This document shows positions 1-64,000 of a DNA stretch of 64,000 nucleotides, one piece after another. The DNA is from Moniliella sp. 'wahieum' (taxonomy: Eukaryota). The stretch spans positions 682,001 to 746,000 of the forward strand of contig RSEE01000007.1 of NCBI GenBank assembly GCA_003971905.1, read 5' to 3'. The notes under the pieces were generated by a model. The model was not told where the DNA came from. It saw nothing but the letters and a program-made list of their open reading frames with translations, and made no database searches. The translations under genes and the position numbers were made by a program. The number at the start of each line of letters is the position of its first letter. Positions within the stretch are counted from its first letter, which is position 1.

Positions 1-1681
1 AACCTGCCAGCTGCGCCCCGTCGACCTTACATTGTGGTGAGCTACGACAAGAATGAGTATGTCGGCCATGAAGAGTTGTGTCCCACACACACTGGACCAG
101 GCTCCGATTTGGCCTCTGCCTCGGCCGTTGCCCAGTCCAACCCAATGTGGAACGATGAGGTGGTGTTTGATGTGACGTCCGCCGGCCCCAAAGTTCTTGT
201 TTCGGTTTACGACCGCTCTGCCGACGATGATGGCTTTCTGGGCATGCGCGACATTACCCCACTGTTGCAGGACCAGCATACCAGCGAGCAGTGGTATCCT
301 CTGATCGGCCGAAAGTATGCGTCCGAGGGCGGGCCGTGCCCAGTGGAAATGCTTTGGAAGAGCGGGGCGAGATCCTGGTCAAGCTTCGATACGACCGCCG
401 TCCGCGCCGCAAACTCACCGTGCGCGATTTTGAGATGATCAAATGGATCGGAAAGGGCACGTTTGGGCGTGTCTTTCAAGTTCGCAAAAAGGACACACGG
501 CGCATCTACGCAATGAAGGTGCTGAGCAAGCGGGACATTGTAATGAGGAAGGAAGTTGTGCACACCATGGGTGAACGCAAGATCCTGGAACAATCCCTGT
601 CATGCCCTTTCTTAGTCGGCCTTAAATTCTCCTTTCAGTCTTCCACGGAGTTGTTTCTGGTAACGGACTACAAGTCAGGGGGCGAGCTGTTCTGGCATCT
701 TCAGCGTGAGGGTCGCTTTACAGAGGAACGCGCCAAGTTCTACATTGCCGAGCTCGTCCTTGCTTTGGAGCATCTACACAAATACGACATTGTCTATCGT
801 GACCTCAAGCCCGAAAACATTCTCCTCGATGCAACAGGTCATGTTGCGCTCTGTGATTTTGGTCTATCCAAACCCGACCTGGGCAACGGACAGCGCACCA
901 ACACGTTTTGTGGCACCCCCGAATTTCTTGCACCCGAGGTACTGCTCGACGAGGCAGGGTATTCCAAGATGATCGACTGGAGCTTGGGCGTGTACGTGGT
1001 TTTTGTCCCTTCCGCTGACATGCTTGGGCACGCGGTCTGACTTGGATTTCTTGGATAGTTTGCTTTTTGAGATGTGCTGCGGCTGGTCTCCCTTTTTTGC
1101 CGAAGACACCCAGCAAATGTACCGAAACATCTGCTTTGCTAAGATCAAGTTCCCACGGGGGCGATCGGGGATGATGGCAAGCAGTTTGTCAAGGAGCTTC
1201 TCAACCGCAACCCCAAACATCGTCTCGGATACTTGAACGATGCTCTCGACCTCAAGCGACACCCCTTCTTTTCCAACCTGGACTGGGACTTGCTCGCAAC
1301 CAAAAAGATCCCGCCGCCCTTCAAGCCGCTTGTCGAATCGGAGGAGTCGGTGGTCAACTTTGATCCTGAGTTTACCGCCACCGATTTGCGCTCGGTGGTG
1401 CACGACATGGAGGGGATCGATTTGGCAGAGGATGCTCAAGTCGGCCATGACCATGGAAATGAGGAGGATGACGATGCTTCTCTTCGGCACTGCAGCGTCG
1501 GTTTTCAGGCTTCTCCTATTCAGGTAAGGACGATGGTACACCCGTCGGTGGCAGGTCCCGCCGTGGATCGGCTTTCACTTCATCCCTTGCCTTTGGGGGG
1601 GGCATGTTGTTTATGACTCCTCTCCCAGCCGAGGAACCGGCGCCTTCATTACAAGATCCTGTGGTTGGACCACAAGCCTGA
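1..1681 (+). CDS. SCH9: Sch9/Sck1-like AGC Ser/Thr kinase (C2 + kinase + AGC tail), 5'-truncated by the window edge, frameshifted
   Basis: C2-like NPMWNDEVVFDV..DGFLG, then GKGTFGRVFQVRKKDTRRIYAMKVLSK, YRDLKPENILLDATGHVALCDFGLSK and TNTFCGTPEFLAPE. Intron ~992-1038. Tail PPFKPLVESEESVVNFDPEFT with hydrophobic motif FSGFSY (frame from 1502) running to TGA at 1679-1681. Confidence 0.9.
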
Positions 1682-2318
1682 GTTCCTTCCCCGCAGCGTG
1701 ATCAACCTCATCATGCCTTCATACTACTCTATACCGACAATATGTAAGCGCATTTCGTTCTCCGTTATTCTCAGGGGCCACCCATATGCTATTGTTTCTA
1801 TACTCTTGCCCCTGCATTGCTTTCCTCCCCTTGGTTTCCTTACATGGGTTTCCTGTACTGAAGCCCACTCTCCATTGAGAGTGTAAAAGGGCAAATCAGA
1901 CAACCTCACTCTTCTTATTATGACCAATACACACACTGAATAACTCTTCTTCCCATGGGATCGGTTGACATATACATTCGTCACATGAAGAATGCGATGT
2001 TGGGAGTTTTGGCCACGGGAGATCGGCAGAAAAGGAAGTCCCGCACCAAGTCGCCCCCTTCTGTCGCTCCACACCGCATCCTCTACTCTACTTCAGCGCC
2101 CTTCCAAGCGTCCTGGAAGTGTGCTGTTGGCCTACTGGTGCAACAACCGCAGCGAGAAGGAGGCCGCAGGCCAGGATGCGCGTTTCAGGATTGCCCCCTT
2201 GCCCTGAATTGGCACCGGCTGATGTTCTTGGACTGCCACTTGGTTCCAAGATACACGAACATGACTCCGGTCTGGCACAAGCAGTAACATGATTATAGGT
2301 AGCAAGCATAACCGCGCT

Positions 2319-4054
2319 TCAGACCGAACCGACAATCAAGAGTTCCAGCACAATGCGGCCCACTGGGCTCCAGGGCGCCCAATCTGGCACCTCGTTGATC
2401 TCGGCACGGACGGATCGGTTGGTGGTGCAGAGAGAGGGAGAGACGGTGAAGCTGTAGAGGAAGGCAAGGCCGAGTGGGGATTCACCTTTCGTGCAGCCGC
2501 CTGCCGAGCACGCAGGGCCGACGTCCAGGTCACCTGTTCGCTGGAGACCTCACTGGCCTCTCCTCGCGCTGCCGGCATGCCGGCTACCACGGCGGCCACG
2601 CGGAAGAGACGCTGCTCAAGCTTGTGCAACGCCGCACTCTTGCCTGGTTGCAAGAACGAGGTGTCCACATCTGCATCTTCCTTCTCATCGCCCACATCCA
2701 CTCCGCTCGCGCTCGCTCCCACTCCGTTCGGTGCACCAGCATTCGCCCCTGCTCGAGCTCGGGCTCGGAAGGGTGCCGCGTCCGGGGCTTGGTGGGCGGT
2801 AACCCGAGTAACTGCAACCGGCTCCACCCGCCCGGAAGAGGGGTCGTTGGTTGGGTCGGCAGGGAAAGCGGGTGCCATGAAGCTGACATAGGCCTCGGGC
2901 GCGGGTGGGAGCGTAAGATGAACGACCCACGTGCCCCATCCCTCTTGACCAGTTGGTGGGCAGCGTTCCAGGTGTAAGCGGAACGGTCGGTCTCGCTTGC
3001 CCGGTGGGGTGGCAGACGGGAAAGTCGCAATCAGCCATGTTTGCAGCGCTGCCAGATATTGCTCGGCGCTTTGGCGTGTATACGGCGCGAAGGGTTCTGA
3101 CCCAAGACGGGAAACCACTTCAGTTGGCAACATGGCATGTCGAACCGATTCGGTAGCCCCATCCGGGGGTTCTGTGTCGCACACAGTAAGTTAGAAATGG
3201 GTCGAGGGGAAGCAAGACGGGACTTACTGAACAGAAGCCAGGGCGGGGGTAGACCGAGCCTGTGTGGCCAGGCGTTCAGCCTGGGGAGCAGCCACACCAA
3301 GGCGCAGACGTTTGCGCACATGATCGTTTCGAGCCCGCATTGCGCGAAGGGAATGTTGCCCTTGAAGAAGACGCACCACCAATGCCAAGGGAGAAGGGCT
3401 GGGCTCTACCGCCCCGTCGGGGCCCTTGGTAGAAGGCAGGCAGGGAGGTAGCCAATCGAGCGGTACCGCTATAAAGCGATCCATAAGAGACTGTGTTCGC
3501 TGCATCGCAGTCATGTACCGAGTCTCGATGCTGGGCATGCCAAACCCCGAGTAGGCTTGGTTCATCTGGGCAAGAACAGCCATTAGGCGCTTGGAGAGGC
3601 ACCAGCAAATCGGGAAGCTGCTGTACCAATCCGTTGGTGCGGCACCACAGAGGCGAGGCAGAAGTGCCACTAGGACGGGTGGTAGTATTTTGGCTTGCGA
3701 CAGGAGCAGGCGTCTGGGTCGATGGAGGCGGTGGTGGGCGGGGCTGCTGCATCAGAGGTGCATCGTCCGACTCATCCGAGTCAGAATCAGCGCCGCCGAC
3801 AGGTGGGGGCGGTGGCAGCACATTCGTCACCTTGTTCACCTCGGTAGAAGAAGATTCGGGCTGGAGGGAAAGGGGATCGAGCCATCCGGATGTGGAAGTG
3901 GCGGGTCCGATGGAGCTGTCGAGCATTTGGAGCAGGGTCTGCAACTGGCTGATGGACTGCCGTAGCTCAGCCGCTGTGGGAGGGCGTGGAGGCACGGTGC
4001 CCTCGCCATTTAGAATTGGCAGCGAGTCTATGCCCCCGACACTGTCCGCTTCAT
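2319..4054 (-). CDS. Hypothetical protein, joined across frameshifts and one intron
   Basis: Collinear ORFs 3276-3995, 3224-3670 and 2336-3184. Intron GTAAGT..CTAAC..ACAG ~3227-3172. ATG at 4054 in CACCATG context joins if one G is restored in a G-run. No family recognised; 3' end uncertain. Confidence 0.55.
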
Positions 4055-4808
4055 GGTGCGCGCGGCGTTGGAGATGGTGATGGAGACGGAGGCAAGACGG
4101 AGTTGGCGCTGGGGGGGCGATGGTTGATGGAGGCGACGACTGCCAGAAGACACTTGTCCGAGAGGGCGGCTATGTCACATTTCATTGTTGCATTTTGGAT
4201 CTGGCCGAGCGAGGCGGTGATCGGTGATCGGTGATCGATAATCGATAATTCGATAATCGATAATCATGAATCACGCGCACGCGTCGTGAGGCACTTGGTA
4301 TTCCCATGGAGAAGAGAGGGTTTATTAACCTCTGTTGGTCTTGTTGCGCATAACTTCTTTCATTGACCACTTTCTTCCCTTTCACGGACTGTTGTTTTCG
4401 ATACTGTGAGAGCTCCGTGCAGCATGCATGCCCATTGCTTAGGAACTCAGCAAACTCCCCTTTTGGCCCCTCAACCTATTGGAATCTCTTTCGACAAAAG
4501 AATTCTCATATGATGTGTCCGCGTTTGTATAACTTTTTTACCACTACACCTCGTCCACTTGCCCGAGCAGTTTGGGCACTTATGTCAAACGTTGGACCCA
4601 GTCTAGCCTAGAACTTGCATGGATGATCCATAACAAGACGGCCATGCTCTATAGAGGAAGAAACTGGGCAACGAACCGCGGAAGCGACGTTGTTTACTAG
4701 CCATTTCTTGTGGAGCTCATTCCTTTTGTGCTAAACAAAGAACCGCTAGCTCATTTAGCCATGCACTAACAAGTGAATCAAGTCTCACGTTGACATGCCA
4801 TAGGGGGA

Positions 4809-4882
4809 GAGAAGGAATAATAAATGGGAGAATGTAGACTGAGTGAGAAGGAATAATGAATGGGAGTATGTAGACTGTGAGT
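4809..4882 (+). repeat. Two imperfect tandem copies of a ~36-bp unit (GAGAAGGAATAATAAATGGGAGAATGTAGACTGAGT)
   Basis: Direct reading; lies in an AT-richer intergenic stretch. Confidence 0.85.
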
Positions 4883-5618
4883 GAGATGCCATCCAGGCGA
4901 ACCACAATCATCCTTCTGCCAACCATCTCCACCATGACCATTCCAAGATATCTCCATGTTCCCATATTTACTATCACACCACGCTGATGTCTGCTGCTCG
5001 CGTCAATTAACCACTGACCACGGCTGCAAGCTCTCCGTCGTCGGTGTGGGGCAGCGATAATAACATGTTTTCTCCTCTCGCGTCCGAGTGGTGGAAAGAA
5101 AAGGGAAAATTTGGTTTGCTGCACGTCATTCTCCTCTCTCGCGTTCAGTTTACTTGGGAAAAAAGAAGGAGGAGTTGGCCCAGTATGAATGCGCCAACTT
5201 TTCGTTCACTCGGGGAACCACGGCCTCTGTCCCATCTGATGGGAGGCAGGGCATTGTGGGGATCGATGCCATTATACGGCGTGAAACATTGCGATTGCCT
5301 CTGAGCAGACAGCCCAAAATCCATGATAGGTATCTGCAGCGACCTCGATCCAGCACCAAGGAGAGTGAGGTCAAGCATTGAGGAGATGGAGAGGTGGAGG
5401 AGCTGTGTGCGGGACAAAACAACTGGGACTGGCTGGCGGGTGTGATGTGGTGGAAACTGGCCGGACAAAATAAAACCTGAAACCGAGGTCACTTTAAGTA
5501 CGCACAAAACATTGAAACTGGGGTCGGCGGAATTCGAGCGGAACCGCCTTGTTCTTCGGATCGTTGGCCATAGGTTGCTGGCCCCGTCCTACGCTTCGGA
5601 CCGACCGCCATCATCATC

Positions 5619-6230
5619 ATGTCACTGTCCTGGGTGAGTCAGGCGCTGGCCCGGGGGAAGGTGTGCGTCAAGTGGACGGGCTCCACCGTGTCGGTTGCCC
5701 TCCGCTTGCCTGCCCTTCCGCCCGCTCTGCCACCTCGGGGCCTGACACCTGCCGTGGCTGCGCCGGGCTGTGACCACCTCCACCACGCCACTCCTGCGCC
5801 TGAGGAGGATGCATTGAAGTGGGATGGGTTGTTGAAGGGTGTCCAGAAGCAAAAGAACTCACACAAAATGACCGTACCCGCAATTCAGCCAATTCGAAGC
5901 TGTACCCCACTGTTGGTACGTCCCTTCGGTCGGCCTTGGGGTGAAAGGGTCGTTGCAGATAGCTGACCAGATGTCTCTTTTCCATCCAGCCCTGGTACAC
6001 TGCCCTGGATGTGGCAAGCCAAAGCGCATGCATCACCTGTGCGAGTACTGCTTCAGCCAGATCAATCGGTGCAAAAGCTCGAGTTTGGTCGGTCGAACAA
6101 GGAGCGGGATGTGTTGCTGCAGCAAATCAACAACCTCCCCATTGAGCCGGCCACGGGGAAGCCGCAGCTGGCCTCCCAAAAGCAGGACAAGATTGAGCCC
6201 CCCAAGGCCACACCATCACAGAATCAGTAG
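5619..6230 (+). CDS. MRPL32: Mitochondrial ribosomal protein bL32m
   Basis: N-terminal presequence, then DGLLKGVQKQKNSHK and CPGCGKPKRMHHLCEYC (L32 zinc motif). Intron GTACGT..GCTGAC..CAG ~5916-5989. Confidence 0.8.
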
Positions 6231-6535
6231 TATCCAGGATGTGCATGATTTTTGACACAGCCTAGCTGCAACTGCAGTTACAATTATACCGGCCGAAGGC
6301 CAGAGATGGGTCGCAAGGGTTGTAGAAGCGAGTGCTCCCAGACGACGCTGCCCTCTTTACCCAGCACCACACGTTGAACCGGTGCAAGTTGCACAATTTC
6401 AATTCTGTCTTTTTTTTTCTGCGGCGGCGCTTGACAGGCCGGGAGTTTTCGACAGCTGCGCCCGCTCGTCTTCCCATCGTCTGCGCCACCGCCGCCACCA
6501 CCACCACCAGCCCCACCAGCCCCACCGCCGCCCAT

Positions 6536-8262
6536 ATGGACTACGTCGTGCCCGAGCGTTCGGCCGGCATGGTACTCTGTGCCGACTGCGGAGTGCCCAT
6601 CACGCCCAACAGTGCCAACCTGTGCTGACCTGCGCGGAACTCGATCGACATTACCGATGGCATTCCTAAGCAGGCCACTGTCAACTTTTGCCGCAACTGT
6701 GAGCGGTACCTGAACCCGCCAGCCCAGTGGGTTCAGGCCCGCTCGAGTCGCGGGAGCTTTTGGCGATCTGTCTCAAGAAGCTCAAGGGTCTCAACAAGGT
6801 CCGCCTGATTGATGCTGGCTTTATCTGGACTGAACCCCATTCCAAGCGGCTGCGGGTCAAATTGACGGTGCAAAAGGAGGTCTTGACCAATACCGTGCTC
6901 CAGCAGATTTTCGAGGTCGTCTTTGTGGTTCAGTATGGCCAGTGCCCCGACTGTACCCGGTTGGCAGCCAAGAACACCTGGAAAGCGATGGTGCAGCTGC
7001 GGCAAAAGGTGCCGCACAAACGCACCTTTTTGTATCTCGAACAACTCATTCTCAGCAACAATGCGCATCGCGACACTGTTTCCATCCGGGAGGCTAAGGA
7101 TGGCCTCGATTTCTTTTATGTCCAGAGGGGCCATGCACTGCGGATGTGCGACTTTCTTTCGACGGTGGTGCCGATTCGGGTGAGCAAGTCGGAAGAGCTG
7201 GTGTCGACGGATGTGCACACGAGCCATAGCAAGCAACAAATTTACTACTCGGTCGAGATTGCACCGATTTGCAAGGATGACCTGATTGTTCTTCCGCGCC
7301 CGATGGCCAAAAGCTTGGGCAACATTGGCCAGATTGTGGTCTGCTCCCGCATCACCAATTCCATCCGCCTCTTGGACCCGACGACGCTCCAAAGCGTCGA
7401 TGTACCTGCGGAAAAGTACTGGAAGGATCCGTTTCAGAGCCTGCCTCCATCCCTGAGCTTGTCGAGTTCCTCGTACTGGACATTGAGACGAACACTCAGG
7501 CCAATTATGCCGCGGCCCATCGGATTGGAGGGCCACAACTCCAATGATGCCAAGTGGGTCGAAGCCGATGCCCAAGTGAGCCCAATGAATGCCACTTCGT
7601 TTGGGGAAGCGGATGCTGTCTATCACACCCGTACCCATCTCGGCCGTCTGTTGGCCGCTGGCGACCAGGCCATGGGCTATCACCTCGCGTCGCCAACTTT
7701 AACAACAGTGCGTGGGACACTGTGCCGGCGGAGCGCGTGCCGGACACCGTTTGGTGCGCAAGTCGTACCCGGATAGCAAAAAGCGCCGCAACCGGCGTAT
7801 GTGGAAGCTCAAGTCAATCGCCAAGGAGGCCGGGCCGGACGACGACACCAAGAACCTCCTCCCGGTGCGTCGGCAGTGAACCGGGACCTGGGCGCAGATG
7901 GCGGCAAGGGTGCGATTGGTCGTCGGGGTGGCTTGGATGGCCAACGGGTGCAGCGCGACTACGAAATGTTCCTTGCCCAATTGGAGGAGGACGAGGAGAT
8001 GCGGGCCAATGTCAACATTTACCGTGACACTGCTAAGGAACAAGCACGGGAGGAGCGCAAGCGTGCGATCCGCGAGGCTCGCCAACGGGAACTGCTCGAT
8101 GCCATGGACATGGACGATGGTCCTGCGGTGCACCCTGAAGAGGACGAAGGGATCAATACCGATGGTGAGTCTGAATGGGGTGATGACGATGTGCCTACCA
8201 TTCCTCTCGACGACTTGCTGGACGAGATGGACGAGATGCACATGGACCACGAAGACGAGTAG
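6536..8262 (+). CDS. NMD3: 60S ribosomal subunit export adaptor Nmd3
   Basis: VLCADCGVPITPNSANLC, ESRELLAICLKKLKGLNKVRLIDAGFIWTEPHSKRLRVKLTVQKEV, QLRQKVPHKRTFLYLEQLIL, DYEMFLAQLEEDEEMRANVNIY and a C-terminal NES-like IPLDDLLDEM. Confidence 0.95.
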
Positions 8263-8340
8263 CCTGGCCCAATTCACCTCTTCCCTCCCTTTGCACTATG
8301 TACTCCACCATGCATGCTTCCTCTTGAATATCTGACCCAT

Positions 8341-9315
8341 TTAATTGGATCGAGAGATAAAGAACCACTTGTCTACCGAAGGGTCGATGGGGGCGGGAGG
8401 TTGAGCGCTAGCAGCTGGAACTGGGACGTCGGAAGTGAACCCCTTGGTCCCTTCCAAGGTCACATTGACAATCGAGGTCTTGCCTGCGTCGGCCTTGCCC
8501 TTCACGAGACGGTCCCAAGCCTGGTGGCACTCGCGCACAATCTCGCTGGCATACTTGCGATCCTTGGCCTGCCCCGAGAAGGCAAACTGGTTCTCAGGCT
8601 TGCCGTCGGGAACCTTGTAGATGCGGAACCAGTCGGTAGTGGCGTGAGCAGGCCAGGGAGGTGCGTCTCGACGTCCTGAATATCGTTGAGCTGAGGCGCA
8701 AGCGGATCGTTGACGTCAATCACAATCACTTTCCAGTCGGTCTCACCCTCATCCAGTAGAGCCATCACACCCAGCACCTTGACCTGCTTGACCTGGCCCG
8801 TGTACCCCACCTCTTGGCCAATTTCGCACACGTCCACAGGATCATTGTCGCCCTTGGCGAGGTGTCGGGATGGACGTGGTCGGGGTCCTCAAACGTTTGC
8901 GGAAGCGCGTAGTTCCAAATATACCCCTTGTGCGGGAAGCAGTTTCTTACGTAGCGCAGCGTGCCCTTTTGGTGTCTTGGAGGATGGGGTTGAGCCGCTC
9001 GGATTTGCTGATCTCCTGCTTGGCGTTGGACCAACGCGGGATTTCTACCACCATGTTCAAGATAGACTGGCTGGCATTGGCATAGAGGGGGATGTCGTGG
9101 AAGGGGGAGACGGGCTTGCCGTTGTGGGTCACGAAGCGGTAGTCTGGGGTACACGGGTCAGATCAGGTTGGGGGGCAGGCAAGCAGGAGGGCGGACGTAC
9201 CCAGTGTGTTTGCGGCGCCCAGCTGACGGATGGCGTATTGGGAGGGGCAAGCCGCGGTAGACAAGTGGCGGGCAGTGGAGGAGAGGCGGTGGACCGCGCG
9301 GGCGAGGTGGGCCAT
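8341..9315 (-). CDS. IPP1: Family I inorganic pyrophosphatase with a mitochondrial-presequence-like N-terminus
   Basis: [70 protein letters not shown] and SVDKWFFI. One intron ~9200-9146. Confidence 0.93.
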
Positions 9316-10105
9316 GGCGGAGGAGGAGGGGGGGGGGTGAGGTTAGAAGGACGACCTGCGGAAGCCAGGCCAAGTCAAGCCAAGCCAAGCCAATTAGCTA
9401 GTCCGACCGGGGAAAATAGAATTCTTCCGGAGGGGCAGCCGGGAGGATGCTCGATGCCAACCCAACGGCCAAACGGAGGAACCCTAGCGCGGCGGCACGG
9501 GATGACATAAGCAAACTGGGAAAGGACAAGAAGGGCGGGGAGTTAGGGTTGGGCAGGTTTGCACCTGAGAGAGCGGCGCGATGGACAGCATGAGCGTTCA
9601 AGTGGGCGTTGGATGTGCTGCGCTGGGGTGCGCTGCACGGCGGCAGCCCGGCGGCGGGCAGAGGCGCCGTGGGGCGTGGGGCGGCTGCCGGCACGGTTTG
9701 AAGCACGCCGCGAACACGCACGGCGCCAGTGTGGGCGCCGGTGTGCCCCGCAGTGCGCAGGTGCCCGAGGCGGCGCGGTGCCCGCCGGTGCTGGGCGCTG
9801 GCGGCTGTCCGAGACAGACATCCCCGCCGGCGTGGCCGAGCTCGGGGGCGGCGGGGCGGCGAGGTGGCGGCGAGGCAGCTGCGCCGGCAGCACATGGCAT
9901 GCGTAATGCATAATGCAAATGCAAATGCAGGTGCACTGCAGAGCACCAGCTACACAGTTCCTGGCTGCCTGCCTGTCTGCCGTCTGCCGTCTGCCTGGCT
10001 CGAGCACAGCACACAACACTACTCAGCGCTCCCAGCCTCCACCAGCTCCCCGGCCCCCTTTCTTCTCTTCCTCGTCCCCCACCCTCCCCTCCCCACCGCC
10101 CCGCC

Positions 10106-11345
10106 ATGGTCTTTGCCTCTGTGCTCCGTGCTGCCCCGCGTGCTGCCTGCGTGGCCACACGCTCTGCGCCGCGCGCAGCTGCCTCTGCTGCCTCTGCCCT
10201 TGCCCTCGCCCGCGAGGCCACCCGCCTCACCGCCCTCGTCACCCCCGCAGCTCCGCAACGCCTCTGGCAGCGGCGATGCCCCCAAGGAGCTCACCGTGCG
10301 CGATGCCCTCAACAGCGCCATGGAGGAGGAGATGCTGCGCGACGAAAAGGTGTTTATCCTCGGCGAGGAGGTGGCCGAATACAATGGCGCCTACAAGGTC
10401 ACCCGTGGTCTGTTGGACAAGTTTGGGCCCAAGCGGGTCATCGACTCGCCCATCACCGAGGCCGGCTTTAGCGGTTTGGTCGTGGGTGCGGCCTTGTCGG
10501 GCCTCAAGCCGATTTGCGAGTTTATGACCTTCAAGTGAGTCCTGTGTTCCGTAGCGTGCACGCGCCCGAGCGAACCGAAACTGACTCGAGCCGGTGCGGT
10601 AGCTTTGCCATGCAGGGCATTGACCAGATCATCAACTCGGGTGCCAAGGTCCACTACATGAGTGGTGGCGTGGCTACCTGCCCAATTGTTTTCCGTGGCC
10701 CCAATGGCGCGGCGGCCGGTGTGGCTGCCCAGCACTCGCAGGACTACTCGAGCTGGTACGGCCAGATCCCGGGTCTCAAGGTCCTTTCGCCCTATGACGC
10801 CGAGGATGCACGTGGTCTCCTCAAGGCCGCCGTGCGCGACCCCAACCCGGTCGTGTTCCTTGAGAACGAGATCCTGTATGGTCATTCCTTCCCTGTTACG
10901 CCAGAGATCCTGTCGGACGACTTTGTGCTGCCCATTGGCAAGGCTAAGATCATGCGCCCCGGTAAGGATGTCACCTTGTCACCCACACCATCAACGTCGG
11001 CCACGCGCTTGAGGCCGCTGAGCAGCTCAAGAAGGAAGAAGGCATTGAGGCTGAGGTGATCAACCTGCGTTCCATCCGCCCCTTGGACATTGACACGATC
11101 ATTGCGTCGATTAAGAAGACCAACCACCTGGTCACGATCGAGTCTGGCTTCCCTGCGTTTGGGGTGGGCTCGGAGATCTGCGCCCAGATCATGGAGAGCG
11201 AGGGCTTTGACTACCTCGACGCGCCTGTGGAGCGTGTGACGGGTGCCGATGTGCCCACGCCCACGCTATCAACCTCGAGGCTGCTGCTTTCCCCTCGACC
11301 GATTCGGTCGTCACGGCTGCCCGGCACGTTTTGTACCGCGCCTAA
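10106..11345 (+). CDS. PDB1: Pyruvate dehydrogenase E1 beta subunit, mitochondrial
   Basis: [56 protein letters not shown] and [17 protein letters not shown]. Intron ~10536-10602. Confidence 0.96.
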
Positions 11346-11835
11346 GTAGCCCTTTCTTCTGATGCTTCTAGCTTCATTTGCTCTCGTTGTTATCACGAAC
11401 AAATAGTACCCCCATCCTTGGCGACCCTTTGTCGGAAGTGGTCAAAATAGTACTAGGAAACCCCCTTTGCTCCACGCAGGCCAGTGCGAGCAAGTACCGC
11501 CCCTCTCCATTGGCAGAAACCTCGAGGGCATAGGAACGAATGACTCTCATGCGATGCTTGATGGGTTCGATGTCATCGACTACCTCTGTGAAACTCAGCC
11601 TCCAGAGGTGAAATGGGTGGGTTATGAGGCCGTCTACTTACGGAGAAGCAAAAGGATCCCATGCCTCCTGATCCGACCGGTCGGGCCGGCGGGTGGCTGG
11701 GTGAAGGCGGATCTCACTCCCCCAGCGGCCCTGTACGCATCTACCTTGATTCTGCATCGGACCTATTTCTGCCTTTGATGTTCCGCCTGTACGTGGAATG
11801 CAACCAAACATGAATTGTCCTGGCCTCGCAGCCGG

Positions 11836-13595
11836 TCACAGCCAGTCGTCATCCGATTCGTCCATATCAGCATCGGCAATCTCGTTGGCCAACTCTCTCT
11901 CGCGTTCGCGCGCCGAGGCTGCCTTGGCCAACTCGGCCTTGTGGTGGTTGAGAGGGTAGCGCATCGCTTTGAGCGACTCGTTGTGCAACTGGAGCGTAAA
12001 GGCAATTCGTTGGTTGAATTGGACTTGGGGCTCAGACGTGGTATAAATGTCGACTTTTTCCCTCGATTCCATATACCCTTCCTCGTGGTGCACTTTGGCC
12101 TCAATCACGCCATCGCGGATCGCCTTGGCAATAATGTACTCGGCATCCTCCTCGCTTTCCAGAGCCAACTTGCGCGTCACGTCCTTCAGCGAAATCTGGC
12201 TGTACGCCAAGGAAATCATGCGGATGCCTGTCTTGATGACATTGTGCCGCAGGCGAATGATGAGGGACAATGTCTTGTCCGCTTTGAACAGCGATTCGTA
12301 CCGTGACAAGGCTGCTTGGAAAACGGAGAGATCGCCAATCCGTACCGCTTGCACAATCTCCAGGTAGGGAGCGAGCGGCTTCTTGAGTGCGTCGATACGG
12401 AAGATGGTGCGGTCGGGAATGTCGCCCATCAAGAGTTCAACAACGACAAAAAGTTTGTACGCCGATTGAAGGAAACCGGCGGCACTCTGGTATGCTGGAC
12501 CCGTGCCAGGCGTGGCACCAGCGGGTGTGACAGCCGGTTGAGGAGCGCGGCGAATCGCACTTTGCAAATGCTCATGCGCTTCGGTATAGTTGAGCTGCAC
12601 CGCACGAATCCGACCAACGTAGTACTCAAACCGCGCAATCTGCCCATTGGATACTTGAAGTCGCGGGAAGGGCGCGCGGGATACGAGCTTGTCCGCCTGA
12701 TCGTACAAGTTGGATTCAACCAAGTAGTAGCGCAGGAGCAAATTGATAATGGTCGCCTGTGTCTCGGCGTCATGGCGCAGCGACGCAGTGCGATGAGCGT
12801 CCAACAAAAAGTCCCTCTCGCCGGCCAAGGCAGAGCCCTTGTGGAGGTGTTGCTTGATCAGCTCCACCGCACGGCCAATGTAGTACACGACCTTGGCGCC
12901 GAGCAGGTCCAGCGAGCGCTGGTTCTTGGCCACAATGCCTGCATACGTCGTTCGGAGCAGCTGCAACGCCTCTTCGTACTTGCGGTAATCCAAAAGATAA
13001 ATGGAAACCAAGAGACTAAAGTATGCCTCCAGTTCCGAAACAGCCTCGGGAATCGGAGAGTAGGGCTGCTCAAAAAACTGCTTCTTGGGCCTCTTTCTTG
13101 GCCTTCTCCTTTGCCTTTTCCTTCTCCTTTTCAGCTTCGATCGTCTTGGGCCCCTTCTCGACAGAAGCGTCATCCGCGGCAGGCTTTTCATCTACTTGCA
13201 TGGCATCCTTCTCAGCCTCGGGCTCCACACGCTTGTGGACGTATGGCTCAGGAAGCACACTCAGGAACTCGGCACGAAGGGGGGACTCTGCACAAAAAGA
13301 CAAGGGTCAGGTTAGTTAGGGGAGCCTAAGCCATCGGCAGTTCTAGCATACCCTTGGAAATGCCTTCCGACACAGCTGTGGCAAGCACGTTCGGCCACAC
13401 ATCAATCCGCTTGCGCGTGTAGGGGATGGTCCGGAGGACGCGGGCCGTGAAGCGGGGTTCGAGGAGAGTGACACTGCGCTCAATCAGGGCCAGGTTTTGG
13501 CGCAGCAGGAAGAGCAGTTCACTCTGCGGCGGCACCTCGGGTGCCTCGGGCGATGCGCTGTCCGCCTTGGGCTCTTCCTTCTTGTCGGGTGCCAT
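11836..13595 (-). CDS. RPN3: 26S proteasome lid subunit Rpn3 (PCI domain)
   Basis: LEPRFTARVLR, YYVGRIRAVQLNYTEAH, VVELLMGDIPDR, RLRHNVIKTGIRMISLAYS, EDAEYIIAKAIRDGVIEA and LHNESLKAMRYP. Intron ~13350-13288. Confidence 0.95.
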
Positions 13596-13956
13596 GGGGG
13601 AGAGAGAGTGGGCGAGGTGGTGGGCGAGGTCCGAGGTAAGCAGCCGGCCTACCCAACTAAGTGCGGCGGGTGTTGCCTCCTGGGCCCGAACGCGTCACTA
13701 CGTCAGCGGAACCACATCAGGCTGGCATTCCGCTCCCGATCACGTGTGGGGCATGTACGCATGATGCAGGCTGGGTCACCGGTCACCGGTCACCGGCCGG
13801 TCATCGATCATCGGCCATGCAATTAGCCAGCCCCAATTGAAACACGCAAACACGGTGCTCCCCAGGCAGCAGCCCCACCCACTTCGTATGAATGTAACAG
13901 AACCATCTCATCCTATCTGACGTATACACGCCGCGCCCGAGAAGGGACGACGTCAC

Positions 13957-15525
13957 TCACTTGCTTGTTCCCCCCGCCTTGCCCGAGATGTACTCAGGGC
14001 GCTCGGCATCCCGGTACTCTTGTATCACTTCCTGCACCGTCTCATGTGCCTCGTCAAACTGGGCAATGTCAAAGCCTGGCTCCTTCTTGTAGTTGTCGAG
14101 GAACGCATTCCGCTTGTACAGCAAGTCAAACTGGTCCAGTACGCGCTTAAACGTGCCAGACATGCCCGTGTGGTTCGCCAGCATCAACCCATTCACCCGA
14201 TGGCTCGAAGGGACGTAGGGGCTGCGCTTGGCCAGCGCAACCTGCACCGACGCAGGTGCCCACGGGATGAAGCAAGTCGAGTGTTTCTCCCGGATGCGAA
14301 GCAAACTTTTGTGCACCTCGCGTGGGTCCACATCGCCTTGGACGATATCCATAATCGACATGTAGCAGGCCGACTTGCTGGCACCCTGCATGCTTACCAT
14401 CCGGTTCTTTGGCTGCAATAGCCGTTGCATCACGTCCAGCACGGTTGTCTTGGTCATGGATTTGCCGCGGTCCACCGTGTCGGCAGTAAAGGGTGTGTAA
14501 GCCGTCATCAAAAAATGGCACCTTGGCGTAGGGATCAAGGAGGCCATCATTCCCACCTATATTGGAACGAGTCTCATCAGTCACCAGGTACGATCTTTCG
14601 ACCAAAGATGTAATTGGGGGAGAACGTACAAGCTGGTTGTTCATGTAGCTTGGGTATCGCAAAGTCAAAGTCGCAGCGCTCATCACCGTGCTGATCATCT
14701 GATTCATTTGAGAAAAAGGACCAACGTCAGTACGAGGGAGGCGGTAATAAAGTAATAGATTAGAAACACGCACTTGACACTAGGTTGGTGGAGGTGAAGG
14801 CGATCAGTTGCGATGCGACCAAGTGACCCGTTGTCCAGCACGACAACAGCATCGGCATTGTCGACCAGGTGTTTCATAGTCAAGGTCGCATTGTAAGGCT
14901 GAACCACAACATCCGAGTTGTCCGACATGTTGGGGAAGAGAGTAGGTTTGGATCAATGCCTTTGGGTATGCATCATTCAGGGCTTCTAGCAGATAGGACC
15001 CCAAGCCTGACCCTGTTCCACCCGCAATACTGTGGAGGAGGGTGAAGCCCTACAAGAAGGAGAAAACGAGTTAGGACCTAGCAATACTGTTGTAAATGAT
15101 CAATAGTAAGCCCGAACGCACCTCTAGACTATCGCTGCCATCGACCTCACGATCAATCATTTCGGTCAGCCCCTCGGTGATTTTCTGACCTGCAGAGTAC
15201 CCGTGAGCCCAGTTGTTGCCAGCACCGCCCCCCTCGGGAGAGATGAAGATGTTCTCAGAGTTATAAAAGTTGCGAAACGCACCGCCCGTGACGTTCTGGA
15301 TCACACGCGGCTCAAGGTCGACGAGAATGGCACGCGGCACGTAACGTTCGTCGTCGGCCTGGTAGAAAAATACGTCCTTGCGGTCGCCTGCGGTACCCTC
15401 TGTGGCAAATCCGCCAGAGTACCATCCTGGGTAATGCCATGCTCACGGCAGATCTGCTCCCAGAATGCGGCGCCAACCTGGTTGCCGCATTGGCCGGCCT
15501 GGATGGTGATGAGCTCGCGTGGCAT
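13957..15525 (-). CDS. TUB4: Gamma-tubulin
   Basis: [62 protein letters not shown] and [20 protein letters not shown]. Three introns. Confidence 0.95.
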
Positions 15526-15703
15526 GGTGGGCGTGTGTGGTGGTTGCTTGTGTTGGTACACGCGCCGCTTAAGCGCTTAGGCTAAGCGCTTATATAGCCG
15601 TGCCCTGGGCACCGCCTCCCCCCAGCCGCCCCCACGCCCTCCGGCCAGAGTCGCAGGGCAACGTGGGGTTGAAATATTGCAATGCTGGGTCAGCTTCACG
15701 CGA

Positions 15704-15725
15704 ATTCCGCTGTCTGCCGCGGAAT
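15704..15725. promoter_or_regulatory. Palindrome ATTCCGC-N8-GCGGAAT in the TUB4/NOP1 bidirectional promoter
   Basis: Identical arms and spacing recur at 53682-53703. Confidence 0.5.
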
Positions 15726-15839
15726 CCCACCCACAAAATTTCTTTGCCTCGCTCTTCCTGTCGACTGGACGGGAGGATTTTCCCACCTTCTCTCCCAAGT
15801 CTGACGCCCCTCGCTCCAATCTCTTTTTTCCTCTTCAAA

Positions 15840-16849
15840 ATGGCTTTCGGTGACCGTGGACGTGGTGGTGGACGTGGTGGATTCCGGGGGGGACGCGGTG
15901 GTCCCCCGGTCGTGGCGGCCGTGGCGGCGGCCGTGGCGCACCCGGTGGTCGTGGTACGTTTTGAACCTTTGATTCTCTTGGTTGTCCGCATCCAGCTCAC
16001 CCGCCTGCGTTTGATGTCTGTAGGTGGCTTTGGCGCTGCTCGTGGTGGTGGTCGCGGCGGTGGTCGCGGCGGCCGCGGTGCTCCTCGTGGCCGTGGTGCA
16101 CCCGTGGTGGCGCGCGTGGCGGCAGCAAGGTGATCGTCAAGCCTCATCGTCATGCTGGCGTTTTCATTGCCGAGGGCAAGGAGCACCTGCTTGTCACGAA
16201 AAACATGGCCCCCGGCGATTCGGTGTATGGCGAGAAGCGCATCTCTGTCGATGTGGTCCAGGACGACGGTGTGCCGGGGGCCAAGGTGGAGTACCGCGTG
16301 TGGAACCCGTTCCGTTCGAAGCTCGCGGCCGGTATCCTGGGTGGGTTGGACCACATTCACATTCAACCCGGTGCCAAGGTGCTGTACCTGGGTGCTGCCT
16401 CTGGCACGTCCGTGTCGCATGTGGCGGATGTGGTTGGCCCGACGGGTGTGGTGTACGCTGTTGAGTTTTCGCACCGAAGCGGGCGCGACTTGATCAACAT
16501 GGCCAAGAAGCGGACCAACGTGATCCCCATCATTGAGGACGCTCGTCACCCTCAAAAATACCGCATGCTCGTCGACACGGTGGACGTCATCTTTGCCGAT
16601 GTGGCCCAGCCGGACCAAGCTCGTATTGTTGCGCTCAATGCGCACTACTTCCTCAAGGACCAGGGCCATGTCGTTATTTCGATCAAGGCGTCCTGCATCG
16701 ACTCGACGGCGCCTGCCGAGGCGGTGTTCGCATCGGAAGTCAAGAAGCTGCAGGGCGAGATGTTCCGCCGCGTGCGTGAGCAGTTGACGCTCGAGCCTTA
16801 CGAGCGGGACCACGCTATGCTGGTGGCGCAGTACCAGCGCCATGCCTAA
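15840..16849 (+). CDS. NOP1: Fibrillarin (rRNA 2'-O-methyltransferase)
   Basis: RGG-rich GAR N-terminus, [51 protein letters not shown] and [13 protein letters not shown]. Intron ~15954-16023. Confidence 0.97.
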
Positions 16850-18470
16850 GCTGGATCCCTGATTCCTCGCTGATTCTTGCGCATCTCGCCCCAAAATCTG
16901 GGGGCACGCTTGCCCCGTCATGCCTTGTACACTAGCCCCCATGGGAGGATTGCATTCGTGGTTCCCGTCCTGAACCCTCCTCTCATACACATCTTGATCA
17001 AAAACTATATGGCCTATGTCCTCTCTTTTCTTTCCGAGTCGGCCTCTTTTCGAAAGCTGGATAGGGACAGCACAATGGATAGCAATGCGTGGCACTGCCG
17101 CTTGGCAGACGTCGCCCAGCCTGACTCGAAACCTAACCTGAGCAAACCGTGGAGCAAACCCACGGTTAGCTTTTGAGCAAGGCGTAGGAAAATAGCCGCA
17201 GTAGGTCAGGTGGTGACCCTGGCGACACACAGTAATCTCCATCTCTATACTGCAACCATATCACTGACGGAACAACGATGAAACGCTGTGCCTAGTAAAC
17301 CCACCCCTTCATCTGACGTGTATTGCTCCTTACACACGACCCCGTTTATAGGGAAGCAGGGGAATCGCCAGAAGATCAGGACCTTGTGGTGCCCGCCACA
17401 TCCGTTCCCATACAACCGCCGAAGGTAGCGCGTGTGGATATGAATCAACGCGATAAACACATCCCAGCGGTGACATCTTTTCGTCAATCCGATACGCGGC
17501 CCTCACCTTCTGCCTCAGCCCCGAGTTGCGCAGCGCAGTGTGGTCCACCTCCATTCCTGATCCTCCGATTGTTCCAGGTCCCATCACTCGGTAGTCAGTA
17601 CGCATAGGCCATTGCCTGTGGCACACACTGACCAGGTTGGCAGAACCAGCGTGGGGGCGACTAGTACCTTTGGTTTCTCCCCCCCGGGGCCACTGCATCT
17701 AAGTCGACTGCGCCGTAGCGGTGAACCAAGGTGCCAAACACCCATCGGGGCCAACTGGGTTGTGCGTCGGAGGCAACGTCATCTATGAGTCCTCTCCAGG
17801 CCGGTTCACGCGCGCTCACGAATGGCCTTTCGGGCGGCAACCGCGCCCCGACGGAGGCTGGGGTTGTGGTGACTAGCAAGCTACTACACTACCAACACGC
17901 TACCACGCTACCAAGCTACCAAGCCATGGGACCGTGCCCTCCCCCGGGCCAGGACGCGCGAGCAAGTTATGGGGTCGTGAAGCAACATCACTAGATCAGT
18001 AGCACAGGCACGGTAGGACCCAGGGCACGGAGCCAGGGCAAAAGCACGAGTAGAGGGCCGCGCGGCGCGGGACAGGAGGGAATCCACGAGCCTCGACCCC
18101 CGTCCCTGGGAGGAGAACGTAGCCCAACAATCAAAGACAAACAAAATCTGGTGGCAAGGTGTGCGTGCGCGTGTGCGTGTGCAGGCCCAACCCAGCCAGC
18201 CAGCCAAAAGGAATACGAACACGAGTACGAACACGAACCCATCCGCCCAGGGTAGGAGGGTGGAAGGGGCAGGGGCAGGGGCAGAGCAGGGCAGTAGTAG
18301 AGCGGGGGGGTAGGGGGATTAAGCAAACAACAATGACAAATAATCCTGCTCGGCGGCTCGGTTCGCTTGTCTGTCTCTCGTTCTCGTTCTCGTTCTCGTT
18401 TCGTTCTCGTTTTCGTTCGCCATGGGAGGCCAGGCGAGGCGAAAGAGGGAGGGACAAGGAGCTTGGGCGC

Positions 18471-21400
18471 TCAGGGCGTCCATTCCTGCTTGAGTCTCGA
18501 AGGGACAAAGCGGAGCGAAGCGAACCGCCAACGATCGAGGCTGGTACGTTGCTCCGCGCCGGCAGTGTAAATGGCCGGCACGGCGCGGGCCTTGTTCCGG
18601 CGGAGGCGGCGGGTGTGGGGGCAAGTGGTGCGACGAGGGCAGCGAGGGCGGACAAGGCGAACGCGCACGTTCTTTGCCCCACCGCGGTTTGAGCGGCGCA
18701 GTAATCTTGTTGTTCCGGATCATCTCCAGCTCCAACGAGAGCATGTAGAGGTGCTTGCCATTGGCCAACAGACGCGGACGCATCGTGCGCGCGCCCGCAC
18801 CTGCACCCGCACCCGTATGCACACGAGTACGCGCACCGCCTCCGCCCGACCCAGCACCCCCGCAGCAGGTTCCCGCTCTACTTCCGTCTTGGAGTTGCGC
18901 CGCGTCGGAGGCGGCGAGGCCGTGCCGGAGCGAAGCGAACGTGACCGCCGCACTCGTCTCGGCGCCTCGTCGGCGGCGGGGACCGTCGACGGGTCAACCA
19001 TACTCGTCGGACGGCGGCGCATGCCCTTGGATCGTCGGCGACCCGTCTCGACCGCCACCACGTCCGATCGTCGACGGCGCGGGAAAAGGTCACAAGTAGA
19101 TTCCAGCCGGCCCTCTCGCTCCTCCTCTCCTCCTGCTTCTCCTTCCCCCTCCTCCCCTTCCTCGCCCTGCTGGGTGCGGGCAGGGGTGAGGACTGGCGGC
19201 GGGTAGGAGGACAGTGTCGATCGCGCTGTGTGAGACGGCGCGAAGGTCGTTGGTGCCCAAGCGCAGAAGAAGAAGCGGACAGATCCGAGGCCAGGTTCAC
19301 CAGCCCACGCGACCGACTGTGGGTCGAACGTACCCGGTCGGCCGAAGGGGTGCGAGAACGCGAGCGGCCACGTACCGGCTCATCCTCCAGCGCAGTGCTA
19401 CGACTGGACCGCACCTCCACGCCCACCTCCACGCCCACGCCCACGCTCCCACTCGCTTCCTCCTCGTCGGGATCGGGAGGAGAGAGGAACAAGGTTTCTT
19501 CCAGCGCCAGCGCCAACGCTTCCGGGTCCAGCACATGGGTTGGGTCGGCCTCCTCGGCTGGCGGCGCCGGGACCGGGCGATGGAGACGCTTGTCTTCCGC
19601 CTCCTCTCCTCGGGGACCTCGCCCGAATGCAGCCGGTACGTCTCGAGGCACACCATGGAGGACAGCTCCACGTCGGGTCTACCGGTTCCCCAACCCGGCC
19701 ACGTAGGCCGACGCTGACGCATCCGCTTCCCAGGGCGTCATCACCCGCCCCTTGGAACTGCCAGCGGAGCGGCCTGAGCCGCTTCGCCTGCGCCGGTCCC
19801 GACGCTCCCAGCCCCATTCCAACTCCATGGCGGGGAGGGGCCGAGCGTGCGACGCCCGAGGCGTGCGCATCCTTTTCCGCCACAACGGGCGCGGCAGGCA
19901 AGCCGATCGGGGCAGGCGGAGTAAAATAATTGGGCAAGCGGGAAAATTGGCGCAGCGAAGCGGCCAACAGCCGCCCTCGTCGTCGCGGCGGTCGATCGAC
20001 GGGGACGACCGAGGGTGGAGAGGTAACCAGTACACTGTCCCTTCCGTCGCTGGCCTCTGGCAGAGCAGGTGGGAGCGGCACGTCACCGTCCAATCCTGAT
20101 CCGACCCGACCCCGACCCCGACCCCGATCCCAGCCCTCCTCGGAGATCCGTGGGCTGAGAGGGGTGGGCGTCACCGTGTCGGCATCGGAACTGGTCGAGG
20201 TGCGTCGGCTTCCTTGCAGGGTGGCGTGGAAGTTGGAAAGACGGGCGGCAAACCATTCATCGGGGGCGTGGAGGGGCTGGTGGCTCGCGAGGCGTGAGCG
20301 CCAAAGGGACGGTAGGGTTGGTTAAACCCATGCTGCAACGGGTCGTCTGACGCCTCAATCCGAATTCGCATTGGTGCCCGTGCCGTACGAGCTCAGGGCG
20401 AGGGGGAGAAACGGGATCGGTGGGGTGGGCGTGGGCGTGGTCTGGTCAAGCGAATCAGAGTCGAGCAGCTCGTCCCAAGACAGTGTCACGTCCTCTGGGA
20501 CCATATCGGGTGGGGGAGCTCGGGCAGGAGCGTCGGCCCGGGATGGCCGGCTGGATGGGCCCAAGAGAACTGCCAAGGAAGGGGAGCGAGAGGCACGGGC
20601 TTGGGCCAAAGAGCGTGCCCGGGAGGCACGATGGGGGATGGCGCGCTCAGTCGGGCAGGGGGCGAGGGAGCTCGTCGGCGGTGCTGATCAGCCTCAAGTG
20701 CAGCCAGGGCATGCACGCGTGCCCCTAGTCCCGAGCTGGAAGCATCAGAGCGCTGTACCAAGCCACGAACGTGTTGGGACAGCGTCGACCCTTGCCTGTT
20801 CTCCTCGTCCAAGGAGGGTTGCAACCCTTGGACCCTTGCCAGACGAGAGAGTGAGGGGAAGACGGATGCACATTCTCCGTCATAGCATTCAACGTAGCAC
20901 TGGCAACAGCGAGGGATACGGCCGCCCTGGGCGCGGCGGTAGCGGACAGCCGCATCCGCGCCGGAGGCGAGAGAGAAAGAGACTGTGCCGGAGAGGAACG
21001 GGCGGAGCGGCAGGAAGAGGTCGACAGGGGACTGGTACTTGCTTGGGGCAATGAAGTGTCGCCTGGCCTGTCTCGCCCTTGGCTAGGGCTTGTGCTCATC
21101 GTCTCGATGGAGCTGAGAGAGGAGCCAGACGACGACAAGGAGGCGGGCAACCCTCCAGTAGAAGGCAGGGGGGGGGGGGGGGCGGGCGAGCAGGCGTGCA
21201 GGGCCGGTGGTAGGGGCTCGGTGAGAACGGGGGCAGTCGGACTGGTGGCAAGCTTGTCCTTGGCCGAGGGGGCAGACAAGAGTCTAGGAGACAGCAAGGA
21301 TTCGTGTGGCGGGCCATGGGGGGACGGGGTGTCCTTGTGGCCACAGACCAGCGGGTGAGCGGGGGTGCAGGACATGGCCTGGTCGGAGGGGGCGGCATCA

Positions 21401-22085
21401 TCACACCTCGCACGCGTCCTGCCGCGCTTGGGCTGCAGCTTTTGCTTCTTCCGCGTCTATGCCCTTCCAGTTCTAGACTGGACGCAGTGGGGCGGAAGGG
21501 TGTGTGGACACAGCCGAGGAGGGTGGGGGGATAAGGGCGCGCGAGAGATGCTCGCTGCGGCCACGGCGAGGCGAGTGGGCAGTGCGGGAGCGACGCAGGC
21601 GCGGGATTTGAGGGCAGCGGCCAAGACGGCTTCATCAAAGCCCAAGCCCTGTTGGCGCGGGCGACTTCCATTGGCGCAGCTGGCGGGCGCCTCTGGTCGG
21701 CCGAACGGGAAGAGCAGGGTAGCGGGGAGCGATGGTGGGCACGAGATGGGGAGGACGACGGTGGGGAGGGGAGGGCGAGGAGGCAGTGGATGGCTGCGAG
21801 TCGGGATGGGGCTAGCCGTGCTGGGATGGCATGGGGGTGGGAGTGGGGGTGGGGTGGCATGGGCAGGGGCATGGGCATGGGCATGGGCATGAACATGGGC
21901 GCATGTGCTCTGCGTGGGCACGGGAGGCGGCGAAGGAGGCCGGCGGTGGGGCTGGCGGTGGCGGGGCTCGAGGGCGCCAAGGAGGGCGGAGGGCCAGCGG
22001 CGGGGGCATGGCGAGCAGCTTGTCGGGGTGGGCGGGGCAGCGCAGAGGGGATACGCCAGCGCGGCGCTGAGGGGCGGCAGCACCA
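18471..22085 (-). CDS. Long Ser/Pro/Arg-rich hypothetical protein with a conserved-looking C-terminal motif
   Basis: Chain of overlapping minus-strand ORFs ending in RLLANGKHLYMLSLELEMIRNNKITAPLKPR and then PSRLKQEWTP*. Start uncertain; many frameshifts. Confidence 0.5.
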
Positions 22086-23980
22086 TTCCCAGCGCGGCGG
22101 GCACCGTGGGGGGGAGGGCGGAGGGCGGAGGGGAACGCCAAGGACGACAGGCGGATGGCCGCCTGTCGTTTGCCAGCCAGGGCGCACGATGCGTGATGTC
22201 ATGCACCCGCGCAACCATGTGCGCCCACCCCCAACCGCATGCCTCGGCCGCCGCCTCGCATCGAGCACGCCGCCTCCAGTTCACGATTCCGGGCGCTCAC
22301 CGCTCAGCTGCTGCCATGTGTGATCCGCTGCGAGCGGGTCGCTGCCCCCGCCCGCCAGCACAGCCCCCCTGCCGTTCCTGGCGCCTGTCTTGCCTCCCAG
22401 CGTGACAGCGCCCGTCACGTGCCAGCCGCCCGCCTGTCTTCCGCCCGCGCCCTTTCCCACCGCCGGCCACTTTGGCTGCAACTGCAAAAGCTTAGCGTGT
22501 ACATCCACCCCATAGCCTCGATAACCACCCGAAATCGTAACCCCCTCGGCCCCGCCCCCCATCACCTCCGTACCACCCGCCGCACCCGACGGAGCCACCC
22601 GCCGACGGTTGCCGCAAGCTTGTTTCCTCGTCTTAGACTTGCTCGCAAGCACACTTTCCCAAACCCCATTCACCCCTTGCCCAGCGCCCATTGTCTCTCC
22701 CCCCCCTTCACCACCAAAGTCTATCCCCCGTGCCAACCCCATTCCCCGCATCGACACTCCTATGTCTCCTCGGCGCTCAGGCGCTCAGCCTCAGCCTCCC
22801 CCCACCGAAGTAAACCTTTCGTCGTGCCCAAACGCACCGGAACGATGAGCCTGCTCGCAGCCCCTGTGTTGGGTGTTCGTTTGGTTGTGTTTTATTACTT
22901 GCGCTGCCCTCACCCCTCATTCTGAGATCGATCTCGCTGTCGAACAAAAGTACTCTGTTCATAATATTATTGCGAACCCCTCTTCCGAGTTTGGAGTTTG
23001 CCTTCCCCCTGTCTTTTTTTTACGCGTCCCTTTGGTGATGCACCGGGGGCCCAGGCCTCATCATCCCTGTCTCGCGTCGCTTATCGACCCCCCGATCCCC
23101 CCGCCTTCAAACCTGATGAGGGGAGAATCCTGATCGAGGGTGCGATGTATGTATCGCAATAGGGGGCGGTTCTGATGGCAGCGGTGGTGCCAAGGCAACC
23201 AACGACGTCTGCAGGGCCATCACAGGCAGCCGGTCGCTGCCAGACCTGTCTGTGTGTGGAACGAAGGAAATAGCAAGGAGGCAGCATCGGAGCACGTCTA
23301 GAATACGCCTGGGCCTGAAAAGAGAGGGGGCCGTGGAAGGAGTTTGTGCCCTACTCCCGTAGCTCCACCAAGCGCCGGCCAAACTCTTGTAGTAGAAGAT
23401 ATACAGAGGATGGATTGCGCATGTGGGCTCTTTGGCTGCCTGCGAGACGGTTGTGTTGGAGTTGGATAGGGGGGGGGGACGCTAGCACCATAGATAACGA
23501 GACTCCAGGTATGAGGAAAAGTCAAAGAGTATTAGCCTAAAGAGCACACCTGCATATAATGCTCCGAGGGAACCAATGCCGACTATCCTAAAGTGACTAT
23601 ACGGAATAGGTTTTTGTCAACAGTGTGACGCTGCGTAGGAGATAGGGACCGAGGAGGATGCAAAGAAAATGTCGGATACTCGCTGATCGTGTATTGCTGA
23701 GTGTGCCCCATACGCAAGGGGGATGGAGCGCATTCCACAAGGTTACACTCTAATCACATCTCTCATGAAGGGACAGGGGGATGAAAGTGGGGGTGGGGTA
23801 TCATTTGCAAAAATGAGGAAGTGCACCACGGCATGGATGGAGCGGGGCAGTGGGGGGTAGGGGGGGGGGTGTATGCTGGGGTAGGCAAGGAAAGGGGAAC
23901 AGGACTGCAAAAACAGGTTCGGAGCAAAGCTGAATCGTGACGAAGGCGGGTCGTATTAGCTGCAGCCGTCTTGACACCCT

Positions 23981-24218
23981 TCAGGGTTGTGACGCGGGCG
24001 ATTGAGGGGATTGGTGAAGACTGGCATGGCAATGGCTGCAGTTGCCTGGATGGACAAGGTGCGACTCGGTTTTGCACACGGGGCACTCGATGGAGCTGTG
24101 TGGCGCATGTGATGATGCAAGATGATATGACAGGGGGGTTGTGTGCGTGTTGGTTAGCGGCATGTGGTCCGGAACCAACGCGAGATGCAAAGCAAGAAGA
24201 GAAGACGTACAAGGCCAT
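23981..24218 (-). CDS. Spliced 40-aa Cys/His microprotein MAFSIECPVCKTESHLVHPGNCSHCHASLHQSPQSPASQP
   Basis: TATAAAA at ~24322-24316, pyrimidine-rich leader and CCGCCATG start. Exon 1 24218-24211; intron 24210-24096 (GTACGT, GCTAAC, first downstream AG); exon 2 24095-23981 in frame. Confidence 0.65.
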
Positions 24219-25394
24219 GGCGGAGGAAAGAGACGGCTTGGAGAAGAGAGGCGACAAGAGGGGGAACGGAAGAAGAGGGAACACGTTCGCCACAGAAGAC
24301 AGAAACGGATGGGTGTTTTATATAACCGCGGGGGGGGAAGAGGGGCGGAGGGGGCGACGGGAAGGACCGTGTGACATGTCACATCATCGATCATCCGACA
24401 GGCGTACCTCTCTCATTCTCGCCTGAGGCCTTTTGTGGCTCCGAAGAACAAAAGGGCGTGGGGTAACAGGTAAGGCAAGGGTAACTGCGTAGAGTGAAAC
24501 GCATGGCGCTCATGCGCTCATGGCGCGCGACGGCAACCAAGCGTGTGACATGGGGATCTGGCGCGGGGCCAACATAGGCCGACATTCGCCCCTCTCGGAT
24601 CCTCGATCCCGGCTCCACCGAAGCGAAAGGGCGTTTTGCAAGCAGGCACGGCCACCCACCAAGATGGCCACGAGCGCGACTAGGTGGGACGGGTGGAGCA
24701 GCGACGTTGACGTCACCACGCGTCGCGCTCCCCGCTGTGTGGCAGCGCGGGATGGGGCCAGGCAGGCTGTGGCGCGCGCAGCACATTAATAACGCTCAGG
24801 CTGTGGGCGCTTAGCCGGCCATGCCGACACTCCGACGGAAGCGCCAGCAGAGCCCCCATGCAAGCGCGCTGGACTGCCCTGCAGTGCCGCCGTGTGGAGC
24901 GGCGCCAGTGTCCCAGCTGAAACAACGTGGCGGCGCTTCTCAGCGGCGCCGAGGCGGCCAGGAAAATAGGGCCGAGAGGGCGGCGGCGGATCATCGATCA
25001 TCGATCACTAGTCACTCGATCACGCGGATCACGACCAAGATGGGAAGCACGTAGCGCGGGTTGTGTTGCAAAGGACACGCCCCGCTGCAGAGCGCGTGAC
25101 GCGTGAGTGTGCCATGCGCATGCCACACGTCCTGTCACGCTCCCATGTCCGAGTTTCCACCGAGACGTGCGGTGCACCACACGAGGAGCGCGCCGAGTGA
25201 GTGGGGTTGCGGTCATGATGCATGAAGCATGAAGCCTGACGCCCATGAGAGATGCATTACAAAAGCACACACACCGGAGAGGCAGCCGTTCAGACGACCA
25301 AAAGACGTATGCCAACCAGACGCCAGAAGAGGGAGGAGGGAGTGTTGAGCCATCGGGTGGCTCGTGCTTTGGCCAATGTCCCTTCAGTTCCTCC

Positions 25395-25571
25395 TCAGGC
25401 CTGGGAGTTCTGTTGTTTTCTCCTCTCCTGTTTTTTCCTTGTTCCGCAGCTTAGCCCCTGGTGGTGACTCGCTGCTGGATGTTCCTCTGTAGGCGTTGAT
25501 GGTTGGCTTAGACCACCCCACCACTAGTGCGATTGCATCACTCTCGAGGGCCATCAGGACTCCAGGTCTGA
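25395..25571. mobile_element. MITE-like dispersed repeat, copy 1
   Basis: Aligns along its length with 35393-35556. Imperfect ~17-bp terminal inverted repeats TCAGGCCTGGGAGTTCTG / CAGGACTCCAGGTCTGA. Confidence 0.6.
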
Positions 25572-26218
25572 TCATGCATCAGGGAAGAATGGGAGGAGGC
25601 AGTGCAGAGATAAGCGGGCGCCTCGCCTGGAGCGGGGCGGAAGGTGATGCAGGTGCCCCTGCGTGCGTGCTGCTGATGGTTACTTGCTCCAGGCAGCTAG
25701 GTTGCTGCCCTGCCGACGTCGCCGGAGTTGGATGGCGCTACTGGCGTAAGCCGACCGCACTCGGGCGCCAGACGAGAGAGCGGGGGTGCGAGGGGAGGCA
25801 GCATAGGATTGGCCGACGCAGCCCCCGGCGGAGGGCGTGGTGTGGCGCAAGCGGGAGGAGCCTGGGGGGACACGCACGCGTGCATATGAGGGGGGCTGTC
25901 GAGGCCAGGGCGGGACAGGATCATCGATCACATGACACGGGCGGGCATGGCGCCGCTGTACCCGCAACTCCGCAGCACTCCGCAGCATGATGCAGCAGGA
26001 CGCGTGACGCGTGACGCGTGACGCAACACTACGCAGCACGCCGACTGGTGCTGGGTGCTCGCTTGCACTCGCTTGTCCCCCCGCACACTTCCCGCCCTGG
26101 CCAGTCCGCACCCCACACCTCCCCAGCACGCCCGCCTCGCCACCATCCGCATCTGTCCCATCTGTCCCACCTGCCCCATCTGCCCCCCTATACCCCACCT
26201 TGCTCGCCCCCTCCCGAC

Positions 26219-29200
26219 ATGCACTCCGACGAGCGCGACAAGCTCCTGGAAGTACTCCAGTCCCGCATTAACGCCGAATGCGTGACGTCCGAGGGCTATC
26301 GCAAAATGCGCAATGCCCATCGTGACTCCAACAATAACGACGCTCAGCGTCTAGCCGAGTCACGCCTCGCCAACAGTGACAAGAACATCGAGTCGTACGA
26401 GGAGCAGGTCCGCGAGCTCACCGCAGCTCCCGGCTCCCCGCCCAAGAAGCTCACTCCGCTTGACCCCATCAAGTACGACACGCCCCTCGGCACCGCCAAA
26501 ATCAGTCGCTTGCTCGAACTGCTAGAGTACCGGTTCCAAACCGAGATTCAGATCGCCGACGCGACCGAAAGGATGCTCAAAATAATCTGGCAGGACTCTC
26601 TCCTTCACCTGACCGCCACTTGATGCACGACACTGAGGTCAACTGCGTCGAGGCCAAGTATAAAATCCAGCTGATTGAGCGCGCCCTCGACAAGTACAAG
26701 CGCCTCCTCGTTGCCGAGGAGCCAGCACCAACAGAAAATGGTATGCATTCTCTCCTGCCCCCTCTCGCCCCCTTTTCACGTGCGAATGGTGTTGACAACG
26801 CGGGCTGCTAGCTTTGCTCGCCCAGCGCCGCGAAAACTGAAAGTTGTCGGGCACGCTCCAGATCTTCATCAAGAGGGCGCGCTATGTCGATCACCTTCCC
26901 CCTCGAGTGGGTACCACGAACGTGAGACGTGCATTACTTTGCGCAGCGACCAGGACGTCATTGCCCGTACCAGCCTCTCCCAAACCGACACGTGGGGCGA
27001 GAAATTTGAAATCCCGGTGGCAAGCGTACACGAGATTGAGCTTATCATCCACGACAACTTGTCTAATATCGCGTTCCGTGGTACTGAGAAGGCGCCCGTG
27101 GGCTTTGTCTGGATCCGGTTGGCAGATGTGGTTGACGAACAGCGTCGACTCAAGAATATTCGCTTGCGGCAGCTTATCAACCAAAGTGGCCACACTGATG
27201 GCAGCGGCACTGGCTTGTACGACATGGCATCTCTGATGGGCAACTCGCTCCAGGCTGAACCCATTACAGCCCAGTTCATAGTCGAGCCTGAAGGTGCGCT
27301 TGAGCTGACAGTCAACTTTATCAAGAGCAATGCGGCCAAGGGTCCCTATGAAGGTCCCCTAGACCGTAAAGGTGCCGTACGCAAGCAGCGTCCCGTCAGC
27401 CAGAAGGTCACGGTCATGGGTCATCTCTTTGTTAGTACGCAGTTCTACACGCTTATGCGCTGCGCCGTCTGCGGTGGCAACTTGATCAAAGAAGGATTCG
27501 AGTGCGAGCACTGTCACTTTGCCTGTCATCGCCGTTGCTTGGATGATGTATTCCCCGAGTGTGTTTCGCGCACGATCAGAGACGAAGGAAAGCCGGAAGG
27601 GGGCAACATTTTGGAGAAGTATACGATTCCTCATCGCTTCGAGCCCTTCACCAATACTGGTATGAACTGGTGCTTCCATTGCGGGCACATGCTCCCTGTT
27701 GGCCGGCGCTCGGCGCGCAAGTGCTCAGAATGTGCTGTTACAGCCCATACGCACTGCACGATTAGTATCCCGGATATGTGCGGGATCAACCCCGAGATCA
27801 TCCGTGCGCTTAAGCTTGCCCTCCCTGAGGCGCCCCGTCCTCGGCCCGAAAGGAAGGAAAAGCCGTTACCGGTACTTCAGACATTGACCCAGACCACCAC
27901 ACCGCCTGGGCCGTCTCTGGCTCTTAGTCCCACCCAGCCTTCCTCCTCCTCTGCAGTTACCAAGCCCCCTAGCGCTACCACCCCCGAAGAGCACCCGGTG
28001 CCCTACCCGCCGTTGGCAACCACACCCTCATCATCAGAATCCAATTACCCTGTCAGTTATAAGGAACAACCGACGCCCGACCACTCACCTCTAGGTGATA
28101 GCATTTCTCTTTACTCGTCCCCTTCATCAGGGCGCGAACACCCACACGGACCACAGCAAATGCCTACCAGCAACAGAGTGACTTTGCCGCCAGCCCCTCA
28201 AATTCCCGCGGCGCTTCCCGAGCCCATCCATCCCAGCCCTCCTCCCGTTTCTGCTGAACATCCTGCACCCGATCCTCAACTGGCGGTAGCACAGTCAATA
28301 CCACCCCCTACTCCGACATCGGGCCTGGACATGCCCGGGCCGAAAGGGAAGCCTGTCTCGCTGAATGACTTTGTCTTCCACAGTGTACTGGGCAAGGGCA
28401 ACTTTGGCAAGGTCATGCTGACTGAGGAGCTTGCGACGGGTGAATTGGTGGCCATCAAGGTATTGAAAAAGGCGTTTTGCATCGAAAATGACGAGGTTGT
28501 AAGTCTGCGAACCGAAAAGAGTGTGTTTCAGGTTGCTTCGCGGGAACGGCATCCGTTTTACTCAGTCTCCACTCGTGTTTTCAAACCACGACACGCATCT
28601 ACTTTGTTATGGAATACATCTCGGGCGGAGACCTGATGCTCCACATTCAAACTAAGCGGTTTTCTCGCCAGCAAATCAAGTTTTATGCTGCCGAGGTTCT
28701 CCTCGCCCTCGAGTACTTACAACACGCCCAGGGGATTGTTTACCGCGACATCAAGCTCGACAATATCCTCCTTAGCCTCGATGGTCACGTCAAGCTGGCA
28801 GATTACGGTTTGTGCAAAGAGAACGTGTGGGTTGATTCAACGACCGACACTTTTTGTGGCACCCGAGTTTATGGCACCTGAAGTACATCCCCCTCCCCCT
28901 CCTCCTTTCCCCCTCCTGCAGGAATTTTCGAATAGACACACTCTGGCTGACTCTTTCTTCTTCCGTAGATTCTTTTGGAAAAGCCCTACACACGTGCGGT
29001 GGACTGGTGGGCGTTTGGCGTCATGCTCTACGAGATGATCCTTGGTCAAGCCCCCTTCCGTGGAGACGATGAGGACGAGATTTTTGATGCGATTTGGAGG
29101 ATGAACCGCTTTTCCCGCTTCAGATGCCGGGACACAGCGTGCCATTGCTGATGAAACTACTCGAGCGCGACCCAAAGAAGCGGTTGGGAGCCGGGCCGGA

Positions 29201-29437
29201 GGATGCAGCGGAGATCAAGCGGCACCCCTACTTTTCCGATATCGATTGGGACGCGCTCTATGCCAAACAAATCCCGGCCCCGTTCAAGCCAACGCTCAAG
29301 TCCAAGACCGACACGTCGTGGTTGGACAAGGAGTTTACCAGCGAACGCCCAACCCTTACCCCGGTCAACTCCATCCTCTCCCCCCCGACCAGAAAGAGTT
29401 TGCCGACTTTGACTGGACCATGCCAGGACACGCTTGA
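26219..29437 (+). CDS. PKC1: Protein kinase C (HR1x2, C2, pseudosubstrate, C1x2, kinase), divergent
   Basis: [10 protein letters not shown] (HR1b), pseudosubstrate RKGAVRK, C1 domains [21 protein letters not shown] and [46 protein letters not shown] and VDWWAFGV. Introns ~26741-26811 and ~28883-28968. Confidence 0.93.
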
Positions 29438-30174
29438 TGGACACTTACCATCGTTGCAACACGCTCATGCCATGGGGGCGGAGCAGGTTGGGCGTAGTGA
29501 CCCCATATACCTCCCCTCTCTTCCCCTCCCTCACTTTCCCTCACCTCACTTCATTTTTTTCCTGGCCATGGATAACCCTCTCATGTGTTGATACCCCCTC
29601 TCTTACCTCTCCCCTTCTGCTGGTGCTGTTTTCAATGCACTTGCCTCTGGACCTGCTCACCCTTCTTCCTACTTGAAGCTTGAAGCTTGAAGCTTGACGA
29701 AAATGCCATGGGGCTGCGGCCCACTATCTAACGCCTGACGGTTGGTCTGGTGCCTTGTCCCGCTACGGCGTGGCGGGTGTGGTAGAGCTACGCATAGATA
29801 ACCGCCCCGCGCCGTGTCGTGCACGGGGAAGGCGTGTGGCCGAAGGCTATAGAGCCAACGGCGGAAGCTTGAAGCTTGTTGCTTGACGCTGGAAGGTGGC
29901 GGCTGGTCCGCCGCGCCGCCCGGACGTAAGCCTACCCTGGCCCTCGACCGCGGGATGCCGCGGCTGGGCGGGCAGGCGAGCGTAGCAACCAGTGCGCTAA
30001 GCGAGCGCTGCTTGGTCGCTGCGGCGGCGCGCCTCGGGTGGAGCGTGCGGTTGTGTGTGTGGCCCGCCGCCCGCCCCTCGCAGCTCGGCCAGGCCGAGAC
30101 CATAAAAGGGTAGGAGGAGGAGAGTGCCCCCCCCCCCGCCCCCCACCGCACCCGACTCTGGTCCGCCTATCGTC

Positions 30175-31165
30175 ATGGCCGCCGCTCCGCCCAAGTTCAA
30201 TGTCCTGGCAGGCAAGCGCGTCGTTATCTTTGGAGGCACGTCGGGCATTGGCCTAGCTGTTGCCCAGGGAGCGATTGAGGAGGGCGCGAGTGTCTTGGTA
30301 GTCAGCAGCTCGGCCACCAAGGTGGCCGATGCGGTGCGGAAACTGTCCGACCCCCATCTCACCTACAATGCCAGTCCCGCGCGCGTGGCCGGCGCGACAC
30401 TCGACTTGGCGCAAGGCGCGACACTCGAAGCCAGCTGGAAAGCTTGTTTGCGCACCAGTTGCCCAGCGCGTGGGACGGGCGCGTGGACCACCTTGTTCAT
30501 ACCGCCGGACGCTTCCCCAAGAAGCACACGCTCATCACCCGATGTATCCTACCCCGAGCTGCACGCCGTTGCCGACGCACGTCTGATCTCGGTCTTGCTC
30601 ATTGCCAAGGTAGCGTCCAAGGTGTGGACCCAGGGTGGGTCCTACACGCTCACTGGCGGCGCGTTCCATCTTAAGCCTCCTGCAGGCGGGATTGTACGTG
30701 GATTTCATGGTGCAGAACGGGGGGGGAAGGAAGAGCGGGATAAAGATTGACGTGTGTGTGGGTGCGGATAGGGCAGTGTGTTTGTCGGTGCGCTCGAGAC
30801 GGCGGCACGTAGCATGTCGGTCGACTTTGCCAAGGTGGGCTTGCATGTGCGGGTCAATGTGGTGGGACCTGGGTTTGTTCTGACGCCCCTGGCCAAGGAC
30901 ATGCCAGCCGCGGTCAACGCCCTGGGGCAGGCAACGCTTTTACCCCCCGGCAAAGTAACGGGACCCGAGATGATTGCCCAAACGTACTGTACGTCTCCAT
31001 CTCCGTCTACTTTTACGTTTACGTCTTGCTCGGCTCCTCGCTGGGGGTGGGGCTGTGGTGGTGCACTGGAGGCTGACAGCTGTTGGGCCAACAGTGGGAG
31101 TCATGAAAGACAGTTCGCTGGTGGGTCAGTCCATCCGTTCCGAGGCGGGATGGCTTCTCAAGTAA
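30175..31165 (+). CDS. Short-chain dehydrogenase/reductase (Rossmann fold)
   Basis: LAGKRVVIFGGTSGIGLAVA, VDHLVHTAG, RVNVVGPGFVLTP and GQSIRSEAGWL. Introns ~30694-30771 and ~30989-31094. Confidence 0.85.
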
Positions 31166-31696
31166 AGCCCAGCTCATCGCGAAGGCTGCCCAAGATCGGG
31201 TTTGCTCGCCATATAGCCTCCTGCTCTCTGTTCCTGTCCTCTCGTCCTCCTGGCCTCTCCTCGGTACGTTTCTACGTGAGACCGACGTTCTCCTGTCCCT
31301 CTTCGCCCCAATGGCCACTGTGTATGTAGTACATGCATCTCGTGCGCAGCACCCGAACCATCTTAGGCCCGAGGTTGCCAGCCAGTCATACTTACTACGC
31401 TCGTCGTTTCCCCTGGCCGAACCAGTTTCCTTCTGATGAGAGCAGAGTAGACGAAACCTAGAGTAGACGGGGGTGCCATGACTATGCTTCACTTCGATCG
31501 TCTCGGAGAACCCCCAGAGTGAGGCGGGGGAAAAGATGACCAAAGCAAGGCCGAATAAGCAGGCGAGGGTTGGCCACGGATGGGTAGACGCGGTGGGGGA
31601 AGGATGGTGAAAAGCAGAAACCAGCGACAATTCCCTGCGAGCCTAGTACCCACCTCTCCGGCTGCGACGGTCCCCTGCAGCCACAGCGCCGCCATG

Positions 31697-34643
31697 CTAG
31701 GCATAGGCGCTTGCCTCCTCGGCCAAGGCAGTCAACTCATCTGCCATCTCTTCATCCTCGTCGCGCATTGGCGCCGCTTGGGCGGAAGAGGCAAGCGGCG
31801 GAGCGAAGACTTGCTGTTCCGTCGTCAGGGCCGCCTGGGCTTGCAGGTCCGCCAACATTTGTCGCAAGCGCGCGGTGGTGCCTTGGCTTCGGCCTGAACG
31901 GTGGCTTGGTGGGAGGAGACTTGGTCTCGTTGGCTGGCCAAGTAAAGTTGCTGCTCCATGAGCTGTTCTCGTGCCTCGTCCACGTCGCCCTCGACTTCGA
32001 TGACCTGGGACTCGAGGTGGGCCAAGTGCCTGCGCGTCCGTTTGAGCCGTTGATTCAACTCGCTGGACCGAACCATGGCTTGGGTGCACTTTTCTGCCAC
32101 TTGTTGGCGCTTGGTGCGAAGCGTGTGCCTCGAGCTTGGCCATCTCTTGCGACATGCCCACCACGCTCGTCTGGCTCGTCACCACCCGTGCAGACCAGCG
32201 CTCCTTCTCGCCGCGCAGAATGAACGGCCCCGTGCAGAGACGCGGCAGATACCCATTGTTGGTCCCGTTTCGGCGCGTGGTAGGGTCCGGTGAGGCGCGC
32301 GGCAGTTCGACTTCAATCCGTTTGGCCAGCGCTTCGGGGGGAATGTCATCGGGATAGCCGGTGAGTGCCAAGGGCTCCCCCAGCGTCAGCTCCAATTCGA
32401 GGTTGATCGGTGCTAAGGGCGATACGCTGCCTCCGATGCCAGTGCCGGGATGGGAGGAAGCAATGACGGTAGCCCCATGTGCATCGACCTCTTTGTCAAG
32501 AATACAGTTGCCTAGAGCATCCACGAACGAATTGTAGGTGGCGCTGCGCATCAGCAGGTCCACCAGCGCATTGGGCAGCGTGAGCAGCACGCTTTGTGGC
32601 AACCGAGGTCGACAACGAGGACCAGCATCGAATGATGGATCACAGACAGCGTCGAATTTCTTTCGCCCTCGTACAAGCCAACCGGCAGAGGCCCCGACAA
32701 GGGCACCACCCACACGGGTTTGGCCAACAGAATGGACTTTTCACTGGGCGGCCGCCATTGGTCCTGCTCGACAAACGTGGCCAGTGCCGTGCGCACCCCC
32801 GCGGGGAGACGCGTGGCTTGGCGCACCTTTTGCGCCACGTACCGCCTCTGTGCAAGAGGAAGAGGGCGTGCCGTACCCAGCGGCGCACTGGGAGGCAACC
32901 GCTCCGGCGGAGCAGGAACCGTGCCCAGACCAGGCACCAAGGTGTACCTCTCATCCGACAGCGGGCGAATTTCATCCAGACGGTCCCCCACCTCAATCCC
33001 TCTCTCTCCAACGTCGGCGACCATTGGATGGGACGCGGATGGGGTCGCCAGTCCTGCCCATTCAGTCGGAGTGGAACCTCAGTCTCGCCAGGCAACCAAA
33101 TGACCGTCTGATCAGGCGAAGGGCGGCCCTCCTCCTCCACAGAGGAAGACGACTGAGAGGAAGTAGTCTGGGACGCACGAGAAGCTACTGGAGCGGGAGC
33201 GGGTGCGGGAGCGGGTGCGGGTGCGGGTGCGGGAGCGGGTGCGGGTGCGGGTGCGGGAGCGGGTGCGGTGCGGGAGCGGGTGCGGGTGCGGGTGCGGTGC
33301 GGGTGCGGGAGCGGGTGCGGGTGCGGGTGCGGGAGCGGGAGCGGGTGCGGGAGCGGGTGTGGAGCGGGTGCGGGAGCGGGCTTGGGAGCGGGTGCGGAAG
33401 CGGGAGCGGGAGGCGATGCAGCGGTTCCCTGTGGCCGGGATGGTGGAATCGTTGGGCGTTGGGCGAGTTTCGGTGCCGGAATAGAAGGTTGAGGATCAGA
33501 AGGACGTGGAGGCTCAAAGGATCCCAGTTCCCATCTGATTCATCCATAGCTTCCGGGGGAGAGATGAACAGCGGGGGAGACGCGCCCGTTACTCTTACAT
33601 TTAGTGAGTCGTCAAACTCGTCCTGATGAGCGCTGATTGGAGTCAATGGCGACGAAGCTCGAGAGACGTCACTTTGCACATCATCATATTTGCCCTGACG
33701 AAACTGGAGAAGCAATCGTTTGGGTTTGTCGCAAGTCCAGTGACGCAGAGTCCCTCACCCCAGATTCCGTTGCCGAAGGTTTGGAAAGGGGAGGAGGCAA
33801 CGGCCGCTCCTTGGCAGATGACGCCTTTGTCAGTTCCAACCGAGGCGGGGAGTGGGGCAGCATCGAATGAAAGTCTTCCGGCTTGCCGAGGGATGAGATG
33901 GGCAGACGCGGCCGCTTATTACGTGATTCAACCGACTCGTCCAGGGGACGTTTGCCTGTAACTGACTTCGAGGAACCATGTGTGGTGCCTGGAGCAAAGT
34001 AAAAGTCAGAAAAAGGAGTGCAGAAAAGTGGAGCAGAGCGAAGAACTCACAGACGCTTCTCCAGTAGAAGCTATTCTAGATTCGACGCTGGGTAGGATGG
34101 GCTGAGGGTTGTACGAAGAGGTGGACTGAAGGCTGGCCTGGGGGTGGGACTGAGACTGGGACTGGGGCTTGGATTCCCGCTTCGAAGCCAGCCCGAGCTC
34201 GGTGTGTGGAGCGGGTTCGGATACTGGCTCTGGTTTGTGTATCGGCAGGGGCCCAGTGCGGGCGCTGGACGAAGGTCGGATTGGGGCGGGGGGGCTGGAG
34301 GAGGGGCAGGAGGACAGCTGGGGCTGGAGATCGGCGTAGAGCGGGAGGCGGAGGCGGAGTGCCTGGTCGATGCCGAGGACAGTAGTCCGGTCCTGCTTGT
34401 CGAGTGACGCGGCATGGATGCTGGCCATGAGGAGGCTGCGGCGCAGGCGGGAGGGGGCGGGTGTGGAGGGGAGGGTCCATTGGGTGGAGGGGGGGGAGGG
34501 GCGCGGGGGGTTGGGCGGAGGGGCCGGGATGCGGGGGCGGAGGCGGTGGTCTTGGCCCTGGCAGGGCTCTGGGTGGCGGAGGCGGATCTGCGCGCCGAGG
34601 GAGCACGGCTGCTGGTGCGCGACCTGTGATGGCGGTTGGCCAT
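31697..34643 (-). CDS. Large hypothetical protein: basic NLS-like segment, Pro-Ala repeat, central globular region, C-terminal coiled coil, possible TM extension
   Basis: Collinear minus-strand ORFs and an intron GTGAGT..CTGAC..CAG 34050-33989. Contains KRPLDE..NKRPRL and heptad-rich LNQRLKRTRRHLAHLESQVIEVEGDVDEAREQL. May extend past 31697 through a frameshift to a hydrophobic segment at ~31570-31520. Confidence 0.5.
33189..33410. repeat. Hexamer microsatellite (GCGGGT/GCGGGA)n, encoding poly(Pro-Ala) on the minus strand
   Basis: About 35 imperfect tandem units read directly. Confidence 0.9.
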
Positions 34644-34868
34644 CGTGGAGCAACGGGTGGTGGTGGTGGGCTGGGCGTGGTGGTGTTGCGCGCAAGATGA
34701 ATCCCGCGCGGCCGACTAAACGCCTCGACTTGTGCTTCGACCCGAGGCGGCGATTGAATATTGGTTGCCTTTCGAGTGCCTGTCCAACGCGTGCGCCTTT
34801 TCTGCGGGTTGCAGTTTTCATGCAAATCAGCGATCGCCTGTCTGGAGCTATCCAATCTGGGCATCAAC

Positions 34869-34968
34869 GGTCGGATGGTCTAGCTGGTCATGACGTACGC
34901 TTCACATCCTGGAGCAACAGGTCTCGTTGAGACGCGTAAGGTCCCCGGTTCGATCCCGGGTTCGATCA
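34869..34968 (+). tRNA. tRNA-Val(CAC) with a 26-nt canonical intron
   Basis: Acceptor stem GGTCGGA/TTCGATC, D-arm with TGGTCTAGCTGG, anticodon stem TACGC/GCGTA, loop TT-CAC-A followed by the intron, T-arm CCCGGTTCGATCCCGGG, then a T-run Pol III terminator. Confidence 0.93.
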
Positions 34969-35392
34969 TTTTTGCTTCAGAACACTGCCGTAGCAGTGCC
35001 CTGGGCTTTTAACATTTCAGTTTGAGTCGCCTGTCTGCCAGTGCCTTACGCATCATCACACGTGGCTGATCACCCATCTTTGGATCGATGTGGCGCTGGC
35101 CTCGAGTCGATCCGGCACTCCGCCCATGGCTCTCTCTGAATCGTACCATCGTCTCCCATGCCATGGCACGACACAACACGACAGGACACGTGCTCAGGAG
35201 ATTCGTTGGATAGCGTGTGGCTACCTCCAAGTCCAGCAATGGATACCTGATCCAGGGAGTATGTGCGCCGGTGTGGTGGCGTTTGGTTATTTTGCTCTTT
35301 TCCCGTTGAGATCAACGGAGATGCCTGTTCAGACCACCCGGTGGCTCGTGTGCTTGCTCAACTACGTCCCTGCAATTCCTCCTCCTCAGGCC

Positions 35393-35556
35393 TCAGGCCT
35401 AGGAGTTCCGTTGATTTCTCTCCCGTGTTTTCCTTGTTCCGCAGTGGCCCCTGGTGGCGATTCGCTGGTTGTTCCGCTGTAGTCGTTGCTGGTTGGCTTA
35501 GACCACCACCAGTGCGATTGCATCGCCCTCGAGGACAATCAGGACTCCGGGTCTCA
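35393..35556. mobile_element. MITE-like dispersed repeat, copy 2
   Basis: Shares TTCCTTGTTCCGCAG, GCCCCTGGTGG, GGTTGGCTTAGACCACC, AGTGCGATTGCATC and ATCAGGACTCC in the same order with 25395-25571. Confidence 0.6.
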
Positions 35557-36236
35557 TCAATGCCTATGGCAAAGGCCGGAGGCCCCGGCCTCTCAGTCTG
35601 AGGAGTCAGCCTGACTAGTGACTAGTGCCTATTGACTGGGTGGGGTGGTCTTTCCAACTCTGGGGTGTCTGTGAATAGAGGACGAGGCCCAAATCCCGCC
35701 CCAAGGCTTGGCTTGGCGAGAGACTTACATACGCACACGGCCAGGCGGAACGAGGTTATTACAGTGCGAATCGTCCGTCCCCTATAAACGCAGTGGCCCG
35801 ACATCCACCCAAACTCCACGTATTAGTAGCGGGTGTGCGCTGAGTGCCGAGGCACACTGAGGCCCTGATCTGAGGCCGAGGCCGCCTGGGTCTTCTGAGG
35901 CCTGAGGGACGAACGTTTGTCCATGTTGGCCAAGGACAATTATCACTGGTGCTCATCTCATCGATTGCTTGCTCAAGCTCAGCAGCGCGCAGCCAGCGCC
36001 TGCCATCCCCGCCCGGCCTGTGTGCCAACCGTGACCGTCACACTAGCAGCGCCGCACTAGCACCGCTCCTGCACGGCCACCCTGTTTCGAAGGTACCTGC
36101 GTACGCCTAAGACCCTGCGCATCTGGCCTGAGGCGCCTGAAACCCAGCCTCATCATCTGCATCATCTCCGGTTTGCGGGTGAGATCTTTCCTGTCATGCC
36201 CCGGGGTAGCCTTCGCCCCCCACCACCACCATCGCC

Positions 36237-37283
36237 ATGTCTTCATCCCAACCCAAGTCGACCCCGTCGTCTGAAGACCCTGCCCGACTAGCCGCGCTGC
36301 ACCAACGCATTGCGGCGCTCGAAGCCGAGGTGGCTGAGCTCAAGCGCACGCTCCCTCCGCCAGCCAAGGTGGTCGCGGTGCCCTCCCCGGTTCCCCTGCC
36401 GCCCCCGTCTCCTCCTTTGCCCGCAGCCCTGCCCCAGCCGGCCCGCTTTGCGCCTAACTGGGATCAGCAAGTTTCCACGTTTGCTGAAACAGGTCTCAAG
36501 CCGGAGCTGGTGTCGGCTCTGCGTGAGAATGGGTACGACTAGCATGCTCCCTCTTTCGTCCGACACTGCGGCCCCCGTTCGTTATTCGTGTTGCTGACTC
36601 CCAATTCCCCTTCCAGGTTCATCAAACCGACCGCGCTGCAGTCAACGGCCATTGTGCCGCTGATTCAGGGCAAGACGATGCTCTTGCAATGCCCGCTGGC
36701 GGTGGCCGCACAATCAGTTATGCTCTGAGTGCGCTCCAAGCATTGACCCCAACAGCAAGCACGTCCAAGTTCTCATCCTGGCTGCCTCTAAGGAGCGAGC
36801 CGCACAGATTGTCCACGATATTCGTGCCTTGTCAGGTGGGATTTGGGGGGCCATGATTCGGACGATGACGTTGCCAGTCGGGTGTACTCTTGCTTGCCAG
36901 GCACCAAGACGGACACTGACCGCCATGCCCTATCTGCCCGCCCGAATTGCGTGGTGGGCACGCCTGGACGGGTGTTCCATTTGCTGGACCGAGCGCATCT
37001 GCCCATCTCGCACTTGCGCCTGCTCATTGCCGACGAAGTGGATGACTTGCTTACCACCTTCCGCCAGCTCGTGATGGAGATTATGCGCTTCCTCCTCCCT
37101 ACCCCGGCTCCTACAGCGGACCATGGCTTGCAGACAGTCTGGGGGGCGGACCACTTTAACAGCAAACTCCTCTCCGGCGCACTTCAGTTCGCTCCGAATC
37201 CGACAATGTGTGCCGTTCGACGCAAGGATGGGGTCTGGCGCGTGGTCACGGTCAAGAAGGACGCTGAGCAGGCGAAGATGTAA
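36237..37283 (+). CDS. Truncated, degenerate eIF4A-like DEAD-box protein (N-terminal RecA domain only)
   Basis: NWDQQVSTFAETGLKPEL..G, intron 36533-36617, then FIKPTALQSTAIVPLIQG (Q motif), QVLILA, VVGTPGRVFHLL and LIADEVD. Stops with TAA where the second RecA domain should begin. Confidence 0.8.
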
Positions 37284-38018
37284 GGGCGTATCTTGCACCC
37301 AGCCATGTGCTATTCCCAAGCCTGTATCATGCACAGCAGGGCGTTTTTCAGTGTCTGCCTACTATTGTCTTTTCGCTACAAACTTAATCGTAACGCGTAA
37401 CTATCCTTCTTGTTGGCGAGGAAATGCTGGTTCGATCTGGTAATCTGCAAATGGAGGATACATGCTACACTGCGTCAGCGTGATCTACCTGATCGTGTCC
37501 TTCGATCGGTGTGCGACCTGAATACTAGTTTGAATCTGCCAACAGTGTTCAGGCTTGGTCGACCGTAAGATCCTCACCTTCTAAAGACTCGTCCAGTAGG
37601 TACTTTGGCGTGCAGGTATGAATGTTCCGGTATTCTCCAGGAGCTTCGCGGCGAGTGGTCTCCGCGATCATGCATGCTATCACAAGGAAGTATAAGCGTC
37701 ATACACGAGCAGCAGCACGGCGACCTGCTCCGGTCATGAAGTCGATGCAGCTCAGACTTCCCAATTTACCCAGCTAACCAGCCTGTTCAGACGGACGCAG
37801 GACACAGGCTACCCAAGGCTACCCGGACCTTCTCGACATGGGCCCAAGGAATGCTTGTCACCCACAATGACCACTTGGTATGCACCCCATTATGCCCGCT
37901 CCAAGTTAACCATTCTTCCCTGGCGTGCCCTTGCCAAAACACCTATACAAGTGTGCAACAACAATGGTCCGCGATGAACAGGTTGTGTATGCATATAAAT
38001 CGTCCAGCACCATTCACC

Positions 38019-39060
38019 TCAATGCTTGCCGCCGGCCTTGATCATGTCCAAGAACGAGTCTTTCGACGCAAGACTCTTTTTCGTCCCTGGTGCTAGCGGG
38101 GGCTTTCCCATAACACTCCGCACCAGTCCAGACGTCTCCTCCTCCTCTGGAGGGGCAGCCGCTTGGCGCTGGGAGTCACGGATGACATTGAACAGCTTAA
38201 CGACACCACGTTGTGCCACTTTGCGTACCGCTTCTCGTACCCACCCGAACCACCTTGGTCATCCCAGGCGGCTAGAGCGTCATCATCCAAAGGACTGCAC
38301 CCAGCGCAGGAGTAAGGGCGCCATCATAATTGACCACCTGCCCTGGTGGACCCCAAGAAGAGATGATGTCCTTTACATGGGTCAATTCAAAAGCCTTCTT
38401 GCGCTCGGCTACCAGCTCCCGTTCCGCCTTCGAAGCAAGTGATGCCTTGGCGCCTGCACGATTGATGTGCGGAGCAAGAGCAAGGATGGGTCCCTGGGTC
38501 GAAGTAGTTTGTGCAGAAGGGGAAGAGACTCGAGCACGCTTCGCTGGCTGCGCAGGCACTTCGTGCGCTTCATCCTCCTCAACCTGCGAATCGGGGTCGT
38601 CTGTCTCACTACCCTGGTCAGAAAACGGCTGCGACCCTTCCTCGTCTTCGTGGGCTAGAGCCACGGGCATTGGCGCGGACGACCCGAGAAGGTCGAGAAG
38701 AGTGGCACCAAAAGCGGTCGGAGACACAGCGCGGCGTTTACGTTCTGGCAACATGATGGGGTTAGTGGTGTAAATTTAACACGTAGTAGGTGAGTGGTGA
38801 AAGCATACTCTGGGTTTTCTTGCTCTTAGGGGCAGCATGGGCGCACGAATTTCGTCCTCCGTGTCTGGTTCCGACTCGCTCTCGGACGCGCTGGAGTCGG
38901 AATCGGCATCGTTGTCGCTAGCAGGGTTCCGTTGTGGGGGCGGCCGGCGGCCAAGGGTGGAAGATGGCCTGGACGGAGGGCCAGCGCGCATGGAAAACTT
39001 CGACTTTGGTTTGGGCCTGTCACCAGTGGGGTGTGAAGAGCTGGGGTGGGGCTTGGCCAT
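38019..39060 (-). CDS. RRP15: Rrp15 ribosome biogenesis protein
   Basis: C-terminal YEKR..KVAQRGVVKLFNVIR and SKDSFLDMIKAG are diagnostic of Rrp15. Probable intron ~38808-38760. Confidence 0.85.
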
Positions 39061-39364
39061 GGCGGTAACTCAGAGGTGGTGCTTGTTGAAGCTGTGGGTG
39101 TGCGTGGGTGCCACCAATTCAATCAAATGTCAATAACCAAGTGGGGATTCCGAAAAAAAATATGGGAGGCGGGGGCGGAATGAATCGGTGGGAATCGCGG
39201 GGAGATGTACCCTGAGGTACCGCAAGTTGCACCGACTGTCGATAGTCGCCGGACCCACTATCGCAGCCCAATCTGGTGCGCCAGGGCCAAACGACTGCGT
39301 GGCCAATTCAACACCCAGCCGCCACCCCGTCTCCACTTTCGTTGCCACTACCTCCGTGTCTGCC

Positions 39365-40822
<1,458 letters not shown>

Positions 40823-42425
40823 GAGTATTCCCGGCCAACTAGATCCCCACCCTGCATTATATGTTCAAACTCGATTTAAGCAACACTGCCGTAGTAACGA
40901 TATCTTGCAAAGCCCAAAAGTATGGCACAATCATCCGTCAAAGTCTCTGCCTAAATGTGACCATCGTTATGCGACGTTATAGCGCATTTAGTTGGCTGAA
41001 CCAGCGAGCAGGTCATCGAAGTCTTCGAGGGATCCAACAGCTGGAGAAAAGGGTATGCCACCACGTCAGCCCTCCTCTCTAGTAGTAGGGACGAAAAAAA
41101 AACACCAGATCATATGTCAATCATTCGACATCATCAATCACAGTGAGCTGCATGAGCAAGAGAGTGGATTATAGTAGGCCTGGTTTTCGACCAGATAATA
41201 TGTGTATACCAAGCCGATGAGTCTCCTACCGTGGCAGATATCTAGATCATCAACCACCATTCCCATATGTTGGTCCAATGGCGTTCCATGACTTCACAAC
41301 CTTGGCTTCCAGCCTCAATATATCTTTTCGATCTTCGAGGAGGGACCCTAAAGCCTGGGCTATAGTACTGCGGCGCCACACTTTTTGATGATTGGGATCG
41401 CAGAAAAGCAAACAAGACAAGCAGGACGAGGTACTCAACGTGGAGCTTCGCTTCGATTTGAATACCACTGGTGCGTATATATAGTGTGCCTCGTATATCT
41501 TGACATATCTCGTCTCTCAGAATCTCTGGCCTCTCATGCTCAGGTGCTCAGGCTAGGCCTTGTGGTCCTATAGTACTACGACCTTGTTTTTCAGTGGTCG
41601 TCTCCAACATGTATGTCATTGATGTCACTTGTCACACGTATATCGGTCAGCAAAAAAGAGAGCAGGCCAGACCTCCTCCCCGCTTGTCAGTCTCAGTGCC
41701 TCAAACTTGCCCCCATCATCGACATCATCTGCATCATCGACAGCCCTCACACGCTCTTTTCTTGATATAAGTTGGTCTTGGATCAATGATTTTATTATTG
41801 GCATTGAGCGCATTGTGTGTGTGTGGAATATGCGTTTTTAAGTATCTCTGCCGATGCACTTGAGTCGCACACCTCTCCCCGCCGGAACGGTCATCAGAGC
41901 AACATGGGCCTCTAGCCGGACTGTCACATGTTACCGAAGGATCGCTACTCTCAGCTGTGCTGTTACATGTTCATGTTGTTGGACGAGAAATCAGTGGGGG
42001 CGTTTCTTGTATATTGTGGAGTGCGCGATCCTTGGGTCCGATCTCTGGAGATCTGGGTTGGCCCGAGACACCAACAGGGTACTGTCCTAGACACGATGAT
42101 CGATGATCGATGAACGCCACAGTCTAAGTTGAAGGCTGTTCAAAACTCATTATGCATTATGGACCTTGCCTTACTAGTACTATCACCGCCACCACCACCA
42201 CCACAACCACCACCATCACCTCGACCTTTGCGGATCCACTCCGGGTCCAACAACCCCACACACCGCAGCCATTTCTGGATTTATTTTGCTCATCCCACAA
42301 TACCTCCGTCCTCGCTGTGTGTTCTCTTCTTACACTCACTCTCAGAGGGCCAAGGATACATATCCCTTCCTCTTTCGTACCCCTCTATCTCTGCTTCACT
42401 CCTCGTCTGCCAATTCATCCCCATA

Positions 42426-44308
42426 ATGTGAGTTCCACACCTCGGTCGCATAATGCCGCGCGATGTTGGTAGGAAACTGACTGTGGCTGCATTACCAAGT
42501 TTTCGTTATGGGAGGCAAGGCGTGCAACATACAACGATCTTGTCGGCAAACGCATTGCAGGCGACCGACTCGAGTTTGTCTCCATCATTGGACTCGGCGC
42601 GTATGGAGTAGTTTATTTGGCTCGCGATCTGAAGCACCCACTGCATTCTTTTCAAGAACCTTGGACGTCCACTTCCATCCAAACAATGCCCCATGGCGCT
42701 GCTGCTGCAACAGGATTGTACGCTGTCAAATGCCTACACCGCTTGGGTCTAGACGCTCGCCAGCACCTTTTCCAACAGCGGAGATTGCCCTACACAATCT
42801 GGCAGGCGCCTACCCATCCGTGGTTACTCTTTATGAGGTACTTCAAGATGCTAGTTGCATTTACGTCATTATGGACTTTTGTCCCGACGGAGATCTCTTC
42901 TCCATGATCACAGAGAAACATCGGTATTCCGTACAAGGGACAAATCTACCGGGGTCGTCTTCCTCCCACGTGATGGCACGTTTCGTGGTTGAGGACGACG
43001 AGTATGTGGCAGCGAGGACTGAGATGGATGCCACCATCAAGGATGTCTTTGGGCAGATTGTTCAAGCCGTCGAATATTGCCATGGTCTTGGAATTTACCA
43101 CCGTGACCTCAAGCCCGAGAATATCTTATGCTTGGAAGGTGGCTCGCGAATCATGCTTGCTGATTTTGGTTTAGCCACGACGGACAAGAACAGTTCAGAT
43201 TTTGGTTGCGGGTCAACATTCTACATGGGGCCCGAATGTCGTGGTGGCATCCTTAGCCGACCCAGCTTTTACGACTCATCAGCCAACGACGTATGGAGCA
43301 TGGGCGTTATCTTGGTCAATCTGGTGTGTGGGCGCAACCCATGGAAGCAAGCAACGGCGTCGGACGAGACCTTCCAGGAGTTTTTGCGTAACCCTGACTT
43401 CCTTATGGAGATCCTACCTATCTCGAACTCTCAACGCGATCCTTAAGCGCATTTTCTCCCCCTTCCCTGAAGCACGGTGTTCTATCCATGAGGTCAACGC
43501 CCTTCTACGCGGATGTGATCGATTGACTGCAACTAATGCTGAGTTGTTGGCACGACATGAAGCGCGACGAGAAACACACCAGCGGGCTCAAGTTGCTCGT
43601 ACACATGTTGCTGAAAAAGACACCATTTTCCCAATAAGTGGTTCTCATGATCAGAAAAAACAGCTGCTTGTCACGCGAAAACACCTTGCAACCCCCTCCT
43701 ATCACGATCATGGAACCACCCATGCAAGTCCTTCTGCTCGTTCACGCTTTTTCTTCAATCAAGGGCATACACACGCAGCTCAATCTAATCGGTCCATTCG
43801 CCACCATAAGGCAAAGAGCGTGGGCATTGACTCCACCCGAAATCCTTTCGGGAACGTTCATTCCTTCTCTTCGTCTTCTTCGATACATACACGCCGCAAT
43901 TCTTTCTCTCAGTCAAAATGCACAAACGGGGGAGCACCGGCTGGTAATACACCACCGTGTAACGGTTTGATTTCAACCACGGATGATTCCTCCCAAGAGG
44001 TTCTTTCAGACAAAGCTACGGTTGACTCGTCAAAGAACTTCGGGTCCTCTTCTACTGCTCCTACTTCACATTCATCGTCCATTAAATCGTCGGTGCCCAG
44101 CCCTGACACGCTAGCACATTTGCCGCGTATGGGCAAACAAGACAAAGACGCTGTTGCATGTCCTACTTTGGACTCGCTCTACGGTTTCCCAACTGACAAA
44201 ACCGGTTCCCAAGTTAGATCCGCCCTTTATACCCTGGATCAAGCTGCTATAAATGACGGTCACTACGTATTCCACTACCCTCCCTCCGACTGGGGTTGTG
44301 GTGTATGA
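42426..44308 (+). CDS. Ran1/Pat1 (Sks1/Vhs1)-like Ser/Thr kinase with Ser-rich tail
   Basis: LEFVSIIGLGAYGVVYLA, YAVKCL, EIALH, DGDLFSMITE, IYHRDLKPENIL, DFGCGSTFYMGPEC and NDVWSMGVILVNLVCGRNPWKQA. Confidence 0.9.
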
Positions 44309-45034
44309 GTCAGAAGCCAATACGGACGACGAAAATTGTCTCCCCCCTTTGACAACGTATCAAGAACGTATGGGCAGGTGAAGGCATCATTGCAGAAATG
44401 GATCGCTGCGGTTGCCGGTCAACTCATAGCAGGCCATACGCGTTCTTCATTAGTACAGAGTATCAGCCTTTTGTACATGTAGATGAACGACTACTATAGA
44501 TCAACAGCCATATGCTACGCAGTTACTCTCTCCTCGTATCTCTTGCTCGTCATTTGTACACATATGCACAATCTTTTCGGCTAGGGGGATGCAGCGTCTC
44601 GCTTTCAGCATACGCCGCTCGTAATGCCTGACGATGGTAGTGCTGGGGGCCACCGATATCAAATCAGCCTTCTCATTAGTGGGTGGGCGCACGAGGCTAA
44701 TGGGCCAACTGTTTGCCTATATCCGTTTTTCAAATGATATGTGGATGGATCCATAAGGATGGTACTGGTACAAAACTACTAATAGCGTAGAGCCAGAAAG
44801 CAAGACACGACGAAGAGAGCAGGTGTTGATACGACTTGGAGAATCGGGACGGGCTCCAGCATGAAGCTGGGCAGAATGCATGTAGGGAAACCACTTCAAA
44901 GGAGGGGCGACGATCGGAGTCAGTCAGATATGTCACGAGATTTTCGGGGAAGTCGATCGCATACTCCGCCGGGGGGCTGCGAATCAACGCGGAGTGATAT
45001 CAATATCGGGCAGGCGGGGAGATGCTTATGGGGA

Positions 45035-48000
45035 TCAAGCTTTCTCTCCTCGGAAAAGGGAAGCAGACGTGGGGTAGTCGACCTCATCCCGGAAAAGGTC
45101 CAACGGGGTTGAGAAATGGGCCGGCGGGCGACGGGTTGCTAAGCCCAACCCAGCATGTCCTTGGTCGGGAAGGAGAGGCAGTGGCTTATTAGCCCTTTTC
45201 CAATCCGGGGAAAGTTGCTTGTTGCAGGGACTGGTCTCGGGAAGACTGGCTTTGGGGTCGCACGAGGGTACCGCACTACGCCTTAACACACGCCGGGAAG
45301 GAGAGTGAGTTGGCCCCGATGGCATGGCCGATGCCAGGTGCTCATCCTGGGGTGAAGTCGGTGAGGAGCGAGAATGAGGTTTTGGATGGAAAGGGATGAG
45401 TGTCAGGGCCGGTGAGATCAACCGAGCCGATGCCAGCCGGAGACGATGGAGCAGGAGCCGAAGGAGAAGCAGACCATCCTGCGGCCTTACTTCCTTCGGG
45501 AAATGGGGCATAGCGGCTAAAACGGGAGAGGTACCGAACATCGTGGTCGATTGGAGTACTCAAACCCGTTGATTGCGAGGTACGCGAACCGGATGCATGT
45601 GAACCTGAATAGGACATTAACACAGAGGTGTATTCTGTGGCCGAACCACGAAATGAAGAAGCACCACTTGAAGATGTGTTGTTTGGGACGTGACGATCGG
45701 ACCACAAGGAACATTTCGGCTCGTGTTCCCCATCCAATGAAGGCGTAGTTGTTGAGCGGCGATGACAGGTAGCTCCATCTCCCGCCATGCTAGATGATGG
45801 GACAGCATAGTGGATTGGGTTAAACTTGACCGATAGCTCCAGTCATCGCCCGAGACCGAGGGTCGGGATGACCGAGGGGAGGCAGGCGTGCTGGAGCATG
45901 TGCTGCCGCTGCGATGGTTCAACGCTTCCAGCCCACCCAGAGACTCATACTTCTGGATATCTCCATGCGAATGGGGAATATCAGAGGGCGAGTCTTGATC
46001 AAAAGACAGGCCAAGAGCAGTAAGTAGGTCGTGACTAACCTGAGCCTTGAGAGTACGACCCGCTGGCATACGCGCGGGAACCACACTTTCTACCCTTTCT
46101 TCCTCAGTAATATCTGATGGGCGCCCTTGCAGAGAGGGGAGTTCGGACTCGGTGAACGGTGAAAGCATGCGCGAACCAGACAACGCGGATTGTGCAGTGA
46201 CAGTGGCGAGTGAAGAAGCGATTGATGGCGCGTGTTGTAGGAAGGCAGTAGAGGCTGGAGGATAGTTGGTCGACTCAGGACTGTTGTACATCGCTCCTGT
46301 GCATAGTGCGTTCTCTTTCTCGGGCTTGATGCTTGGGGTAAAGACCTGCGCAGGGATCAGGGCAGGGGGGGAGGCCTTCAGTCCATCGCTCGAATGCGCG
46401 GGCCACTTTCGAGCACCTGCGGAGGGGTTTGAGGGCAGATGCGAAGCGGATGTTCGGTATTTCTGAATGAGCTCTGCAGAGCCCTTAGTTCCTTGGCTTG
46501 AACCGCAGGGTTGGTCCAACGGCCATTCTGAAGACGGCCCATCCCAGTCAAGATGAGGCCAATAGGTTGACCACGACTCATTGAAACGAGAACTTTCACC
46601 GAGCGGGCGGCTGTGGGGCCGCTGAGGCGAGACTGGTGGAGAGGTGAATCCTGAGCCTTCTGCCCGGTTGGCTCGAAGAGGATTGGATCCAGCCTCAGGC
46701 CTGATCCGTGGAAGTAGGGGGGGACGGCAGGAAGTATTCTCATAACCTTGCACTGAAGCTGAGGGTCCGAGATCCGAAGGGGCCAAGGGAAAAGTCGCCA
46801 TTGCTGGGGTCACAGGTATATTCTGGTTTTGAGAAATACCAAGGGGCACAACTTTGTGTCCTCGCTGTGCTCTAGCTGAAGTAGACACCGTCTCGGCGTG
46901 CTGGCTCCCCTTGCGCTGCGCATGTGGACGCGGCCAAAACAAGTCCGGCGTACCCTTTGTCCCTGGGAAGGCATGATCAGCTGAAACAGCCCCATCCTTG
47001 TGGGGTACAGGGGGAGGGGGCAAGTTCTCATTGCCTCCCGTGAGCCGGAATAGCTCGTCCGTTTCATGCGTAGCACCCGGTTGGAGCACCGGGGACGAGC
47101 ATGCAGGTGAGGAGAATTCAGCCGTGCGAGGACTTGGGGATAGCCACAAGCCCAAGCCTGATGTATGAGACCCCGCAGTCATGGTCGCGCCCGAGGGGAA
47201 CCGATTTAATAGTGGTCGCAACGATCGTTTCACTGCACTATTACCACGTTGGGCTTGGGCTTGAACTGGTTTTACATCCCCTCATTTGACCATGTTGGCG
47301 CGAAGGTCGAAGGCGACAATGGAGCAGCTGCCGAGGGGCGAGGTGATGATTTTGGAGGTTCAGGGAGTAGTACGTTCATAGGGTTACTAGATCCCGCCGG
47401 ACTGGCAGGTTCCGAGCGAGTCCGAGCAAAAGAGCGAGCAGCCCACGGTGCCAGAGAGGGGCGCGAAGTCGTGGCAGTCCGGGGCGATGAAATGGAACTC
47501 CAGCCACGGCGAGACGTCACTCCAGGGGAAAGGGATAGATCGTCGGACTTCCGTATCGGACTGGGTGCCAGTTGAGCCGAAGGACCGAGGGAATGAAGAT
47601 CCAAAGGAGGTTGATCCCCGGAAAGCATCCTCGGCGTCGCCGGCATGGTCTTGCTGTTGGTTGGTACGAGATCAAAGTATGATCCAGCAGACGGATCGGG
47701 CGTACGTGCCATAGCCATGCCATTTGCCGCACTCGACATTGGAGTGGAGGGTGTTATCCTTGATTCGTTTTGAACGGTAACATTCTCGACTGCATGGTGA
47801 TCGGAGTCGTTGACTTGAGCCGCAACTTCCCGCATTGCGGTCTGTGCACGCATCAGCGTCTTGCCTACTCGATTTGCCCTGGGTGTTGACAGCTTCGAAG
47901 TGCGCTTTATCATCTCCTACAAGTGAGGAGGTCAGTATCCCATAGGGAGGGGAAGGAACAGAGATACGTACGTCAAGGAGCAATGGGTACTGGCAAATCC

Positions 48001-49378
48001 GCTGGACAGGTTTAATCAGGAAGGCGCCCAAGCTGTAATAGGGATCCAGAAAGTACTGCTCGACGTCGGATCGTCCCAGCATGCATACTGATGCAATGGA
48101 CCCTGCCTCTCTTGTCGCCAAATCCAACGCGTGTGCATAGTTGGCGCAAAAAGGCTTATAGATGCGCAATTCAGAGGCCATGGCACAAAACACGCGCCCA
48201 ACACCATGTGCTTGTCGCTCGATCTCGTGAAGGCGAGATCGCTCCAATGGAACCTCCTGCGAGTCCCAAACAGCAGGAGACGGGCAAAGCACCTGCTCGA
48301 TCTTGGTGAGTAAGCGGCGCTGGACGTCCACGATCTGGTCAAGATTGCCAAAGATAGAGTGCAGCACGTCCTGGCCCAACACATCGTACTTGGCCAGAAC
48401 ACGGGCGAAGCCTTGAATCCGTTCCAGATCAGCCACGTAGTTTCGCTCAGTTGTTAACAGCTCATGCATAACCCTTGAGAGTTGAACGGAACGCCCATCG
48501 TAGTGGAGTCAAGCGCAGCAGGCAGGTGGTAATGCCCCGACTTTCTTCTTCTGACGAATTGTGGGTCCAAGGAGGAAGAAGTCGACCTCGAGCTTCCAAT
48601 AATTCCAGCAGCCGGTCGACAGTGTTGATGACCCGGATGAAGCCATTGGTATCATCCTTGTATAGATCGGAAACGGAGAAGCACCATTCGCTCTCCCAAC
48701 CTAGACCGGTTTCCCAAGTAGGAAAACGGGAGCCACTGGCGGGTGCTGACGGTGAATATGGCGGAGCACGCAAAGCCATGATGAACTTGGCAGTCAAACG
48801 TTTCGCCTGGTTGACACTTGTACTGGTGGGCCGATCAAACGAGTCACCGGGTCGGCCGAGGGGTTCAATGGCAGTTGGCGAGCGCCCAGGAGTTGAAGAG
48901 AAAACAAAGGGCACTTCCGGTGCGTAGACAAGTCCAGACCTGGCCCACAACGTCATTTGAATGATCAAAGGAAAGGGACAGGGACGAGAACGAGGCCGAG
49001 TCTGACAATGAGGGCAAGCTGCCCTGCGATAGGGAAGGAGGCAGGCGAGAGAACGTTGGTGTCGAGGGAAAAGAATAGTACTCTACAAACCCAGGAACTC
49101 GCGCAAGGCGTGCACGAAGACGGACGCACTGCTGGAACAGGCTCAGCGCAGGAGGTGCATCGGAAGGCTGTCGCTGAGAAGAGCAACAGTTGGGAGGGGA
49201 CGAGGAGAGCGGGGGGTGTGGCGGGAGTGATGGGGGTGCTGGGAGTGGGAGTGCCAGGCACGGCGGCCGATACGGCGAAGGTTGCAGCGGCCGAGGCAAG
49301 CGCAGACAGACTGAGCTTGCGTGTGGATCGACGGCGTGCAAACGACTGTGTGTTGGAGGTGTTGGGTGGGTGGGACAT
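45035..49378 (-). CDS. Cdc24/Scd1-like RhoGEF (CH + DH) with a long disordered C-terminus
   Basis: SLFQQCVRLRARLARVPGF, QVWTCLRTGSALCFLFN and FSVSDLYKDDTNGFIRVINTV (Cdc24 CH). ELLTTERNYVADLE and FLIKPVQRICQYPLLL (DH). Intron 47971-47917; 3' end approximate. Confidence 0.8.
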
Positions 49379-51560
49379 GATGGGAAGGGCACAGCAGAAG
49401 CCGATGTCTGCTGAGCCTCAGGCGGCAAGCATGAAGCGTGGGGCAGAAAGGGAGGTGGTGGTGGGGCAGGACGGGCAGCAGGGGCAGGTGGGATAGGAAT
49501 GCGGCATATGCGTCCCGCCGGCTGCTGCTGGTTGGATGAGCGATCGATATTCGATGGCCATGGATCATGCATCATGCGTCGTGCCCAAACACCGCACCGC
49601 GTACATGCTGAGCGGCGACGCGGCGACATGTGACCGCTGACGCATCACAGGTCGTGCGTTCAGATGCCGATCTCAGGTCTGGGGCGGCCTGAGCGGCACA
49701 GTGCCCAGTGCAGGAGGCCGCGTGTTGTGCCGTCCTGCGCCTGGGCCGAGTGTGCGGCTGGTGCAGCGCGTCTGTGCGGCCCCAATGTTTTTTTTTAGCG
49801 GTGAAGGTGACCGCTGACGCTGCACGGTGCCGGTGACGCACAACGGAACGCGTAGCCTGCGCTGCCTGCGCTGCCCTGTGCGTCCAGCACTGCACTGCGG
49901 CTGCGTTGCTCGGGAAAAATGAATCCAGCACCCTGGTGCTCCAATTCCAACCACGGTGCCCTGCCTGCCGTGCCGTGCTACTACGAGCCGCTCCAGCCCG
50001 CCCAAGCCTGGCTGCTCTTGGGTGCACTGGCCCCAAGCCGCATGATCGACAGCGGCACAAACTTGGTCAGCCGGATGGGCGAGGCGCTGCACGTTGGAAC
50101 TAGACCGCAGCCCGCCGGTGATGCGCACGGGCGTTGGGGCCAGCTGCAGTCTAGGGACCAAGGGGCCAGTGCTAGTGAAATTCACTATTGAATGTGAATG
50201 TGTGACGCGTCCTCCGCAAAGGTGCTCACGCGCGCGTTCACGTGATTATGGAAGCTCGGAGCCCTGACGCGTTCACGCCCGCAATCGCGTTTCTACCTCT
50301 GGAGATGCAGTACGCAACACCGACTGAATCACACGATGCGAATAGTACGACGTCTGGCAGAAGTGAAGCACCGGGCATCAAAAGGCGAGTGGTCGAGGGG
50401 AAGCTGCAAGTTAGCTGAAGCGTGGAGCCTCGGCCGTCGAGATTGGCACATAGCCGGATAAGAATCACAGGCCTTAAGCCAAAATGAGAGGGATGAGATC
50501 GATGAGGTGAGATCTGAAAAGGAGCCAAGCAAAAATGGTTGCCTTTTTGAATTCCCGTTGTATCCCATCGACTTCAGCCCCCCCCCACCCGACCAAACCC
50601 TCTCACACTACGGGAATCGATCGCCCCAACACAGAGAAACTGCTCTCCTCGCACCCTGCCGGTCGGTGATCGACCTACGGCAATAACACAAACTATAGTA
50701 GAAAACGGCACAGAAAAAGGGTGGCGGCATGTACTTCATGAAGTTGATAAGTGTCAGTCAGTTCTCCCACAGAGAAAAATGACATGCGAAATGGTCCCTC
50801 AAAATAAGACACAAGCACACGGGACCCTCTGTTGATGAAGTGTCGCGTGCACGGCACACGCGTCACGCTTTGTCTTCAACGTCATGTTTTTGTTCGTGTA
50901 GCAGAGTTTAATTGAATGCTCAGGGCCGCGGCGACACTTCGCGTTCTGCGTCCACGGTTATAGGTTTGAGACGCCTACAGTCCGGAAGGAAACAATCAGG
51001 GAGGATATATTGATTGCCATAGTGTATCAATTCGTGCGGCAAGAAAAGGAGGGGAAACGGGAAACGGGGGTGGCGACGAAAAGGGAAAGAGAGGACGTCT
51101 TCTCACAGATCTACTCTCTAGAGAGAACAGAACAGTTGTTACTGAAGACACACGCACTGATCAGTAGATCAGTAGTGGGATGAAGATATTTCGCTGCTCA
51201 GTGACGGTGTTTTGCTGCTGAGTGGTATATTTTCTCAACAATAACACGTACGTTGGCGCAACCCCACCCCCCACTTTCCACAGGGTGGAGAAACCTTTAG
51301 CGTTCGTCAACCATCATATTCCACCCCCACTCCTCTCTTTCTGGTTTCTCCTCCGCTGTTCATCAGACGCTCCTGATACCGCGCCCACCCTATAACTCTT
51401 CATCGGCTCTTCGCACTAATGAACACCCGAGTTTCCTGAATTCATGAAGAGAAGATCTCATGGGGAGATGAGTGGGGGAGCAAGCATCTTTGACGCAGGG
51501 CAATAATTCCTTGGGATGGACTCCCCATCCTGCGTATATGTGGTACTCTTGGAACACTTT

Positions 51561-53624
51561 TTACTTCCGATAACGCAGCTTGGTAAAGTTAAAGAAGAGC
51601 TGCAGCACCCCGCTCGAACGAGTTGCGGAACCCCTTGCGCCGCCCCATCTCCCACGGCTTGTTTACGATGCGGAACGCAATGTCCTCGTACGGAGGTCCG
51701 GCGCGGAACACCAGGAGCACCGTTTCCTCGTCGCCCGGGCGGCGCAGCTCATACGTGGGCGCCTTGAGCGGATCAATCAGGTCGGGATAAAAAATGTTGA
51801 ACTTGTAGCCTTGGACCACCTTGGGTGGTGGGTTGTCGGTATCGTAGTGGGTCTGGTTGTACTTGTTCCACTCAAAGCCGGTAGCGACACGGTTCATAAA
51901 CCGAGGCTTGCGCGGTCGGTACTTGTTCTCCCACGCATACGTCCCTTTGACTGCCGTCGGCACATTGAACGCTTCCTGGCCAAACGCCTCCACTTCGTCG
52001 TCCGAATCCTGGTCCATCGCCCGCGCTGCATCGGCTTGGTACCGCGCGCAGGTCCTCGTCGCCGTCAAAGTCCTCGTCACCCCCATGCACTTCTTCTTGC
52101 GTCCCAGTCCGAAGAGCCGGCTTGGAATGGGAAGGTCCGCGCCTTCTCCCTGCGCCATGGGTACAAAGGTTTGGGCCAGTACGGCCTTCCGAGCCATAAG
52201 GAGAAGGTTCCGGTCTTGAGCCTGGTCCACGATGGGGAACTGGTCGACAAAGGGAAGGGTGGAGTAGTCGGTTTCCGGGATGGTAGGTGGCTCGAGATCC
52301 AACGTAAAGTTGGTTTCGGTGGGAACCGAAGAGGGAGGGAGGGACCGCTGGTGAGGAGCGCAACCTCACGTTGTTTCCTCCGCAAGAACTCGATCCGGTT
52401 GGCAAGGACAAGTTTATGGATTTCCCTCAGCTGGTGCCGTGCTAGGAATACATCAATCTTGCGCACCAGCAACAGCCAATATTCCATATCGATGGGTTCG
52501 CCCGAGCTGAGTTTGGCCTCGACAGAGCGCTTGAGCGTCTCGAGTTCGTCTGCCGTCTTGGCCTCGAGCATGCTCTCCATTTTGGCTTGCACCTCGGGCT
52601 TGTCCTCGCGCAAAGAGGCAAGTGTGTCGTCGCACAAGAGCTGAAGAGCATGCCAAAAGGCCCGATTCCGTGCATCGGTTTCGAGAGAGAGGTACATGGC
52701 AATGTCCGCCTTCAGCTCCACCACCTCCCCCTCATCGAGCATTTGAAAGACCGAGTCGGGCTCCTTCAGATCCACTTCCAATCCAGCCTCGTCGTCCTCG
52801 TCGCCCTCGCCCATCTCCTCTTGCGGGAGGGCCATTCCATTGCGTTCTGCCAGCGCCATCTCGACCGATTTCGCCGACCGCCGGGCGCCGCGGCCAGGCT
52901 CGGCCCAGCGCAAATTCATCGCCATCACATCGATTGGTTTCGCCCGATTCTCTCGGATCCGGATCGCAGCTCTCTTCTTGGCCTGCGTCAGAGAAAACTC
53001 ATCTTCCTTCTCCACCCACTCTATCGCCCCCTGATCCTGGTTTAAGCGAGTCAGTCGCTCCTCTTCCTCCCGGCGGAGCTGGGCCTCCTTCTCTCGCTGG
53101 ACTCGGCGGGCGGAGAGGAGCGCAATCTCTTCCTCGGCCTCTTTCCTCCGCACCTCGTCCCGCCGCCTCGCTTCCTCAGGGGTGAGACCCATGCGTCGTT
53201 CCTTCTCCTCCTTCTTTGCCCATCGCTGCGGTGGGCGCTGCTCCTCTTCCCCGGCATACAGCAACACCTCGGCCTGCTTTCGCCGTGCCTCGGCTTCCTC
53301 CTCTTCTAGAGCACGTTTCCGTTTCTCGCGCCGGCGCTCAGCGCGCTTGCGGTCCCTCCGCTCCTCACTCGTCTCCCGCCGGCGAGGCGAACGTTCCCGC
53401 TCATGACGGTGACGAGCATGAGGCGAATCGTGTCGGTGACGTGACCGGGCGTCCCGGCGGTCGCGCTCTTCGTGCCGCCGCTCGTCGCGGCGATCGCGGT
53501 CGCGCTCCTCGTCTCGTCGGGAACGATGTCGGTCTCGACGGTTGGAGTGGGAGTGGGAGTGGGAATGGGAGTGGGAGGAACGGGGACGGCGGTCGGGGGG
53601 CGCAGCGTCAGGAGAGTCGGGCAT
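51561..53624 (-). CDS. CACTIN: Cactin (spliceosome-associated)
   Basis: Arg-rich N-terminus; mid domain EDEFSLTQAKKRAAIRIRENRAKPID; C-terminal KYRPRKPRFMNRV.TGFEWNKYNQTHYD.DNPPPKVVQGYKFNIFYPDLID, AGPPYEDIAFRIV and LQLFFNFTKLRYRK*. Confidence 0.95.
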
Positions 53625-53681
53625 GGTGGTGGTGGCGGGGCTGCTGATACAAGTTGAGCACCTGCAGCGGCTAGCAGCGAT

Positions 53682-53703
53682 ATTCCGCCCTGCGGTGCGG
53701 AAT
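53682..53703. promoter_or_regulatory. Palindrome ATTCCGC-N8-GCGGAAT in the cactin bidirectional promoter
   Basis: Same arms and spacing as 15704-15725. Confidence 0.5.
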
Positions 53704-53800
53704 GCGCGTGGATTTACCCGCTGTGCTCAGCGACAACCACGTCGCGTCAAGCTTCAAGGCAGAGAGAGAGGGGGCAGGTCGACAGACAGACACCACCGCT

Positions 53801-55900
53801 ATGGCCTCTGAGTGGGTGTGGTGCCTCGGCGCGCCCGGCGTGGTGGGTGTGCCCGCAGCAGGCACCGCGCCTATGTGGGCACGCGCACCTGTGCCCTCTG
53901 ACCGCCCCTCCTCCCGCCTCCTCCCCGCCGCCCACCGCGCCCCGCCTCGTCGCCCGCCCACACCGCCGCGCCCGCCGCCACGCGCTCAGCAGCCACGAGC
54001 GCCGCACGCTCGCCGACCTGGTCGCCGTCGCGCGCGCCGCGCACCCCAACCCTCCTCCGCCCTCCTCCGCGCCCTGGCCGTCGCCATGCTGCCCACGCGC
54101 GACGCGGACGAAATGGCGCGTCTCGCGCGCCACGCCACCCTCTTGCCCGAGCGGCGCCTCGACTTGCCCGCCCCGCTCCCGCCGCCCGCGCTGCCGGGGC
54201 TGCCGCACAGCACGCGCGCACGCGCTCCTGCCCCTCCGCTACCCCTCCCCGCACATTGGATCCGCCGACGCAGGCCGGCACCGCCCGCGCGCCCCGTGCG
54301 CCCTGCCCCGCCCCTCCGTCCTCTCGACCGTGCGAGCGCGGGCGAGGCGGAGCCCGTCCTCGCCCCTGCCTCGTCCCCGCCCGCTCGCCCGCTCGCGCCT
54401 CGGCCTCGGAAACGCCGCATGCGGCTTCGACCACGTACGCGAACGCGCGTTCTGCCCACCCGCGCATTGCGCGGCAGGAGACAAGCGTTCTGGGTCCTGC
54501 CCTCCCAAACACAACCACCCCCGCCATCGCAAGCTTCTCCCTCTGCTGCGCCAACCAGGCGGAAGAATAACAGAGGCCGCGCTGCCTCGCAAATCTCCGC
54601 TCGTCGCGTCATCTTCCCAGCCGACCCGCACCACCCCCACCGCGACTGACGCGTCTCGCACCCCCGGTGTCCGAGGCGGGGGAAAGCGCGCCTCGGCGCC
54701 CAAGACGACCACGGACACACCCCTTGTCCCGCAAGACGCTGGTACGGCGACCCATCCTCCCCCTGACCTGTCTGGCACCACCGAATCGGTACCCGAAGGC
54801 ACTGGCCCAAGCCCTGCCTCTGACACCTTGTCCAAACGGCCTTCTCCCGTCCCGCCCGTCCCGGCGCCGCGATCGAAGCGTAGGAAAACCAGGCCGGACG
54901 AGACGGTGCCTACGTCGCAACCGGGGAAGATGGAGATGGAGAAGGAGCCGGAGATGGGGATGGAGATGGGGGTGGGACGCAGCCGATGGAGCTTGACGTG
55001 TTCGGGCCTGTTCCGCTGCCTGCGTCAGATCCTTTCGACGAGGACTTCCGCGCGCCCGCGGCGGTGGTACGAGGCGGAGTGAGCCGGCGCCTACTCGCTG
55101 CGCACGAGGGACGTGGGCGGTTCTGCCCCGTCTCCGCCTGGGTCGGTGGTCGAGACGTCTTCCCCAAGCGAAGTGGTACTTGCGCTAGGACTCGACCGAA
55201 GTAACCCCAATGACCCTACCGATGCAACCGACCCAACCGACCCAGGGCCGGAGGAAGCCCAAGATGGAACGGCCGATCGTCCCATCTTGGTTGGCGAGGC
55301 GGAAGAGTGGGAAGACCTGGCTGACACGGACGACGAGGATGACTTTGACTCGCTTTTGCCCACGCCCGTGCCCGCTTAACGACGAGCACGGCGCCGAGCA
55401 CGAGCACGAGGCCGACAAGTGGGCCGACATGGCCGAGCGGTTTTCCTTGTTGCCCGATGCGTTGTCCCGGCTAGAAACGCTGTTTGCTCTGGCCTTGGGC
55501 GAGTGGAATCCGCCTCTGTCCGAGGCGCAGCGGTTGCACCAGATTGCCCAGCTACTCGTCCCGGTCTCGGACTTGGACCCCGCTCCGGTCGCGGAGCACG
55601 AGGAGACGAACCACGCGCCTTGGGTGCGTCCGGGAGCCGGGCGGTGGGGCCGGCCCCCCTTTGTCGGTGGGAGCGGGGACGACGCTCGTCCCGAGCTGGG
55701 AGCCGAGCCGTCGTCGGACGATCCCTTGGCGTTGGCCGATGCAGATATGGACGGGGCTGCTTGTTTCCCGCTGGCACCGACGGAAGACCGAGGAATCTGG
55801 TTCCTCACCATAGCACAACCCTTGGTCCGAACCAATCTATACCTCTTGCCCATCATACACTATGAGGGTAGAAAGGGCCCAAGAAACAGTTGGCCAGAGA
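53801..55900 (+). CDS. Hypothetical Pro-rich protein with Cys/His clusters
   Basis: ATG at 53801, divergent from cactin. Overlapping ORFs 53847-55082, 55113-55379 and 55210-56019. No family recognised; end uncertain. Confidence 0.4.
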
Positions 55901-55976
55901 GGAAACGAACGAATGAATCAGGGAATTGTGGAGCAGGGGGCTGCCCACAGGGTACGGGTACAGGGTACGAACTACG

Positions 55977-57420
55977 CTATGGGCACGGCCTAGGTCGCGC
56001 CCAGCGCCCCAGTGTATAGTTTAAGCGCAACACTACCAAATCCCGGCCCATGCGCACCGAGTCGCGTAACAAGTCCACCTTGGACCCTGAGATCTCGTGC
56101 CAGTCCACCGCCACCTCCCCAATCGGCAACGGCAGCCGTGCCACCTCGTCTTCTTCCCGCATCGAGTGCAGGTGCACTTTCTCGGGCGGGGGCGGGGGGC
56201 CACCATGCGGCGTCCGCACGGGTTCTACCTCCTTATCCTCTGCTGCGCTCGCCGGGGCAGGCACGCGCCGGGCGGCAAGCGCGGCTTGTGCCACCTCGGG
56301 CTGGGCGAGGGAGGCAGTGGACGCCATCTCGGCCAGGAGAAGCAGCTCGACATCAAAGATCCACCGATCGATGTGGGCGAGCGGCAGCAGGGGGCTACGG
56401 TGGGGCGCGTGAAGAGTTTGAAGCCGCATTGGGTGTCTGCGATGGCCGGCTGGACTGGTAGTGATTTCCCCCTTGGCGCCCAGGGCAAGGCGGGCAGCGA
56501 CGGTGGGTCCATGAGCAACGAGAGGAGCAGGTGGAAGCCGTACATGAGCAGATTGCGCACCCACGAGCGCTAGAAACAACGTCAGCCTTCGTACCAAAGA
56601 GCACACCCGAGGGAAGAAGAAGAAAGCAAAGCAGGCACGCACCTTAACCGTGGCCTCGCTGCCGACGAGATGAGCACGAGAGCCAACGACAATGCCGTAT
56701 CCGGCCGGCGACGCGATCCGCGCCATCTCAGCCATGAGGCGGCCCAGGTCTGAGAAGCGAGTGGCGCCATCGGCATCGGCAAACAGGACCAGTTGGCCGC
56801 GCGAATGGAGCATGCCATGCCGCACTGCGGCGCCCTTGCCGCGGTTGTGCTCAAGACGGACGAGACGCATGTCGATAGCGGGGTGAGCGCGGGCATAGGC
56901 CAGCACTTGTTCGGCCGTGCCATCGGAGGAGCCGTCGTCGATAATGAGCACTTCGGGAGTGGGAGCGCGGCGCGCAGGCGCGCAGGCAGCGCGGCCAGGG
57001 CGGCGGCAAAGGCGTCGGAGGCGAGATAGGCGAGCGCGTCGTCGAGCATCTGGGGCAAGCGCTTCGTCTCATTGAAGGCGGGCACGACCACCGACACGTC
57101 CACGTCGCCCTGGGTGGCACGCACGCTGTCGGAGAGCGCCGGGGCAGCGGGTGGCGACGTCGGCGGAGTGGGCGGAGCGGAAGGTGCGCTCGGAGGCGCA
57201 GAGGGGCAGCGGGGCAGGCGTGGCGAGCACGAGGAGCGCGCGCGTGGCGAGGACGAGGACGAGGAGCGGCGCGAGCACCAGCGCCCCGCCACGCGCGGGT
57301 CCGACGACAGCCGCCCAGCGCCCGCGACACAGACGACGCCACGCCCGCGGCCAGCGCAGCCATCCACGCGGCGGAGGCGCCGACAGCCGTGCCGCCCGAC
57401 GCACAGCAGGGCGCAGCCAT
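55977..57420 (-). CDS. ALG5: Dolichyl-phosphate beta-glucosyltransferase (GT2)
   Basis: N-terminal TM segment, SVVVPAFNETKRLPQML, IIDDGSSDGT, NRGKGAAVRHGMLHSRG..LFADADGA, GSRAHLV, DTQCGFKLFTR, WIFDVELL and EVAVDWHEISGSK. Intron ~56642-56570. Confidence 0.93.
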
Positions 57421-58043
57421 CGGGGCAGTCGGAGCAAGCGAGGCGGAGAGACGCGAAGAAGAGAGAAGCGAAGCGCAGCAGCCACGTGCAGATGTTGGTC
57501 AGCTGCGTCTGAGCGCCGCGGGTGGTGCGGCGCCGCGCGCCACGTGGCACCCACCGCACCGCCCAACTCCGGCGGCCCCCGCATCTTCCCATTTGCGCTG
57601 CCACCACCGGTCGATCGCCCGGCTCGAACCCACGACCTGCCCACGGCCTGCCCTGCGCGTGTTGGTTCCACCCCCGGACAGTTTGGCAGAGAACCTGGCC
57701 CCACACTGGCGCCGTGCAGCGAGGCATACCCGCGCACGAGGCCACAACGGGAAAATGGCCCACGCCCCGTTTCAGAAACCCACAGGAACGGGACAACCAC
57801 GGACGACTGCCCCTGCGCTGCCTGCCGCGCAGACTGGTTGCGTGCTTGCCATGCCAGGCACACGCACGTTCGCACTTTCTTATCAAGCCCGTTTTTTTAG
57901 TGCACCCCCCACCACCTCCACCTGTCCACGCCCGCGACACGTACAGCTGTTCCTTTTGTTTTCTCCACCATTCCACCCGTACCACAGCCACCCCTCTCCC
58001 TCCTCCTCCTCCGCTCTCCGCCAGCGCACTCCCTGGCGAGAAG

Positions 58044-60605
58044 ATGCTTTCACTCTTCCAGCCGTGCGACATCAAGCTCCACTTGCTGCAGATGTCATTT
58101 TTGTCCACCCCCCGCACCACCGGTCGCGCCCAGCACCTCCTTGGATCCACCCAAGAGCGAGGATGAGCTGGTGCGCGGACTGGTAGAGGTGCGCGTGCCG
58201 AGCGACCGCACCATTGGGGGGCCAAGGTGCGCATCAAGGGGATGGAGATGGTGGGCATCCTCGACCCACGACTCAGTTGCCCACTGCTTTGACGAGCGCG
58301 TCATCCTTGACAAGACACTCGAACTGGGCGTGGCCAAACACAAGGGCCGAACCAGTCGTTCCACTAGTCGCGCGCCCAGTCGGGCCACCAGTCGAGCCCC
58401 GAGTCGTTCCACCAGCCGCGCGCCTCCTGCTTCGCTCCCACCCAGCCACGCGCCTTCGCACACCCCGCTTCCCGCGCCCCTTCCCAACCCGTCTCCCGCG
58501 CCGCTTCGCCCCACACCCAGGGGATCCGAGTCGGACGATGACGCTCGAGGTGCCGAAGGAGAAGATCGAGGAAGGAAAGCATCGCGCGACTCTGTTGCAG
58601 GCACTGGATTTGCCGGTGCACTTGCGGCTGCATTGAGGGGCCACTCTTCCTCTCGCAATTCCCCTTCACGAAGCAGGAGCAAAGCTGCCCGTCCCCCTTC
58701 TCCACGGAGTAGTAGCCGGGCGCGCAACCCCCTGGCAACTGGGGGCGAGGGACTGGTATTAACCCCGTTCCAGGACGGCAGAGTGTTACGCACCACCCCT
58801 TTGAGGACCATGAGGACGAAGCGCGGGGTCGCTCTGTGTTGCGTCCCAGCGGACGGGACGAGACTCGGTTCGGGTCCCGGTCACCTTCAGTCGGGCTCTT
58901 TCCCGGGCCGCGTCCAAGACGCGCGACATCCATTTTCCCCATGACTTGGTGGAGGAAGAGGGAAGGTATGGACGCGGAGGCCGACGAAGGCATGTTTGTC
59001 GCCAAGGGCATCCACGGGTACGTGCCCCCCGCCCCCCCGTTCGTAGCATCTCACCACACACACTGACGCTAACCACTATTTAGGTTCGAGTTTGCGTTTA
59101 TCCTTCCGTCCAACTGCGCGCCGTACGAGCGTTCGTCCTATGGCCGGGTGCGGTACATGATCAAGGCGACCATTCTTGGCGGCGGGAGAGCCAAGAGCAA
59201 TGTGGATGCCGTGCGCGAAATTTTCCCCATGGCTGTGCCTTCGTCCGAGTCGCCCAATACGCCCTTATCGGTACTGTACCACGACTGGCATGACAGCTTG
59301 GGCGGTGTGTTGTCGGTCGCCTGCACGGCCAACTCCATCTCGGTTGGCGGCATCTTCAATATTGATGTCCATTCGCCCGACTCGCCGACGGATTTGATTG
59401 TGTACCAGGTACGCGTCACGCTCGAAACCACCGTGGATCTTTACACGGCCAAGCGCGGACGGCAAACGACGCGCATCCGGCCTGTCCGGCTGTTCGAGAA
59501 GGGGGCCGCGCCACACAAGGCGGGCGAGATGGAGAGTGACAAGATCCGAGAAACGGCAATTCGGTGGAGTGGCACGCAAGATTCTTGGTCGGTCCAGGGC
59601 CTGGCCCGCATCCCGATGACAACACCACCCGTCCCACCACCCTGCCGGAGCAAGGCCGATATCCGATTTTCGCATCAACTCGTCGTCGAGGTCATCCACT
59701 CGCGCGACCCTGTTGCCGAGGGCCACCCAGCGGACACGGAGCGCAAGCTCAAGGTGTATGCGCTGCGGCAGCCCGTCGTTATTCCCTCGTGCTGTGTGCG
59801 TACAATGCGGTGACGCTGCCCCGGTACGAGGAGAAGGAGAACGCGCCCACGACGTTGGAACACATGTACCGCGTGCCCGAGGAGTTGGCCAGCAACGACA
59901 ATGCTACCCAATCGCCTTGGTCCGTGGCCGCCGCGCCGTTCCAGGGTGCTGGACACGACCAGTGCGTGTGCGGGATGAGCATTGCGGATTTGGAGGCCAA
60001 GGAGCGCAACATGCTGCCCCAGGGCCCCGGCTACCCTGTACCGGTTAATGAGGTGCGCGGTCGCATGGCAAAATTGGCGATTATGCACCGGTGGACGATG
60101 CGGCGGTGGAGCGCGATAGGGGGGCAACATCCGCGTCCTCGGCGTCGGCTTCGGCTTCGGCTTCGCTTCGACTTCGGCTTTGGCTTCGGCGTCAACGTCA
60201 GCTTCGGCCTTGGCGGCCTCGGTGCCCGTCTCGGAGGCCACGACCCCCATTTCCAGCCCGCCCTGGTCGCCTGCGAACCCCCCCAAGCGGCCGGAGATGC
60301 TACGCTCCTTATCTACGCCCATTGTGCGCACTGTGGCGGCGCGACCACCGCCGCCGGCCTGGACGGTGCGCTGGTCGCGCGCTCCAGCGCACGCGCGACA
60401 ACTTGCCCCCCACACCGTCGCCTGGCGTTCCGCTCGCGCCACGCCCGGCTCGGGCCGAACAACGCCGGCGCAATCGGGGCCGGTGGCACAGGGCCTCGTC
60501 TCTGACTTGGCTCGCATGGGATACGCGAAGTCCCTCGCGGCTCCCCGCCCGCCTATGACAGTCTCGCCTAACTTGCAAGCTACCCACCGTGCCACGGCAC
60601 AGTAA
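58044..60605 (+). CDS. Alpha-arrestin-like adaptor
   Basis: DIKLHLL.DVIFVHP, VRGLVEV, KGIHG, intron, FEFAFILPSNCAPYERSSYGRVRYMIKAT, IRFSHQLVVEV and a PY-type motif LPRY. Intron ~59019-59083. Confidence 0.8.
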
Positions 60606-60630
60606 TACCACGACCCAATGCATCCTTTCC

Positions 60631-63600
60631 TCACGGCCCCTGCGCCACCCAGCGTACCCACTCCCGAATCGGTGTGCCCCAGGCACCTCGTCCCGTTCGG
60701 CCCCTTGTTCTTCTTCTTCGTCTTCGGTAGGCAGCGCCGCAACGTGTCCTTCCAAATCCGTTTCGAGGAGGGGCGGGATGAGGTGCATGATCTGTTCCAG
60801 CCGTTGAAGCGGGGAGATTAGTACCTTGTCTTTCGGCAGAGGCGCCAAGTCTCCATCTCCTCTTCGCCTTCTTCCTCTGTCTCTTGCTCCTCTTGTTCTT
60901 GTTCTTGCTCTTCTGGTCCTCTTGGTCTCCCGGCGAGGCAGAGGCAGCAGTAAGGCACGACCATGTGTCGGGCTGGTCCATGCCGTTTCGGCCGGCGCAG
61001 TGTCGTACCCTTCCCATGCCAGGCATGCGGCTTCGCCGCGGTGCAGCAAGCTGGTCGCATACTCGGCCCGCGCTACGATGTCAGCGGCACACACGAGCAG
61101 ACGAGCGCAATGGGCCGCGTGCGACACACTGGCAAACCCGGCTGTGACCCTGGTTCCGTATCAGGCAGATCAGTACTGAGGACCTGAGCATCGGCGTAGA
61201 AGAACAAATGCCAAGACCTACTTGAGAGGTACACCATCTCCTCGGGCTCATTCAGCTCGGCGCTGACCCGCCTCCGGGGGAAAGGACCCCATGTGCGCCG
61301 GGTAAAGGGGAGCTGGCGCAGGCCGTTCCTGGGCGTCATGAAGAAGGAGGCCATTGAGAAAGACATCGTAGTAGTGGGTCGCGATGATGGTCTTGGGCGT
61401 CTGCGTGCCACGCAGAAGCACGTCCTCGGCGATGGAGGCAAAGATGGCGGCGCCATCTTGGGCACGATTAGCATTTGACGACACAAGAGACAACAACGAA
61501 GAGGAGGTGCCCATACCCAATTTGTCGTGGCTGTGCCCACCTCGTCGAGGAGGAGGAGAGCGAGGTGTAGCCTGGCGTAATGCAAAGGATACCTACCATG
61601 TCGATTAGGAAGCTGCTCTGCACTCGAGCTGCCGACTCGACAATGCGGATGCTTCCCAGAACTGGTCCCTGTCAGTCGCAGTCTCTGGTAACACGCAGAT
61701 GGAAATGTGGGAAACCGCCATACTCTTATCGCAAATGCCCATGGTGACCGAGTCCGCAGGGCAAGCAGCCGCACTGAGCCATGTACCTTGGCAGAGGGTT
61801 AGCACCAAAAGAGCAAACAACATCATTGAGGTGCAGCACATACACGATCAATGCGTTTGCTTGATGTACATGCTCTTGCCCCCACAGTTAGTACCGGTTA
61901 CAATCACCATACTGTTGTACTGCTTGTCTTCGTCTTCGTCTTCATCTTCTTTCCCGCCCGCCTCCTCCATGGAATCGTCGGATGTGATGGTCACCACATC
62001 CTCTTCATCGAGTCCTGATGAGGGCGTTCCCCCCAAAGCGCAGGAGGAAGGAGTGACACCCAACCCCCCTATCAAGTCGAGGTGATTAGGGAAACGAGTC
62101 AAGGTACTGCTCTGCCATCGGGTGACGACCTTCCAATAAAGGGGTCAGTTCACATTCCCTCTCTTCTTTGCTGTAAGAGAAACAAACCGTTGACGACGTG
62201 AAGCACGTTTTCCTCTACCAACTTGGGCCGCACGTAATTGTGATCGCGCGCCACCATTGCAAAGGAAATCAAGCTGCAGCACAGAGTTGTAGCGCATACT
62301 CTTTTGATCAGACGGAGAGAACAAGGGATAGGGCGTGCGTACCAGTCCAATTGGGCAATGCCTGAGCTGCCTGAAGAAGCTTGTGTTGACGTTGTACCAC
62401 CTGGTTGTGCAGCTCTTCAAGAATCTCTACCTCACGATCAGTGATGGCGGTATGAAGGTCGCCAACCTAGGAAACGGGTATGGTCAGTCACATCAACTTC
62501 AAAGCCCCCTGCCATTTACGGCCTTTCCACTGGGAAGTACTCACATGCTCATCCATCTCCTCCATTTCTCGTGCTTGTGGATGACCGTCAACTCGGACTC
62601 GTGCAGAAACAAAGGGGGGAGAAACAGGGGGGACATACACTTGTAGAATACTTCCACGTTGCTTGTGAACGTAAACCGGAGCCCATCAATCTCAGGGAGC
62701 GTGTCCATGTCGGTTGCAACGTCCGAACCATCATCCATCTCGCCGCGCTGCAATCGAACCCAGTTCCGCAGCTCTTGGATCGGGAGGGAGATAAAGTACC
62801 CCAACTGGGGAAATATTGGACTTGCATCCTTCCCACGGTCCACATCATGGTCAATCTCACCACACATTTTTTCCCTCAGATCCATCATGTATATCGGAAT
62901 CGACGTACACCTCAGCAAACTCACGATCACCTTGTCCCGCACCGAGCGGCCACCGAGGCAAGCAACTCGGGTAAGTCCTCGAACGCTTCACGGAGGTTAT
63001 CTAAGTCCTGGTCGATACCCCCACGTATACCACGTTTCGCTCCTGCGCGCTAAAAGAGAAGATGTAGGGAGGAAAGGTCAGCAAAGCAAAGTTCTTTGTG
63101 GAAACAACTGATACCGCCTTTGTACCTTTCGGTCCAATCGATCACGTTGAGCAGCCGCTCCAGTGTGTGTAAGGGTACTGGGTCAATCGAAGCATGCAAC
63201 TGGGAATGTTGTACCGTCAGAAACATGTCATGGCATCAAGACACCTGATTGGACTAAAGGGACCCACCGAAGCAAGCAAGGGCGCCTGAGAAACAAAGGT
63301 GGCCAAAGTACAATGCGCTTCCATGGCTACGGTGCAGAACTTGTGTACTTTTTTCCACGTTGACAGAGACACGTTTCCCTCGGCTAAGCTCCCCGTCAAG
63401 AGCGAAGGAGACGGCCAACGCCGCCAGCTGCGTCCGCAGCAGCTGCACCTCATCCCGCCCACGCAGCCCCGCCAAGACCTCAACTGCATCCAGACGCGCA
63501 GTGATCAACGCCGCATCCGTGGATGGAAAGGCGAGCCAGCGCCGCAAAAGGCTCCGGCCCGAGGGCGACACGGTTCGATCCAACACGTGGAGCAGCGGCA

Positions 63601-64000
63601 GTCCTTCACCCAGGGACGGGGCAGAGTGGAGGACGCCAAGAGCAGTACGAAGGCTGGAAGGGACCATCAAGAGTGAAGTGAGGTGCATGCGCTCCACTTG
63701 GCTGACCAGACCCCCCCCACCTCGCCGTGGGGGGCGAGGCGCAGCGCACGTGGCTCAGGAGCGGGGCAAGCGAAGCGCAGGAAGCGGGCATGCTGTCCAG
63801 CTCGAGGTAGGCGCCCAGAATCAGTTCCCGACCATACAACTCGTCTTGCTCCCCCCGCTCCTGCTCCTGCTCCTCCACTACCTGGGCGACGGAGCCACTG
63901 GTGACTTGTCCTGCGGCCTTCATCTTGAGTGTGAGAAGCTTGGACCGTCCTGCTTGGGTATTGAATTCGCGCGCCGGCTTTATATTTAGTTCTCCATCCC
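60631..64000 (-). CDS. MSH5: MutS homolog 5 (meiotic crossover factor), multi-intron, 5' end beyond the window
   Basis: LDRTVSPSGRSLLRRWLAFP, FPQLGYFISLP, IVTGTNCGGKSMYIKQ (Walker A) after an acidic insert, SLLLLDEVGT, IIATHYYDVF and SHAAHCARL. The combination fits MSH5 better than other MutS paralogs. 3' end uncertain. Confidence 0.8.

Follow-up and report, generated by a model that had tools for sequence, protein, structure and literature searches.

A candidate small spliced gene for a zinc-ribbon-like peptide upstream of a PKC1-like gene in a basidiomycete

Could the gap in front of a PKC1-like gene hold a second, very small gene, one whose reading frame is interrupted by an intron almost immediately after its first codon? 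We addressed this question in a stretch of DNA of 64,000 nucleotides, referred to below as the window. The candidate locus lies on the minus strand in a gap of ~3.9 kb (~22300-26200), upstream of the start of the PKC1-like gene and divergent from it (plus strand, ATG 26219; HR1, C1, and kinase domains). The identity of a neighboring protein supports the host being a Ustilaginomycotina basidiomycete close to Tilletiaria: the window's Rpn3 ORF shares 80% identity with its counterpart in Tilletiaria anomala UBC 951 and 88-92% with proteins of further assemblies. None of the matches listed was identical to the window's own Rpn3, and the annotation of this genome is thus apparently absent from the protein collection. 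Our preferred reading, which we put forward tentatively, is that the locus is a small spliced minus-strand gene for a 40-residue zinc-ribbon-like peptide predicted to bind zinc. As such, it is a plausible orphan microprotein gene, lineage-specific as far as can be seen.

The gene model

The model consists of the following features.

24384..24393, plus strand: exact TCATCGATCA element, single copy, 166-175 nt upstream of the candidate ATG
24382-24371, minus strand: 12-bp palindrome GTGACATGTCAC, overlapping one of two exact CATGTCACACG copies (whole feature 24368..24382)
24324-24317, minus strand: TATA box TATATAAA, read directly from the sequence
24316-24219, minus strand: ATG-free leader, 98 nt, 78.6% C+T by base count
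24223-24214, minus strand: exact CCGCCATGGC start context, including the ATG (24218-24216)
24218-24211, minus strand: coding part of exon 1, eight bases ATGGCCTT (ATG plus five bases), by sequence reading
24210-24096, minus strand: predicted intron, 115 nt, from donor, branch motif, and first AG
24210-24205, minus strand: donor GTACGT, by sequence reading
24158-24153, minus strand: branch motif GCTAAC, by sequence reading
24097-24096, minus strand: acceptor, the first AG past the branch motif, by sequence reading
24095-23981, minus strand: coding part of exon 2, 37 codons plus the base that completes a Phe codon (TT plus C), by translation
24085-24029, minus strand: CxxC-x11-CxxC motif, CPVC...CSHC, from a pattern scan of the translation

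The preliminary description had named the TATA box, the pyrimidine-rich leader, the 8-nt first exon, and the 115-nt intron with its GTACGT donor, GCTAAC branch motif, and first AG, and all of these are present. It had also placed exon 2 in frame with four Cys and five His in a CxxC-x11-CxxC arrangement, which the translation (SIECPVCKTESHLVHPGNCSHCHASLHQSPQSPASQP, with a TGA stop at 23983-23981) bears out; the spliced product would total 40 residues. If the first AG is used, the ATG is spliced in frame onto the sole frame with the C4 motif. Other frames can be read at the same place. Unspliced, the same ATG opens a frame of 151 codons that runs through the putative intron to 23763, and a second frame, of 60 codons and including exon 2, begins at an ATG inside the intron. 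An AG 11 nt downstream of the acceptor, as an example of an alternative one, would lead into a frame ending ...EGCQDGCS. The second copy of CATGTCACACG lies at 24552-24542, and this 11-mer occurs exactly at only these two sites in the window; the palindrome and CATGTCACACG may represent a binding site. An Rfam scan of 20000-28000 (E <= 1) returned no RNA family at the locus and one sub-threshold lncRNA match elsewhere in that region. A scan for bacterial promoters and terminators was empty, and such signals are irrelevant for a fungal host.

How would such a gene work? From this arrangement, we infer a course that would run from transcription and splicing to translation and zinc binding, and, with it, any role of the product. 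The locus would be a minus-strand gene, unannotated and transcribed by RNA polymerase II, in the gap upstream of the PKC1-like gene. The TATA box, together with TCATCGATCA ~60 nt further upstream, would direct transcription to start within the pyrimidine-rich leader, where we place the putative start site and 5' UTR. The first AUG would lie in the optimal CCGCCAUGG context, the 115-nt intron would begin 8 nt into the reading frame, and the spliced mRNA would be translated into the 40-residue peptide. Its four cysteines form two CxxC knuckles with an 11-residue spacer and would coordinate a single Zn(II); this zinc-ribbon-like mini-domain would precede a polar tail that is probably disordered. 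Because each chain would offer a single Zn(Cys)4 site, that site would be structural, and the peptide would serve as a small module that binds a partner, not as a metal store of the metallothionein type. With a promoter of the TATA type, the gene would probably be regulated. A more ambitious version, which we consider a long shot, is that the TATA-driven Cys4/His5 peptide of 40 residues is regulated by stress or metals and represents a new fungal zinc-handling or regulatory microprotein, unrelated to metallothioneins and annotated families; its size and an intron 8 nt into the ORF would have concealed it from annotation.

Start signals and intron compared with chance

Are the start signals more frequent, or better placed, than expected by chance? 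In the 64 kb of the window (both strands), TATAWAAR occurs at three sites against 0.64 expected, a count reached by 4 of 100 shuffles; another of the three sites stands 71 nt before the gamma-tubulin ATG. The start context CCGCCATGGC, with at most one mismatch, occurs 21 times against 10.0 expected, and none of 100 shuffles reached 21. Its exact form is present three times, and base composition predicts ~0.3 per window by our estimate. The remaining two exact copies both start genes, as the preliminary description had implied in calling this context one used by neighboring genes: one starts the pyrophosphatase gene (9315), with a 57-nt intron and the inorganic pyrophosphatase domain PF00719 downstream, and the other an Rrp15-like gene (39060), with downstream ORFs matching Rrp15p (PF07890). 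The combination ATG-N5-GTACGT, in which a donor follows the start as it does here, occurs twice in the window against 0.20 expected.

The upstream element showed a similar excess. With at most one mismatch, TCATCGATCA occurs 15 times against 3.29 expected, and again none of 100 shuffles reached this number. Exact copies stand 205 nt upstream of the ATG of Rpn3, 298 nt upstream of that of PKC1, and ~320 nt upstream of that of a kinase gene. An array of this element had been proposed ~170 bp upstream of the candidate; what stands there is the one exact copy, and tandem copies occur elsewhere, at 24991-25007 and 42097-42113, together with degenerate copies at 4218-4241. A literature search for TCATCGATCA returned, among the matches listed, unrelated titles, presumed from these titles to contain primer strings. 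Pyrimidine-rich tracts are no hallmark of leaders, as several of the 10 found by the scan lie inside genes.

The promoter and start signals, with an excess that is directly observed, are therefore supported as non-random and resemble the architecture of the validated neighboring genes. The non-random core is the conjunction of a rare TATA box, an exact start context, and a promoter-associated element. The intron pattern alone and the cysteine motif alone are nothing unusual.

For the intron, the reference set comprised three introns that sequence reading, Pfam, and alignment with an orthologue had validated. Two heuristic finders that score the coding potential on either side of an intron proved too noisy for a census.

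13351-13288: Rpn3 intron, 64 nt, from tblastn with the Tilletiaria orthologue
9200-9144: pyrophosphatase intron, 57 nt, from reading and Pfam
15121-15050: gamma-tubulin intron, 72 nt, from reading and Pfam

In all three, 13-20 nt separate the AG from a CTGAC or CTAAC branch motif. The candidate intron has perfect donor and branch motifs and uses the first AG past the branch, but at 115 nt it is longer than these three (57-72 nt), and its branch A lies 57 nt from the AG rather than 13-20 nt. Its position so close to the start is not unusual in the window as such, because the kinase gene at 42425 also appears to have an intron directly after its ATG. The candidate intron is thus atypical in geometry yet possible, and its splicing is a prediction from these motifs.

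Could there be no gene here at all? The signals might have come together by chance, either in a long intergenic region rich in C or in sequence upstream of PKC1, with the TATA box and TCATCGATCA serving other transcripts. The locus was picked after a scan of the whole window, C4 motifs are common in it, and open frames are cheap because the minus strand is C-rich. A loose composite (TATA[AT]A, the first ATG 40-200 nt downstream, and a GTRNGT donor within 42 nt) was present in at least one copy in 20.5% of 200 simulated windows; in the real window, 1 of the 12 TATA-plus-first-ATG sites satisfies it. Strict triples of GTRNGT, CTAAC, and first AG numbered 11 against 7.6 +/- 3.1 in simulation, which also fits a chance origin, as does the intron geometry. 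However, chance becomes unlikely once the exact 10-nt start context is added, because its three copies exceed expectation so clearly and the other two are gene starts. TATA boxes are moreover very rare in the window, and TCATCGATCA stands at a distance seen for validated genes. We consider the absence of any gene rather unlikely, and we favor a real small gene because chance hardly accounts for its start signals.

Coding potential, assembly quality, and the peptide

Would such a gene encode the 40-residue peptide? We trained a codon log-likelihood on 3,479 codons from the Pfam-confirmed ORFs of the window. Exon 2 scored -0.4, and 88% of true coding windows of 37 codons scored higher (mean 7.5, sd 7.0). 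Off-frame windows had means of -10 to -13, and stop-free windows of the non-coding stretch 22300-26000 had a mean of -2.6 (sd 5.3), 36% of them reaching the exon-2 score. When only synonymous choices were scored, exon 2 reached 2.05, within the range of coding windows (mean 2.7, sd 3.7); the null mean was -0.8 (sd 4.8), and 17-27% of the null windows scored as high as exon 2. The codon statistics of exon 2 are therefore neutral overall, as expected of a stretch of just 37 codons with many Cys and His. In its second half, the peptide is of low complexity and uses less favored codons.

A further question is whether the assembled sequence can be trusted at this resolution. The PF00719 domain of the pyrophosphatase gene is spread over four overlapping minus-strand ORFs in different frames (profile positions 1-20, 17-48, 46-111, and 102-152), which implies three frameshifts in ~600 nt. 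The gamma-tubulin domain is split across two frames by one frameshift, and the HR1 region of PKC1 changes frame near 26590-26630. At least two of these breaks presumably reflect bases lost in homopolymer runs. The preliminary description had warned of a frameshift error, and this warning is well founded, given the several frameshifts in conserved genes of the window. Because such errors are frequent and exon 2 contains A4 and C4 runs, its frame, above all at the C-terminus, may be wrong through an indel.

These observations bear on a reading in which the promoter and the transcript are real and the 40-residue peptide is not the functional product. The locus might produce a non-coding or regulatory RNA, its ORF might be translated without function, or an indel or another acceptor might give a different product. 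Strong start signals combined with neutral coding statistics and no homologue found are consistent with this, as are the frequent frameshifts of the assembly, the resemblance of the C4/A4 runs in exon 2 to runs where neighboring genes appear broken, and the composition of the second half of the peptide. On the other hand, the optimal start context suggests selection for translation, a language model recognizes the peptide (see below), and the cysteine motif is infrequent in any one frame. CxxC-x5-30-CxxC has 13 six-frame matches in the window, only ~3 of which lie in real zinc-binding domains: two in the C1 domains of PKC1 and one in a putative N-terminal exon of NMD3. The rest apparently arose by chance, and ~8 chance C4 loci in 125,037 six-frame residues place the probability of the motif in an arbitrary 40-codon frame at ~0.1-0.3% by our estimate. 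We regard a real transcript with another product or none as rather unlikely, and we favor the peptide because a real first AUG in optimal context rarely meets a C4 frame by chance.

Retention of the intron, giving a Pro/Ser/Cys-rich protein of 151 residues that ends at 23763 and is perhaps secreted, would agree with the open frame and with 17 hydrophobic N-terminal residues that by eye form a putative signal peptide, but it is very improbable: the codon log-likelihood is -8.4 over the 151 codons (~+30 expected for coding of that length) and -3.4 over the 110 codons past the acceptor (~+22 expected), which makes coding unlikely; its Atlas recognition value of 908 is far under the mark of 2300; it has no Pfam family and no homologue was found; and a C-rich strand is expected to give open frames.

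Returning to the 40-residue peptide, we searched for relatives with the exon-2 stretch (37 of the 40 residues) and with the unspliced frames as queries. A phmmer search of 1,835,955,588 representative proteins with the exon-2 peptide found no credible homologue; its one match at E <= 0.001 was a 289-residue repeat protein without Cys, which we judged spurious. In word-index searches, the 151-codon frame gave 24 candidates, none of them scoring, and the 60-codon frame gave none. Metagenome contigs queried with the 60-codon frame contained matching patterns, none encoding a relative, and a search of such contigs with the PKC1 N-terminus and 10-kb flanks for a syntenic copy likewise returned none that encodes a relative. 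Within the window, tblastn with the exon-2 peptide found no paralogue (best non-self match 23.5 bits, low-complexity). This absence of homologues is weak evidence, because annotation would rarely capture a spliced gene of 40 codons, a query of 37 residues has little power, and the closest genome with annotation belongs to another genus. The proposal that annotation missed a gene here, with a putative coding sequence, is consistent with finding no such protein in the public collections searched.

The peptide itself behaved somewhat like a protein in two predictive tests. Its Atlas recognition value was 2513, above the mark of 2300 that 91 of 100 known proteins and 9 of 100 shuffled sequences reach, a value that according to the tool does not show that a gene is real. 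A single-sequence AlphaFold2 model of the exon-2 peptide, with one short strand and one helix, had a mean pLDDT of 70.8, rising to ~80 over the first 20 residues, the half with the C4 motif. For comparison, a 41-codon chance C4 ORF antisense to a RhoGEF gene (a single control) had a pLDDT of 55.8. The language model and AlphaFold2 thus weakly suggest that the exon-2 peptide is protein-like, unlike the unspliced frame or the one control. Fold searches gave no significant match (Foldseek E = 9.9; VIA-align Z <= 2.7), and the top VIA-align structures were small zinc-binding ribosomal proteins, CsfB, and B-boxes.

Several findings weigh against the gene: its intron is atypical, its codon statistics are neutral, no relative was detected, and the assembly is poor. 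What would follow in either case? If the gene is real, it would be a concrete example of a spliced eukaryotic microprotein gene invisible to standard annotation and would serve as a marker in the search for small genes in smut-related fungi. Its product would be a minimal single-site zinc module without known relatives, available as a synthesisable peptide for work on zinc-ribbon folding. If it is not real, the locus would illustrate that TATA, start-context, and intron signals can assemble with a C4 motif on a C-rich strand, and that ORF-level claims in an error-prone assembly need polishing first. As a predicted gene, the candidate is of modest significance.

Likeness to known zinc-binding peptides

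To which known peptides might the candidate be compared? A generic C4 zinc ribbon has two CxxC knuckles with a spacer of ~10 residues or more, an arrangement that the candidate shares (CPVC-x11-CSHC) with ~8 other, chance places in the six-frame translation. Such a ribbon is further characterized by a beta-hairpin knuckle fold and by one Zn(II) bound through the four Cys; the AlphaFold2 model of the candidate shows one short strand and one helix. Neither the curated zinc-ribbon families of Pfam nor the zinc-ribbon clusters of Atlas gave a significant match. In Pfam, the best match was HMBD (PF19335) at 16.6 bits, and membership was rejected against its gathering cut-off of 23.6; the two share a short ...PG.C..C... 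knuckle, with eight residues aligned in the best stretch. The zinc-ribbon families Zn_ribbon_TFIIB (10.6 bits; cut-off 22) and Zn_ribbon_4 (10.6 bits; cut-off 30.3) also fell short. In Atlas, zinc-ribbon clusters reached 0.86-0.87, and all matches stayed under the lead level of 0.9. By these sequence comparisons, the candidate lies outside every curated family tested.

Small Cys-containing peptides are also found among the fungal metallothioneins, whose genes are often TATA-driven and metal-induced. Metallothioneins have a much higher share of Cys, in CxC or CC clusters, and we rejected this assignment, as the candidate has four Cys in 40 residues (37 in exon 2), in two CxxC pairs and with no CxC or CC. 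Among the matches listed for metallothionein in Ustilago, the literature held nothing specific. Lipopeptide pheromone precursors of basidiomycetes end in a C-terminal CAAX box; the frames at this locus end ...ASQP, ...DGCS, and ...PVPS, and this assignment was likewise rejected. A heme-c reading, suggested by the fit of CSHCH to CxxCH and by weak matches to cytochrome c subunits in the PDB (E = 1.5), was set aside as pattern-only.

In the PDB sequence search, the best match was the LysW-type amino-group carrier protein 5k2m_E, not significant at E = 0.17 and 15.5 bits. The two have an (I/V)ECPVC knuckle in common, whereas the rest is unrelated and LysW is prokaryotic. No chain with a ribbon of the Rpb12 type, from the RNA polymerase subunit, appeared among the PDB sequence matches at E <= 10. 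The AlphaFold2 model of the candidate superposes over 30-37 residues on C4 mini-domains of known structure (5xxu_d, 8q87_AG, 9fhl_P, and CsfB, 5n7y_C), with Z only 2.0-2.7, values common for unrelated small chains. Unlike ribosomal proteins, the peptide has one Lys and no Arg, and no PDB sequence match to them was obtained.

A literature search found no paper on zinc-ribbon microproteins of fungi. One-domain zinc-finger micro-proteins are described in haloarchaea, namely, the C(P)XCG proteins of Haloferax volcanii and Brz of Halobacterium (PMC6562870, PMC11241148, PMC10716476, PMC2253796). As far as the accessible text of these papers goes, they share with the candidate a length of less than 70 residues, essentially one module, two CxxC knuckles, and one predicted zinc ion. 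They differ in belonging to another domain of life and in having unspliced genes, and the candidate (CPVCK and CSHCH, with no Gly after either) falls outside their C(P)XCG definition; phmmer and Pfam revealed no sequence similarity between them. The abstract of one of these papers (PMC6562870, PMC11241148, PMC10716476, or PMC2253796) states that several of the haloarchaeal zinc-finger micro-proteins do not bind zinc, and so the motif alone proves nothing. By analogy, and within what these sources state, the haloarchaeal one-domain micro-proteins and the general zinc-ribbon mini-domains are the closest likeness that we found for the working of the candidate. If the gene is real, its product would join the broad class of small C4 peptides with predicted zinc binding as a new member, so far an orphan.

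A promoter-associated element shared with neighbouring genes

We observed that the 10-nt promoter-associated element TCATCGATCA, counted with up to one mismatch, is enriched in the window, with 15 sites compared with 3.3 expected, and that its copies often stand in tandem with a period of 7 nt. TCATCGATCA sites in the window:
4218-4270
13801-13810
24384-24393
24991-25007
25921-25930
42097-42113

The element lies 170-320 nt upstream of the start codons of Rpn3, PKC1, a kinase gene and the candidate, the predicted minus-strand spliced gene for a 40-codon zinc-ribbon-like peptide. TCATCGATCA is likely recognised by a transcription factor. Among the literature matches listed for it, all are unrelated by title and resemble primer strings. 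Upstream of the candidate, we also found the two exact copies of CATGTCACACG in the window (24368-24382 and 24542-24552, minus strand), one of which overlaps a perfect 12-bp palindrome, GTGACATGTCAC, that in turn adjoins a TCATCGATCA element.

Could TCATCGATCA also mark transcription elsewhere in the gap upstream of PKC1? The tandem pair at 24991-25007 sits in mid-gap, with no evident gene around it; its distance to the candidate ATG is 775 nt and to that of PKC1 1.2 kb. The pair may mark either a long leader of PKC1 or a further transcript that is unannotated.

Reading frames and assembly quality

Several genes in the window have disrupted frames or starts:
8344-9162, minus strand, pyrophosphatase domain with three frameshifts in a conserved gene
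15122-15525, minus strand, gamma-tubulin gene with one frameshift
26590-26630, plus strand, PKC1 HR1 region with at least one frameshift
42425-42432, plus strand, kinase gene start reading ATGTGAGT in place of the expected ATG followed by GTGAGT

The broken conserved genes and the altered kinase gene start look as if the assembly contained indel errors in homopolymers, and every ORF of the window should therefore be treated with caution. The Rrp15-like gene (38022-39060, minus strand) starts at an exact copy of CCGCCATGGC, the start-codon context also found at the candidate ATG, and its Pfam domain is divided between two frames (profile positions 13-72 and 82-140) by either a frameshift or a short intron.

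The stretch at 20000-22300 is very GC-rich (up to 75%), and its plus strand has a strong excess of G. The minus strand carries long overlapping frames rich in Pro/Ala/His, none of which matched a Pfam family; the stretch may be a low-complexity gene.

An alternative acceptor in the candidate

A second AG, in a poor GAG context, lies at 24086-24085 (minus strand), 11 nt past the predicted acceptor of the candidate intron. Splicing there would put the candidate ATG into the third frame and yield a 45-codon product ending in ...EGCQDGCS, and it is the end of this frame that the preliminary description had given as an alternative C-terminus.

Follow-up and report, generated by a model that had tools for sequence, protein, structure and literature searches.

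A probable single-RecA1 pseudo-helicase descended from eIF4A in a Moniliella genome assembly

The stretch of DNA analysed here (64,000 nucleotides, referred to as the window) carries on its plus strand, at 36237-37283, a gene that very probably encodes a real, conserved pseudo-helicase made of a RecA1 domain only. We refer to it, and to the family to which it belongs, as half-eIF4A. In the best reading, the encoded protein has approximately 321 residues: a zipper-like helix is joined by a disordered, Pro-rich linker to a single complete RecA1 (DEAD) domain, after which a short tail follows. On balance, we favour a reading of the locus as a lineage-restricted, eIF4A-derived single-RecA1 pseudo-helicase, predicted to serve as a non-catalytic adaptor for RNA or protein. 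The first-pass annotation had described an eIF4A-type protein in which a single RecA1 domain has degenerate motifs of the ATPase site and the N-terminus has gained a coiled coil and a Pro-rich segment, a description that is supported.

Gene structure and frame breaks

The half-eIF4A gene consists of two exons (36237-36532 and 36617-37283, plus strand) that are separated by an 84-nt GT..AG intron. Exon 1, delimited by its translation and by its alignment to the N-terminus of the full-length relative P0008, codes for the start methionine, the zipper-like helix, the Pro-rich linker, an eIF4A-type PNWD..V..F segment and the beginning of the Q-motif region (…GLKPELVSALRENG). From the ATG at 36237 on the plus strand the frame reads MSSSQPKSTPSSEDPARLAALHQRIAALEAEVAELKR…, continues into the Pro-rich stretch and then reads …FAPNWDQQVSTFAETGLKPELVSALRENG. 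The helix itself (LAALHQRIAALEAEVAELKR; 36288-36347, plus strand) is short and leucine-zipper-like, with L, I or V at all six a/d positions (5/7 in P0008), and its Pfam matches of coiled-coil type are weak and below threshold. Judged from this pattern, the N-terminus could form a short zipper, suited to self-pairing or to pairing with another protein. The segment that follows (36348-36452, plus strand) had been called a polyproline stretch; a Pro-rich N-terminal segment is indeed present, and is better described as a linker, probably disordered, with 14 prolines in 35 residues.

The intron (36533-36616, plus strand; GTACGA…TTCCAG) is of the spliceosomal type, with its GT at 36533, its AG at 36616 and a TAG in frame at 36540. 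It had been annotated as retained; it is an ordinary genomic intron, and retention has no meaning without RNA. Exon 2 (36617-37283, plus strand), established by frameshift-aware alignment and by a Pfam DEAD match on its last frame piece, opens with FIKPTALQ… and codes for the remainder of RecA1: the Q motif, a degenerate Walker A motif, ASKERA, GTPGRV, DEVD, GAD and a terminal beta-hairpin, up to the TAA stop codon at 37281-37283. All motif strings named in the first-pass annotation were found on the plus strand of 36237-37283. NWD is encoded at 36456-36464 and GLKPEL at 36492-36509 in exon 1, and KPTALQ at 36624-36641, the Walker A-like QCP and GGGRT at 36687-36695 and 36698-36712, ASKERA at 36784-36801, GTPGRV at 36957-36974, DEVD at 37032-37043, GAD at 37143-37151 and AKM followed by TAA at 37272-37283 in exon 2. 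The piece at 36861-37280 matches Pfam DEAD (PF00270) with an E-value of 2.8e-10 and 40.6 bits, above the cut-off of 26 bits; the shorter frame pieces of exon 2, each taken alone, have no Pfam match. Aligned in a frameshift-aware manner to the intact relative P0006, exon 2 is identical at 163 of 225 aligned positions. Judged from this identity and from the Pfam score, the motif match is beyond chance.

In its eIF4A-like reading, exon 2 is readable only by passing through frames 0, 2, 1 and 0. Frameshift-aware alignment of 36617-37290 to P0006, P0007 and P0008 places exactly three breaks, of one missing base each, with nothing else disrupted, and the corrected frame is free of stop codons. The first break (36690-36697, plus strand; frame 0 to 2) was located by alignment to the same three relatives and by sequence context; it falls within the Walker A-like CP(A)GGGRT, in or next to a run of CCC. 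The second (36740-36759, plus strand; frame 2 to 1) comes from the frameshift-aware alignment, its exact base being ambiguous. The third (36853-36878, plus strand; frame 1 to 0), placed by alignment and sequence context, lies in a family-variable loop just 3' of a run of six G, and is likewise ambiguous as to the base. A frameshift at the Walker A motif had been noticed before, and it corresponds to the first of these breaks; the view of a single open reading frame with one break was wrong, as exon 2 needs three.

The neighbouring VPS4 gene is broken in the same manner. Its pieces lie in frames 2, 1, 0 and 2 (39446-39541, 39538-39921, 39918-40427 and 40424-40820) and align end to end with yeast VPS4 (5uie_A, residues 9-40, 41-163 and 168-333) and with the mouse protein (1xwi_A, residues 45-213, then 214-321). 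The gaps between the pieces measure 0-11 nt, so that no intron fits, and the Pfam match to the MIT domain is split over two overlapping open reading frames. VPS4 thus has three breaks of one missing base in approximately 1.4 kb, like the three in the 667 nt of half-eIF4A exon 2. Because VPS4 is a conserved housekeeping gene, its breaks are best explained by assembly errors, and since those in half-eIF4A are of the same kind and lie nearby, they are probably artefacts as well. That the half-eIF4A breaks are assembly errors is, in our judgement, quite likely. Split Pfam matches of Transket_pyr (9702-11056) and cactin (51592-53726) were considered as additional frameshifts and dropped, as introns have room there. 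RRP15 is split at 38258/38272, which looks like a small intron.

These observations bear on the possibility that the family is functional but its copy in the window has recently decayed into a pseudogene, in which case both the deletions and a change from DEAD to DEVD would be real. The three frame breaks within exon 2 are what such decay might leave, and the DEVD of the window, as opposed to DEAD in all six relatives, points in the same direction. Against it stand the three comparable breaks in VPS4, a housekeeping gene next door, and the state of the sequence apart from the breaks, which is 71-72% identical to P0006 and P0007 and, once corrected, has no stop in frame. We regard recent decay as improbable. 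Frequent one-base deletions of this type mean that apparent pseudogenes in this assembly should not be trusted at face value.

Other genes in the window, recognized by Pfam, encode fibrillarin, Rpn3, tubulin, a PKC-like protein, CDC24, cactin, VPS4 and RRP15. Both this gene content and the short GT..AG introns of the window are consistent with a fungal origin. A tRNA scan of 33000-41500 found none.

Intact relatives and ancestry

Six intact relatives (P0006-P0010 and P0030) are 40-72% identical to the protein of the window and contain the DEAD/RecA1 domain only. The first-pass annotation had called for orthologs of the same architecture, and these are such proteins. All six come from a single type of source, Logan assemblies, and none of them is found in NCBI or UniRef. 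The 140-residue C-terminal piece of the window protein led to P0006 (252 residues, 73% identical, 100% covered, E 7.9e-59), the sole match among 718 candidates. With P0006 as the query, P0007-P0010 were retrieved, with PF00270 only, and the next matches (E 1e-20 and weaker) carry both PF00270 and PF00271. A HMMER search of 1.84 billion representatives returned as close single-domain matches only P0006, P0007, P0009 and P0030 (7e-29). Among the 120 best matches listed for a profile built from the six relatives, only those six score at E 7e-108 to 1e-84, and proteins named eIF4A or TIF1 follow at 1e-35. When metagenome contigs were scanned with the family alignment, 80 loci were returned, all of them ordinary DEAD-box genes (28-39% identity) and no family member among them, and a search of the ESM Atlas with P0008 gave generic DEAD-only clusters only. 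Two further candidates were rejected. P0175, the best match to the profile from outside the family, was considered as Cms1-like and is a chimeric or duplicated eIF4A fragment. P0028 and P0029 consist of tandem RecA1-only units, 12/12 of which score higher on the eIF4A profile than on the family profile, and are independent.

P0008 (318 residues) is full length and shows the complete architecture: an N-terminal helix (SAALEARVAALEAEIASLKSLH), a Pro-rich linker, PNYDHQVTSF, RecA1 and a short tail, with the same end point as in the window. At the position of the window's intron P0008 is continuous (RENGY followed directly by TKPTALQ), and the N-termini of P0006 and P0009 correspond to translated intron at that same position. 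An intron conserved across the half-eIF4A family fits these alignments, and P0008 is possibly derived from a transcript. With X at the three breaks, the window protein shares 71-72% identity with P0006 and P0007, 54% with P0008 and 40-52% with the rest. In the alignment of the window with its relatives, 54 of 186 well-filled columns are invariant; the C-termini read [AS]KM in the window, P0006 and P0010, and AKL in P0007. Intact open reading frames that can be aligned with few gaps at this divergence argue for purifying selection on the family, which is inferred from this pattern only. The idea that the locus is a decaying duplicate finds no support, given six intact relatives of the same short architecture and breaks of the type seen in VPS4.

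By sequence, by fold and by phylogeny, the latter with eIF4A rows as the only eukaryotic subfamily included, half-eIF4A is closest to eIF4A among the DEAD-box subfamilies. Scored with the family profile, solved structures of yeast eIF4A reach 106 bits, eIF4AIII 103 bits (102.7) and human eIF4A1/2 95-98 bits, and Dhh1 (74.5 bits), DDX39B (60 bits) and Dbp5 (58 bits) score lower. Over the alignment the family is approximately 30-37% identical to eIF4A-type rows. It shares with them the N[WY]D..V..F segment, the Q motif, VVGTPGR and DEAD, and its N-terminal PN[WY]D..V..F matches SN[WY]D..V..F of the eIF4A rows. It differs from eIF4A in having no RecA2, G-R-[TIV] in place of G-K-T, A[SN]K[ED]RA in place of PTRELA and no SAT motif, in a 3-8-residue insert after the LGG/LSG turn, in the added N-terminal zipper and Pro-rich linker, and in its long tree stem.

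In the tree, the seven family rows are monophyletic (SH-aLRT 100; bootstrap/SH-aLRT 100/100) and form two subgroups, one with the window, P0006 and P0007 and the other with P0008, P0009, P0010 and P0030. Their stem is long (0.88-2.1 changes per site under the different models) and is placed among the eIF4A rows; the AU test does not reject placing the group as sister to a basidiomycete eIF4A (p 0.37). As the tree holds no other eukaryotic DEAD-box subfamilies, it does not by itself separate eIF4A from eIF4AIII. The latter, or Fal1, resembles the family through its near-eIF4A profile score and its Foldseek matches (2j0s, 2hyi). It is set apart by the named proteins among the 120 best profile matches listed, which are eIF4A, TIF1 and eIF4A-I and in no case Fal1 or eIF4AIII. 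To our knowledge, eIF4AIII does not have the N-terminal NWD-type segment.

For P0008, AlphaFold2 with an alignment of 30 rows produced a model (mean pLDDT 83) that has a helix at residues 2-22 (pLDDT 87-91), a low-confidence linker to about residue 75 (pLDDT 46-67) and a complete alpha/beta domain at residues 78-301 that ends in a beta-hairpin. In a Foldseek comparison, the best matches of this model are isolated eIF4A DEAD domains, 5zbz (human eIF4A1) and 2g9n, with a TM-score of 0.94 on the target and an rmsd of 1.5-1.6 Å, and these are followed by eIF4AIII (2j0s, 2hyi) and full-length eIF4A.

Degenerate motifs and the missing second domain

The half-eIF4A protein ends at the boundary between RecA1 and RecA2, 20-30 residues past the last RecA1 strand. 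With four full-length eIF4A proteins as tblastn queries, the search for RecA2 across the 64-kb window matched only query residues up to 242, at 36456-37229, and nothing better than E 0.1 elsewhere in the window. The spacer between half-eIF4A and the convergent RRP15 gene (37284-38018, 735 bp), delimited by tblastn, the list of open reading frames and the RRP15 Pfam matches, contains no RecA2-like frame according to tblastn and that list. The sequence GTAAGG overlaps the stop codon of half-eIF4A. RRP15 itself lies on the minus strand, with Pfam Rrp15p matches at 38019-38258 and 38272-38775. The earlier observation of a clean end at the interdomain linker, with no RecA2 before RRP15, is borne out, and a downstream exon encoding RecA2, sought by tblastn within the window, was not found. 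PF00271 is likewise found in none of the six relatives, whereas PF00270 is present above its cut-off of 26 bits in P0008 (69.3 bits) and P0006 (84.6 bits).

For the comparison of individual motifs, 24 eIF4A-type rows were used. The phosphate loop departs most from eIF4A: the family has x-P-x-x-x-G-R-[T/I/V] where eIF4A has AQSGTGKT, with P126, G130 and R131 invariant. At the position of the Walker A lysine all six relatives have an arginine (R131), as does the window (GGGRT). Acidic residues occur in the loop of the P0008 subgroup, where I or V also takes the place of the Mg-binding Thr. The P-loop is the fastest-changing motif of the family (PAGGGRT versus P[AETD][DE][AS]GR[IV]). Motif III has lost SAT, with AAD, GAD, TAA or HGG at its position, and motif Ia is A[SN]K[ED]RA rather than PTRELA. 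The degeneracy previously described for Walker A, motif Ia and the SAT position of the window is therefore present and is also family-wide.

Other elements are retained. VVGTPGR is invariant in the family; motif II is DEAD in the six relatives and DEVD in the window; and the Q motif (PTALQ, with Q108) occurs in the window and in all 3-4 relatives that span it, including P0006, P0008 and P0009. The window and P0008 also have the aromatic F upstream of the Q motif. On the helix that follows motif Ib there is a family-specific invariant surface, FHLLDR.H…S.L. Within RecA1, the alignment shows stronger retention of the motifs that would contact RNA and of the Q and DEAD elements than of the phosphate loop or the coupling motif. 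This pattern of constrained motifs (Q, the charge of Ia, Ib and II) as opposed to drifting ones (I and III) is informative already.

ATP hydrolysis and RNA clamping by DEAD-box proteins require both RecA domains. Helicase activity of half-eIF4A is very unlikely because RecA2 is missing and the P-loop lysine has become arginine, and the protein is very probably unable to act as a helicase, as far as the sequence allows this to be said. The proposal that it is catalytically dead is in line with the absence of RecA2 and with the Walker A arginine in the window and in 6/6 homologs.

The retained motifs bring up a split helicase: a RecA2 protein encoded at another locus would join half-eIF4A, perhaps via the zipper, and together they would restore a DEAD-box core that is either active or regulated. 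For a site without a nucleotide role, the Q motif, TPGR and DEAD are retained to a higher degree than one would expect, and the N-terminal zipper could recruit such a partner. However, every member carries the Walker A arginine, SAT is lost, the loop of the P0008 subgroup is acidic with I or V for the Mg-binding Thr, and RecA2 is absent from the 64-kb window. We think a split helicase highly unlikely. Because the Q motif and the DEAD box are retained, nucleotide binding may nonetheless persist. The RecA1 domain might then act as a non-hydrolysing sensor that binds ATP, ADP or AMP via the Q motif and DEAD and switches the binding of a partner. Q108 in the window and all relatives that cover it, the upstream F in the window and P0008, and DEAD in all six relatives speak for such a sensor, but the rapid change of the P-loop suggests relaxed constraint on phosphate binding, and we give this explanation little chance.

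Possible roles

Our preferred reading of half-eIF4A remains that of a non-catalytic adaptor. The protein would neither hydrolyse ATP nor unwind RNA, as catalysis needs motifs V and VI of RecA2 and a closed two-domain cleft. The face of RecA1 that displays the Q motif, the Lys/Arg-containing motif Ia, TPGR and DEAD may instead hold an RNA or a protein partner, and the N-terminal zipper would couple half-eIF4A to itself or to another coiled-coil protein. The RecA1 domain of a DEAD-box protein, taken by itself, is generally a weak RNA binder, which weakens the RNA side of such a role. We put this mechanism forward tentatively, and by analogy with the single-RecA pseudo-helicase Cms1, which binds pre-rRNA. 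Cms1 crosslinks to helices 32-34 of 18S rRNA; its helicase fold comes with no Walker A, no DEAD box and no second RecA domain (PMC9715914). As a stand-alone single RecA-like fold in an RNA-binding assembly factor, Cms1/CMSS1 (PF14617, a 90S pre-ribosome factor) is the closest functional analogy (PMC9715914). It belongs to a different family, and unlike Cms1 the half-eIF4A family keeps its DEAD box. P0008 scores 17.3 bits on PF14617 (cut-off 35; E 0.0033) over residues 205-238 only, around TPGR/DE, and is not a member. Utp25 is described as a DEAD-box-like pseudohelicase with dispensable helicase motifs (PMC9539457); it differs in that both RecA-like domains are kept, where the half-eIF4A family has one.

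The first-pass annotation had proposed a decoy or adaptor for eIF4G or other MIF4G partners. As a decoy, half-eIF4A would sequester eIF4G or another MIF4G protein from eIF4A or Fal1, which its eIF4A ancestry makes conceivable; competition of pseudoenzymes with their active paralogs is a common theme. For yeast eIF4A, a calorimetric study gives no detectable eIF4G binding by RecA_N alone in ITC and a Kd of 1.3 µM for RecA_C, with the RecA_N-eIF4G interface contributing approximately 5% of the binding energy, through ionic contacts of R35 and E43 (PMC3064780). Binding as described there rests on RecA_C, which is absent here. The two ionic columns, mapped by the R-8-E spacing and not by the yeast sequence itself, hold R in 22/24 and E in 24/24 eIF4A rows, and in the family rows that cover them these residues are replaced, by A (one row) and by T, I or A (three rows), respectively. 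The eIF4G-binding surface is thus missing its RecA_C part and both ionic residues. From the ITC data (PMC3064780) and the lost ionic residues, the eIF4G decoy is disfavoured and we hold it to be very improbable, and the adaptor half of the proposal, a non-catalytic one, stays the best reading.

A more specific version of this adaptor would have a zipper-paired RecA1 recognize an adenine nucleotide together with RNA, through the Q motif, DEAD, TPGR and the Lys/Arg-rich motif Ia, with no turnover of ATP. It might then take part in translation initiation or ribosome biogenesis, either as a static clamp on RNA or as a trap for a partner, and be specific to a lineage within the basidiomycetes. In this full form the idea is speculative and, as a whole, unlikely.

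The literature searched for a RecA1-only paralog of eIF4A or of other DEAD-box proteins holds no description of the half-eIF4A family. The available part of a helicase survey of U. maydis covers eIF4A, Fal1 and two basidiomycete-specific DEAD-box proteins that are said to have the helicase core, and half-eIF4A is absent from that part of the survey (PMC12511879). Single-RecA pseudo-helicases are already a known kind, with Cms1 as the sole described precedent found in the literature searched. The half-eIF4A family is an independent, eIF4A-derived single-RecA pseudo-helicase with a new N-terminal module, known from seven sequences. DEAD-box proteins are defined by a two-domain clamp that depends on ATP and RNA, and conserved stand-alone descendants with RecA1 only are rare. 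The family indicates that a conserved pseudo-helicase of one domain, with a new head of the oligomerisation type, has arisen from eIF4A itself, and as such would offer a natural experiment on what the isolated RecA1 surface of eIF4A can do.

Frame breaks in VPS4 and split domains in other genes of the window

The VPS4 gene (window 39366-40823, plus strand), which encodes MIT, AAA and Vps4_C domains, contains three frame breaks, near 39537 (in a T run), 39916 (in a C run) and 40423, each corresponding to one missing base, and these breaks are evidence that single-base deletions are common in the assembly. Two further domain sets are divided between ORFs in different frames: the Transket_pyr domain (9702-11056, plus strand), matched over profile positions 2-82 and then 83-172, and the mid and C domains of cactin (51592-53726, minus strand). 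Both splits could represent introns or further assembly indels.

Surroundings and motif II of the half-eIF4A gene

The RRP15 gene (38019-39069, minus strand) is convergent with the half-eIF4A gene, and its Pfam domain is found in two pieces (38272-38775 and 38019-38258, minus strand), apparently separated by an intron of ~48 nt. Upstream of the half-eIF4A gene lies a GC- and Pro-rich stretch (34006-34930); both of its strands contain long open reading frames, and it has no Pfam match.

Motif II of the half-eIF4A gene (37032-37043) reads DEVD, whereas all six intact RecA1-only relatives carry DEAD. The difference amounts to a single C-to-T-type change in the Ala codon, and DEVD could be real or one more assembly error.

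Proteins with tandem RecA1 units

Two long proteins from the HMMER search, P0028 (1675 aa) and P0029 (1859 aa), are each a tandem array of 6-7 RecA1 units that are degenerate and eIF4A-like; neither contains a Helicase_C domain. Every unit scores higher with the eIF4A profile than with the half-eIF4A family profile, and both proteins were therefore rejected as family members. Judged from these profile scores, P0028 and P0029 are 'poly-RecA1' proteins, independent of the half-eIF4A family.
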